From contig NC_086097.1 of NCBI RefSeq assembly GCF_963921235.1, positions 117,492,001 through 117,556,000 of the forward strand: 64,000 nt of DNA. The letters are read 5' to 3'. This document shows, in pieces, positions 1 through 64,000 of this stretch (the first letter of the stretch is position 1; each line of letters opens with the position of its first letter). The position numbers and the translations under genes were made by a program. A model generated the notes under the pieces. It searched no databases, was not told the origin of the DNA, and saw only the letters and a program-made list of their open reading frames with translations. This DNA comes from Mobula hypostoma. Lineage: Eukaryota.

Positions 1-1821
1 TGTCTGGAATTAGTTATTTGTATATTCTTGGCATTTCGGAAAGAAGATTTATGAAGGTTACTTGAATCTTTTATTGAGAAGCTAATGAAAGAAGATAAAG
101 GAGAGTTGTTCGTTATTGCATAGTTTTTTTTGGAAAGAAGATTTATGGTTCAAGTATGACTGTTTAAATGGTTACTCAGACACTCAACTGAGAAAAAGAA
201 GATAGAGGGACTTGTCCTTTTAACCTAATATTTGGTTTGATGTCTTTTTTTCTTAATTAATTAATCAGTAGTTTTTCCTACTAATGGGGCTTTTTATATA
301 TTTAGGTGAGGGTTTAATTACTTATGTTATTATGTATTGGTATTTTTGGAAATCTAGCATGGTTTAACATGTTATTAATTTTTTTTTCTGCTTTATTATA
401 GCATCTTATAATTGAATTTAAAGTTTTTTTTAGAGACAAAATGTTAAACCTAAAAATGGCACTGGTTTTTCTCTTTAAGAGAGAACATTATTATGCTGGA
501 ACATAAACACTTTCCTTTGCTAAGACTTCATCATTCGTTTCACAAGGTCAGTCGTTTTTTTTTACTGAGGAGTTAAATCTTTCTCCTGAGCAGACTGAGC
601 AGCCCCTGGCTTTGTATTCTATCTAGTCTGCTAGCCTTTTTCAGGCTTTTGGGAGGAGGTGGGGTTAGAGTTAGGAATTTTTTCCCATTGGGAGGTTCTG
701 GAGTATGCTTGTTTTTTATGTGTTTGTATTCTTCACCACTGCCATTTTTGATCATCCCGTATTGGTATGTGCTCTGCGCGTGTGTAAAGTAGAATAAAAT
801 TATAATATGGTATTTAAACGGATTAATGTAATAAGTTGGAATGTACGTGGTTGGAATCATCTTATCAAACAAAAATAGACTTTTAAAATTATTATCCGAT
901 TCCAACCTGATATAATTTTGGCTCAAGAGACACATATCAGGGCGGGAGATCAAAATAGATTTTTTGGATGGTAGAAAGATTTGCAGTTCCACTCCACTTC
1001 TCAGAGTAAGACTAAAGACGTGTCCATCTTCATTAAATCTAGTATATTTATTCAAGAAGATATTCAGTGAGATTCTAATGGTAGATTTTTAATTGTTAAA
1101 GGAGTGATCTGTAACAGAAAAGTTGTTGTAATAGATGTAAAACTGAGACATTTACACTGACACACATGTTTTGGTCTTGCTCTATACTGGAACAGCTCTG
1201 GAAGTCAGTTTTTTGACCATTTCTAAAGTACTTAAAATTAATTTACAACCTAACAAATTAACTGTGCTTTCTGGAATAATTCCTCAAAATATCCATGGTA
1301 TCTCTATGTCTGACCAACATGTTATTGCATTTGTTACATTGACAGCTAGGAGGGCCATTTTGTCGAAGCGAAAGGATACAACGGCTCCCACTTTGTTACA
1401 ATGGTTCTCTCAATGATGCTATATCTTAGTTTGAAGAAAATTAGAAGTTGAGTCTTTGAACCTGTGTTTGATTTTGAGAAAAGATGGGGTTCATTTGCTC
1501 ATTATTATCATTTGAGTTAATTGATGGATTCTCCATGATCTAATTGTAAATTTTTTGGTACTTTTTTTTTGTTGGCGGTTTGATGTTTATCTTTAGAAGC
1601 TTCATGTATAACGCATGGCTCTGGGGTTGAACACTTAATGGGGTTTTTCTTTTTTCCAACTTCTCTTGCTTAGTAGGGTTTTTTTTCATCACAAAATTTT
1701 TTCAATCTTTATATAATGTTTTTTTTCTTGAGATATTGTAAGTGTTGCTTACTTCGATGTACTCGTGTTTATTTTGGAAAAAAATTAATAAAAAGATTTG
1801 AAAAGAAAAAGAAAAACAAAA
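1..1821 (+). mobile_element. L1-clade LINE remnant with large internal deletion (EN N-terminus joined to Cys-rich C-terminus)
   Basis: 807: MVFKRINVISWNVRGWNH..ILAQETH (APE endonuclease start), then GRFLIVKG. At ~1130 it jumps to CNRCKTETFTLTHMFWSC (ORF2 C-terminal zinc-knuckle region). T-rich 3'UTR, AATAAA and A-rich tail ~1786-1821. Confidence 0.8.
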
Positions 1822-1941
1822 GAGATGGCATAAAATAAAGCAAACATTAGAGGGAAGTTAGATGATTGGGAACCTCTTAAAATCCAAAAGAAGGCAACTA
1901 AAAATTTATAAGGAGGGAAAAGATGAGATAAGAAGGTAAGC
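1822..1941 (+). mobile_element. Short CR1 ORF2 fragment
   Basis: Similar to the CR1 linker segment at 13820-13930 (..NKAKISxKxxDWExFxNxQxATK..). Confidence 0.6.
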
Positions 1942-2089
1942 GGGTGGCAGTAGTGCACATGCATATGGATTTGACGTGTTTGGTCAGTGCTCCTCTCCCA
2001 GACCGAGATAAGATTACTATTATACCGTGTTTTATTCATTCATAGGCCAACAGTGCATGTCTAAACTAAGTGTCTGGAAAACTTTGACA

Positions 2090-2945
2090 ATGCCAAAGGC
2101 AAATAAAGCCAAGACCGCCGACTGCCAAACTACCGAAGTTAGTGCGAACCACGGGTCTGTAAAGCACTTCTCTGCGTCTGAGATACCGCCGGATAAAACT
2201 TATGCCATGTGCAAGGAATTAGGTCAGGCGATTTCTCAGTCAGTTCTGCGCGGCATTAATGACTGCTTTGATGTTTTTGAGACCAAGTTTGAGGTGCTTG
2301 TGGACTCCGAGGCTGACTTACAAGCCCGTGTGGCTAATCAAGAACTAACCACCAGAGACCTTGAAACACATGTGCAAGAGCTTGCAATTAAGTATTCAGA
2401 GCTAATGAGGTAAAATAGCCAGCTTGAAGCTAAAGTGCATGACTTAGAGGCTCATTCCTGGAGACATAATATTAAGATTGTAGGGACACAAGAGGGCGAG
2501 GAGGATGGTAAACCTACTGAATTTGTTTCCAGACAGATTCCCAAGTTGCTCAGGGAAGATAATTTCCCGTATCCAGTTAAAGTTGATCGTACGCATCACT
2601 CTCTCTATCCAAAGCCGGCTGCCGGTGCTAAACCGCGCACCATCTTGGCACATATCCATCGCTTTCAAGTGAAAGAGCTGATCCTGCGCCGCAGCAGATT
2701 ACAACCCATGGAGTACAAGGGAAATAAGCTCTTGATCTTCCCGGACTATACTAAAGAGGTGATGACTCAACGTCGTGCCTTTCGTGATGTACTGCAAACT
2801 CTGCACGATGGAAGAATCAAGCACACACTGCGGTTCCGGCTAGGCTCTATATTTATCATCAAGATGGAAGAGCGCCTAAAGTATACGGCGATCTGATAGA
2901 AGCAGTACAATTCTTGGAAAGGAATAATGCACGGAAGAGGGAGTA
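2090..2945 (+). pseudogene. L1 ORF1p (Transposase_22-like), disrupted
   Basis: Coiled-coil region, then DLEAHSWRHNIKIVG.QEGEE, VDRTHHS, PRTILA, IFPDYTKEVMTQRRAF; stop at ~2411 and a later frameshift. Confidence 0.88.
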
Positions 2946-3464
2946 GATATATTGACACTGTTTATTCAGCTTATATTTGTGCCGGTTTCCATGTTGGGAT
3001 GTGGGGAGGGACTTACTTGTGATATGTAGCTTTGCAATGCTGTATGCCGCACTGGGATTTAATTGCAGAGAATGTTCTAAATATTTTTCTTATTATAAGG
3101 GTTAAATTTGAGTTGGTGTCATGAATGCTCAGCTTCAGGTGCGGACAGTGGATAACTCTCCCCAGCCCTAATAACATTTGTTTAACGGTATTATATAATT
3201 TGTGTTATAAATTTTCTCAGAGAGGGGTTTGTGATAATTGTGTAACTTCAGTTACCTGCCCAGCAGCTCCTTTTGGGACGGAAATGGGGAACTATTTGTC
3301 TGGTTTAGGGAGACACGAAGCGGGGTGGGTTAGGGTGTGTGTTGTTCTTGTTCATAGCTCAGGCATGTTTTTTTGTGTATGTTGTGTTCTTCTGAGGCTG
3401 CCAGTTATTTTGCGTTGTTTACTATGTTTGTGCTCAACTCTAATAACCTCTCTTTTATTCTCAT

Positions 3465-4490
3465 ATGAAGAGGCCTTGCGGTAGAATACAGCTAGGGGGT
3501 AAAGATATTACAATAGTCTCGTGGAATGTTAAGGGCCTTGGTCATGTTATTAAGAGGGATAAAGTTTTTAGACATCTCAAATCTCTATCTGCAGATGTGA
3601 TTTTTCTACAGGAAACCCATATCAAAGTAACTGAGCAACGCAGATTGAGGTCTAGCTGGATATCACAGGTTTACCAGTCACCATTTACTTCTCATGCTCG
3701 TGGTGTGGCTATCCTCTTTAGGAAAAATATTCCATTTCAACTCACTTCCATGACGACAGACCCTCTCGGCAGGTTTATCATGATCCCTGGCACCATTAAT
3801 TCGTTTCCGCTAACCTTCCTTAATATTTATGGTCCAAACACAGAAGAGCCAAATTTTTTTAGGAAAGTTTTTGATTTACTTCCGGATGCCAGTAATTCAA
3901 ATCTAATAATCGGCGGTGACTTGAATTGCTACCTAGATCCATATTTAGATTGATTGTCCTCTCGCCTAGCCTCAAATATCGTGTCAGTGCAGGTCCTAAG
4001 TAATTTGATTAGATCTAGGAACTTAGTAGTTATTTGGCGGGTTCAACATCCCACTGACAAGGATTATTCTTATTATTCTCATGTTCACAAATCTTATAGT
4101 AGAATAGAATACTTTTTGATTGATTCTCATTTACTATCTTGTGTTACCAATACAAAATATTATAATAGATTAATTTCAGACCATAGCCCCTTGACAATGC
4201 CCCAAAATCTCTCCCTTTCCAAATGAATCTATTCCTGGCATTTTAACCGCTCCCTACTCACCGATAAGAAATTTATAAAATATATCACCACCAGATTAAA
4301 AGATTTTATAGAAATTAACGATAACAGTGAGGTGTCAGATTCCACACTCTGGGAGACATTAAAGGTTGTAATTCGTGGGCATATGATTTCATATGAATCC
4401 GCTGCTAAGGGGGAGAGAGGAGGGCGATTATTAGAGATTGAGAATCCTCTCCCAACCCTCGAAGCGTCATACCAGGCTTTGAAACAGATT
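3465..4490 (+). pseudogene. L1 ORF2 APE endonuclease domain, disrupted
   Basis: SWNVKGL, FLQETH, RGVAIL, NIYGPN, GGDLN, SRIEYFL, ISDHSP, LWETLKVVIRG; internal stops. Confidence 0.92.
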
Positions 4491-4507
4491 TACGGGGGGG
4501 GGGGGGG

Positions 4508-6148
4508 TGATTTCAGCTGAGGTTGCAGGCAGATGGTCCAGCAGGTGGCGCTCCAATTCAGCAGTGAACCAGGTAACCAGGAGAAGCAACTCATGAACGT
4601 AGCGGTAACATATTTCACAACACATGCCAATGATAATAACCCTAATTCTGAGAGTCAGATCTTTGATGAGAGGGGTGTTGTGTGAGTCAGTAAGGAAGAA
4701 TTGGATGTTCTCGTGGTAATCTCCAATGCTCATGTGCAGAGGCTGTGAGTGTGCCCTGACTATCCCAGACTCCAAAGGATGTGCGTCAATGGCCGTGATG
4801 CAGTAGGAGTGAGAGATAGACTTAGTAGGGATGCCAAGTTGCACACACAGAGTTCAGTCCAGAATGTGGCCTGCTGCATTGGAATCTACCAGACCCTCCT
4901 GTCAAGCTGTCGGGGTGGGAAGGAGGACAGAGAGATGAGAGTCGGGCAAAGGGCCGGGGGTGCTTACCAGATAGAAAACCCCTCATCTCTACTTGGTAGA
5001 GCTATTTTCCATGGACACAGTGGCCATTTGATGCGTAGGTGAAATGCAGCTCTGCAGAAGGTGCCCAAGTTGTATCTCCACTAACACTCACATACTCAGG
5101 GGTTAAGGGAGCTCTCCCTACCTATATGGGGTCTGGAGGTGTTGACCTTGAGGGTGCTGCAGCCTGACATGGTTCTGGAAATGGAGCTGTGCTACTGGCT
5201 GATGATCTGAAAATTCGTTCCATAATTCAATTTGGAGGGCCAGAGTTATGAGGTTTCTTTCAACTCATCTTTCAAGTGAACTGTGAGGCTGTGATGGGAT
5301 GGCAATGGGCCAGCAGCACTTCCACATTGCAGCTACACTCCATGAGGGTCCTGAATTCCATGATGTAGTACAGCACTGAGTATAGAGTATCCCTTGACAA
5401 TGATGAAGCATCCAATATGCTGCCCCCCCCACTCATTCTACTTCCTGGATCATCAAAAACCTGACGCATCTCAGTGGTGAATGCCTCGTATTTATTGGAA
5501 GTGGTGGTGTTATTGTCCCTGTCAGCAGCAGACTAGGTCAGAGCTCATCTAGTCAGGAGGGAGAGGGTGAAGACAGTCTTGACTCGGTCCATAGAATACA
5601 GATATAGCTGGAGCTCGAAGAGTAAGCTGCACTGGGACAGGAAGTTGCCCCATTCCAGCACTGGAATCTGGGGCTCCAAGGGAGGAGGTTGACTGTTGTG
5701 GGGTTGCTGTATTGAGATGGGGAGTTGGCTGAGAGTGATGAGCAGATGATCAATGGTTTCCTGCTGCTTCAGAACCTCGTGCTCTTGTCAACCGAAAACT
5801 TTCTTCAGGTGAGCGTACTTGGCTGGGTTAATCATTGGCACACCTATCCTATCAGGATATGTAGACTTGACCTAGTGGAAATGATTTAACAGTAAATGAT
5901 ATTTCACTAATAAGCTGCAAAATAACAAGCCATGAGGAGGCACAGAACAAGATCGGACAGATAACTGAGAATACAAGACAAGATAGAACTAGAGTCTTGG
6001 AGCAACTGGTTGAGGTTGGCTGGTTTGGTGTGTGAACAAAGGACTGTGGATGAGAGCTGGGCTTAAATAGGTTGCAGGTGATGAGTTGGAAATGAATGGT
6101 TAGTGACTCATGTTAGCTGGGTGATGACTGGGAAGTGCAGGCCTGACA
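4508..6148 (-). mobile_element. Sushi/chromovirus-type Gypsy LTR retrotransposon, 5' part (LTR, gag, protease)
   Basis: Minus strand begins TGTCAGG at 6148 with TATTTAAG in an LTR-like stretch. Gag start ~5835 (MINPAKYAHLK). Decayed gag end PDPI*VGRAPLTPE plus zinc knuckle ~5010-5140. Protease LVDSNAAGHILD*TLCVQLGIP ~4830-4895. Confidence 0.78.
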
Positions 6149-6373
6149 CATTTTTTCTTATTTCTGACCATCTCTCTTGTTATTCCTGTTATGTATTTAC
6201 TGTTTCAGTACTATTTGAGTGATCTTGTAAATATATTGTTTGGTTAGGCATTCTTTGTTGTTTACATAATTCACTGTGGTTATATATCAAAATACGTGAA
6301 TTGAATATGTCATTACATGACCACCCAATATATGTGCACGCGAAAGCAAAAACATGAAGTTAGACTCATATTC

Positions 6374-7014
6374 ATTGACTCATAGGCGGGAGGAGAAGAT
6401 AGCAGCACACTGCGTGCACGCAGCTCTCTGGTGAAAATGATATCGTATCCATTAAATAGAGACCGTGGACAATTCTGATTTGATGGAGACAGATGTGAAA
6501 GCACAGAGGAATATCTGGAGAAATTTCTGAAACGCTGGTTCACTGCCGCTGTTACTGGGCGAACGAGAATCTTCTGAAGGGAAGGCCCCAAAACCCCCAG
6601 CTTTGCCTGTTGCTGGCGACCGAGATTGAGGTCGAAGTGTTTGGATAGAGATGGTGCTCAGTACTCAGTGTCAGAGGGCTGATCAGAGGCTCGCAGTTTT
6701 CAGATGACTCAGAGTCGGACTGTGGTCGGGCATGGCAGGGAGAGTTTTCTTCCTTCTCCCATCTGCGTGAGATGTGGGACATTCGAGAGACTTTAAACTT
6801 TTTTACTGTGCCATGGCCTGTTCTTCAAGTTATGGTATTGTTGCACTGCTGTAACTATATGTTATAATTATGTGGTTTTGTTAGTTTTTTCAGTCTTGGT
6901 CTGTCCTGTGTTTTGTGATATCACACCAGAGGCATATTGTATCATTTCTTAATACATGTATTACTAAATGACAATAAAAGAGGACTGTGTGTCCTCATAA
7001 TCTAATCTAATCTA
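6374..7014 (+). mobile_element. Non-autonomous retroposon with (TCTAA)n tail, inserted in the Gypsy 5' LTR
   Basis: Flanked by TSD ATATTC (6368-6373 and 7015-7020); homologous copies at 38131 and 39614. Confidence 0.85.
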
Positions 7015-7298
7015 ATATTCCCAGACACCTGTGTCTTCCTTTGAATTGATGTAATGTTTTGAAGTTACAAAACATAACAGTGGTGACAAAATATTTTAGA
7101 ATGAACTTGAGATGGCTACCGATCTATTGAAGCTCAGTGAGACGTTCATCTTCAAAGAAAAGCACATTGAGAAATGACGAGTGAAAAACAGCCTGACATG
7201 TGCAGAGAGTTGAGTTATAAAAAGGCAGCAAACTAAAGAATTCATGGGTTCATAAACATTGAATACTGAGTGATAATAATCATTTTAACAAAGCAGAA

Positions 7299-8467
7299 AT
7301 GACTGGCTGCATTGGAAAGTTAGACACATCTGATTACTCAACAGATAACTGGATTTTACATACTGAGCAACTTGAACAGGATTTTGATGCAAATAAAATA
7401 GCCAATGAGAAACAAGAACCAATTTTGCTGAGTCCATTGGGCTTGAAGGCATACAGTTTTGCATCGAAATTTAACTACTCCATCCGAACCATCCAAAACG
7501 AGTTTTGCTGATCTTGCGAAAGTGATGCAGGAACATTTAGAATCAAAGCCTTTGCTTTAGGTTTCATAAATGGATTCAAAAAGGAGGGGTATCCATTTCA
7601 GTCTACACAACTGAATTGAAAAGATTGTGCATTGTCAGCTCTGTATTGGGTTTAATGATGCGCTGAGAGATTGTTTTGTGTGTGGAATCCAACAAGAAAA
7701 CATTCAAAAATGGCTCCAAATTGATGCACAACTTACATTTAGAAGAAGAATTGAAATAGTTGTTTCTATGGAAACAGCAACCAGAGACAAAATTGATTTG
7801 CAGTCAGGAATAAAAGTGAGCATGAACAAAATTGCAACATCTGCACAGAAACTGACCTGGCTAAAACAAATTGTGTTACTGTTGTGGCAGGGGCTCACAT
7901 ACACCAACCCAATGCAAATTTAAAGGCAAAACTTGTATAAAATGTAACAAAGTAGGACACAAACAAACAGTATGTCGGGCAAACAAAAATAAGAGTGACA
8001 CATAGCCCTGAGATTTACAATGTGAAAACTAACAATAGACAACCAACATGCTTTACAGCAGAAGAGAAGGCAAATTAATTGAAATGGATTTGGACACTGG
8101 TTTGGCTGTTTCAGTCATTTAACAAAATGAGTTTGAATGGCATTTCAAAGATGCCAAACTGAAGACTGGAGCCATCCAATTAAGAACTTGTACTGAAGAA
8201 AAGTTAAATCCTGTGGGAATAACAATATCAATGAAATACAACAACCAACAAGCCTCATTGAGCTTGTATGCAGAAAAAACAGAAGGGACAGCATTGTGGG
8301 GGCATGATTAGCTGAGACAAGTGCTACTTGCTTGGAGATCCATCCACCAATTGCATGTCACATCCCCTGCAATGAAGCCAGCTGAAAGCGAATTAAGAAA
8401 AGCACTGGATGATGCCAAAACTGTCTCCATGCTCTACACCATGAACCTAAGCTAACAAAGGGAAAAC
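7299..8467 (+). pseudogene. Gypsy gag and aspartic protease, disrupted
   Basis: MTGCIGKLD..DNW..TEQLEQDF.AN, ALRDCFVCGI, decayed CCHC knuckle ~7880-7975, protease MDLDTGLAVSVI ~8084-8119. Confidence 0.85.
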
Positions 8468-8469
8468 AA

Positions 8470-10245
8470 TTGTTGGTGCCAACATCTGCGCCCCTGGTTG
8501 GAAAGCATATTGGATCAATAGGCAATAGACAATAAGTGCAGGAGTAGGCCATTCGGCCCTTCGAGCCAGCACCGCCATTCACTGTGATTATGGCTGACCA
8601 TCCACAATCAGTATCCAGTTCCTGCCTTATCCCCATAACCTTTGATTCTGCTATCTTTAAGAGCTCTATCCAACTCTTTCTTGAAAGCATCCAGAGACTT
8701 GGCCTCCACAGCCTTCTGGGGCACAGCATTCCATATATCCACCACTCTCTGGGTGAAAAAGTTTTTCCTCAACTCTGTTCTAAATGGCCTACCCCTAATT
8801 CTTAAACTGTGGCCTTTGGTTCTGGACTCACTCATCAGTGGGAACATGCTTCCTGCCTCCAATGTGTCCAATCCCTTAATAATCTTACATGTTTCAATAA
8901 GATCCCCTCTCAGCCTTCTAAATTCCAGAGTATACAAGCCCAGTCGCTCCAATCTTGCAACATATGACAGTCCCGCCATCCCGGGAATTAACCTTTTGAA
9001 CCTACGCTGCACTCCCTCAATAGCAAGAATGTCCTTCCTCAAATTTGGAGACTAAAACTGCACACAATACTCCAGGTGTCGTCTCACCAGGGCCCTGTAT
9101 AGCTGCAGAAGGACCTCTTTTCTTCCCCTTGTTATGAAGGCCAGCATGCCATTAGCTTTCTTCACTGTCTGCTGTACTTGCATGCTTGCTTTCAGTGACT
9201 GATGTACAAGAACACCTGGATCTCGTTGTGCTTCCCCTTTTCCTAACTTGACTCCATTTAGATAATAATCTGCCTTCCTGTTCTTACCACCAAAGTGGAT
9301 AACCTCACATTTATCCACATTAAACTGCATCTGCCATGCATCTGCCCACTCACCCAGCCTGTCTAAGTCACCCTGCATTCTCATAACATCCTCCTCACAT
9401 TTCACACTGCCATCCAGCTTTGTGTCATCGGCAAATTTGCTAATGTTACTTTTAATTCCCTCATCTAAATCATTAATATATATTGTAAACAGCTGCGTTC
9501 CCAGGACTGAACCCTGCGGTACCCCACTGGTCACCACCTGCCATTCTAAAAGGGACTCGTTAATCGCAACTCTTTGTTTTCTGTCAGCCAGCCAATTTTC
9601 AATCCATGTCAGTACTCTGCCCCCAGTACCATTGCCCTAATTTTGCCCACTAATCTCCTACGTAGGACTTTATCAAAGGCTTTCTGAAAGTCCAGGTACA
9701 CTACATCCACTGACTCTCCCTTGTCCATTTTCATAGTTACATCATCAAAAAATTTCCAGGATCGTGCTCAGAGGAATCGTGAAAGTGGTGAAAGCAGTGG
9801 TTTGACTGTGACAATTTCTGTAGGCAACATATCTGAGAAAGCTTCTGATATGTTAATCAGGCAGTTACTTGCTGAATTGATTTTAAGCTGGAAGAGAAGT
9901 TCAAGGAGCTTCAGGAAAGTTGCAAGCATTCAGCTGCTGTGAGTATAAAGAGCTAGAATCCAGTCTATGTGCATTAAACTTATTGCATGAACTTCAAGTG
10001 GGAGATAAAAGGCTGCTTGTAAAAGTACATGTACAGACCAACACCCAGCTGGATGAATGGAAGGTCAAAAAGAAAGGAGTCAATGGAGGTACGAAAACAG
10101 AGAATTCGTCAGATTATGTTGGGGAAACCAGGAGGAAAGATCAGATCGTAAAGGGAGCAATAAGAGAATAATCCAGTGAACTCAATTCACCTTCCCAAGA
10201 TCAAGATACACAAACTAGAAGAAGAAAACGGAAGGAGAAGAAAAA
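8470..10245 (+). pseudogene. RBM25: Processed (intron-less) fragment of RNA-binding protein 25, RRM region; split by the CR1 at 8518-9747
   Basis: 8470-8517 LLVPTSAPLVGKHIGS; 9748-10245 ESSGLTVTISVGNISEKASDMLIRQLLA..LSWKR/VQGASGKLQAF.CCEYKELES.L.AL.LLHELQVGDKRLLVKV...T.TQLDEWK.KKK...ETRRKDQIVKGAI..SSELNSPSQ..RRRKRKEKK. Matches vertebrate RBM25 as recalled; has a frameshift, small deletions and a stop. Confidence 0.92.
8518..9747 (-). mobile_element. CR1 LINE, 5'-truncated (RT C-half and 3'UTR)
   Basis: SGVPQGSVLG, KFADDTKL, HLEYCVQF, LEFRRLRGDLIE, FFTQRVV; short CTATTG-type tail; ATCAA at both junctions. Confidence 0.95.
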
Positions 10246-10969
10246 CATCTAGAACTGTCAGAACAATCCTGCAGTCTTGGAATCAGCTGCTACAACCACC
10301 ACACAGGAGGCCTCAGATCCTGAGATTGCTTCGCAGAGTAATCCCCTTGCCAGGAAAGATGTCACTCCACAAGAATATCAAGTCCTCCACAGCAACTAAA
10401 TCTTTTCACCTGAATGAGACAATTTAAAATTTACTATGCTGTGGTTGTCTATATTTAGTAGTCGTAGTATATAGTTTACTGTGTGTATAGTTGAGATGCA
10501 CTCTCCATTGAGCTGGAGTTTATAATGAAGCAGAGAGGAGCGTTGTGTATTTACTAACTCAGTAATTCTTGAGTAATCTTGTAAAAATCTTGTTTATGAT
10601 TCACTGCTGTTCATATGATTCATTGTGGTAATATGTAGAAGTATGAGAATTGCATACATCATCACACTACCATGTGTTACATGTGCACCTCAGTTAAAGT
10701 AAATCATGAAGTTAGATTCACATTCCCAGACTCCCATTAGTTTAATGCTTTGAAGTTACAAAACATAACAAATCCAATTGTAGCAAAATACAAATTAACT
10801 ATTTGTTATATGTTGTTTTCATGCAATGTTCTTCAAGGGGAACGCAACCAATACATAAGCCACACATGTTATAACCTTTCATTAATAATGAAAAGGGGAC
10901 AAAGGAAAATAAAATTTAAAAAAAATACTATCCAGCATCTGTGAAATTTATTTTGAAGGAAAACTTCTA

Positions 10970-11625
10970 GAGTCATGAGATGATGGATTTTCCTTTCATG
11001 GTCCACTGCTGAACTATAGCGTGATTGGTCTGCAGGGTTAATCGTAGATGCTCTTTTACCTCCACATCCGCATTAATCAAGCAACCCTCATTGCTGATCT
11101 ACCTGAGATAACACCTGGTCATCTAGTCACCTGGGACCCATTGCTCTCCCACTATATCATTACAGCATATCTGGGGCATAGTTGTGAAGACAGTGGTCCA
11201 CATAAGGTGTTGGGCTTATGCTTCCTCACTGTGTCTTTAACTCTTTGTGGTGGCACCTCTTTTGTATCGATATAGCAGTTTCCACGTTTAAAGCTCTCTT
11301 GGTGCTTTGGATTCACCTCCTTCAGTAAGTAACCCCGGTCAGTTTCACTGTAACTTTATTGTAGATTTTCAATGCATCTTTGCTGGTTTCAATTGAACTA
11401 TCTTAAAATTGATGGCTTGCAGTGGGAGGATATTCCATATTGCTCCCAAGTCAATTTTAAATCTCATTGCTTAAACTAAAACCAATATCTTGGTGTTATT
11501 ACTGTGCGTTTGTTCCATGGAATTCAGCTTGTTTGGAGCCACGTACATCGATTCGTATTCGTACTCTGAATCTGTATCTGTCTCTGTCCCAGCAAGGCTA
11601 TTGTCACCTAGTCCAATGTCACTCA
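10970..11625 (-). mobile_element. Highly decayed Gypsy-like pol fragment
   Basis: Minus strand MRFKIDLGAIWNILP (~11424-11468) resembles a retropepsin active site (FKIDTGAxxNILP). Confidence 0.5.
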
Positions 11626-11626
11626 A

Positions 11627-11905
11627 GAACATAGAACACAGAACATTATAGCACAGTAGAAGCCCTTCAGCTCACAATGTTGTGCTGATCTTTTAACCTA
11701 CTCGAAGTTTAATCTAACCCTTCCCTTCCACATAGGCCTCCATTTTTCTATCATTCATTTACCCATCTAAGAGTCTCTTAAACGTTCTAATGGATCTGCC
11801 TCCACTGCCACCCTGTCAGGGTGTTCCATACACTCATAACTCTGTGTCAAAAAGTGTACCTCTGACATTCCCCCCCCCCATACTTCACTACAATCCCCTT
11901 AAATT
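11627..11905 (-). mobile_element. CR1 3' end
   Basis: GAACATAGAACACAGAAC tail and 3'UTR similar to the CR1 at 54166. Confidence 0.75.
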
Positions 11906-14900
11906 ATTTTACTGGGTGGAATAGTTGGCAGAATGATTTACAGGACAGCATTAAAAGCATTAGAGCATGGTCCGTGGTGCAGAAGGGAAAGAGAGAGAAA
12001 AAGGGACTGGTAGTGATAGGGGACTCAATAGTGAGGGGATCAGACAGGAGATTCTGTGGACATGACGGGACACCCAGATGATATGTTGCCTCCCAGGTTC
12101 CAGGGTCAGGAATGTCTTGGATCCACAACATTTTGGAGAGGGAGGGGGAGCAGCCAGATATCTTGGTACATATTGGTACCAAGGACATAGGAAGGAAAAG
12201 CAAAGAGGTCATGAAAAGAGAATTTAGAGAGCTAGGTAGAAAGCTGAAAAGCAGGACCTCCTGGTTAGCAATTTCCAGACTGCTACCTGTGCAACGTGCC
12301 AGTGAGAGAAGATACAGGATGATCTGGCAGGTAAATGTGTGGCTGACAAACTGGTGCCGGGGGAAGGGCTTCAGATTCTTGGTTCATTGGGATCTTTTCT
12401 GGGGGAGGTATGACCTGTTCAAAAGTGACGGGTTGCACCTGAACCCGAGGGGGACCAATATTCTCACGGGCAGGTTTGTTAGAGCTGTTGGAGAGGGTTT
12501 AAACTAATTTGGCAGGGGGGTGGGAATCGGAGTGATGGGACTCAGGATAGGATGGATGGTAAAAAAGTAAAGATAACGTGCAATCAGACTGTCAGGAAGG
12601 GCAGGCAGGTGATGGGACATAGTTGCAGCCAACAGGGTGAGTGTCACTACCTTAGGGATGCAAAATCAAAAAGGGTAGCAAATACGGTACTCAAAGTGTT
12701 GTATCTCATTGCACAGAGTATAAGAAATAAGGTGGATGATCTTGTTGCGCTATTACAGATTGCCAGGTATGATGTTGTGGCCATCACTGAATCGTGGCTG
12801 AAAGATAGTTGTAGTTGGGAGCTGAATGCCCAAGGTTAAATGTTGTACCGGAGGGATAGGAAGATAGGCAGACTGGGTGGCATGGCTATACTGGTAAAGA
12901 ATGGCATCAAATCAGTAGAAGAATGTGACATAAGAATGGAAGACGTTGACTCCTCGTGGGTTGAGTTAAGAAACTGCAAGTGTAAAAGGACCCTGATGGC
13001 AGTTATATAGAGGCCTCCCAACGGTGGCTGGGATGTGGACCACAGGTTACAGCAGGAAATAGAAAAGGCGAGTCAAAAGGGCAATGTTATAATAGTCATG
13101 GGAGATTTTAACATAAAGGTTGATTGGGAAAATTAGGTTGGTAACGGATCTCAAGAGAATGAGTTTGTTGAATGCCTAAGAGATGGATTTTTAGAGAAGT
13201 TTGTCATTGAGCCTACTAGGGAATCAGCTATACTGGATTGGGAGTTATGTAATGAACTGGAGGGGATTAGGGAGCTTAAGGTAAAAGAACCCTTAGGATC
13301 CAGTAATCACAATATGATTGCTTTCAACTTGAAATTGTATAGGGAGAAAGTAAAATCTGATATAGCAGTATTTCAGTGGAGAAAGGGAAATTACAGTGGT
13401 ATGAGAGAGGAAATGGCCAAAGTAAAATTGGAAGGAGCTGTTGGCAGGGATGTCAGCAGAGCTGCAATGGCATGTGTTTCTGGGAAAAATGAGGAAGGTG
13501 CAGGACATGTGTATTCCAGAAATGAAGAAATACTCAAATGGTAAAATAGTGCAACCATGGCTGATAAGGGAAGTCAAAGCAATTGTAAAAACATAAGAAA
13601 GGGCATACCAAAGAAAGCCCTTAACTTTGAGTGGAGTCATCGGGATGCCATCATGACAGCATTTTTTTTAGCAGGATTTGTTATTTTTACGAGGCTGAGT
13701 TGGTAGCTCAACGCTCAACCCAGTATGGATGGAAAGCGTGCAAGGGAGGCAGTTGGATTTGAACTCGGGAGCCTTCTCTCTGAAGTCCGGCGCTGATGCC
13801 TCTACGCCACCAGCCAGCTAAAAGGGCATACAACAAAGCAAAAATTAGTTTGAAGATATAGGATTGGGAAGTTTTTAGAAACCTACAGAGAGCAACTAAA
13901 AGAATCACTAGAAGGAAAAAAAGATGAAATATGGAGTACTTGGTGACACAGGACAAGATAGTACAAAGTCAGCATGGTTTCCTGCCTGATGAACCTGTTG
14001 GAATTTTTTCAGAAGATTACAAGTAGGATGGATAAAGGGGATGCAGTGGATGTTGTATATTTGGACTTTCAGAAGGCCTTTGACAAGGTGCCACAAATGA
14101 GGTTGCTTACCAAGTTAAGAGCCCTGGTATCACAGGAAAGTTACTAAGATGGTTAGAGCATTGGCTGATTGGAAGAAAGCAGCGAGTAGGAATAAAAGGA
14201 TCCTTATCTGGTTGGTTGCCAGTGACTAGTGGTGTTCTGCAGAGGTCAGTGTTGGGACCTCTGCTTTATATGCTGTATATAAAAAAAAATTAGATGATGA
14301 AATAGATGGCTTTGTCACCAAGTTTACAGATAATATGAAGATTGGTGTAGGGGCAAGTAATGTTAAGGAAACAGGTAGGATGCAGAAGGACTTAGACAGA
14401 TTAGGAGAATGGACAAGAAATTGGCAAATAAAATATAATGTGGAAAAATGCATGGTCATGCGCTTTGGTATTAGAAATAAATGTGCAGACTATTTTCTAA
14501 ACTGTGAGAAAATCCAAAATCTGAGATGCAAAGGGACATGGGAGTCCTTGTGCAGAACACCCCGAAAATTCACTTGCAGGTTGAGTCAGTGGTGAGGAAG
14601 GCAAATGCAATGTTAGTATTCATTTCAAGAGGTCGAGAATACAAGAGCGGGGATGTGATGTTAAGGTTTTATAAAGCAGTGGTGAGGCCTCACCTTGTGT
14701 ATTGTGTACAGTTTTGGGCTCATCATATTAGAAAAGATGTGCTGGCATTGGAGAGGGTTCAGAGGAGGTTCACAAGGATGATTCCAGGAATTAAAAGGTT
14801 ATCATACAAGAAACGTTTGATGGCTCTGGGTCTGTACTTGCTGGAATTTAGAAGGATGAAGCGGGGGATCTCATTGAAACCTTTTGAATGTTGAAAGGCC

Positions 14901-15260
14901 GAGACAGAGCAGATGTGGAAAGGATATCTCCCATCGTGGGTGAGTCTAGGACAAGAGGGCACAACCTCAGAATACAGAGATGACCATTCAAAACAGAGAT
15001 ATGAAGAAATTTCTTTCATCAGAGGGTGGTGAATATGTGGAATTTGCAGCCACAGGTAGCTATGGAGACGAGGTCGTTGGGTGTAGTTAAGGCAGAGATT
15101 CATAGGTTCTTGATTGGACATGGCACCAAAGGTTATGGGGAGAAGTCTGGGAAATGGGTTTGAGGAGGAAGTAAAAAGGATCAGCCATGATTAAATGGCT
15201 GAGCTGATTCGATAGGCCAAATGCTTAATTCCACTCCTATGTCTTATGGTCTTATAGTCT
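11906..15260 (+). mobile_element. CR1 LINE: ORF1 SGNH-esterase domain, ORF2 EN, RT, 3'UTR; internal deletion ~13930
   Basis: VVIGDSIVRG, VHIGTKDIG, DGLHLN (esterase); SIRNKVDDL, AITESWL, YRPP, GDFN (EN); YLDFQKAFDKVP, HLVYCVQFW (RT); tail CTTATGGTCTTATAGTCT. Confidence 0.93.
13610..13819 (-). mobile_element. tRNA-derived SINE inside CR1
   Basis: Minus-strand A-box TGGCGTAGAGG and B-box GTTCAAATCC; TSD AAAGGGCATAC (13598-13608 and 13821-13831); relative at 56932. Confidence 0.85.
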
Positions 15261-15429
15261 AAAATTGGCAACCCCAATCTGAAGCGTTATCAAATCATTA
15301 ACTTCCTTATTTATGAGAAGTTCAATATCTTCTTCTTTGTGCAGTCTCATAGAGATGATGTTAAAAATGCTTGACTGAATTTCTCTTCAACAGCACCATA
15401 AGGGACATAACTCATTTGATTAGCACCAA

Positions 15430-15815
15430 TTCACAACCATTCACTCATTTCACCACCGATGGACAGTGGCAACATTTTGTACCATCTATAAGATGCACTG
15501 CAGCAACTTATCAAGAATCCTGAGAAAGCACCCTCCAACTCAGCAACCTCAGCAGTTAAGGCAGCAACAGTGTGGGAGTTCTACTGGTTGGAAGCTCCCC
15601 CCGAGACACTCACTGACCTGTTCCTTCAGCATCATCGGGCCCAACTCCTTGAATTCTCTCACTACCAATATGGTGGGTATATCTTCATCTCAAGAACTGC
15701 AGCAGTTCAAGAAGACAGCTCACCATCACCATCTCAACAGCAAGTCAGGATAAACAATTAAATGCTGGCTCAGACTGCATACCTCATATCTATTGAACAA
15801 ATGTATTAAAAATCA
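15430..15815 (+). mobile_element. Old LINE (CR1/L2 superfamily) ORF2 C-terminus and 3'UTR
   Basis: HSFHHRWTVATFCTIYKMHCSN..LRKH..NSL..LQQFKKTAHHH, typical of a LINE ORF2 end. Confidence 0.65.
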
Positions 15816-16595
15816 CCCATTTCTATTTACAGGTCCTATTCTTTTTCAGCTGTACATGTTGTCATAAAACTGAGCTCCTTGTTTGGATTTCTTATTTAGT
15901 GTCCTCTGCCTTACATTTCACTGCATATTCTTTCTATTGTTGCAACACTTACACCCTGGTTTCAGAATGTTTGGCTTGTTGGTAGAATTGTGAATCTGGA
16001 TGTTATCACCTTTGGGTCAGGTATTCCATTCCAATTTGTTCAAATCCCAAAATTTCATGAAGATGCAATGGGCACAAATGTCATATTTTATCATGAGCAC
16101 TGACTGAGTCTAAGATGCAATGAACTTGTCTCCTATTCAAAATCAGAATCAGGTTTAATATCACCGGTATCCCCCTTACATGAAACCAACCATTGTGCCT
16201 TGGGCTGAAGGTTCAGATAAAGGAATCACTCGTCCACACCTATCTGAGCATTGTGTGAACTAACAGAAAATCAAAGGAGAAGGTTTTGAATTTTGCTGAG
16301 GGATAGATGAATAAGGGTTGTTGAGGTGAGAGAAGAAGGAATGGTCAGAAGTTATAAATCAAGGAAATCAAGTTTGATCATCCTGCATTGATAGGAAGGC
16401 GGGTTGTATGTCTTGTGGTATAACTTTGTATTTCTGGTGCCTAAGTAGTAAACTTGTTTCTGGACAAACATGTAATCCTGAACTTCGAAGGAATATTTTC
16501 TTACATTATAAAAATTCCTTTGTTTTATGATCCTACAGAGTAGCAATGCAATCAATGCAATCATAATGTTCTCCTAAGGGGTTACCTATTGTTGG

Positions 16596-18273
16596 TGTCA
16601 TGGTCTGGTCCATGAAGTCCACATTCCGGTTCACGGTCCGGTCTGTGGACTCAGGACTCCGGGTCTTCCAGCTGTCCCTTGTTTTGATTGAGTTAATTAT
16701 AGGCACCTGGTTCCCATCTTGGGGATTGGAATATAAGTAGTCTTGGGGTGGAGTGTGGGTGGCTGGTTTGTCTTGTCAAGATCCCCTGGGAGCAACCTGC
16801 TGGTGGAAGGTTGGAACGGCCACTTGCTATCTTTAGGCAGCATTGGGGAACCATCCCCTCATGGAGCCTAGCTGTCAGTAGTTGGAGCTGTCTTTGCGAT
16901 ATGGATTTGGCAGTTTCCTGGGCCAGCTGAGTGGCTGCCAGCCACTCCGAGCTAGGTAGGGATCCAGCTGTTTCCATAGCCAGCTGAGATTGCTGGCCAA
17001 ACTGAGACTCGGAGCTACCCTGAAGCAAAGATGGAACAGTCTGCTGTTCTTTGGTGTTTGTCTTTTCTTGTCCTCGCCTCCATGGGGTAAGTCAGGCTGT
17101 TTTGCCGTTGCCCTGCGGGGGGATCTGTCTTGTCCTCACCTCCATGGGATAAGTCAGGCCTTTCTGCTGTTGCCCTGCGGGGGTCTTGTCTTGTCTTGTC
17201 CCCGCCTCCGTGGGGTAAGTCAGGCCGTTTTGCTATTGCCCTGCCAGGGGATATGTCTTGATTTGTCTTTGCCTCTGTTGGGTAAGTCTGGCCGTTCTGC
17301 CATTACCCAACAGGTGGACCTGTCCCACCTTAGTGTGGAGATAAAGTTGAGTCCCAGCTAGTCTATGGATGAGTCCCGGCTCTATGTCTATGTTCTGTCC
17401 AGTCTTATGTTAGTGTTGTGTTAAAGATGAGTCCCAGCTTTTCGAAGGATAAGTCCTGAGTTATCAGCCTCTGCATTCCAAGACCCCTGCTCCCAGCCTG
17501 ACTCCAAGTTCAAGAGCCAAGACCCCAGCCTGTCTCCAAGTTCAAGAGCAAAGACCCCAGCCTGTCTCCAAGTTCGAGAGCCAAGAACCCAAACCTCAAG
17601 GACCCGAAGCCAAGCTCCAAGAACCCAAGCCTCGAGAACCACAAGCCAAGCTCCAAGAACCCATGCCTCGAGGACCCCAAGCCAAACTCCAAGAACATAA
17701 GCTTCGAGGACCCCAAGCCAAGCTCCAAGAACACAAGCCTCGGGGACCCCAAGCCAAGCTCCAAGAACACAAGCCTCGGGGACCCCAAGCCAAGCTCCAA
17801 GAACACAAGCCTCGAGGACCCCAAGCCAAGCTCCAAGAACACAAGCCTCGAAGACACCAAGCCAACCTCCAAGCCTCAAGACCAAGGCCCCAGCCTGCAA
17901 CCAAGCTCAAGACCCAAGGCCCCAGCCTGCAGCCAAGATCAAGACCTAAGAGCAAAGACCCCAGCCTGTCTCCAAGCTCAGGCCTCTGGACCTCAGCCAC
18001 GTCCTGTCCTGTAGCGCTGTCATGTCCTTGCCTGGTTCTGGTTTCCGAGGCCGAGGCAAGACCCAGTTTCTGGGTCCTTGTCCAGTCTCGGGCTCGGAGT
18101 CGAAGCCTTGTCTCCTAGTCCATGGTTTCTAGTTCTGGTCCCGCTTTCCCTAGCCCAAGTCCCTGCTCCTTGCCTGTATCTTGTCACGTCCCCACTCTAG
18201 TCAAGTCCTGTTCCTTGTACTTCAGTGTCTGTGTCTCACATTTAGGTCCGCTACCAGCGCCCCCTTTGTGACA
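16596..18273 (+). mobile_element. Long solo LTR containing internal tandem repeats
   Basis: Begins TGTCA, ends TGACA; flanks GTTGG/CTTGG (5-bp TSD, 1 mismatch); TATA-like AATATAAG ~16731; no gag/pol motifs. Confidence 0.8.
17480..17980. repeat. Tandem array of ~33-bp and 36-bp units within the LTR
   Basis: Unit CCCCAAGCCAAGCTCCAAGAACACAAGCCTCG(A/G)GGA (12-aa periodicity in the ORF track), flanked by AAGACCCCAGCCTG units. Confidence 0.9.
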
Positions 18274-18649
18274 CTTGGGTCCTCTGGGTTCCATATATTC
18301 TGATGCAGTCTGGACAAGAGTAAGTGGTGACTGTGGCTAGTAGCTGGGTCTTTTGGTTGGTTAGTCTCTCCTGTCACAGCTGCCATGTGCTCTCGGTAAC
18401 ACAGCAGAGGTTATTCTTATGTAGCAGCTCCCCCTTGAACAGATTTCCACCTGCTGTATGGATACAAACCGGGAAGACATTGGACATGCCAACATGCTGA
18501 TATTGAGTTAAGGCTGCATCACACAGTAACCCCTTTGTCAGGCTATTGTGCCACCCTAGAAGAGTATCGATGATCAGAGTATGTACAGAAAAAGCAGATG
18601 TTGCGAGTCTAAGACAATTGAAATAAAATAAAACGTCAAGATAAAAATA

Positions 18650-19660
18650 AATGTCCTTTATCTGAATGGATACTGCATTCCTAAAAAGATGCACAGATGA
18701 AAATAAAAAGGTAATATCTGACAGCCATTACAGAGATGTGACTGCAAGAGGACTTGTGTTGGGAACTCAGTACTCATATGGGTATTTGATCATTTGGAAG
18801 GAAAGACAGAAAAGGGAAGGCACTGGAGTAATCACCACAGTGGGGAAGAATAATATTGGCTCTGAAGCTCAAGATGTAGAATAAGCTGGGGTGGAGATAA
18901 GAAATAGTCAGGGACAGAAGTTGACTCACAGACATTGTGTAGACATCCCTCAACTGTAGGACAGCTTGCTAATTAAGATATCATGGGAATTTGGAAGAAT
19001 ATATGGCGATATTATTGAAACAAGGTTTTGAGCATGTTTGATCCAGTGAATACTGTGAGAATAAATTCCCTATGAGGTGTATGGAGAACAAGTGAGCATA
19101 GTTCTGCAATAAAGGGGTAGCGACACAAGATAGGCATGAGGGGCTTTTACATAAGGCCACAAACCCCTGGAGTTATCTAGCTCAGTGAAGTGTGGAGGTC
19201 AAGTTACTTAATATACAGTATTCAGGAACCAGACTGACAAATGCTTACTATTTTATTTTGAGATACAACAGGAATAGGCCCTTCTATCCACTTAAGCTGC
19301 ACCACCTAGCAATCTCCTATTTAACCCTAGCCTAATCATGAGACAATTTACAATAACCAACTAACCTACCAAGCTGTACTCTTTGGACTGTGGAGGAAAC
19401 TGGAGTTCCCAGAGAAAATCCAGGGAGGACATACAAACTCCTTACAGTGGTTGCTGGGATTGAAGCGCCAACGCCCGAAGTTGTAATGATGCCGTGCTAA
19501 CCACTGCACTACCGTGGTGCTTACTATAAATGGGGATATATAATTGAACAGGAACGTGATGTTGAGACCAAGGACATATCGGCCATTATCTTATCGAAAT
19601 GCTGGGCAAGGAGAAGGGACCTTTTAGCCTACACTTCTCCTCTTCCTTATGTTTTTATTA
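18650..19660 (+). mobile_element. Old CR1 fragments
   Basis: Decayed EN-like segment (..WVEIRN..) and decayed 3' end, interrupted by a SINE. Confidence 0.5.
19250..19522 (-). mobile_element. tRNA-derived SINE (HE1-like)
   Basis: Reverse reads GCACCACGGTAGTGCAGTGGTTAGCAC..TTCAATCCC; homologous to 37681. Confidence 0.8.
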
Positions 19661-20639
19661 CATCCTTATTCTTGTCATGATTGATCACATCTCTCTTTGT
19701 AAGAACATTCCTCTCTTCAGACCCTTGAATGGAATCTAATGGATTTAATGCATCTGCCACCCTTGGACTTATGTGGCGGTAAGAGTACCTGGAATATCAA
19801 TGAAATGGATGACCTATATGGGTGGTTTGCATTTATCATAGGAAATGCATTTGTAATTCTTTCATGAACTAAATAATTCTGTGAACAGCAGATCTTTGGG
19901 GAAGCCTGTCAAGGTGTGGAATTCTCTCAATTCCCTCAGGTACTAGTAAATTGGAAATTTGGCTCTGTACTGAAGCATTTTAGATCTTGTCTTCTAAAAT
20001 CCATTTAGCAAGGAGTTTCATGACCTGATGATGCCATATATCAATGACCGTATCAATATTCTTGATCATCTCAATACCTTTCGGAGTATCTTAGTTATTC
20101 TAGAATTGCTTCTTGACAAGGCATCAACCCATAAGTTACTTGTGCATGTTTGCATCTCCTAGCCAGACCTTTCTCCCCTCCTTCACTTTTGGATAATTAT
20201 CCCCTATTCACAGGCCAGTAGGAAGGTAATCAAAGCCCTCACGTTCCTTAGGATGTGGAACATCTTGAGTTCCTACAACAATTACCACAATTTTAATATA
20301 TTCCAGAAAAATGCTCAATCCAGTTGCCACCAACTACCCCTATTCTCATATTTGCATAAAATATATAAGTAAATGACGTAAGTGCTGTGCCTGTTGTTAC
20401 CAGTCTTCAACCAAGTGTTAATGCCTGCTTTAAAGCTCCTGCTTTCTCCCAGAGCTTACCAAGGTGATATAAGCCAGCTTTACTGTTTTGGCTCACAGAC
20501 CATCGCTCAATACATTGCAAAAGTTGCAAAAAATAGTTAGAGCAGCCACTGCTAATGGGGCTGGAATATGAAAGGTAGGTTTTTACAGAAGTTCTTAATG
20601 GACCCTTGGAGAGTCAGTAATTGATGGTTTTGAGGGCAG

Positions 20640-21012
20640 GACATTAGAAAGGAGGGGAGGTTTGATAGAAGTATACAAAATTATGAGGGGTATAAGCAGG
20701 CTTTTGCCACTCAGGTTGGGTGGGGCTACAACTAGAGGTCATAGGTTCAGGGTAAAAGGTGAAAGTTTAAGCGGAACACGAGGGGAAACTTCTTCATTCA
20801 GAGAGTCGTGAGTGTGTGGAATGAGCTGCCAGCCCAAGTGGGGCATGTGAGCTCGATTTCAGCATTTAAGAGAAATTTGGATGGATAGATGGATGGTAGG
20901 GGTATGGAGGTCTATGGTCCTTGTGTAGGCCAATGGGAGTCAGTAGGTTTAATAGTTCAGCACAGAATGAATGGGCTGAAGGGCCTGTTTCTGTGCTGTA
21001 CTTTTCTATGAC
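20640..21012 (+). mobile_element. CR1 3' end
   Basis: LIEVYKIMRG..TRGHRFRVKGESL..FFIQRVVSVWNELP; 3'UTR GGGCTGAAGGGCCTGTTTCTGTGCTGTA. Confidence 0.88.
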
Positions 21013-21304
21013 TCAGTGACACTATAATTCTAAAAGCTTTCATCACTGCACAGCATATTAGCAAACCTTTACCTTGTTTTATGTTGGATCAATAAAATGA
21101 AAACACAGCATCTGGGTTTATAATAGGAAGGAGTATGAGAGTGTCAGAAAGACAGGGGAGAGGGACAGATGAGGAGAGAGAGAAGGGCAAGGGGAGAGAG
21201 AGGACATGGAGTGAAGGGTGGGAGAGAGAGAGTGGGGACATGGGAGAAGAAGGGGAATAAGAACAGAGTGTAAACAAAGGGGAGAGGGAGAGAGAAAATG
21301 AGGC

Positions 21305-21926
21305 AGTGGCGTTTCAATGCCCATCAACCTAACCCTGGTATGAAGTTGGATCACTTTAAGTGCCATGCCGATTTTGAGAGGTTAAGAATGGCTTGGGCTG
21401 GGTGGCTGGGCCTAGGCGGCTAGGCCTAGGCTGAAAGCGAATCGCTGGGCTACATGGTTTAAGCCTGGAGTGTTTCACTGAGCCGGGGCCCGGCGTAATC
21501 TGCTGTTTGGACAATTTAAATGCCAGCCCAGAAAGACTGGAAAGGGTTCGGAATTGGAGGCGAGTTTTGGGTCGATTTCATGCTGAGGCTGTGAAACTAC
21601 CCTGGCTGCTGTACTTCATGTCTGCAAGCTTTGCAGCAGTTTTCTCTGCTAATGTGATGAGCTGAAACTGAGGCTTTGGGCCTACTGCAGGCTGCTTGGG
21701 GGATTCAGATCTAAGGACTCAATTTGGTTCAGAATGCTGTTGCTCGCTTCCATTGTTTGCATGATTTGTGCTTCTTTTCTCTTTTTCTGAAGACTGGGTG
21801 TTGGAATTTATTTTTTTTTTAATTGGGATTTTTCACGTTTCTTGCTTTGTGGGTGCCCGTGAACAGAGATATCTCAAGGGTGTATAATTTATACATACAT
21901 TGATATTAAGTGCACTTTGAATCTTG
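21305..21926 (+). mobile_element. Non-coding interspersed repeat with LINE-like 3' tail
   Basis: GC-rich head; 3' part ending TGCACTTTGAATCTTG resembles 27625-27845. Confidence 0.55.
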
Positions 21927-21929
21927 TAA

Positions 21930-22385
21930 TGAATTTCAGTATTATTAACAGGCAATTCACATTGAAAATTCAGATGCTGTAAGAAAGTTAAAGTCTATTG
22001 TATTGATGGAGTTTGGCACTGAAATGGATTGTATGCTGTTTTATCTCCATGTACCACTGAAAGTCAACAAGGTACAATTCATGGAAGTGGCACAGAAATT
22101 GGAGGATTATTTTGATCTATTGCCTTTGAAACAGGAGAAAATAACAAGGCTGGCACTGGAAATCAAAGGTTAAGCAAAGCAATCAGTGACCACACCGATG
22201 CATTAGAAGATTTTTCCAGACATTGCACATCTGGAGAATTTTTAAACTGTGCACTATACCACAGACTTCTCTGTGGCTGTAAGTGATGAGCAGATTGAGT
22301 CCAAGTTATCAAGCACAAAGAGACTTGAATTTGACTTGACTTGCAAAATTGCAATGTTAATGGGAGTGGCAGTAAAATGTGCAAA
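21930..22385 (+). pseudogene. Ancient Gypsy gag fragment
   Basis: KLEDYFD..ISDHTDALEDFSRHCTSGEFLN.AL..RLLCG..EQIESKL...LEFD.TCKIAMLM parallels the gag at 7500-7790. Confidence 0.6.
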
Positions 22386-22596
22386 GGTATTTTCTCTGTG
22401 GTCAGAAACAATCATGAAAATAGTCTTATAGTCAGAAGATAGCAGTGAAAGCTATATGGTCGGAAGAAGGTCAACATTTCTTGGTGTGTAAGTAAGAATT
22501 CTTGCTGCAGATGCAATAGCAGTCATTTGCCTCAGGTCTGCTCCTTTAAGAAGGCCTAGTCTGCATGTGTCAGAAGATGGGGCTATGACAAATCCA

Positions 22597-23065
22597 TACA
22601 CACTCAGAAGCCACTGTATTAGGTACACCTGCACACCCATTCGTTAATGCAAATATCTAATATGCCAATCGCATGGCAGCAACTTAATGCAGAAAAACAT
22701 GCAGACATGGTCAAGGGGTAAAGTTGGTCTTTAGACCAAACATCAGAATAGGGACGAAATGTGATCGAAATGACTTTGGCAGTGGAATAATCTTAGGTGC
22801 CAGATAGGGTGCTTGACTATCTCAGAAACTACTGACAGCCTGTGATTTTCGCGTACAACGGTCTCCAGAGTTTACAGAGAATTGTGCAAGAAACAAAACA
22901 CATCCAGTGAGCTGCAGTTCTGTGGGTGAGAATGCGTTGTTAATGAAGAAGGCCAGACTGGTTGAAGCTGACAGGAAGGAGGCAGTAACTTTAAAATCCA
23001 CGTGATACAACAGTGGTGGGCAGAAGAGCATCACTGAACGCACAACACATCAAACCTTGAAGTGA
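22597..23065 (+). mobile_element. Tc1-derived non-autonomous DNA transposon
   Basis: TA plus TIR-like CACTCAGAAGCCACTGTATTAGGTACAC; decayed transposase N-terminus (..CDxxDFxxGxIxGAR..ISET..FSRTTVSRVYRE..). Confidence 0.85.
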
Positions 23066-24002
23066 ATCTTCCCTCAGTCTTCTACGTTCCAAGCAATAAA
23101 GTCATAATCTATTCCATTTTTCCTTATAACCCAGGTCCCCCGGTGCCGGCAACATCCTTGTAAATTTTCTCTGCACTCTTTTAACCTTATCATTATTTCA
23201 TGTTGTGGGTGGATAAGTTTCAAACTTAACACCAGATAATTTCCTGATAGTCCTAATGAAAAAAAAATTACACATAAGAAACATAAAAATTAAAGTATTT
23301 TTGCACCTTAGATCATACAATTGATTATTTCTAGGAGAAAACAGTTCCTACAATGATGTACATGTGACAAATAAAGAAAAAAACTCTTATCTAATTATCC
23401 CTTTATCTCAATATTTCTTGTACTGTTACTGTGATAAAGGAAGAAAAAAATAATAGCAACAGACGTGGTATTATCTTGATGTACTCATTGGTAGGCAGGT
23501 GCATTATAGATATTCCCACAGCCACAGGAGTTCGAGTCTGGAAGATGTGATTATTTGTGCATTGAATTCCTTTGATAGATTGCACAAAGAAAGGAGAAAC
23601 AGAAGTGGAAAGCTTGTTTTGAAAATACTGAGCAATCTGGCAAAAATCATAACCTCTGTGGACATTGCAAATGAGAACTGAAACTTACCAGATGAACAAC
23701 CCTGTAAGAGAATTCTGATTTCAACAAATGGAGTTCAAAACTACTTCTTGTCTTCGTTTTCAAATTATGTGCAACTCAGAAGCTCCCTGCGTACTTTCAC
23801 TTAACAAGGAAGAATAATGACCAGCCTCCATGTCTGTGTTTTAGTTATTTAGAGCCAGTTATTCTGATTTGTCAAAACAGCACAGAAATTGACTTACCCA
23901 CTCATTTATTCATTCTTCTCTCGGAAATAGCATCTGGTACCTGAATCCGTTTTTCGTGAGGATTCACAGAGAGCTAGACTGCTGTTGCAGGAACAGCCTT
24001 GC

Positions 24003-24735
24003 AATCAACGTCAGTAGGACCAAGGAATTCACTGTGGACTTCAGGAAGGGGAAGTTGCGAGGACACACTTCAGTCCTTATTGAGGGTGAGCAGTTTCAAG
24101 TTCCAGACAGTCAACATCGCTGAAGATACATCCTGGGCCCAACATATTGATACAATTAGAAAGAAGGCATGACAGCGGCTGTATTTCATTAGGAGCTTGA
24201 GGAGAATTGGTATGTCACTCAAGACACTCGCAAATTTGTACAGATGTACTGTGGATAGCATTCTAACTGGTTGCATCACCATCTGGTATGGAGATGTCAC
24301 TGCACAGGATCAAAAGTCTGCAGAAAGTTGTAAACTGCCAACTCCATCATGGGCACCAGCCTCCCCAGCATTCAGGACACCATCAAAAGGTGATACCTCA
24401 AACAGTAGCTTCCATCATTACAGAGCCCCATCACTCAGGACAATCCTCTTCTCATTCTTACCATCAGGGTGGGAGTACAGGACCTTGATGACACACACTA
24501 AATGTTTCAGGAACAGCTTTTTCCCCTCCACCATCGGATTTCTGAATGGTCGATGAATCCATGAACACTACCCCAGTATTTTTCCCTCCCATTTTGACTG
24601 TTAATTTAATTTAATTTTCTTTTCATATATACTTATTCTAATTTATATTTTTTACTATTATGTATTGCAATGTACTATGGCCTCAGAACAACAAATTTCA
24701 TGACATATGCCAATGATATTAAACCTGTCTCTGAT
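24003..24735 (+). mobile_element. Rex1/Babar LINE 3' fragment
   Basis: TKEFTVDFRKG, RLYFIRSLRR, LYRCTVDSILTGCITIWYG, FRNSFFPS; 3'UTR ending ATATTAAACCTG. Confidence 0.88.
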
Positions 24736-25036
24736 TTTTTTCCAGAAAGGAAATTAATAACGAAGTTATTTTTGACTCTGATGCTGTAAAAGGTGGCATC
24801 CAGTTTTTGGACACAGTTCCACTAGGGTGGAATTTTTCATAATGACCCTAACCTTAACCTTTGGGAACATTAATCATGTGCAGAGATTTCTAGATGGTCT
24901 TACATTCACTGCAAAGAGAAACACGCCCAGTATAAATGAGGAAAAATCTGGATGTGCATTTACTGAAAGAACACATAACCTACTAAATGAATTTAAAGCA
25001 GCAGGTGATTAAAAGATCCAAGTTCAATGTGGAAAG

Positions 25037-25720
25037 ATTCAAGTAATTTTATTATCAAAGTATGTATATGTCACCATGTGCTACCTTGAGATTGATTTTC
25101 TTGCAGGCATTCACAGCAGAACAAAGAACTACAACAGTCAATGAAAAACTACACACAGCCAAACATTGCCAAACAACCAATGTGCAAAATAATCAACCGT
25201 TCAAATACAAAAAAAAACATACATATTAAGTAAATAAATAACACTGAGAACATAAGTTGTGGAGTCCTTGAAAGTTAGTCCAAGGTTTGTGGAATCAGTT
25301 CAGTGTTGAGGTGAGTGAAGTTACCCACACTGTTTCAGGAGCCTGGTGATAACTGTTCCTGAACCTGGTGGTGTGGGACCCAAGGCTGCTGTACGTCCTT
25401 CCCATTGGCAGTGAATGGTGGGGATTGTTGATGATGGATGCTGCTTTCTCGCGGCAGTGCTCCTTGTACATGTGCTTAATGCCTGGGAGGGATTTTCCAG
25501 TGATGAACAGTCTGTATCCATTAATTTCTGTGCGCTTTCCTGTTCGTGGGCATTGGTGCTTCCATACGCTGTGATACAATCTATCAGGATCATCAGAAAT
25601 TGGTATGTTATGACACACATCATGAAATTCGTCATTTTGGGGCACCGGTGTAGTGTAATATATAAAACATAGTATAAATATTTATAAGTAATATCTTAAA
25701 ATGAAGTATATATATTTTTA
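25037..25720 (-). mobile_element. Rex1/Babar-like LINE 3' fragments
   Basis: CITAYGS.., HCREKAASII.NPHH, HTTRFRNSY; shared 3'UTR (AAGTAATTTTATTATCAAAGT on +). Confidence 0.8.
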
Positions 25721-26019
25721 AAAACCAGTCAGGATTCGCTGGAGCCATCCTGACTCAGGGTGGAATGGAGGGACTGGACAATACACCGATCTTCTTTTTC
25801 TCGTTGACGGGTCCGAGAATTGGCAGCACCAAATCCCAAGGTCCACAGCCCTCTTCCCCTCAGCTGACCAGAGGACCAGTCATGTCCTTTTCTGGTCTCC
25901 TTATTATAACAAATATTGTTGAGTCCTGCAGTTAGTAATTTCTCTTCTTTAATTTAGAGAGGTTGTAAATGAAAGGCTAAAGGATTAAGATTCCTCCCCC
26001 CCTCTCCTCTTTACACTAA

Positions 26020-26158
26020 CTAAATTTGCTCTCCACTTTCCATCCTAAATCAGGGCTTTGACACGAAACAGCGACCATTCCTGTTCCCTCAGGAATACTC
26101 CTTGGTCCACTGAGTTCCTTCAGCAATTTGTTTTTGCTTCTGATTTCAGCATTTGTAC
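26020..26158 (+). mobile_element. Penelope-like pseudo-LTR fragment (decayed hammerhead)
   Basis: CAGGGCTTTGACACGAAACAGCGAC..CTGAGTTCCTTCAGCA; opposite-orientation relative of 37290-37435. Confidence 0.55.
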
Positions 26159-26159
26159 A

Positions 26160-27345
26160 AAGTTCAAATAAATTTATTATCAAAGTATGCATATGTCACC
26201 ATATACTTCCCTGAGATTCATTTTCTTGCAGGCATTCACAGTAGGTCATAAAAATACAGCAGAATTAATGAAAAATAACACAGAAAGATGAACAAATAAC
26301 CAATGTGCACTGGAAGACAAACTGTGCTAATACAATAAATAAAAAAAACTGTATGTAAATAAATAATACTGAGAATATTAGTTATGGAGTCCTTGAAAGT
26401 GAGCCCATAGCTTGTGGAATCAGTTCAGTGTTTAGTCATTCACATTAGAAGTGAAGCTTAGGAGACAATGGCGCTTAACGGCAACTCCTTTGCCTGCACC
26501 TTCGGAAACAGCTCTATTTCTATCTTTAATATCTCTATTTTTCCCTTTCAGGGTTCTTTTGAAGACCCTGACCCAGAGTTATATGTTGACTTTGGTTCTT
26601 TGTGGAAATGGGACCCGCTCTCTGAGCCTCACGACCAGCTGCTTTCCGATATGCCAAAGATGTTGCCTGGAAGACTAGTGCACCTTCAGAGTGCCGAATT
26701 TTCGTAGCTCTGGAGGTGGGTAGATCCAGGGCTGGTGCTGCTACCTGATGCATTGTGGGAGATGGAATATCATAAGCAGCGAGCTGGCTGCTGGCTGTGT
26801 GCCCAGAGTCCCGAGTTCTTTGGGCACAGAGCTTGGAAAAAATGACGCAAAAGACTTTTAACATCATATATCAGCGAGTTGTTTGTTATGTCTCCCCTCT
26901 CGGAGTGAAACAGAGACACCTCTTTTTCCCTTACAAGGGAGAGAGAGAGCCAGTGGTATGTCGAATTACCAGGTGAATGAGTAGTCTTTGGGGTACTGTA
27001 AGTCTGTGTCTTTACTGACACTTTACTGCATGCTTGAGTACTTGGTGGAGGGTGCCGATGCTTTTTTCTTCTGGTGGGAATTGTTGCTTGCTGCCACTTG
27101 CACACGGGAGGGAGGGGAGTTGGGGTGGAGCTTTGGGGTTCTAACATTTAACTTTCATTCATTCTTTGGGGCACTCCTTTGTTTGTGAGGATGGTTGCAA
27201 AGAAAAAGAATTTCATCTTTTTCTCTGACATTAAATGTATCTTTGAAACCTTTGAAACAGTAGTTGATGGCTGATGGGTAGTAACTGTTCCTGAGCCTCA
27301 TTGTGTGGGATCTAAGTCTCCTGTACCTCCCTCCTGATGGCGCAG
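26160..27345 (-). mobile_element. Rex1/Babar-like 3' end interrupted by a + strand repeat (26450-27258)
   Basis: Same 3'UTR as 25037; coding end GRYRRLRSHTMRLRNSYYP resumes after 27258. Confidence 0.75.
26450..27258 (+). mobile_element. Non-coding retroposon with (CTTTGAAAC)n-like tail
   Basis: Starts near GGAGACAATGGCG and ends ATTAAATGTATCTTTGAAACCTTTGAAAC; cleanly interrupts another repeat. Confidence 0.65.
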
Positions 27346-28179
27346 CCAGATCTTGAGATCTTGTGTCTCTGAGAATACACAAACTCTGTTCCTTTTTAGA
27401 ACCAGCTGTAACTCTCACATTTACCAGAACTCACACAGTATGAATGTAAGCAATGCTAAATATGAATAATGTTTCTACTTTTGCCATATTTTAATCTGGA
27501 TGCATTACAAACCTCTGTCAAAAATAACATTCTTTGCACAGCCACTTTCTAATTTGGCTTCATGTGATGATCCATTATTTAATTTTTTCCAGACATGAAT
27601 ATGCCTGGACTGCTTTGATGATTTATTGGTTGGTGTTGTATAATCTTTTGCTTTTTTTTTGCTGTTTGCATGATTTGTGTTTTTTGCCATTTACTTGATT
27701 TGTTTTTGGCATGTTGGGGGTTTAATGCTTTTCTTTAAACAGTTTCCATGGTTTGCTTTCTGTATTTTGTGGCTGTCTATGGGAAGACAAATCTCAGCTA
27801 CACTGCATGCATAAATTGATAATAAATGCACCTTGAATCTTTGAATTATAAAACTCATTAAAAATAATGTTTAACATTGATTTATCCAAACTAAGTTCAT
27901 AAAACAGTTGATGTTTTTCATTAATTTGTTATAGTGAGAGTATAATAGTAATTTTGAAAAATGGATGATTTGGAGTTACACAAGCTAATTTGCGTAATTC
28001 TAGAGCAAGAAATAAACTCACTTAGTACCCCATACAATCATTATAATATAGAAAAACTAAAATTAAATTCTGACAGTTCCAGATAGAGCAAATGATGGCA
28101 GGATGACGTGCTTCATGCAAGAATATAGAATTATTAAACAAAGCTCCAGGATAAAATGCATAAAATGTATTCTGTATAA

Positions 28180-29660
28180 AACAAAGATGAGAAGAATTTT
28201 TTTCTCTCAGCTTCTTCTGAATCTTTGGAAATCTCTATCGCAGAGAGGTTTAGTTATTAAATATTTTCAAGGCTAAAGATAGATAGAATTTTGGACTTAA
28301 GGGTATTGAAATATTGGGAACAGGTAGAAAGAGGCCAAGATAATATGCTTGTATATGCTTATGTACAAAGTAGAACATGATCGAAGAGTTCATACTCCTG
28401 CAAAGAGGAAACCGTTACTGAAAGAGAAAAACCGTTACTGAATGCTATCTTCCAGATCTAGTCCTATATAACTTAATAACTTGCATAATAATAACAACAA
28501 AAGATTTCATAATTCTTTGCTGTTCCGGAATGCACTTGCAAATCACACACTACGATACCCTGATTCCTCTGCATTTCAGAGCTCTGCAAACATTCTAAAT
28601 TTTGATAATGTGCTTCTTTTTTCATCTTTATTCTGCCTAACTGAACAATTTTGTATGTTCCTAACATCGTACTGCATTTATCAGAGTTTTCCTCAGTTAC
28701 TGAACCTATCTCTATCCCAATTTATTTTCTTATCTATCTTCATGTCATGAGCAATTTGGGAAATCATGCCTTCAATTTCTTCTTTATGCACCTCATTTAT
28801 ATAAAAGGTTGATGTTATATTTAGCTAACCATAAAAAAGGCCATTTATAAGTACTCCTACTCTGTTTCCCATTCTTTTGCACACGGTGACCTTTTTACTT
28901 ACCTCAATATGCAGCTCATCTTCTGCCTTCTTGACTTAAGGCATCCACCTGTCCATTTTTATCCATGAGCTATTTCGTAAGGAACTCCAACAAAGTGATT
29001 GAACATGTTTTCATTTTCACAGAATTATAATGTATTTGCTTGGTTGCTTGACTTCTTCTAAGTGCCCCGCTGTGGCATCTTTAATTTCTTTATAACGTAT
29101 GTTAAGCTAAATGGCCCGTTATTTTTTGCTTCCTTTCTCCATCCTCTTTCAAATGAAGGTGTTTATATTTATTTATTTATCTAATCTAATGGACATGTTG
29201 CTACTTGAATTTTCAAAAATTCAGACCAATGCATCCACCATTTCTATCCACTTTCTTCAAGATATTAGGTTGAAGACTTTCAGAGCAGCAGACATAAGCT
29301 GACAGCTCAAACACTTTGCTCAACACGATTGCCCTCGTGATTATAATTTTGTTAAATTCCTTCCTCTCTCCTAATTCTTGAATAAAAGCTATTTCTGAGG
29401 TGTTATCAGTGTTTTCTAACATATGATCTTCAAAGTCCATCAAACTAACTTGAAAACCTCACTTACTAAAAGTCCCTCTTCACTGCTAATGTTTGAATTT
29501 TCTCCCCATTTAGATTATAGTCTGCATTATCATATATTTCCCAACACTGTATTCCATCTGCCACTTTCTTGTCCTGCTGCAATCGCATTGCTTCCTCAGC
29601 ATGAACTACTCCTCCATCTATCTCTATATCATCCGCAAACTTTGTCACACCAGGCAAAGT
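28180..29660. mobile_element. Old CR1 fragments (28180-28400 +; 28480-29660 -)
   Basis: Minus strand TKFADDIEIDG..EEAMRLQQD and YLNGEKIQ-like segments; plus-strand decayed 3' end. Confidence 0.65.
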
Positions 29661-31079
29661 CATTTGATTTAGACAATTGGTTTATTGATCATTACAGAAT
29701 GTCTCTCTGGTGCTTCCTGCTCCCTCCCCTCTTCCTTCCAGTTTTTCCAACCATGATCTCCCTCTCCCTGCCCCGTTCCCTCTCTCAGTCTACTCAAATG
29801 CCCAAGTCATTTGCACCATACTGCACAATAAGTTAATACTCACTGATTGTTTCCACATCTAAAATACTATTTCAACTGAGCAAGTCCATGGTCACCTCAA
29901 ACTTTAAATCCTTTCCCTTTAAATATAATGAAGAAAAACAGTACAGCAGAAGATCAGCAAGGTGTCAAAGGTCAGTAGAAAACCCTACACACAAAATTCA
30001 AACTTTGCTTCTCGTTTTAACCTTGTTCAGCCGCCTTGAGTTGGTTTGTTCAATTTTCAAGATTCAAGACACAAGAGTGAAGAAGAGCAAAAGCATGAAG
30101 TACACAATTAAAAAATACAATGCATATAAATACATATGATTTGCTTCCCTACATAGACTGATTTTAGGTACATAAAGTGACTAGCTACACAAGGTGACTG
30201 ACAGGAAATTTATAAAGTAGTGGTGATGGGAGGGGTGGTGGGATGGGTTAATGGGTGGAAGTGTTGATCAGCATGATGGCTTGGGGGATTGTTAATAACT
30301 TCTTAATAACTCTTACTTGATATTTCATGTTATAGTTAATGTTGTAGATCAGAAACAAAATGATGCATACCATTCAAATTATCTGTAATGCACAGAGAGC
30401 CCCTTATTATCTAGTGATGATTATTTTCTCATTTTACTGAAGTGATAAAGGGCCTCCAAGCTGGGATGTTTACCGAGTTGCTGCAGCTGACAGCCATTTG
30501 TGCTTTGTGTTTTCTGCAACCACTAATAAACTGAATGTGCTCCACACTTCCTGCAGCAGGACGAAAGGAAAGAGACTGATCGGTGGAATATTTATACTTT
30601 AGTAAGTAGCTCTTAATTGGCAACAGGAGGCCACAAATGGCCTCAAAATTGTTGGACGAAAGAACACTAATCTGCTAAAAACGCAGGTTTGGGAATTATT
30701 TACCAGCTGTGAGAGCTGCCATGATTATGTGCGCATGCGATATCTATTGAAGCCTACAATGGATAATTCCTGAAAATGGCTAGAGAGAATTTGATGTGTG
30801 TTTGACCTGTGCCCACTCAATGTAATGCAGACCGATTGCTATTTTCATGATATCTTGCGCACATTACTTGAAGTTAGTTTGTATTGGCATGAACTTAGCC
30901 TGATCACTTAAAAATGATGAAGGTTCAAGCAATGCAAACTAGTTTTACATCATGTATGCAAGGCATCATGAAAATACTTAAAGGGAAGGTGGGGACTTCC
31001 TGCTGGTGGTGGATGGAATAACATCATTTTATAGCCGCTCCTACTTTACTTTTCTTACTTTCCAACCTGATTTGACACT

Positions 31080-31878
31080 ATGACTACAAGAACTGCTAAA
31101 GGTAAAAAAGAAGAAGATTATTCTATATCTTTGGATTCTATTATTGAATTAATGCAAAAGCACAGAAATGAAGCATCCAAGGAATTTCAGCGATTCAGAA
31201 AGGAATCCTCCCAAGAGTTTCAACAACTTGGCTCTGAAATTAAACAATTAAGTACAAAACTGGATTCTATTCAAGAAACCTCAACTGAGCACGATAAACA
31301 AATAAAAGAGAATGAAGTATTCTTGTCGATTCTGGATGAGAAAATGGACAACATGCAAAAGTGTTATGAACAACAATCCAAGGTTAATGATGAACTAAGA
31401 CGGAAGATTACTGACTTAGAAAACAGAAGTAGAAGGAATAACGTACAAATTCTTGGTCTCGAAGAGTTAACTGAAGGTGATCGTCCTACGGAATTTTTTG
31501 CAAACTTTCTGGTTCAGTTATTTCCAATGATCGACTGAGCGCACAGAGTACCTGGGAATAGAATGTTTGAAAGCAAACTTTGTTCAGTGGTAATCACTTT
31601 TCATGAGTTTCAAACAAAGGACCGTATAATTCGTGAACCTCATCGGAAATGTATGATTGATTTTAATAGAAAAAAAGATTAGAATCATTGAAGATTTCTC
31701 AGCAGAGATTATGAGGGTGTGTGCTAAGTTTAAAGGCGTCATGTCAGAGCTCTACAACAAGGATTTTAAACCTTCTCTACGGCATCTGGCGAAGCTGAGA
31801 ATTACACTGCAGGATGGATCGCAAAAATGGTTCCACTTGACTCTCCAGTCCCAGGAATATTTAGAGTATGTAAATTGA
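31080..31878 (+). pseudogene. L1 ORF1p, disrupted
   Basis: Coiled coil, then DLENRSRRNNVQILGLEE, AHRV, IRIIEDFSAE, AKLRIT. Confidence 0.9.
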
Positions 31879-34251
31879 TTGCTTATTACTTGTTACATGA
31901 ATAACTGTTTATTTTACCTTTGCTAAACTTTGTACTTAACTCTTTCTTTTTGAACTTTTTAAGGATTTATTTTGAGAATAAGACTTTAATTTGCTATTAC
32001 TTTGTCTGCTAAGTTTAAAAGTGTCATGTTAGAGCTGTTTAACAAAAACTTACATGAATAATTGTGTTGTAGGCGTCGACTTTCTTTGGTCGACTTTCTT
32101 TCTTTGGGAGTGGGGAGGGTGTTTGGGGTTTCTTTTTCTTGGAAGCTCTTTGGGATTCTTAGTCAAACCTGTTGTTTGGTTTCCTTATCTCATAAGTCAT
32201 TGTTTAGTTTTATTAATCTTCTTAAGGATTATCTTTTTAACTTTTCTTTTAAATCTTTATAAAATGGATTATAATATTAAGTTACTTAGTCTTAACATGA
32301 AAGGATTAAATCATCCTTTGAAACGAAATAAGATTTTTTCCTATATTAAAAAATTTAAGGTTCCAATTATTTTTTTACAGGAAAACCATGTACGCAATTC
32401 TGATAATTCACGCCTCTTTAGCAAATGGAGAGAATTGCATATTCATTCAAGTTTTCAAGCCAAAGCTGGAGGAGTTTCAATTTTTAGAGAAAATACAGTT
32501 CCCTTTGTTCAACACAAGGTTGTTTCTGATACTAATGGATGATTCGTTATAGTGTCAGGGAAATTAGAGAATAAAATGTTGGTATTTGTGAATGTTTATG
32601 CCTCAAATATAAATGATCCAGGGTTCTTTGAGTGTTTTTTTCTCGTTTTTGCCTGATAAGAGTTTGTACTCATTGGTGATGGCAGGAAACTTTAATTGCT
32701 GGTTAGATCCAGTTTTAGATCGGTCTTCCTCTAAACCAGTGACACTTAATAAATCAGCTTTGTTTATCCATTCTTTTCTAATATATGGCGTTTCTTACAT
32801 CCAGCAAACAGAGTATACTCATTTTTCTCTCATGTTCATCATACATATTCCAGAATTGACTTTTTTTTTTATTGATAACCAAATGATTCCATTAGTTCAA
32901 TCTTGTGAATAAAAACGGATTTCTATTTCTGACCATGCTCCTGTGCTTTTATCCATAAATCTTCCTGGTTTTCCTCAGACAAACAGATTCTGGTGTTTTA
33001 ATCTGACAAGGATTTCTTAAAGTTCTTGGAGAGGCAAATTACTCTCTTTTTTGAAGAGAATACGGTGGAGGAGACTTCTGGCCTTGTCATATGGGATGCT
33101 TTTAAAGCATATATTAGAGGACAAATCGTTTCTTATACTGCAAGTGTTAAGAAAAAAGCTAATTAAGAGAGAATTAATTTAGCCAATCAGCTGAAACAAT
33201 TAGATGAAGAACATGCTTTGACTTCAGATCCTGCTTTATATAAAAGGTGGGTTGAAATTAAAACTAAATATGATTTTTTTATTAACATACCCTATTGAAA
33301 CTCAACTCCTAGAGGATAAAAGTCAATTTTATATTCATGGAGATAGAACAGGTAAATTAATGGCTTGCCAGATTAAAACTTCTAGTGCTAAATGACAGAT
33401 TAAAGAAATTTATAAATCTAACGAAATTAGGAAAACTGATCATTTAGAAATAAATGATACCTTTAGAGAATTTTATTCTAAACTTTATAGTTCTGATCTT
33501 CTTAAAGATAATACTGTAATGGATAATTTTTTAGACCAAATAAATATCCCTACACTTTCTGTTGATGACTGAAAACAGTTGGATCAATGTATTTCTCACG
33601 AAGAAATAGCCAAGGCTATACGTTCACTGCATTCAGAGAAAGCTCCAGGTCCTGACAGATTTTCTGGAGAATTTTATAAGGCTTTGTATTCTTTGCTTAT
33701 ACCTCATTTACGTTCAGTTTTTTTTTTCAGATTCTTTTAAGTCAGCTAGGTTGCCGCAATCTTTTTATGAAGCTTCTATTTCGCTTTCCTTAAAAAAAAA
33801 TAAGAATCCAACTGAATGTTCTTCATATAGACCAATTTCCTTACTTAATGTTGATGCTAAAATTCTAACTGAAGTTCTGGCCCATAGCATGGAAATTATC
33901 TTACCATTTATCATTTCTGACGATCAGACTGGTTTTATTAAAAATCGATATTCTCATTTTAATATTCGTAGATTATTAAATGTTATCTATTCTCCTTCTA
34001 AGGAGATAGTGGAGTGTATGATATCCTTAGACACTGAGAAAGCTTTTGATCGGGTTGAATGGCATTATTTATTTAAAATCTTAGAAAAAATTAATTTTGG
34101 GTCCAACTTTATTCATTGGATTAAATTACTGTATTTATCCCCTTTTGCTCGGGTTCTTACTAATTCTCAGAATTTTAAACCATTTAAACTTCAACATGGA
34201 ACCAGACAAGGTTGCCCTTTGAGTCCTTTGCTCTTTGACCTGGCTTTAGAA

Positions 34252-34775
34252 CCTTTATACTTTATACTTTATACTTTATTGTCACCAAACAATTGATACT
34301 AGAATGTACAATCATCACAGCGATATTTGATTCTGCGCTTCCCACTCCCTGGATTACAAATATCAAATATTAAAAATAGTAAAAATTAGTAAATATTAAA
34401 AAATTAAATTATAAATCATAAATAGAAAATAGAAAAATGGGAAGTAAGGTAGTGCAAAAAAACCGAGAGGCAGATCCGGATATTTGGAGGGTACGGCCCA
34501 GAGCTGGGTCAGGATCTGTTCAGCAATCTTATCACAGTTGGAAAGAAACTGTTTCCAAATCTGGCTGGATGAGTCTTCAAGCCCCTGAGCATTCTCCCGG
34601 AGGGAAGAGGGACAAAAAGTGTGTTGGCTGGGTGGGTCGTGTCCTTGATTATCCTGGCAGCACTGTTCCGACAGTGTGTGGTGTAAAGTGAGTCCAAGGA
34701 TGGAAGATTGGTTTGTGTGATGTGCTGCACTGTGTTCATGATCTTCTGCAGCTTCTTTCGGTCTTGGACAGAACA
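34252..34775 (-). mobile_element. Rex1/Babar LINE 3' end inserted in L1 RT
   Basis: LPSLDSLY..C...AARIIKD.THP..LF.PLPSGR..RFGNSFFP; (TATAAAG)n tail; splits L1 ALEP|LAIA. Confidence 0.85.
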
Positions 34776-35082
34776 GCTATTAGCTATTAGCTATTGCTTT
34801 TCGAGAATCTAATGATATCACTGGTATTTTACGAAAGGGTACTATCCACAAAGTTTCACTCTATGCAGATGATTTATTGCTTTACATTTCTGATGTCAAA
34901 ACTTTATTACCTTCTGTGCTTTCTTTACTCTGTTATTTTAGTCAGTTTTCTGGATATAAACTGAACCTACATAAGAGTGAACTTTTTCCTTTGAATAATT
35001 TGCCATTAACTGATATTAACCTTCCTTTTAAAATTGTAAGAAACCAATTCACTTATTTGGTGTAACAATTACTAAGAATTAT

Positions 35083-35647
35083 AGAAGAGCTACTAGGATT
35101 TGATGTTTCAATCCCTATAGTAAGTTGGAACTCTCGATGTTGGCAGTGGGTTTGGAGTGGTGACAAGGAGGGAGGGTAGGTACGTCATCGGGGTCATCAG
35201 GTGGGCACCCTCCTTCTTTGACATTTCGTTGATAAGCCCATGACGTCTCCGGAGGGCTCAACGGTGCTACCTGGCGTCCCAGGTACATCCCCCTCAGTTC
35301 CATACCCTCCTGTCTTCATCTTGCAGCCCAGTTGTTGCCTTTCCTTTTAATCCAAATCCAGTTGCTGCTTTCTTGCTGCATTTGACAAGGACTTGATTGC
35401 TTTTTGAAGGGAGTGACCCCTCACCCCCATCTTCTTCAATAGACTGGTCGTAGATGTAGCAACGAATCCCCTGTATCCCACTTCTACAGGGAAAATCTTG
35501 GTCTTCCAGCCATTCTGGGCAGCTTCAGTTGCCAGTTCAGAGTACTTGGTCTTTTTCCTCTCATAAGCTTCTTCGACACCATCTTCCCATGGTACTGTCA
35601 ATTCCACAACATATGCCATCTTGGCTGTTGTGGACCACAGGACCATG
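35083..35647 (-). mobile_element. HERO-like (R2 superfamily) retroposon 3' end encoding a restriction-like endonuclease
   Basis: VLWS..YVVELTVPWEDGVEEAYERKKTKYSEL..GW..PVEVGYRGF; splits L1 TKNY|KYLF. Confidence 0.82.
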
Positions 35648-37289
35648 TATAAATACCTATTTAAAGAAAATTTTCTTACTTTATTAAATTATATAAAAAG
35701 AACATTATCAAATTGGTCGCCCCTTTCATTATCATTGATTGGTTGCATTAATTCTATTAAAATGAAAGTTTTACCTAAATTTATAGACCTCTTTCAGGCT
35801 TTACCCGTTTTTATTCCTAAATCCTTTTTTGACTCTCTGGACTCTATTTTATCCTCCTACATATGGAAAAATATACATCCTCGATTGAATAAAGTCCATC
35901 TCCAGAAAGTTAAAAAGAATGGAGGTTTAGCTTTACCAAAACTTAGGTTTTATTACTAGGCAGCTGATATATGGAATCTCACATTCTGGTTATACTATAT
36001 TAATCATGAGGACTGTCCTGGGTGGGTTTCTTTAGAAGCTAACTCGGTTAATAAATTTTCTATTATCTCTCTTTTGGGATCTTCACTTCTTTTATCCTTA
36101 AGTAAGATAACTGAATATGTGGTAGTCAAATATACGTTGAGGATTTGGATGCAATTTAGAAAACACTTTGGTTTATTGAGATTCTCCATTTTTAGTCCCG
36201 TTTTTAAAAATTATTTTTTAAGCCTTCTTTGACTGATGTAGTTTTTAAACAATGGGAAGGATTGGGCATTACATGTTTCTAGGATCTGTTTGATGGAGGA
36301 AGTCTTTCTTCGTTCGAACAATTGTAAACTAAATATAGTTTACCAAAAATCCATTTTTTCAGTACTTACAAATTAGAGATTTTCTGCAATCTCAATTATA
36401 TACATTTCCTAATAGTCCTGATAAGAACATATTAGATGAAATTCTTAATATGAGATCACTTTATAATGATTCAATATCCAATATTTATGATATGTTGTTG
36501 GGAATGAGAAATGATTCTTTGGACAAAATCAAAAATCTTTGGGAACAAGATTTACAGTCTTCAATTTCAGAAGAAACATAGAATCAGATTTTTAAATTGG
36601 TTAGTACTTCATCGTTATGTGCTCGTCATTCCCTCCTACAGTTTAAATGGTTCATGAGGCCTATATGACCAAGGATAAGTTATCTCATTTTTATACGGAT
36701 ATATCTCCCTATCTGCACATTCTGGCTTTTACCTCTCTTATGGCTAGGAGGGAGCTTTTGTTTAAATGAAAGGGTGGTGCTCCGCCGAATCGTGCTCAGT
36801 GGTTATGGAATGTTCTGGCATGCCTAAATTTCAAAATGATTCATTGTTCAATTTCTGAATATAACCAAGATTTTCAAAATTTGTGAGGGCCGTTTTAAAA
36901 TTATTTTCATAATCTTTGACTTCTCGTTAAAGAACAAAAGTTGGTTAATAGCATATTTTATTATCTGATAAGTTTTTTTTTCTTTTTTTTCCCAAACAGC
37001 TTTGACTTTGGTAGTGGGTGTAGATCTTTTTTTAAAATAAAATTATTTATTAATATACAAATTAATCTATATGAATATAGCGTAAGGAGTTTGTTAATGT
37101 GATTCAATATACTGTATCTGGTATTATTACATTTTTTCTTTTGTTATATAATACGTATTCTCTTGGACTCTGTATTCTTCTATATAGAAATCAATATAAA
37201 TATTGGAAAAGAAAGAAAGGATGCATGGAGTCCTATGTCAGCTGAATCTGAAGTGAAAACTATAGTGATCAAACATGAACACTAGAGGT

Positions 37290-37435
37290 TCAGCAGACAC
37301 CAGAAATCCAGAGTAACACACAGAATATGCCGGAGGAAATCAGCAGGTCAGGCAGCATTTATGGAAAGGAATAAACGGTCAACATTTTGGGCTGAGACCA
37401 TCCATCGGGACTGGAAAGAAAGGAAGGAAGAAAAC
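37290..37435 (-). mobile_element. Penelope-like pseudo-LTR with decayed hammerhead ribozyme motif
   Basis: Reverse strand TCCAGTCCCGATGGATGGTCTCAGCCCAAAATGTTGAC versus core CTGATGA-stemII-GAAAC-GTCGAC. Confidence 0.7.
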
Positions 37436-37680
37436 ATGGTAGTGAATACCTGGGTTTTGACAGCTCACTGGATGAGTTAGCAGAGGAGTGGTACGTCCAG
37501 AAAAAAGGCACAACCTAATGAGAGTGGCTGAGGAAACTAATGCTAGGAGTCCAGTCCCATGGACATCTTCCATCAGGAGCTTGAGGTAATTTCAAATAGA
37601 AAGTCATCTTGCTACCTTGCATCTTTGATTACCTCAGTTCTGAATACACATAGCTGCAGAATATTGTATTCAAGGAGCCA

Positions 37681-37995
37681 TGGGGCAGCACGGTAGTGTA
37701 GTGGTTAGCACAGTGCTTTACAATACCAGCGACACAGGTTCAATTCCCGCCGCTGTCTGTAATGAGTTTGTTTGTTCTCCCCATGGCCATGTGGGCTTCA
37801 TCTGGGTGCTCTGGTTTCCTCCCACAGTCCAAAGAAGGACCATTTGGTAGGTTAATCAGTCATTGTAAAATGTCCCATGATCAAGCTGGAGTTAAAATGG
37901 GGGAGCAACCCCCAATTTAATTCCCCAGCAAGGGCAGCGCAGCTTGAAGGGCCGGAAGGGGTTACTTCACGCTCTATCTCAATAAATAAATAATT
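37681..37995 (+). mobile_element. tRNA-derived SINE (HE1-like)
   Basis: A-box GGTAGTGTAGTGG, B-box GGTTCAATTCC, CR1-like 3' end GGGCCGGAAGGG, (AAAT)n tail. Confidence 0.88.
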
Positions 37996-38130
37996 AAAAA
38001 TAAATTTAAAAGGTGTCACATATTCCTAGTGGAGTGGCAATGACTCCTTGGAACCCAAGGCTACTTCCCTCCACTCTAGCCTCCATGATCCTACACAATT
38101 ACTGCTGTCCATGCTGAGATGGTACTATCT

Positions 38131-38774
38131 TCAAAAGGCGGGAGAAGGAGATGGCAGCGGGACGCAGCGCCCACAGCTCTTCGGCGAAATGATATTGTAT
38201 CTATTAAGTAGGGGCTGTGGACAATTCTGATTTGATGGAGACAGACGTGAAAGCACAGAGGAACATCTGGAGAAATTTCTGAAATGCCGGTTCACTGCCG
38301 CTGCTACTGTGCGATCGAGAATCTTCCGGAGGGAAGGCCCCAAAATCCCCCGCTTTGCCTGCTGCTGGCGACCGAGACTGAGATCGGAGAGTTCGGATAG
38401 AGATGGTGCTCGGTACTCGGTGTCAGAGGGCTGATCGGAGCTCGAAGTTTTCGGATGACTCAGAGTCGGACTGTGGTCGGGCATGGCATGGAGAATTTTC
38501 TTCCTTCTCCCGTCTGCGTAAGATGTGGGACTTTCGAGAGACTTTGATCTTTTTTACTGTGCCATGGCCTGTTCTTCATCAAGTTATAGTATTGTTGCAC
38601 TGTTGTAACTATATGTTATAATTATGTGATTTTTGTTAGTTTTTCAGTCTTGGTCTGTCCTGTGTTTCTGTGATATCACACCGGAGGAATATTGTATCAT
38701 TTCTTAATGCATGCAGTCCTCTTTGTCATTTAGTAATGCATGCATTAAGAAATGACACAATCTAATCTAATCTT
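38131..38774 (+). mobile_element. (TCTAA)n-tailed non-autonomous retroposon
   Basis: Homologous to 6374-7014 over its length. Confidence 0.88.
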
Positions 38775-39224
38775 AAATCAGGTCTTGGTGTAGAATTGCT
38801 CAGTTTCATTCTCCAAAGTTATTAACAGTAAATTCTACCAACAATCAAACCTCCTGAATAGGATGGGGCCACTGTGGGTAATTTTGAATACAAAGTTATT
38901 CCTTTCTTTTGTTGCTTTGGTGGGAATGCTTATTAAGGATTTAAAGATTTGCCCTGTGAATTTTGAACATACAGCAAAATGCTTCATTTGCATCAAATCA
39001 AATCAGCTGTGATCGTGTTAGACAGCCAGTAAGTATCACCGCACTCTGGGCACCAACGTATCATGCCCGCAACTCACTAACACTAACCTGTATGTCTTTG
39101 GAATTTGGGAGGATCTTGTATGTGCTATTTCTTTGAACTATCCATTAACAAAGGAGAGTGGGAATTTCATGAAAAAAAAGCTGTGCGAGGTTACTGAAAT
39201 TAAGTTAATTATTAAGTTTTGTAA

Positions 39225-40330
39225 AGGTTCAAAATAAATTTATTATCAAAGTATGTAAATGTCACAATATACAACCCTGTGATTCATTTCCCTCCAACCA
39301 TTTACATTAGAACAAAAAAAATACAATAGACTTAATGAAAAAACTACACACAAAGATGGACAAACAGCCAATGTGCAAAATAAAGCACACTGTGCAAAGA
39401 CAAACCGAATGTAATAAATCAATAATACAGAGGACATGAATTGTCGAGTGCTTGAAAGTCAGTCCATAGGTTGTAGAGTTAGTTCAATGTTGAGGTGAGA
39501 GAAATAATCCACACTTGTTTAGGAGCCGGATGGTTGAAGGGTAATAACTGTTCCTGAACCTGATGGTGTGGGGCTCCTGAACCTTCTTCCTGATGGCAGT
39601 AGCAAAAAGAGAGATTTAGATTATGAAGACATGTAGTCCTCTTTTATTGTCATTTAGTAATGCATGCATTAAGAAATGATACATTATTTCCTCCGGTGTG
39701 ATATCACAAAACACAGGACAGACCAAGAGGGAAAAAACTGACAAAACCACATAATTATAACATATAGTTACAAACAGTGCAACAGTATCATAACTTGATG
39801 AAGAAGTCCATGAGCACAGTAGAAGTTCAAAGTCTCTCAAATGTCCCACATCTCACGCAGATGGGAGAAGGAAGAAAAACTTTCCCTGCCATGCCGACCA
39901 CAGTCCGACTTTGAGTCATCCGAAAACTTCGAGCTCTGATCAGCTCTCCGACACCGAGTACTGAGCGCCATCTCTGTCCGAACATTTCAACCTCAACCTT
40001 GGTCACCAACAGCAGGCAAAGCCGGGGATTTTGAGGCCTACCCTCCGAAAGATTCCCAACCACGCAGTAACGACAGCAGCGAACGAGCATTTCAGAAATT
40101 TCTCCAGATGTTCCTCTGTGCTTTCACGTCCATTCTCCATCAAATCAGAATTTTCCACGGCCCCTATTTAACAGATATGATATCATCATCAGATGATGGG
40201 GGACCTGATGATGGATGCCACTTTCTTGTGGCAGAGCTCGTTATAGATGTGCCAAATGGTTGAAAGTGCTTTTCCTATGATGGACTGGGCTGTACCCAAC
40301 ACTTTTTGTAGGGTTTCCTATTCTTGGACA
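39225..40330 (-). mobile_element. Rex1/Babar-like 3' end interrupted at 39614-40185
   Basis: Same 3'UTR family as 25037 and 26160; coding remnant resumes ~40190. Confidence 0.75.
39614..40185 (-). mobile_element. (TCTAA)n-tailed non-autonomous retroposon, slightly 5'-truncated
   Basis: Reverse-complement homologue of the 6374 and 38131 copies. Confidence 0.88.
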
Positions 40331-40834
40331 TTGTTGAGCCTAACCCGCTTGGATTTCTGTTGGTCATCTCTTCTTTTCCTTCCGTAACCTTTTGTTCCTC
40401 ATCTTTGCTCATGGCCCTCAATTTCATATGCCGTAATATAGGTCCACTTGCATTACATCTCTGTAGATCCGGAAAAAACATCTGGCTAGATCCTGCACGA
40501 CATCTCCAGAGCAGTTGAGGCCGCTGGGCCATTGTTTCACTGTGCCATTACAAACTCGCACCACGTGAAAGGTTGCATTCTGGGCAACCACTCATTTTTT
40601 TGCTCGCTATTTACTTACTTTAGTTTTAAAAGTAAACTACATTAGCTCCCCTTGAACAGGTGGCCTTTGTGACCCCCTGCCTCCCCTTTTGAAGTAATAA
40701 TGGACACTCTGAAACGTTTGGCACCAGCGCTGTATGATGTGGAAGCAGTAAAACCTACTTAGCCAGCAATTTTGAAGCTGTGCCTGCAGCATGTGGCAGG
40801 TATAGTCTTACAGCCACAGAGAGAGAGTGAGAGA

Positions 40835-41525
40835 GTAATATAGCACAGAAACAGGCCCTTCAGCACAACATGTCCATCCTCACCAAGATGCCCATCCAAG
40901 CTAGTCCCATTTGCTTGCATTAGCCCGATATCCCCCTCAACTTTTCCAATCCATTCATCCGTTGAAACGCCTTTTAAATGGGTTGCAGCTTACAGTTAGT
41001 GCTTCTCTTTACCGCACCTGTTTCTCTGACCAGGGTCCCATTCTTGTTGCTGTCCGTCTCTGCGACGACATGGGTTTCTCCCAGATGGTCTGGTTTCCTG
41101 CCACATCCCAAAGATGAGCATTAGAGATATGATGTTGTGGGCATGTTACCTTGGCACCAGAAGCGTGGTAGCACTTGTGGCTGCCCAGCACAGTCTTCAG
41201 TGATTTGATTAGATGCAAATGACACGTTTCAATATTTTGATGTACATATGACAATAAAGCTAATTTAAATCTAAAAATAATGTTGTTATGGTACCTGGCT
41301 GAACCACCTCCTTCGGGAACTCAGTCCATGTATGCATGACCCGCTACATGAAGAAGTTACCGCTTTTAAATCTTCCCCCTCTTACCTTAAGCTTGTGTCC
41401 TCCAGTTCCTGATTGCCTAGCCATGGAAAACAAACTGTGCATTCTCCATACCTAGGGCTATAAGCTACAAAGAATTAAGTCTTAGCCCTTAGGTCCTGGC
41501 AATATTCTCATAGGTTTTCTTTGCA
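40835..41525 (-). mobile_element. Old CR1 3' end with a SINE-like insert (~40985-41275, +)
   Basis: AGCACAGAAACAGGCCCTTCAGC is the reverse CR1 3'UTR; insert has GGGTCCCATTC and ends ACAATAAAGCTAAT. Confidence 0.65.
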
Positions 41526-42941
41526 TTTGGGGATCCAGGGAAAAAGACAGAGGGAAGCAACGCAGAGACCAAAGCAAAAGTTAGAGAACAGGAAAGTCTG
41601 GATAGAGTACTGAAAAATCAAATGCAAAGGACACTAAGGTTACTAGATTCTATAAGGGCAATGAGCACAAGAACACTTTATCGGAATGCCTGTGTCAAGT
41701 TCAGTGAACTTGCGGCACAAATCAGTACAAGGGAGTATGATTTACAGAAATATGGTTGCAGGGTGCAGATGATTGGGACTTAGGTATGCAAGGGTATCAG
41801 GTTATATGGAAGTTAAGAAAGGTGAGAACAGGAAGTATTGATTAGGAACAGAAAGAGAAAAAGATAACAAATCACAAGTGTGAGTTGACCACAGATTGTC
41901 AAATAACAACATCACAGTGGTACAGAAAATAAATCAAGAAATATCTGATGCTTGTCAGAATGAGACAGTAATTGTCCTGGCAGATTTTATCTTGCACATA
42001 GATTGGGTGAATCAAGTTGGTCAAGGCAGTCTTGAGAAGCACTTCAGATAATACATCGGTGATAACTTCCTTGAACAGTATTTCCATGACTTACAAGGGA
42101 AAGTGCTACACTCATTCTTGTCAATGAGACAGGTAAAATTAATGGTCTTGGTGTTAGGGATCAGCTTGAAAAGAGTGATCACGGTATGACTGAACTTCTC
42201 ATACAATTCAAGTACAATATTTTGATCAATGTATTATGGCTAAACAAGGAAGATTACAACACGATGAGGGAGGAGTTGGCTAGCACAGTCTGGGAATGCA
42301 GACTATATTGTGGGATAGTTCAGGAACAGTGGAAAATTTTCAGAGAGACCTTTCACAGTGAAAACTTTAAAAAAACAACAAAGAACCACAATCAAGTATT
42401 AAGGAAGAGGAAGACAGATTATGAATGTAATCTCACATAAGATATGAAAACAGAAAGTAAGCATTGTTACTGTTATATCAAGCAGAAGCAGCTAAAGTGG
42501 ACATTGGTTGCTTGGAAGATGAGATGGGGCAATAAACATTGGATGTGGCATTGGCTGAGGCCTTGAATGCTGGAGGAAAATGTCTAACATGCTGAAGAGA
42601 GATGTAATGGATTTGATGGGAGATGAGTATCTTAACATAATTGCTGTCACTAAAGAGGAAGTGAAGAACAAACTACTGAAACTGAAGGTAGACCAGTCCC
42701 CTGGGCCTGATGAGATGCCTCCCAGGTTATCGAAAGAAATGGCAAGTTATAGTAGATATGCTTATGAAAAATTATTAAAATTCTTTGAACTCTGAGTGGG
42801 TCATGGCAAATTGGAAGACAGCGAGTGTCACACTACTGTTTAAAAAACAAGGTGTAAGCAAAAGGCAGGTAACTATAGGCCAGTTAATTTAAAGGCTGTA
42901 ATTGGGGAAAATGCTTTGAGCTATCAGTAAGGAAGAAATAT

Positions 42942-44924
42942 TTGTAATCAGAATCAGGTTTATTATCACCAGCGTGTGTTGTGAAATTTGTTAACAGCAG
43001 CAGCGGTTAAATGCAATACATAATATAGAAGCAATCAATCAATCAATCAATCAATCAATTACAGTATATGTATATTGAATAGATTAAAAATTATGCAAAA
43101 CAGAAATAATATATGTTTAAATAATAAGGTGGTGTTCACGGGTTCTGTGTCCATTTAAGAATCAGATGGCAGAGGGGAAGAAGCTGTTCTTGAATCGCTG
43201 AGTGTGTGCCTTCAGGTTTCTGTACCTCCTACTTGATGGTAACAGTGAGAAAAGGGCATACCCTGGGTGCTGGGGGTCCTTAATAATGGACACTGCCTTT
43301 CTGAGACACCGCTCCCTGAAGATATCCTGGGTACTTTGTAGGCTAGTACCCAAGATGGAACCGACAAAATTTACGACCCTCTGTGGTTTCTTTCAGTCCT
43401 GTACAGTAGTCCCCCCATACCAGAATGTCAGAATGCTCTCCACAGTACACCTAGGGAAGTTTTTGAGTGTTTTTGTTGACAAACCAAATCTCTTCAAACT
43501 CCTAATGAAGTATGGTCACTATCTTGCCTTCTTTATAACTGCATTGATATGTTGGGACCAGGTTAGATCCTCAGAGATCTTGGCACACAGGAACTTAAAG
43601 CTGTTCCCTCTCTCCAATCTGATCCCCCTATGAGGATTGGTATGTCTTCCCCAGTCTTACCCTTCCTGAAGTCCACAAGCAGCTTTTTCGTCATACTGAC
43701 ATTGAGTACCAGGTTGTTGCTGCAACACCGCTCCACTAGCTGGTATATCTCACTCATGTACACCCTCTCATCTCCATCTGAGATTCTACCAACAATGATT
43801 GTAACATCAGCAAATTTATAGATGGTATTTGAGCTATGCCTAGCCACACAGTCATGTGTATATAGGGAGTAGAGCAGTGGGCTAAGCACACACCCCTGAG
43901 GTGCACCAGTGTCGATTGTCAGCGAGGAGGATATGTTATCACCAATCCACACAGACTGTGGTCTTCCGGTTAGGAAGTTGAGGATCCAATTGCAGAGAGA
44001 GGTACAGGGGCCCAGGTTCTGTAAGTCATCAATCAGGGTTGTGGGAATGATGGTGTTAAATGCTGAGCTATAGTCGATGAACAGCATCCTTATATAGGTG
44101 TTTGTATTGTCCAGGTGGTCTAAGGCTGTGTGAAAGGCTAATGAGGTTGCATCTGCCGTTGACCTATCATGGTGATAGGCAAATTGCAATAGGTCCTGGT
44201 TCTTGCAAGGCAGGAGTTCAATCTAGTTATAACCATCTTCTCAAAACATTTCATCACTGTCGATGTGAGTGCTTTTGGGTGATAGTCATTAAGGCAGCTC
44301 AGATTATTCTTCTTAGACACTGTACAATTGTTGCCTTTTTGAAACAAGTGGGAACTTCTGCCTGTAGCATTGAAAGGTTCAAAATGTCCTTGAATAATCC
44401 CAACAGCTGGTTGGCACAGGTTTTCAAAGACTTACCAGGTACTCCATCAGGACCTTCCGCCTTGAGACGGTGCACCCTCTTTAAAGACAGCACAACATCG
44501 GCCTCTAAGACAGAGATCACTGGGTCATCAGGCACTGCAGGGATCTTCACAGTTGTAGTTATATTCTCCCTTTCAAAGCGTGCATAGAAGGCGTTGAGTT
44601 CATCTAGTAGTGAAGCATTGCTGCCATTCATACTATTGAGTTTCGCTTTGTAGGAAGTAATGTCTTGCAAACCCTGCCAGAGTTGTCGTACATCTGATGT
44701 TGCCTCTAACCTTGTTCGAAATCATCTCTTCGCCTTTGAAATAGTCTTCCACAAGTCATACCTGGTTTTCTGGTACAGACCTGAGTCGTCACACTTGAAT
44801 GGCACAGATCTAACCTTCAGCAGATGATGTACCTCCTGGTTCATCCACGGCTTTTGATTTGGAAATGTACAGTAGTTCTTTGTAGGCACACACTCATTCA
44901 CACAGGTTTTAATGAAGTCGGTTA
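42942..44924 (-). mobile_element. Rex1/Babar LINE, 5'-truncated, with RT
   Basis: [65 protein letters not shown]; tail CCTGATTCTGATT. Confidence 0.93.
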
Positions 44925-44942
44925 GCTGGATAAAAATGGTTC

Positions 44943-47526
44943 TGTAGTGTTCTCGTGCAGTGTGTTGAAACTCTGACTAAACACCAAGTTAAACCGGAGC
45001 CAATGAGGACAGAGTCGTAGTAAGGTTAACCATTTACTGTGCGCCCTTCCACATTAACATCGTATGGTGAAAACTGTTGATAAAAAAATACAAACATATA
45101 CAATGTCTGTTTCATTCTGGAGACCACACGCTCTCTCTTCTTTTAGCGAGTGTAGCAGGCGAGGAGGTCCCATCAAACCGCCGCCGGGCCCAAGCCCACC
45201 ACACATTTGAAATTGAAAAGCTGACACGCGCGCCACCCAAACTGCCACTTCCTTTAACAGAAACCGCGTTAATATTTTTACTTCAAATACTTCCTTATGA
45301 ACTTACGGCGTTGCTTCTATAATGTTTCTTTGTGGGTAGACACGGAGCTCTTCACGATCATGTTGCACGTATGGCACCCACCTTCACACCTTCTCCGAAC
45401 CGGAGGTTACACATAAGACGCGGCGAAACCGGAGGTGACGTCAAAACATGCCGCGATATACCATAGGCAATGAATTTACCTTTGTTATACTGTAACTTAA
45501 TTATCAACCTTTAACTTTAACTAGAAAATAGTTACAAACAAATAATTTAAAATGTAGACCCAACAAAGTCAAATAAATGCCTTAAGGGCAATACATTCCC
45601 TGCCTGACCTTTGTAAGGTCACTAAAAACATGGTATAGAACTTTAGTCTCCAGATCAGTCTTTAGGTAGAAGTAGAACAACCTCTGTAACTGGTCTCAGG
45701 CTTCCTCTTCAGGGTTCGTTGTAAAGTTGTGAACCGGTTGACTGCCTGCTCTTTGTTGTTTGCCAGGCGCTGGCACGGTACTCTGAATGGTAGTGGGGTG
45801 ACCCAGTTGTTCGCTTCGTCTCTACAGACCTTTGTGTTCATTATTTTTAAGGAGATGGCTTTTTCCACAGATGGAGCAAGTTTATTATCGTGCTTAGTTT
45901 GAGTGAAAACTGACTGTCCCAGTGTCTTCTCAGTTACTTTACTATGCCCGTGCCTTTGTTGTGCTTCCTTGATACACATAACACTTGTGGAGGGCTGAGA
46001 AATTGAATGGCGACCTCTCTCTAGCACGTTAGTCTTGAGCGTGTTAACTGTTGGTTTGTGTACGTTGCCAGGGCACACCTCTCCTATCACCACCCAGCCT
46101 AGATCCAGACGTTGGGTGAAGGGGGCGTTGTGTGGTCCATTGACCTGCTGCCTGACTTTGTGCACCCTAATAACATCACTTCCAAGTAGCAGGAGTATTT
46201 CTGCTTCTAGATCCAGTTCTGGGATGTGCTTGGAAATGTGGTGGAGATGGGGCTGGTGTAGAACTGCGCTTGGCGTCAGAATCTCGGTTCGGTTATCCTA
46301 GATCTCATTGCACTCTAGGAGTGGAGGGAGACTAATGACGACTTTGCCATTTGGCGACTCGAGCTGGAAGCCTTCTGCCTTCCTGCTATATGTTTCTGTG
46401 ATGCCAGAGCAAGTTCTAAGGTAGTATGGGAATGAATTACCCTTTTCGCTGAACAACTCAAAGAACTTTGGTCTCACTAGTGAGCAGTTGCTCTGGTCGT
46501 CCAGAATTACATAGGCTTTGATGGCCTTGTCTTTGGCTCTCTTAGGGTATACCTTAGTGAGGCAGATCTTTCATCATGAACGGCTCGACTGACCTGGACT
46601 GCAAACTTCTGTGCAGCTCAAGCTGACAATATTTGTATCAGAGTGATGCTCTCCCTCCTCGCCATCCTCTTGTGGGAGTGGAGGAGCCTTGGCAGTTTTC
46701 GGTGACGGGCCGGGATGCATGGCTCCATCGTGATTAGAGCTGTTACATTCTGAGTACTTTACGGGGAACGTACACTCTTTAGTGAGGTGGGAGGTAGAGG
46801 TACAGCACTTAAAACATATCCTTTCTTCCTTGAGAAGGTCCTTTCTTTCGTCAAAGGGTTTGTTTCGAAACATTCTGTGTTTTTGAGGGGGTAGGGTTTG
46901 TTGTGCAATTGACAATTCTTGCTAGGGTCATCGTTGATTGCGCAGACTTCGGTTTTATGCACTGAGACGGGTTTATTGATGACAAAATTGTTCGAAATGG
47001 GTTTAACTGGGTTGGTATGGGTTGTGGTGCTGCCTTAATTCATGAAGCTAGGGTCGTTTAGCCTCTTCGCCTCCTTGCACACAAGCCTACTAAGATACTT
47101 AAAGGGAGGGAATCGCCGCGGCCGAGCCCACCCCGCGTTTGAAATTGAAAAGCTGACACGTGCACCACCCAAACTGCCGCTTCCTTTAACAGAAACTGCG
47201 TTAATATTTTTACTTCAATTACTTTCTTATGAAATTACGGCGTTGCTTCTATAATGTTGCCTTGTGGGTAGACACAGAGCTCTTCACGATCATGCTGCAC
47301 GTATGGCACCCACCTTCACACCTTCCCAAACTGGAGGTTACACATAAGACGCGGCGAAACCGGAGGTGACGTCATCATATGCAGCAATACACCATAGACA
47401 ATGAATTTACCTTTGTTATACTGTAACTTAATTATCAACCTTTAACTTTAACTAGAAAATAGTTACAAACAAATCATTTAAAATGTAGACCCAACAAAGT
47501 CAAATAAATGCCTTAAGGGCAACACA
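44943..47526 (-). mobile_element. BEL/Pao LTR retrotransposon, internally deleted
   Basis: Perfect TSD GGTTC (44938-44942 and 47527-47531). Full 3' LTR 44943-45595, partial 5' LTR ~47110-47526, PPT GGCAGGGAA. Gag FPPF..EAKR.NDPSF and CFKCC..H..KEC; protease YVILDDQSNCSL; LGWVVIG; integrase end RPVTEVVLLL. Confidence 0.92.
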
Positions 47527-48413
47527 GGTTCCATCAGGCAGGCACACCATAGATTCAAGAAGGGCAGGATTCTGTTTGACAAGTGTACTGAATACCTTTG
47601 AAGATATAATGACCACAATGGATAGAGGGGAACAGATGGATGTTGTATACTGGATATACCAAAAGCATTGGATAAGAAGTCCCATAAAAGACTTATCTGG
47701 AAGATAAGGATGAATGGAGTTAAAGGTAATGTATAAGAATGAATCGAACAAATAGAAGGCAGAGAGTTGAGATAAAAGGGTGTTTCTCTTGTTCACAGTC
47801 TGATGAATGGAGTGCCCCATGGGCCGGTGCTGGGCCCGCAACTGTTCTCAATATGCATTCACGATTTGGAAGATGGAACTAAGTGTAGTATATCTAAATT
47901 TGCTTATGACACTGAACTGAATGGAAAAGAATAATGTGCAAAGCAGGTGGAGAGTCTGCAGAGAGATATAGATAGGTTAAACGAGTGGGCAAGGGACAAT
48001 GTTGGCAATTGTGAGGTCATCTACTTTAGAAGGTAAAAGAAAGTCAGATTATTATTTAAATGGTGAAAGATTGCAGCATGCTGTTGTGTAGAGGGATTTA
48101 GGAGTAATTGTGTATGAACTGAAAAAGGTTGGCTTACAAGTGCAACAGGTTATCAAGAAGGCAAATGGAGTGTTGGCCTTCATTGCTGTCAGATTGATTA
48201 AAGAATAGGGAGGATATGCTGCAACTGTACAAGGTACTGATGAGGCCCTCCTTACTGGAGGAAAGATAAAATATCTTTGGAGTCAATGCAGAGGAGGTTC
48301 AACAAGTTGATTCCCGAATGAAAGGGTTAGCCTATAAGGAGAGATTGAATCACCTGGGACTATGCTCAGCAGAATTCAGAAGAATGAGAGGGGATTATAT
48401 AGAAACACATACA

Positions 48414-48455
<42 letters not shown>

Positions 48456-48689
48456 TATAAGCTCTGACAGGGATAGATAAGACAGCAGAAGGAAAGTTGA
48501 ACTAGGGAACATAGCCTCAGGATTCGGGGGAATAGATTTAGGACAGAAATAAGGAGAAATTGCTTTTCCCAAAGAGTACTAAATCTGTGGAATTTTCTCA
48601 TCAGGGAAGCGGTTGTTTGACGATGAGATAGAGGCAGGTGGTCACCAATAGAATATTTATTTATATATCTTGATACTTTAAACCTGAGA

Positions 48690-48880
48690 TACAAAAAGAA
48701 AATACTGAAAGTATTCAGCAGAAAGAAGCATTTAATATTTCAGATCAAATGTCCTTGCCCTTGATCAATTTAAAACCTTAACTATTTTTCTCTCTCCATA
48801 GACACTACCTAAACTACTGCATATTTGCAGCAGTTTCAATTCTTATTTTGGGTTTCGGGCACTTGCAATTTCTTTTTGTT
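48690..48880. repeat. Decayed palindromic Penelope-like / MITE-like repeat
   Basis: AAATACTGAAAGTATTCAGCAG at left and complementary CTACTGCATATTTGCAGCAGTTT at right. Confidence 0.4.
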
Positions 48881-50320
48881 TTTGAGTTGCTACTGAATCT
48901 GAGGTTAAGTTTTCAGCTTTCATTTCCAAGATACAGCATTCAAGTGAGTAACAAAATGGGATACGATGCACTCAATGCCCTCACATGAATGTATTAAATG
49001 CCTTTCACTTCAGTGACTGTAATCTATTAGACTAATTAATAACCACATAGTTAAAGTTTTTTTCTTTTCTGAATATAAATCTTTCCTTCTGCACTCTAAA
49101 TCAACAGTGCTGATGTACATTGAAGGGAATTGTACAAAAACCGTCAGTGATGTTTTATGCATTAAAATCAAGCAATTAAACCAAGCTGCAGTGTTCCCAT
49201 AAAGACCTCACTTTGAATAGAATTGGCATAGCACTGTGCCTGGTAAACAAGTTGCATTTTAAATCAAACTACTGGCCAAGACAGTGGTACCTTCCCTTGT
49301 GCACAACGTAACTCAAATTTAATCAGTAGAGGGCAAGACTATTCACTATTCAGATACTCCTGTGCAATTCTCAAAAATACAAACACACTGAAATTATTGG
49401 CCTTTACACAGGACATACAAAACCAAGAAATGTTGTAACATGACAGATTTACATTACTTAAAAGCTTATCTTTATGAAAGATTGACATCTCTTGCCATGT
49501 ACTCACCTCTCCAAGTTTTAACTTCCTGGAGTAGCAATTTGGTCCTGTTAGTTACGAAATAGTAATCATAGCCACAAATTCTGCAATTTACCTCTCCCAA
49601 TGCCATAAACATATTGTATTGATGCAATCAGTTCACTGAAGAGAGGCTTGTTACATCAAGAAATTCCAAAGTTTTGCATATGTATGCACGGAGTGGGCAG
49701 ACAATTTTCCTGCGTGCAAATAATTTCTGTCCATTGCTTGAAGTTCTTGTAATCAGTAATGGACTGTATAAATTTGATTGCAGCAGTTCTAACTGAATTA
49801 TAAGAAAATTACAAAATTGCTGGGTGAAATCAAATATTAATAAGTTATCCTCAGAAAGCTGTGCCAAATTTTCAGACACGTTGATTTTCTTACACAGGTC
49901 AATACATGATGGCACATTATAGTTGCATGATTTGACGTGTATTTGTAAAGAGAACACTATCATGTCAATTTAGGTGTATTGACAGACAAACGTGTTTCAA
50001 ACCTGAAACTACTTATTCAACCAGAGATCCATGCTTCCTGGATATTCTGACCTTTAAATGGAGTTCTCAGAGGTTAGTAATTTTAAATAGAATCACTCAT
50101 CAGGAGAAGAGCAGGAATTGATGTCCATAAAGTAGGCTGTTTCTAGAAGCAAAGGGGCAGTAAACTAAAAGCAAAATACTGTGCTTTTATAGCACTGTGG
50201 CTCTGTAAGTTATGAATGCAAGTACTGAAATACTCAGCAGAGCAGTCAGCATTTGTAGGGGGAGGATGCAGAATTTTCTTCTTTTATTTCAGGAATAATT
50301 TATTTCTTCTTTTATTTCAG

Positions 50321-50740
50321 GTCTTTATTCTTTGGAACGTAGAAGGTTGAGGGGGGGACTTGATAGAGGTATTTAAAATTATGAGGGGGATAGATAGAGT
50401 TGACGTGGATAGGCTTTTTCCATTGACAGTGGGGGAGATGCAAACAAGAGGACATGAGTTGAGAGTTAAAGGGCAAAAGTTTAGGGGTAACATGAGGGGG
50501 ATCTTCTTTACTCAGAGAGTGGTAGCTGTGTGGAACGAGCTTCCAGCAGGAGTGGTTGAGGCAGGTTCGACGTTGTCATTTAAAGTTAAATTGGACAACT
50601 ATATGGACTGGAAAGGAATGGAGGGTTATGGGCTGAGTGCAGGTTGGTGGGACTAGGTGTGAGTAAGAGTTTGGCACGGACTAGTAGGGCCGAGATGGCC
50701 TGTTTCCGTGCTGTAATTGTTATATGGTTATATGGTTATA
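50321..50740 (+). mobile_element. CR1 3' end
   Basis: LERRRLRGDLIEVFKIMRGIDRVD..FFTQRVVAVWNELP; (TTATATGG)n tail. Confidence 0.92.
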
Positions 50741-50825
50741 ATACCGATCTAAATAACTGGCATAACTGATATAAACCTGGCTCCTCATTTCATAATTAAG
50801 ATCTAATTGCAGTTTGAGATGTCAC

Positions 50826-51345
50826 ATACAGCTAATGGCCACTTTATTAAGTACGTCGGTACACCTGCAAATAGCTAATCAGCCAATCATGTGGCAGTAA
50901 TCAATGCACAAAACCATGCAGATGGTCAATGGGTTCAGTTGCTCTTCAGCCCAAACATTAGACTGGGGGAGAAATATGATCTAAAGTGACTTTGACCACG
51001 GAATGATTGTTGGTGACAGGCCCGGTGGTCTGACTATCTCAAAAACTACTCATCTCTTGGAATTTTCAGACAATCCAGTCTCTACAGAGAATGGTGTGTA
51101 AACAAATGACAACCAGTGAGCTGTAGTTCTGTGGGCAGAAACATGATGAGGGAATGACAGAAGTCAGAGGAAAAAAGCCATACTGGTTCAGACTGACAGG
51201 AAGGTTGGTTACAGTAACCCAAATAACTACTGGTTATAACAGTGGTGTGCAGAAGGGCATCTCTGAATGAACAACATATTGAACCATGAACATACGTTCA
51301 GTGGCCACTTTAAAAGGTACCAGAGAGAGTGGCCACTGACTGTCG
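50826..51345 (+). mobile_element. Tc1-derived non-autonomous element
   Basis: TIR-like TGGCCACTTTATTAAGTAC; DFDHGMIVG.R motif; ends AGTGGCCACTGA. Confidence 0.82.
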
Positions 51346-51684
51346 TGGAGCCTACTTCACTAGTATGAAGTAATGTTCCAGTCAAGTATTGAGCACAAAA
51401 GAATGTCAAATTTGTATGTTGATTAATCCAGACAAATGAGAGTTGTTCTGATTTTCCAGACTGTTGCTGGACTGTTGCAGACCGGTTATTTGCGCAACCT
51501 TCCTTCCCACACATTTGCTGACATGCTTCTGCAAGCAATCCAGCCACCATTCCTTAGGATAATGACCAGTGCATAGCATGTGTCAGCTCAAAATATAATA
51601 CAGGACCCTAACTCACTGGAGTCTGTTAGTATACCCTAGAGCTGTCTGTCCTAGAGTTCAAACTGACCTTAACTCGGAACTCTT

Positions 51685-52775
51685 TCCTTACAGGATAGAT
51701 ACTGGCATAGGTGCAGTGAGTGGGAATAAAAGGAGTTGTTTTGGTTGGCTGCCAGTAACTAGAGGTGTTCCTCAGGGGTCAGTATTGGGTTGACTACTTT
51801 TCACTTTGTCAATGATTTGGATAATGGAATTGATGGCTTTGTGGCAAAGTTTGTGAATGATATGAAGATATGTAGAGGAATAGGTAGTGCTGATGAAGCA
51901 ATGCGATTGCAGAAGGACTTGGACAAATTGGAAGAACAGGCAAAAAAGTGCAGATGGAATACAGTGTTGGGAAATATATGATAATACATTTTGATAAAAG
52001 GAACAGAAGTGCAGACTATTATCTAAATGGGGAGAAAATTCAAACATCCGAGGTGTAAAGGAACTTAGGAGTCTCTGTGCAAAACTCCCAGAAGGTTAAT
52101 TTACAGGTTGAGTCTGAGGTAAAAAAGGCAAATGCAATGTTGGCATTCATTTTGGGGGATAGCATATAAAAACAATAAGATAATGCTGAGGCTTTATAAG
52201 ACACTGGTCAGGCCGCACTTAGCATATTGTCAACAGTTTTGGGCCCCATATCTCAGAAAGGATGTGTTATCATTGTACAGAATCCAGAGAATTCATGAGG
52301 ATGATTCTGGGAATGAAGGGGTTAACACATGAGAAGCATTTGGCAGCTTTGGGTCTGGACTCACTGGAATTTAGAAGAATGTGTGGGGGATCTCATTGAA
52401 ACCTACTCAATGCTGGAAGGACTGGGTAGGGTGGATGTGGAGAGGATGTTTCCTGGGGTGGGGTTATCTAGAACTAGAGGGCACAACCTCAAATTTGAGG
52501 GACAACCTTTTAGAACAGAGGTAAGGGTTTTTTTTTAGCCAAAGAGTAATGAATCTATGGAAGGCTCTGTCACAGACAGCTGTGGAGGCCAAGTCCGTGG
52601 GTATATTTAAAGCGAAAATTGATAGCTTCCTGATCGGTCAGGGCATCAAAGGTTACGGCAAGAAGGCAGGTTATGGTGTTGGGTGGGATTCAGGATCAGC
52701 CATGGTGGAATGGCAGAGAAGACTTGATGTGTTGAATGGCCTAATTCTGCTTCTATGTCTTATGCTTATAGTCTC
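51685..52775 (+). mobile_element. CR1 RT C-half and 3'UTR
   Basis: GVPQGSVLG, AKFVNDMKI, LYKTLVRPHL.YCQQFWAPYLRKD. Confidence 0.9.
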
Positions 52776-52794
52776 TCTCATTAATGAGGTGTTT

Positions 52795-53116
52795 ATGCCA
52801 CAGAACTGCTACTCACTGGATGCTTTTTAATTTTCACATCATTCTCTGTGATCTTTAGAGACTGTTGTGTGTGAAACTCCCAGCAGATCAATCGTTTCTG
52901 AGATACTCTATCCACGCTGTCTGGAACCAACAATCATTCTATAGACAACATCACTTAGATCACATATCTTCCCCATTCTTATGTTTTGTCTGAACAACAA
53001 CCGAACCTCTTGGCAATGTCTGCATGCTTTTATGCATTGGGTTTCTGCCACGTGATTGGCTGAGCTGATACATACCTGCATACAGGTGTACCTGACAAAA
53101 TGGCCATTGAGTGTAC
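52795..53116 (-). mobile_element. Tc1-derived fragment
   Basis: Reverse complement of the 22597/50826 family, ending AAATGGCCATTGAGTGTA. Confidence 0.8.
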
Positions 53117-54165
53117 ATGATTAAAGAGCCAAGTGGTGCTTTCTAAAATGGTATATATGCAACGCTGCAGAGGCATTAAAGTGTGTATTGTATTGTTAGA
53201 GGTATCATCATTCCAATAGATTTGCTTTCTTGATGAAGCTTAAAAGATCACAAGATATTTATGTCCTATCTTGCACCCTGACTAATGTTTATCTCACAGC
53301 CAACATTGTTAAGGAAATGGATTAACTGCTAAATATCTTATTGCTGTTTGTGGAGCTTTGCTATGCAGAGCGAATGACATCCGTTAAAAATAAAATGGTT
53401 ATGAATCATTTTCAGACACCATGGGGGTAATAAAAGGCCAACCTAAAATGTCACTCTCTCCATTTTGAGGTCAATGCTATGAATTTGTCGATTGATATAC
53501 CTTTCCACATGCTCCTTCTTTAAATCCATGATTAAAGCAATATTTTTTCAGAAGAGCTGTGGAAGAGTTTACTAATTACATGATGATATGTCCACATACT
53601 TTAACAGTTCTCCATGTTTCTATATTCTCAATATTTCTTACACTTCCCACAGTTAGAACAAACAGCATGTGCATTACACTGATGTAAGTGCGTAAATCTG
53701 ACAAAATAATTGGCTCCTCTTACACTTCCCAGAAATATTTATAACACCAAACTGAAGTAAGATTGACCTCAAGAAATAAAGGAACGAACTGATGTGAAAT
53801 AGTTGTATGCTCGCTCTGTGTCAGTTTTAGTGGGCAGAACTAAAACTCGTTAGTGACACTAGTATGATAATAGAGTTAATGTATGCAGAATTATTGAAAC
53901 TATCTGTTAGATCAGATGGATATTATGAATGTGGGAAATGTTGAATAAATGATAATAGATTAAAATCCTTCTGTTCTTTAGACATGCAGAGTTATCGCTA
54001 TTAAAAATTGTGAATCTGTCTGTAACGTTCGCTCTGTGTTATCTTACTTGGATAGTACATATGATACTGAGTGAGTATTACATTTTATTGAGGTACAGTG
54101 TGGAATAGGCCCGTCAGGCCCTTTGAGCCATGCTGCCCAGCAGTCCCCCAAGCTCAATCACGGGA

Positions 54166-56925
54166 CTAGAACGTAGAGCATAGAATAGTACAGCACATTA
54201 CAGGTCCTTCGGCCCACAACGTTGTGCCGACCCTCAAACCCTGCCTCCCATATAACACCCCCCCACCTTAAATTCCTCCATATACCTGTCTAGTAGTCTC
54301 TTAAACCTCACAAGTGTATCTGCCTCCACCACTGACTCAGGCAGTGCATTCCACGCACCAACCACTCTCTGAGTAAAAAACCTTCCTCTAATATCCCCCT
54401 CGAACTTCCCACCCTTTACCTTAAAGCCATGTCCTCTTGTATTGAGCAGTGGTGCCCTGGGGAAGAGGCGTTGGCTATCCACTCTATCTATTCCTCTAAT
54501 TATCTTGTACACCTCTACCATGTCTCCTCTCATCCCCTTCTCTCCAAAGAGTAAAGCCCTAGCTCCCTTAATCTCTGATCATAATCCATACTCTCTAAAC
54601 CAGACAGCATCCTGGTAAATTTCCTCTGTACCCTTTCCAATGCTTCCACATCCTTCCTATAGTGAGGTGACCAGAACTGGACACAGTACTCCAAGTGTGG
54701 CCTAACCAGAACTTTATAGAGCTGCATTATTACATCGCGACTCTTAAACTCTATCCCTCGACTTATGAAAGCTAACACCCCATAAGCTTTCTTAACTACC
54801 CTATCTACCTGTGAGGCAACTTTCAGGGATCTGTGGACATGTACCCCCAGATCCCTCTACTCCTCCACACTACCAAGTATCCTGCCATTTACTTTGTACT
54901 CTGCCTTGGAGTTTGTCCTTCCAAAGTTTACCACCTCACACTTCTCTGGGTTGAACTCCATCTGCCACTTCTCAGCCCACTTCTGTATCCTATCAATGTC
55001 CCTCTGCAATCTTTGACAATCCTCTACACTATCTACAACACCACCAACCTTTGTGTTGTCATCAAACTTGCCAACCCACCCCTTTATGCCCACATCCAGG
55101 TCGTTAATAAAAATCACAAAAAATAGTGGTCCCAGAACAGATCCTTGTGGGACACCACTAGTCACAATCCTCCAATCTGAATGTACTCCCTCCACCATGA
55201 CCCTCTGCCTTCTGCAAGGAATCCAATTCTGAATCCACCTGGCCCAACTTCCCTGGATCCCATGCTTTCTGACTTTCTGAATAAGCCAACCGTGTGGAAC
55301 CTTGTCAAATGCCTTACTAAAATCCATATAGGTCACATCCACTGCACGACCCTTATCTATATGCCTAGTCATAGTCATAGTCATAGTCATAGTCGTAGTC
55401 ATAGTCATAGTCATACTTTATTGATCCCGAGGGAAATTGGTTTTCATTACAGTTGCACCATAAATAATTTAGTAATAAAACCATAATAATTAAATAGTAA
55501 TATGTAAATTATGCCACGAAATAAGTCCAGGACCAGCCTATTGGCTCAGGGTGTCTGACCCTCCAAGGGAGGAGTTGTAAAGTTTGATGGCCACAGGCAG
55601 GAATGACTTCCTATGACGCTCAGTGTGTTGCAGCTCGGTGGAATGAGTCTCTGGCTGAATGTACTCTTGTGCCCAACCAGTGCATTATGTAGTGGATGGG
55701 AGACATTGTCCAAGATGGCATGCAACTTGGACAGCATCCTCTTTTCAGACACCACAGTCAGAGAGTCCAGTTCCATCCCCACAACATCACTGGCCTTACG
55801 AATGAGTTTGTTGATGCTGTTGGTGTCACTTCCGCAAAGAACTCTATCAGGCTTGTTAGACATAATCTGCCCTTCACAAAGCAATGCTGACTGTCCCTGA
55901 TCAGACCATGATTCTCTAAATGCCCATCGATCCTATCTCTAAGAATCTTTTCCAACAGCTTTCCCACCACAGACGTAAGGCTCACTGGTCTATAATTACC
56001 TGGACTATCCCTACTACCTTTTTTGAACAAGGGGACAAAATTTGCCTCCCTCCAATCCTCCGGTACCATTCCCGTAGACAACAAGGACATAAAGATCCTA
56101 GCCAGAGGCTCAGCAATCTCTTCCCTCACCTCATGGAGCAGCCTGGGGAATATTCTGTCAGGCCCCGGGGATTTATCTGTACTAATGTATTTTAATAACT
56201 CCAACACCTCCTCTCCCTTAATATCAACATGCTCCAGAAAATCAACCTCACTCATATTGTCCTCACCATCATTAAGTTCCCTCTCATTAGTGAATACCGA
56301 AGAGAAGTATTCATTGAGGACCTCGCTCACTTCCACAGCCTCAAGGCACATCTTCCCACCTTTATCTCTAATTGGTCCCAACTTCACTGCTGTCATCCTT
56401 TTGTTCTTCACATAATTGAGGAATGCCTTGGGGTTTTCCTTTACCCTACTCACCAAGGCCTTCTCATGCCCCCTTCTTGCTCTCCTCAGCCCCTTCTTAA
56501 GCTCTTTTCTTGCTTCCCTATATTCCTCAATAGACCCATATGATCCCTGCTTCCTAAACCTCATGTATGCTGCCTTCTTCCACCTGACTATATTTTCCAC
56601 CTCACTTGTCACCCATGGTTCCTTCACCTTGCCATTTTTTATCTTCCTCACCGGGACAAATTTATCCCTAACATCCTGCAAGAAATCTCTAAACATCGAC
56701 CACATGTCCATAGTACATTTCCTTGCAAAAACATCATCCCAATTCTCACCCACAAGTTCTAGCCTTACAGCCTCATAATTTGCCCTTCCCCAATTAAAAA
56801 TTGTCCTGTCCTCTCTGATTCTATCCTTTTCCATGATAATGCTAAAGGCCAGGGAGCGGTGGTCACTGTCCCCCAGATGCTCATTCACTGAGAGACCTGT
56901 GACCTGACCCGGTTCATTAGTCACC
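54166..56925 (-). mobile_element. Relatively young CR1 LINE, 5'-truncated
   Basis: Long ORF2 reading frames: HLGDSDH, KSPGPD, GNYRPVSLTS, YMDFSKAFDKVPH, SGVPQGSVLGP, KFDDNTK, HLEYCVQFWSPHY. Confidence 0.95.
55366..55825 (-). mobile_element. Rex1/Babar-like LINE 3' end with (TATGAC)n tail, inside CR1 RT
   Basis: DTNSINKLIRKASDVVG..KLHAILDN.SHPLH; CR1 reads EFFAEVT|RHIDKG across it; GTCA at both junctions. Confidence 0.85.
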
Positions 56926-56931
56926 GATGAC

Positions 56932-57085
56932 TAGCCTGCCACTGGTGTAGTGGCAGCTGCCCTGGACTTTGAGGCAAGTGGTCCCTGTTTCGAATCCAGC
57001 CGGCTCCTTGCATGCTTTCCCTCTGTGCTGGGATGAGTGTCAAGCTAGTAATTCGGCCTCATTAAAAAAAAGGACAAGAATGCTG
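56932..57085 (+). mobile_element. tRNA-derived SINE
   Basis: A-box TGGTGTAGTGG, B-box GTTTCGAATCC; homologous to 13610-13819. Confidence 0.82.
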
Positions 57086-57119
57086 CCAGATGTGCTAAAC
57101 AGGGCAAGAAAATGAACAC

Positions 57120-57312
57120 AAATAAAAAAAAAAATGACAAGAGAGTTTACAAAGACCAATTAACCAACCAATCTCTTTGGACCATGGGAGGAAAACAGGG
57201 CGCAGGAGTAAACAAACGTGGTCACAGGGACAATGTGCAAACTCCTTACAGGCAATGACAGGAATTGAACCTGGGTCGCCTGTACTATAAAGCCTTGCAC
57301 TAACCACCACCC
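57120..57312 (-). mobile_element. tRNA-derived SINE (HE1-like)
   Basis: Reverse TGGTTAGTGC..GGTTCAATTCC; homologous to 37681. Confidence 0.8.
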
Positions 57313-57900
57313 TAACTAGTCACCCCAAATATATCCTTCTAACAACTTTGCTTGGCAAAAAAAAAAACATCTGGTTTGTTATCATTATCATATTATTATT
57401 TCTGGGAGTTAGCTTTGATAAAATTGGCTGCCTCTTTTCCAATTGTAACTGCAATTGAGGAGTACCTAATCGACTTTAAGGTTTTTGGGATGTCAGGCAC
57501 CACAACCAAGCAAATCTTTCAAAGCCATCTTCAGTCTGGAGCTGGGTAAGGGAAGATAGTAAAGCCAGCATCTATATCCTAAATTAGTTGATGAACCCAT
57601 TTAACTGGCTGAAAAGGTTTTTAGATTATGAGATTGTGGGAGATGCGTTAACAAAGCAACACACACAGAATGCTTGTATTTATATTAGTGCAAGTTCTTG
57701 TTTCTTAACTAATTGCTGTTCAGATCCAAAATATAAAATTATGCTTTGCGTTTCCTTGGGATCGCTTTAAACCCACTTCATTCATAAAGGAAGTTCTGTC
57801 ATATAACCATCATTGTTAAGATAGTAGAGTGGAAGAAAAGTTAGGGAAGCTTAGCATTAGCACAAGAGTCTCTGCATATGTTTTTCATGTTGTTTCTGCT

Positions 57901-58015
57901 TATAGACAACAGACAAATAGACAATGGGTGCAGGAGTAGGCCATTCGGCCCTTTGAGCCAGCACCGCCATTCACTGTGATCATGGCTGATCATCCACTAT
58001 CAGTATCCAGTTCCT
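57901..58015 (-). mobile_element. Very short CR1 3'UTR copy
   Basis: Nearly identical to 8518-8625. Confidence 0.88.
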
Positions 58016-58169
58016 TATAGTTAATTATGTCTCGCATTTCCAGACAGGGTGGTGCAAGTTACGTTTTACCACCAAGAAATTTAACCAGGCATTATTATTT
58101 TCTTTCTGCGACTTATAAAGGAGACTCAATTATTTCTCTTGTGTGGAAGCAGTGTAAAATATCTTTTGG

Positions 58170-58448
58170 AAACTTTTGAGCACATTTTCAAGGAGCGCTG
58201 CCACAAGAAAGCAGCATCCATCATCACGGACCCCCATCATCCAGGCGATGCTCTCTTCTCGCTGCTACCATTGGGAAGGAGATACAAGATCTTTAGGGCC
58301 CTCTCCAACAGCTTCAGGAACAGCTATTGCCCTGCAACCTTCAGGCTCCTGAACTGAGGTGGATAACTTCACTCTCCTCAACACTGCACTGATTCCATAA
58401 TCTATGGACTCTCATTCAAGGACTCTACAATTCATGTTCTTAGTCTAT

Positions 58449-58480
<32 letters not shown>

Positions 58481-58795
58481 TTATTTACTTGTTTGTTTAT
58501 TTATTTATCTATTATTTATGTGTATTTGTATGTATTTATGTATTTATCTATAGATTTATTTTTTGTATATTTATTATTCTATCTATCTATTTATTTATTA
58601 TTTGTTAGATTTTGTTTGGTATTTTTGCATTTGCATAGTTCATCTTCTTTTGCATGTTGTTTGTCAGTCTGTGTGTGTAAATTTCATTGTTTCTATTGTA
58701 TTTTGTTGTTCTTCTGTGAATGCTTGCAAGAAAATGAACACCAGGGTAGTATTTAGAGACCTTGGTAATAATTTTACTGTGAACTTTGAACATTC
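58170..58795 (+). mobile_element. Rex1/Babar-like 3' end with (TATC)n expansion
   Basis: HIFKERCHKKAASIITDPHHPG.ALFSLLP.GRRY..FRNSY; 3'UTR ending ACTGTGAACTTTGAAC. Confidence 0.85.
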
Positions 58796-59187
58796 TAAGT
58801 CTGACGATGAGGACCTGCCTTCATGAGTAACAGTTGAATAGAGGAAGCATTTTCTGGATATTGCGATGTCATTCTCAAAGCCTCTCTTTTTGTGAGTGCT
58901 AATAGGTGAATAATGGTTCCAAAACTTTCCTGTCAGCTTTTAAAAGCAGTAGAGTGATTGAAGTGTGTTGGCCTGGCAAGGGCAGTAGGATTATCAATTT
59001 TTAATTTTAAAAATATTTATTTTCATAACATATTTCCAGGAAATTTAACACATTTCATCAAATTAATGTATTAATTATGCCTCCAACCCTATGCATTATA
59101 TTTATGGCATTGAAGACATTCAAGTTTCCTCCTTTAACAATACTGTTATGAAATGTTAGAGAGGCTCTTTCACACAAGCCGGCCCTT

Positions 59188-59701
59188 CAGTGTCCAGTAG
59201 AAACATGACCCTGGGCTGTGCTCCTTCCCAGCTCACCCTTTGTGGAGTCTGCAGTGTCCAGTAGAAACATGACCCCGGGCTGTGCTCCTTCCCAGCTCAC
59301 CCTTTGTGGAGTCTGCAGTGTCCAGTAGAAGCATGACCCCGGGCTGTGCTCCTTCCCAGCTCACCCTTGGTGGAGTCTGCAGTGTCCAGTAGAAGCATGA
59401 CCCCGGGCTGTGCTCCTTCCCAGCTCACCCTTTGTGGAGTCTGCAGTGTCCAGTAGAAACATGACCCCGGGCTGTGCTCCTTCCCAGCTCACCCTTTGTG
59501 GAGTCTGCAGTGTCCAGTAGAAACATGACCCCAGGCTGTGCTCCTTCCCAGCTCACCCTTTGTGGAGTCTGCAGTGTCCAGTAGAAACATGACCCCGGGC
59601 TGTGCTCCTTCCCAGCTCACCCTTTGTGGAGTCTGCAGTGTCCAGTAGAAGCATGACCCCGGGCTGTGCTCCTTCCCAGCTCACCCTTTGTGGAGTCTGC
59701 A
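59188..59701. repeat. 64-bp minisatellite, 8 copies
   Basis: Unit CAGTGTCCAGTAGAA(A/G)CATGACCCCGGGCTGTGCTCCTTCCCAGCTCACCCTTTGTGGAGTCTG starting at 59188, 59252, 59316 ... 59636. Confidence 0.97.
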
Positions 59702-60030
59702 CAGAAGTTCATTATGACTTTGCATTCACTTATGGCCATCCTTATGAACTAGAAGATCAATGACTTTCATGCGTAACAAAGTCTACCTTTCATTGAGTTA
59801 TTAATCTTCCAGGTTTGTCTTGGTCTATGTCCCTATGTCCAGAGAGTCCTCTGAAACTCAGCTGCTCCTGACTAACCTAATCAAGGATCCTTGCTGTATC
59901 ATTTTCAGACTTTCTTGATGAAAGCCCAGCCAAAAAAATTGATGGTCAATCATCTCATTGCCAGCCTTCTTGAGAGTACCATACATTGGAAGCACGCAGG
60001 AAGGATCTGACAAGGTGAGCCCTTCCCATT

Positions 60031-60034
<4 letters not shown>

Positions 60035-60066
<32 letters not shown>
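60035..60066. repeat. (TC)n microsatellite
   Basis: Direct reading. Confidence 0.95.
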
Positions 60067-60070
<4 letters not shown>

Positions 60071-61082
60071 CCTCTCTTTCTCTCTCATCCCTTTTTATCG
60101 GGTTCCATTTATCAGCTTGCAGCCTCTGTCTCCACCGTCTACCTCTCATCTCCACATCCACCATACCTGCCCCAATCTGGCCTCAGCTGAGCTACTTGCT
60201 AATCACAACTAGACTCAGACTTGACTTCAGGTGTGGAATGAGAGCTCAGATGCCCATGGTTGTGTTCCTGCTGTATGTTCCTCACTTCTGGTCTGTAATG
60301 TTCAGTGCCTCAGGCCATATGTTCACTATTGATCTAGTATCCGGCTTTCAGCATGATCCAGCCCATCGAACCAGTGATCATTGTCTGATATGCACTGTCT
60401 TCTTAATGATGAAACAGCAAAACAGGAAAAAATACAGATATAAAACTGTGTAACGATGTAAATGAGTTGGAACCTGATTATTTTGCAGCCAGATTGGAAT
60501 TACAAGCAAGAAATGATGCAAAGAATTAAAATGGAAAGTGACCCAGAAGTATCAAAATATAAACAAATATGAGATGATATTCTCAAAAACATGTGATGTT
60601 AGTTCTTTGAGTGATAGACAGTGTTTAGGATGTCCATCAATCTTAAGTCACCTGCTGTTGAATCAGCATGAGCTTCAAGAACAGAAACAGTTGTTCTAGA
60701 TTAGAGAAACATTAGATTTAATGCTTCTTCTATCAAGCCTCTTGTATGTTTTGACAAAATGATATATTGAACAATCATAGTAATTAATCTCTATCAAATG
60801 TGCAACAATAGAACCAGATAGCAGGAGAATTAGAAACATGAGGAAATCTGCAGATGCTGAGACGATTGACCAGCATATACAGATAGGAGGAAGTTCTCTA
60901 TCCTTTCAATGCAATGGAGAGCATTGAGAACCATATATTTAACCCTTAAACATGCTCAGCAAATTTTACCTCAATTTCTTCACATATGTACAAAAATAGT
61001 GTGCATTTTGAAAAATTACAGCTACTTTCTTTCTGAAAATTACAAAATTAACCCCAGTTTGGACAGCAGAGCTCACCTCAAA

Positions 61083-61430
61083 GTGCACTCGGTGGCCAGT
61101 TTATTAGATACACCAGTGCACCTGCTCAATAATGAAACATGTGATCTAAGTGACTGACTGTGGTTGATTTTTGATTGTTGGTGCCAGACTGGGTGGCTTG
61201 AGTATCTCTGGAACTGCAGACCTCCTAGGATTTTCATGCATAACAGTCTATAAAGTTTACAGTGAATAGTGTGATAAACAACAACAAAAAAATCCAGTGA
61301 GCAGCAGTTCTGTGGTCAAAAACACCTAGTTAGTGAGAGAGGTCAGATGAGAAAGGCCAGACTGGTTCAAGCTGACACGACTGTGACAGTACCTCAAATA
61401 AACACCAAATAAAGTGGCCACTGAGCATAT
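61083..61430 (+). mobile_element. Tc1-derived MITE-like element with both TIRs
   Basis: Left CACTCGGTGGCCAGTTTATT, right AATAAAGTGGCCACTGAG; internal IVGARLGGLSISGTADLLGFS. Confidence 0.85.
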
Positions 61431-62446
61431 AGCCACGATAGACACACATTTTGTAAAAGCTGTAGGAAAACTTTCCTTGTTGTGAGAGTCACATTTTGCA
61501 ACTTCTTTGTTTCTTGAATTTTCAGTTGCTTATCAAGAGCATAGTCTATCTTGTGCTCTACTGAAATTAATTGTCAGCTCTAAAGAGATAAGTAATATGA
61601 ACAGTGGAAATTCAGCAATTTCAGGAGATCTACCTGACTCCAGTAAGAAGACTGCTGCCACTTTGTTATAATCTTCCCTTTGACCCAGCAGCCTGTGATA
61701 TACCAGAACCTGGATTGTTTTTATTGTTCATCATAAATTACTCAAATTTGCAATTGTCTGTTCAGCTCCAACAAAATAACAAGAGCTGTGCAGTCATAAA
61801 CTAACTAAGTTGATGGTTTCTATCAAAATAAGCAAAAAATCAAACAAGCAAATAATTTAACTTCACCTTGTGTTTTGTCAGGTCATTTTCTGATTGCGAC
61901 AGTGAAATGCAGAACAAAGAAAGAGCTTTGGATGAGTGCAACTGCAAAATGTATTTATGCTGTAAACTTCAAATATATAAGGGTCACGGGAGCTTATAAT
62001 GGAAACACTGGCAGCAAAGGAAACAAAAAAAATGATGAGGAATTGGAATCAGAGCCAGTTTATCACTGTTAGTTGACGTGAATATTGTTTTTGCAACAGC
62101 AATACAATACATTGACATAAAATTGCTTTAAATTGCAAAATAAAAATGGGCAAAGTGACAGGAATAATGAGGTAATGTTTGTGGAAACATGGAACATTCA
62201 GAAATTTGATGCTGGGGGAGAAGAAACTATGTTTAAAAAGAGATATGGTGTAATGTGCTCCTGTCCTGAAAGTGAGGCTTCAAATCCAGACTGGAGTTTT
62301 ACTTGGACTACTGCTGACTGCTCCTTGAACATAGAATATAAAAGGCCTTTCAGTTCATTGAGACAATTCAGTCATTATATAAGAACGTGACTGGACTTTT
62401 ACAAAAGTGCAAAGTAAATGCATTATCAGAGCATGTACATGTCACA

Positions 62447-62997
62447 CTGCTGTGTACATACATCTATTGATGCCTCTGGACACATCTTCGATGATGTCCC
62501 TGGAATCACTGGGTGTTTCGGGTCTTTCAACATCATACACCCTCCTCCAGGTGACCCAGCCGGGGCTGATCAGACCCCAGCTTGTGTCCAGATGGCTAGC
62601 TACTTATGACTCCATGGCTCCCCTCTTTTGAGCCACAGCCATCTTGAGGCCCTCGCTGCCGCATCGGTGGTACTGCGGATGGCTCTCCTCTTCCTCTTTC
62701 CCTCGATGCCCAAATTGCTGATGGCTCTGGCTAAAGGACGGGCTGCAAATCCCCTACATCCAACCTCCTGCTGGCAGTTGCTGACCAGTCCTGCATACTT
62801 GGAGAGCTTCCTTTCAAAGGCCTCTTCCAAGCCATCTTCCCATGGAACTATCAGCTCCAGCAGCACCACTTGTTTAGTAGACTCAGACACAAGGACAATG
62901 TCTGTCACAGGGTGGTGGCTGCGATATGGTTGGGGAACTTCAGCTGCCGTTTGAAGTCCACCAACAGCTGCCAGTCCCTTGCAGAGGTCAGGATGCC
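62447..62997 (-). mobile_element. HERO-like RLE retroposon 3' end
   Basis: DIVLVSESTKQVVLLELIVPWEDGLEEAFERKLSKY..EVGCRGF..AARASRWLWLKR. Confidence 0.85.
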
Positions 62998-63056
62998 AAT
63001 ATACTACCCTGAGATTCATTTTCTTGCAGGTATTCAAAATAGAATAAGTAGAATAT

Positions 63057-63414
63057 TGTGGTGAGCATTTGGTCCAGAATGACAGACGAGGAAGCTCTTT
63101 AACTCAACAACCGTTTTATTGTGATAGACACAAACAGACCGGGCACCGTGATCTGGAGAGTGAACCCAACTAGTCTCACACCGACGGGGGAGGTGACCAT
63201 CACACACCCCAGTTACAGTTAGGGTGACCCACAAATACACAAGTGAATAACTGTATAACCCAAGCTAAAAGGTAACAATAAATGAACTGTAACTTCCCAC
63301 CATAATCCCACAAAAGCAATTTAACACAAGACCAAAGAACAGTACTGGTCATTAGAAATGCAGGGGCAGGCTGTCGACCATGCACCCTCCACCCCGCCCC
63401 CCCAGAGCATCACA
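63057..63414 (-). mobile_element. Probable solo LTR (~358 bp)
   Basis: Termini TGTGGTG...CATCACA; AATAAA on the minus strand ~63115; interrupts another repeat; TSD unclear. Confidence 0.65.
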
Positions 63415-63680
63415 CCATGATGGAATTAATGAAAAATTACACACAAAGACTGACAAGTCATCATTGTGCAAAAGAAGCCACGCTGTGCAAATAGAAAAAG
63501 AAAACAAGTAGTGCATAAATAATTAAATAATATTCTGAAGATGAATCATGAAATCCGTGAACATGAGTTCGTAGGTTGTGGATTCAGTTCAGTCTTGAGG
63601 TGAGTGAAGTTATCCACACTGGTCCAGGAGCCTAATAATTGAAGGGTAATAAGCGTTCCTGAACGTGGTGGAGTGGGACA

Positions 63681-63871
63681 TTGGTGAGGCCATATGTGGA
63701 GTACTGTATTCAGATTTGGTTATCTACCTACAGAAAAGATGTAAGTAGGGTTGAAAGAGTACAGAGAAAATTTACAAAGATGTTGCCAAGACTTGAGTTA
63801 TGAGGACAGGTTAGATAGATTAAGACCTTATTCCCCAGAATGTAAAAGATTATGGGCAGATTTGATAGAGG
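63681..63871 (+). mobile_element. CR1 RT fragment
   Basis: LVRPYVEYCIQIW..YRKDVSRVERVQRKFTKMLP. Confidence 0.85.
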
Positions 63872-64000
63872 TACCATAAAATTCTGGTGTATAAGCCGAC
63901 CCCCGATTTTCAAGGTTAAAAAAGTGACTTTTTCATGTTACCTTTGTATAAGTCGACCCCTTTTGTAATGGTGTTTTGATCAGGGAGGGAAGTTTTGGAT
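63872..64000. mobile_element. End of a Tc1/mariner-superfamily (Tc2/pogo-like) DNA transposon
   Basis: Interrupts CR1 at TA; CCATAAAATTCTGGTGTATAAGCCGACCC with subterminal repeat GTATAAGTCGACCC; runs off the window. Confidence 0.6.

Follow-up and report, generated by a model that had tools for sequence, protein, structure and literature searches.

A decayed Gypsy subfamily in a ray genome carries spliced RBM25 sequence in place of its reverse transcriptase, RNaseH and integrase

Introduction

How does part of a host splicing-factor transcript come to lie between the LTRs of a retrotransposon, exactly where the element's own enzymes belong, and did it serve the element that took it up? This question is raised by positions 6187-10770 of a 64,000-nucleotide stretch of the Mobula hypostoma genome (the window), which a preliminary description, made from the sequence alone, read as a Gypsy provirus that had captured RBM25 mRNA. 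We find that this locus is an old, dead member of a Gypsy subfamily that carries spliced RBM25, and that the capture was both longer and far more widely propagated than the window copy by itself indicates.

Anatomy of the element

The LTR, gag, protease, polypurine tract and LTR order proposed for the element was confirmed by LTR alignment and by the match of its gag-protease part to the intact Gypsy gag-pol protein P0083. The 5' LTR (6187-7079, plus strand, TGTT...AACA) and the 3' LTR (10541-10770, plus strand, beginning with CG rather than TG) align as one pair with a K2P distance of 0.258 over 196 aligned sites, as a single element demands. The 5' LTR itself is about 245 bp; what makes it long is solely a separate, unrelated repeat of about 650 bp nested in it (6374-7020, plus strand), which ends in (TAATC)n and has two further copies in the window (38136-38761 and 39616-40186); the motif ATATTC is present at both its ends and is likely its own target-site duplication (TSD). 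The element itself is flanked by the expected 5-bp TSD, ATTCC at 6182-6186 and AATCC at 10771-10775, identical at 4/5 positions. A primer-binding site does lie directly after the 5' LTR, as described earlier, at 7081-7091 (plus strand), in decayed form with 7/11 matches to the tRNA-Ser complement. The corresponding tRNA 3'-end pattern has 14 genomic matches, and as all four that were scanned are Ser(GCT), the site likely served tRNA-Ser(GCT).

P0083 has the domain order protease-RT-RNaseH-integrase, as in Ty3/Gypsy, with its protease at residues 297-383. In the window, 7299-8425 aligns by tblastn to residues 1-419 of this protein and to no residue past that, in agreement with the reported loss of RT and integrase. 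The gag region (7299-8085, plus strand) is broken by stops and frameshifts, as is the aspartyl protease and linker region (8086-8412, plus strand; LDTG at 8090-8101), and every copy examined is decayed; the window copy is indeed disabled. Near the 3' end, a pol C-terminal tail and 3' untranslated stretch (10244-10527, plus strand), which integrase immediately precedes in pol-bearing siblings, is followed by the polypurine tract (10528-10540, plus strand). In place of RT, RNaseH and integrase there is RBM25 sequence, which runs across exon junctions of its parent gene, itself located in this genome. An Rfam search of the whole window gave no matches.

The insert is spliced RBM25 cDNA

The best protein match of the window insert has 75% identity (E 9e-33), and all of its 79 protein matches are RBM25 where named; a PDB search returned only weak RRM matches (E 0.05 or worse). 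The RBM25 pieces fall on five distinct exons of the parent, spaced 2-5 kb from one another, at G000:C1:99.819-99.833 Mb. These exons have AG/GT borders in the parent and are joined without introns in the element (five of them in the window copy, nine in the long ones), so that the insert crosses parental junctions rather than falling within one exon. The parental gene was missed by a PWI family search and recovered by a protein search.

Piece 1 of the cDNA (8420-8518, plus strand) contains the last bases of exon E3, a 48-nt cassette exon (8423-8469) and the start of E4, while piece 2 (9761-10212, plus strand) contains the remainder of E4 together with E5, E6 and E7, which encode the RRM and the following helix. 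Between them lies a 5'-truncated LINE on the minus strand (8519-9760; RT, RVT_1 E 1e-12), inserted later within E4 and without a TSD, which by resemblance we take to be of CR1/L2 type; it is absent from this E4 site in 29/29 other copies. A remnant of the start of E9 (10213-10234, plus strand) was left by two internal deletions, from E7 to E9 and then from E9 to E10. The preliminary description was thus right that sense RBM25 cDNA is present, and its bounds need revision: the insert begins at 8413-8423, some 50 nt upstream of 8470, a start that omitted the captured cassette exon; 9748-9758 is LINE rather than RBM25 sequence, because the LINE runs from 8519 to about 9760; and 10213-10234 comes from the further exon E9, not from E7. 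A joint from 8518 to 9765 in other runs was dismissed as support for the chimera, since the two sequences that it joins lie within the same parental exon.

The longest copies extend from the tip of E3 to the start of E10, giving nine exons in the original capture, and the window copy is a short form with two deletions that was subsequently split by the antisense LINE. Most copies, the window copy included, have lost the purine-rich E8-E9 through a nested deletion series: of 40 copies for which the 5' junction was the sole criterion of choice, 37-40 retain E4-E6 and 5 retain E8. The earlier account therefore under-called the case, which concerns a large subfamily and a capture longer than the window shows.

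Both ends of the insert lie at microhomologies

At the 5' switch point (8413-8419, plus strand), the pol linker and the end of E3 have 7 nt in common; at the 3' switch point (10235-10243, plus strand), 9 nt, GAGAAGAAA, are shared by E10 and the integrase tail, which places the short match previously suspected near 10235. These lengths are the modes in comparisons with pol copies (7 nt in 11/23 and 9 nt in 7/20), and random joins would match over such lengths with P 7e-4 and 7e-5, respectively. Entry into RBM25 occurs at one identical position in 47/50 anchored chimeric copies, the other three being deleted across it (counted by eye; 9/59 chimeric copies could not be anchored), and 23/25 pol-type copies run on into pol at this point. 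The 5' join keeps RBM25 in frame with the gag-protease linker, as the suggested gag-pro-RRM fusion requires.

A large, dispersed, non-autonomous subfamily

The exact chimeric 5'-junction 20-mer occurs 208 times genome-wide, compared with 509 occurrences of the exact pol-type junction and none of the controls. Corrected for decay of the junction 20-mer, which is assumed to proceed at the rate of internal 20-mers, this gives an estimate of ~1,800 chimeric copies (range 1,400-4,200); summed contig depth was set aside as a copy-number measure. Chimeras make up ~29% of the family's protease-linker junctions. They are dispersed over many contigs and both strands, and the identical junctions at sites with different TSDs provide the sign of mobilisation that had been sought. 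In the 14/40 copies with both ends placed, the 5-bp flanks agree at 47/70 positions versus 17.9 in shuffles (2000 shuffles, maximum 31), the 26 copies without one or both placeable LTR ends falling outside the test; in the same 14 copies, agreement of 4-bp and 6-bp flanks is no higher than in shuffles. Residues 425-1240 of P0083, comprising RT, RNaseH and integrase, are matched by 0/59 chimeric copies. The pol-bearing siblings, now decayed, have this region and share protease, tail and LTR with the chimeras, being of the same family and age. Dispersal, common structure, locus-specific TSDs and retained cis signals identify the chimeras as a non-autonomous LTR retrotransposon subfamily.

The protease tree is star-like, with chimeric copies scattered among pol-type ones; it has 15 label changes, none of 200 bootstrap trees has a single change, and support is weak throughout. 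Because this tree gives no chimera clade, the case for a single origin is built on the common junctions and on 21 alignment columns in the RBM25 part at which most copies differ from the parent. Spliced copies were found in three other organisms, one of which shares the window's very insertion. Chimeric proteins were also sought elsewhere: the best 150 protein matches include 149 new representatives, of which none resembles gag-pol, and a 220-aa 'RBM25-like' protein of Heptranchias was rejected as a chimera, since the cassette exon that forms its N-terminus belongs to the normal gene. Absolute dating was set aside, the sole rate in hand (7e-10 per generation, as given in PMC10587355) being a per-generation value from another species.

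Origin of the chimera

We consider it very probable that a spliced RBM25 mRNA replaced RT-RNaseH-integrase, likely through two template switches, and that the product spread, likely with the enzymes of intact siblings. As read from the anatomy of the copies, one RBM25 mRNA would have been co-packaged in a particle, where reverse transcriptase may have switched to this template within E10, at the 9-nt match, and gone back to the element within E3, at the 7-nt match. The resulting hybrid would have retained all cis signals along with gag-protease and, although non-autonomous, could have been mobilised in trans, the GA-rich tract being deleted over repeated rounds of copying. The double template switch and transducing element envisaged in the preliminary description are thus supported by splicing, microhomologies and TSDs, from which the switching itself is deduced. 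The captured RRM was most likely a passenger, despite being in frame.

The same origin would also accommodate a Gag-protease-RRM fusion that was made and was helpful, for example in RNA binding or packaging, with the RRM kept by selection while the element was active. Besides the in-frame join, copy L055 has a fused ORF that still clears the Pfam RRM_1 threshold (20.9 vs 20.7 bits), the 21 columns shared against the parent comprise 20 silent changes and one replacement, the RRM exons were retained while E8-E9 were lost, and the terminal frame is the same in 17/23 short forms. Yet one join in three would be in frame by chance, GA-rich repeats tend to suffer deletions regardless, and the silent differences fit drift of a conserved parent alone (19 third-position changes vs 13.5 expected, P 0.09). 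Divergence between copies is flat across codon positions (0.155, 0.157 and 0.154), also between long and short subtypes, giving no selection signal in the RBM25 part. Among the best 150 of 5629 candidates there is no preserved copy and no functional retrogene with an intact ORF under purifying selection; these have at most 85% identity to the host protein, and their longest open frame is 381 aa, compared with >600 for the whole fusion. An apparent constraint on gag-protease (third > second position) was set aside because the in-frame filter used there tilts the outcome that way; when the analysis was repeated with less bias, the profile was flat. We therefore regard a selected fusion as unlikely. 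It is similarly doubtful that the element domesticated a host RRM within its Gag-protease polyprotein and used it to reach near a third of the family while lacking enzymes; if true, this would be a transposon domesticating a host gene, comparable to the capture of oncogenes by retroviruses, though in the service of its own replication.

Less probable still is that a LINE-made RBM25 retrocopy landed in a Gypsy copy, that deletions removed pol and the retrocopy's ends, and that the hybrid was then amplified. LINEs are abundant here, one interrupting the window copy, and deletions at short matches do happen in this Gypsy family. However, two precise deletions would be required ahead of any spread, and both insert ends are exact replacements at element-mRNA microhomologies. 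Moreover, poly(A), UTR and PWI exons, whose absence had been remarked on from the window, were found in no copy examined, nor was an insert TSD; the junction strings of anchored copies likewise contain neither TSD nor poly(A) belonging to the insert. Spread by segmental duplication or gene conversion instead of retrotransposition is highly improbable: L055 and L062, on the same contig, share 1.4 kb at 94%, but their flanks differ and the pair is elsewhere ~76% alike, locus-specific TSDs largely refute duplication, and copies lie on many contigs and both strands.

Relation to known systems

Relatives of the chimera include fish single-ORF gag-pol Gypsy elements labelled 'K02A2.6-like' (P0083, P0085), presumably the 'Mag clade', whose Gag is 57-65% identical to that of the chimera. 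They have in common the 5-bp TSD, the tRNA-Ser PBS and the protease-RT-RNaseH-integrase order (in the relative), whereas the chimeric subfamily is without RT, RNaseH and integrase.

The capture mechanism has already been published for LTR-mediated retrocopies of animals (Tan et al. 2016, PMC5131818), where, by that account, multi-site cases make up 2/9 of those with mapped sites, with 18 sites in all. The RBM25 chimera shares the features described there, namely a spliced insert that replaces part of an ORF between LTRs, microsimilarity at both switch points, and no poly(A) or TSD of its own. What is unusual is its scale, in-frame fusion and nested deletion series; compared with the cases presented in PMC5131818, the ray family has ~1,800 copies, forms such a series, is old and is shared between species. 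Maize Bs1, present in 1-5 copies with three donor genes according to the same source, is likewise an LTR element with exonic host pieces, identical switch points in all copies and a partly in-frame arrangement, but the RBM25 chimera has one donor gene, keeps gag and protease, numbers over a thousand copies and resides in a vertebrate. Pxyfem of the diamondback moth, as outlined in PMC9674220, is also a multi-copy, LTR-flanked partial cDNA with switch-point microsimilarity; its 11 W-linked tandem copies were shown to produce silencing RNAs that target the parent, whereas the ray copies are dispersed and decayed. Searches of the literature on RBM25 retrotransposons, ray or elasmobranch gypsy elements and chondrichthyan retrocopies turned up no account of the family, which Repbase or Dfam may list. 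RBM25 is absent from the main text of a 244-genome retrocopy preprint (10.64898/2026.06.26.734816) and from that of a manta genome preprint (10.64898/2026.10.27.761883; 'RBM', no matches), and the supplement of either may list it.

An LTR-captured host cDNA can therefore grow into a major vertebrate repeat family, far past the 1-11 copies of the published cases compared here. In the ~1,800 decayed copies an RBM25 transcript of ancient date survives as a fossil, its cassette-exon use included, and they record stepwise deletions in a GA-rich tract. With these copies one can test whether piRNAs elicited by the element also strike the mRNA of an essential splicing factor, and whether a captured domain is of benefit to its carrier. 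In annotations of these fish, the copies would inflate RBM25 or RRM counts.

The chimeric element and its spliced RBM25 insert

The RBM25-Gypsy chimera is real, and 6187-10770 is a single LTR element. Its 5′ LTR (6187-7079) and 3′ LTR (10541-10770) align as LTRs of one element, as the preliminary description had proposed, once a separate repeat of ~650 bp inside the 5′ LTR is set aside (K2P 0.258), and the flanks read ATTCC on the left and AATCC on the right. Within the element, 7299-8425 matches the intact Gypsy gag-pol protein P0083 over residues 1-419 (gag, protease and linker), with no match further along. RBM25 sequence (79 protein-similarity hits, best 75% identity) lies on either side of an antisense, 5′-truncated LINE with an RT domain (8519-9760). 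The fetched loci L053 and L076 also have an antisense LINE close to where the RBM25 insert region begins; being only ~65% alike to the window's LINE, they are probably independent insertions.

The parental RBM25 gene occupies the minus strand of G000:C1 (99.79-99.84 Mb), a contig of the same genome. Five of its exons, with AG/GT borders and 2-5 kb apart in the gene, match pieces that are contiguous in the element, which bears out a spliced origin across exon junctions: a 48-nt cassette exon (8423-8469), followed by E4 (interrupted by the LINE), E5, E6 and E7, in our own numbering along the parental gene. Host sequence starts ~50 nt earlier than the 8470 originally assigned. Since E8 is present in 8 of 68 loci examined and the start of E10 in four, the capture comprised nine exons, ~1.07 kb.

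The 48-nt exon, in frame at G000:C1:99832633-99832586 (L039), also occurs in Heptranchias and in one unnamed protein, and is absent from the two full-length bony-fish RBM25 proteins compared. Among the Heptranchias isoforms, the exon after it also varies, by a 12-nt extension.

Proposed switch points and reading frame

Pol-bearing siblings were identified through the tail that they share with the chimeras, that is, the C-terminal pol tail and 3′ untranslated stretch (10244-10527 in the window). Counted by eye, 47 of 50 anchored chimeras (9 of 59 were not anchored) exit the protease linker at a single position into the last bases of RBM25 E3, and 23 of 25 pol-type siblings continue into pol at that position. 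The microhomology anticipated at the proposed reverse transcriptase switch points was found at both: 7 nt common to element and E3 on the 5′ side, and the 9-nt stretch GAGAAGAAA on the 3′ side, 22 nt into E10 and immediately before the integrase tail. For random joins, P is 7e-4 for a match of at least 7 nt and 7e-5 for one of at least 9 nt.

At the 5′ join, protease linker and RBM25 share one reading frame, both in the window copy and in L055, and the natural ORF of L055 runs from the protease linker into a Pfam-positive RRM. At the 3′ join, RBM25 and the tail are out of frame with each other. Two further loci, L101 and L103, carry a second deletion form upstream of the tail, with RT and RNaseH partly kept and the integrase core lost; they re-enter the tail at the purine-rich spot that the RBM25 capture also uses, and this spot may be a switching hotspot.

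Amplification, age and nested deletions

A DNA search, in which 40 of 2788 candidates were scored, placed a protease region upstream and a pol tail or LTR downstream in 29 of 29 other fetched loci. Exact 20-mers spanning the 5′ junction number 208 chimeric and 509 pol-type (reversed controls 0), the chimeras making up about 29% of the family's junctions. Internal 20-mers were intact 11% of the time in 40 copies sampled from the first 100 listed of the 208 chimeric matches, and from these figures we estimate ~1,800 chimeric copies genome-wide (1,400-4,200 by quartiles). Among 40 copies fetched with wider flanks, both ends could be placed in 14; here the left and right 5-bp flanks agree at 47 of 70 positions, versus 17.9 in 2000 shuffles (maximum 31), and they vary between loci. 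The suspected LTR-flanked copies with identical junctions and different TSDs thus exist.

With K2P of 0.18-0.28 across twelve LTR pairs and a mean distance of 0.195 between copy pairs in the RBM25 part, the amplification burst is old. The protease tree is star-like, with chimeras and pol-bearing siblings intermixed; this fits one burst and is on its own no proof of a single origin. Two loci 2.1 Mb apart on G000:C91 (L055:2401-3798 and L062:2762-4174) are 94% alike over 1.4 kb and ~76% elsewhere, with different flanks, likely through ectopic gene conversion.

In the majority of copies, E7 is joined straight to the start of E9, followed by variable loss of the GA-rich E9. E7 and the tail lie 21-400 nt apart in 39 measurable copies, versus 493 undeleted, and most commonly 40 nt (11 copies); the window copy has the short junction and falls below the anchor score of this measurement. 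Forty junction-selected copies, covered for only 2 kb downstream and with some parts masked by later insertions, retain E4 in 39, E5 in 40, E6 in 37 and E8 in 5. From the shared deletion classes we infer several rounds of copying.

Codon-level evidence on the captured RRM

Divergence between copies and parent is highest at third positions (0.166; first 0.093, second 0.086), and 20 of 21 columns in which most copies differ from the parent are silent; the source elements therefore encoded a near wild-type RBM25 fragment. Copy-to-copy divergence is even over codon positions (0.155, 0.157, 0.154). Silent third-position changes number 19, against 13.5 predicted from parental drift since capture (P 0.09), and the codon data neither establish nor exclude selection on the RRM. 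Of 5629 candidates, 150 were scored, and none of these is a preserved copy. It is improbable that the captured RRM helped the element.

Mechanism and comparison with published cases

By the features tested, this is an LTR-mediated retrocopy that behaves as a non-autonomous element. The template-switch model of such retrocopies is established (PMC5131818), and by that model RBM25 mRNA would have been co-packaged with the element, reverse transcriptase would have made two jumps between the two templates, and pol-bearing siblings would have mobilised the chimera in trans. We regard this scheme, with the RRM as a passenger, as highly probable behind what the copies directly display (structure, splicing, microhomologies, amplification, deletion series and decay). 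The published LTR-mediated cases considered here (PMC5131818, PMC9674220) are a few fly insertions, Bs1 with 1-5 copies and Pxyfem with 11 copies. Compared with these, the RBM25 chimera has a copy number two to three orders of magnitude higher, keeps gag-protease and the captured domain in one reading frame and differs by its subtype history. A search of papers and of preprint main texts found no report of an RBM25-Gypsy chimeric family.

Occurrence in other organisms

Protein similarity places the host among the cartilaginous fishes. Sequencing runs of eight organisms share words with 6187-10770, and four runs were compared in detail. Contigs cross RBM25 exon junctions in organisms B, C and G (runs X5, X9 and X14, of kind 'DNA?' or unrecorded, each covering single-copy flank), and in B the join between protease and RBM25 is bridged by one contig. 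Because one contig of G joins the LTR end (34 letters) to the flank of this locus (50 differences in 349 letters), the window insertion is older than the split from G; B and C show the same LTR-to-flank match with 27 letters of LTR, below the 31-letter threshold.

Other repeats in the window

An unclassified repeat, ~600 bp long and ending in (TAATC)n, occurs at 6374-7020, 38136-38761 and 39616-40186, and several more times in fetched loci. GC-rich tandem arrays with periods of 62-67, 32 and 36 bp cluster at 17066-17950, and 59188-59701 holds eight copies of a 64-bp unit (98% match), a young minisatellite.
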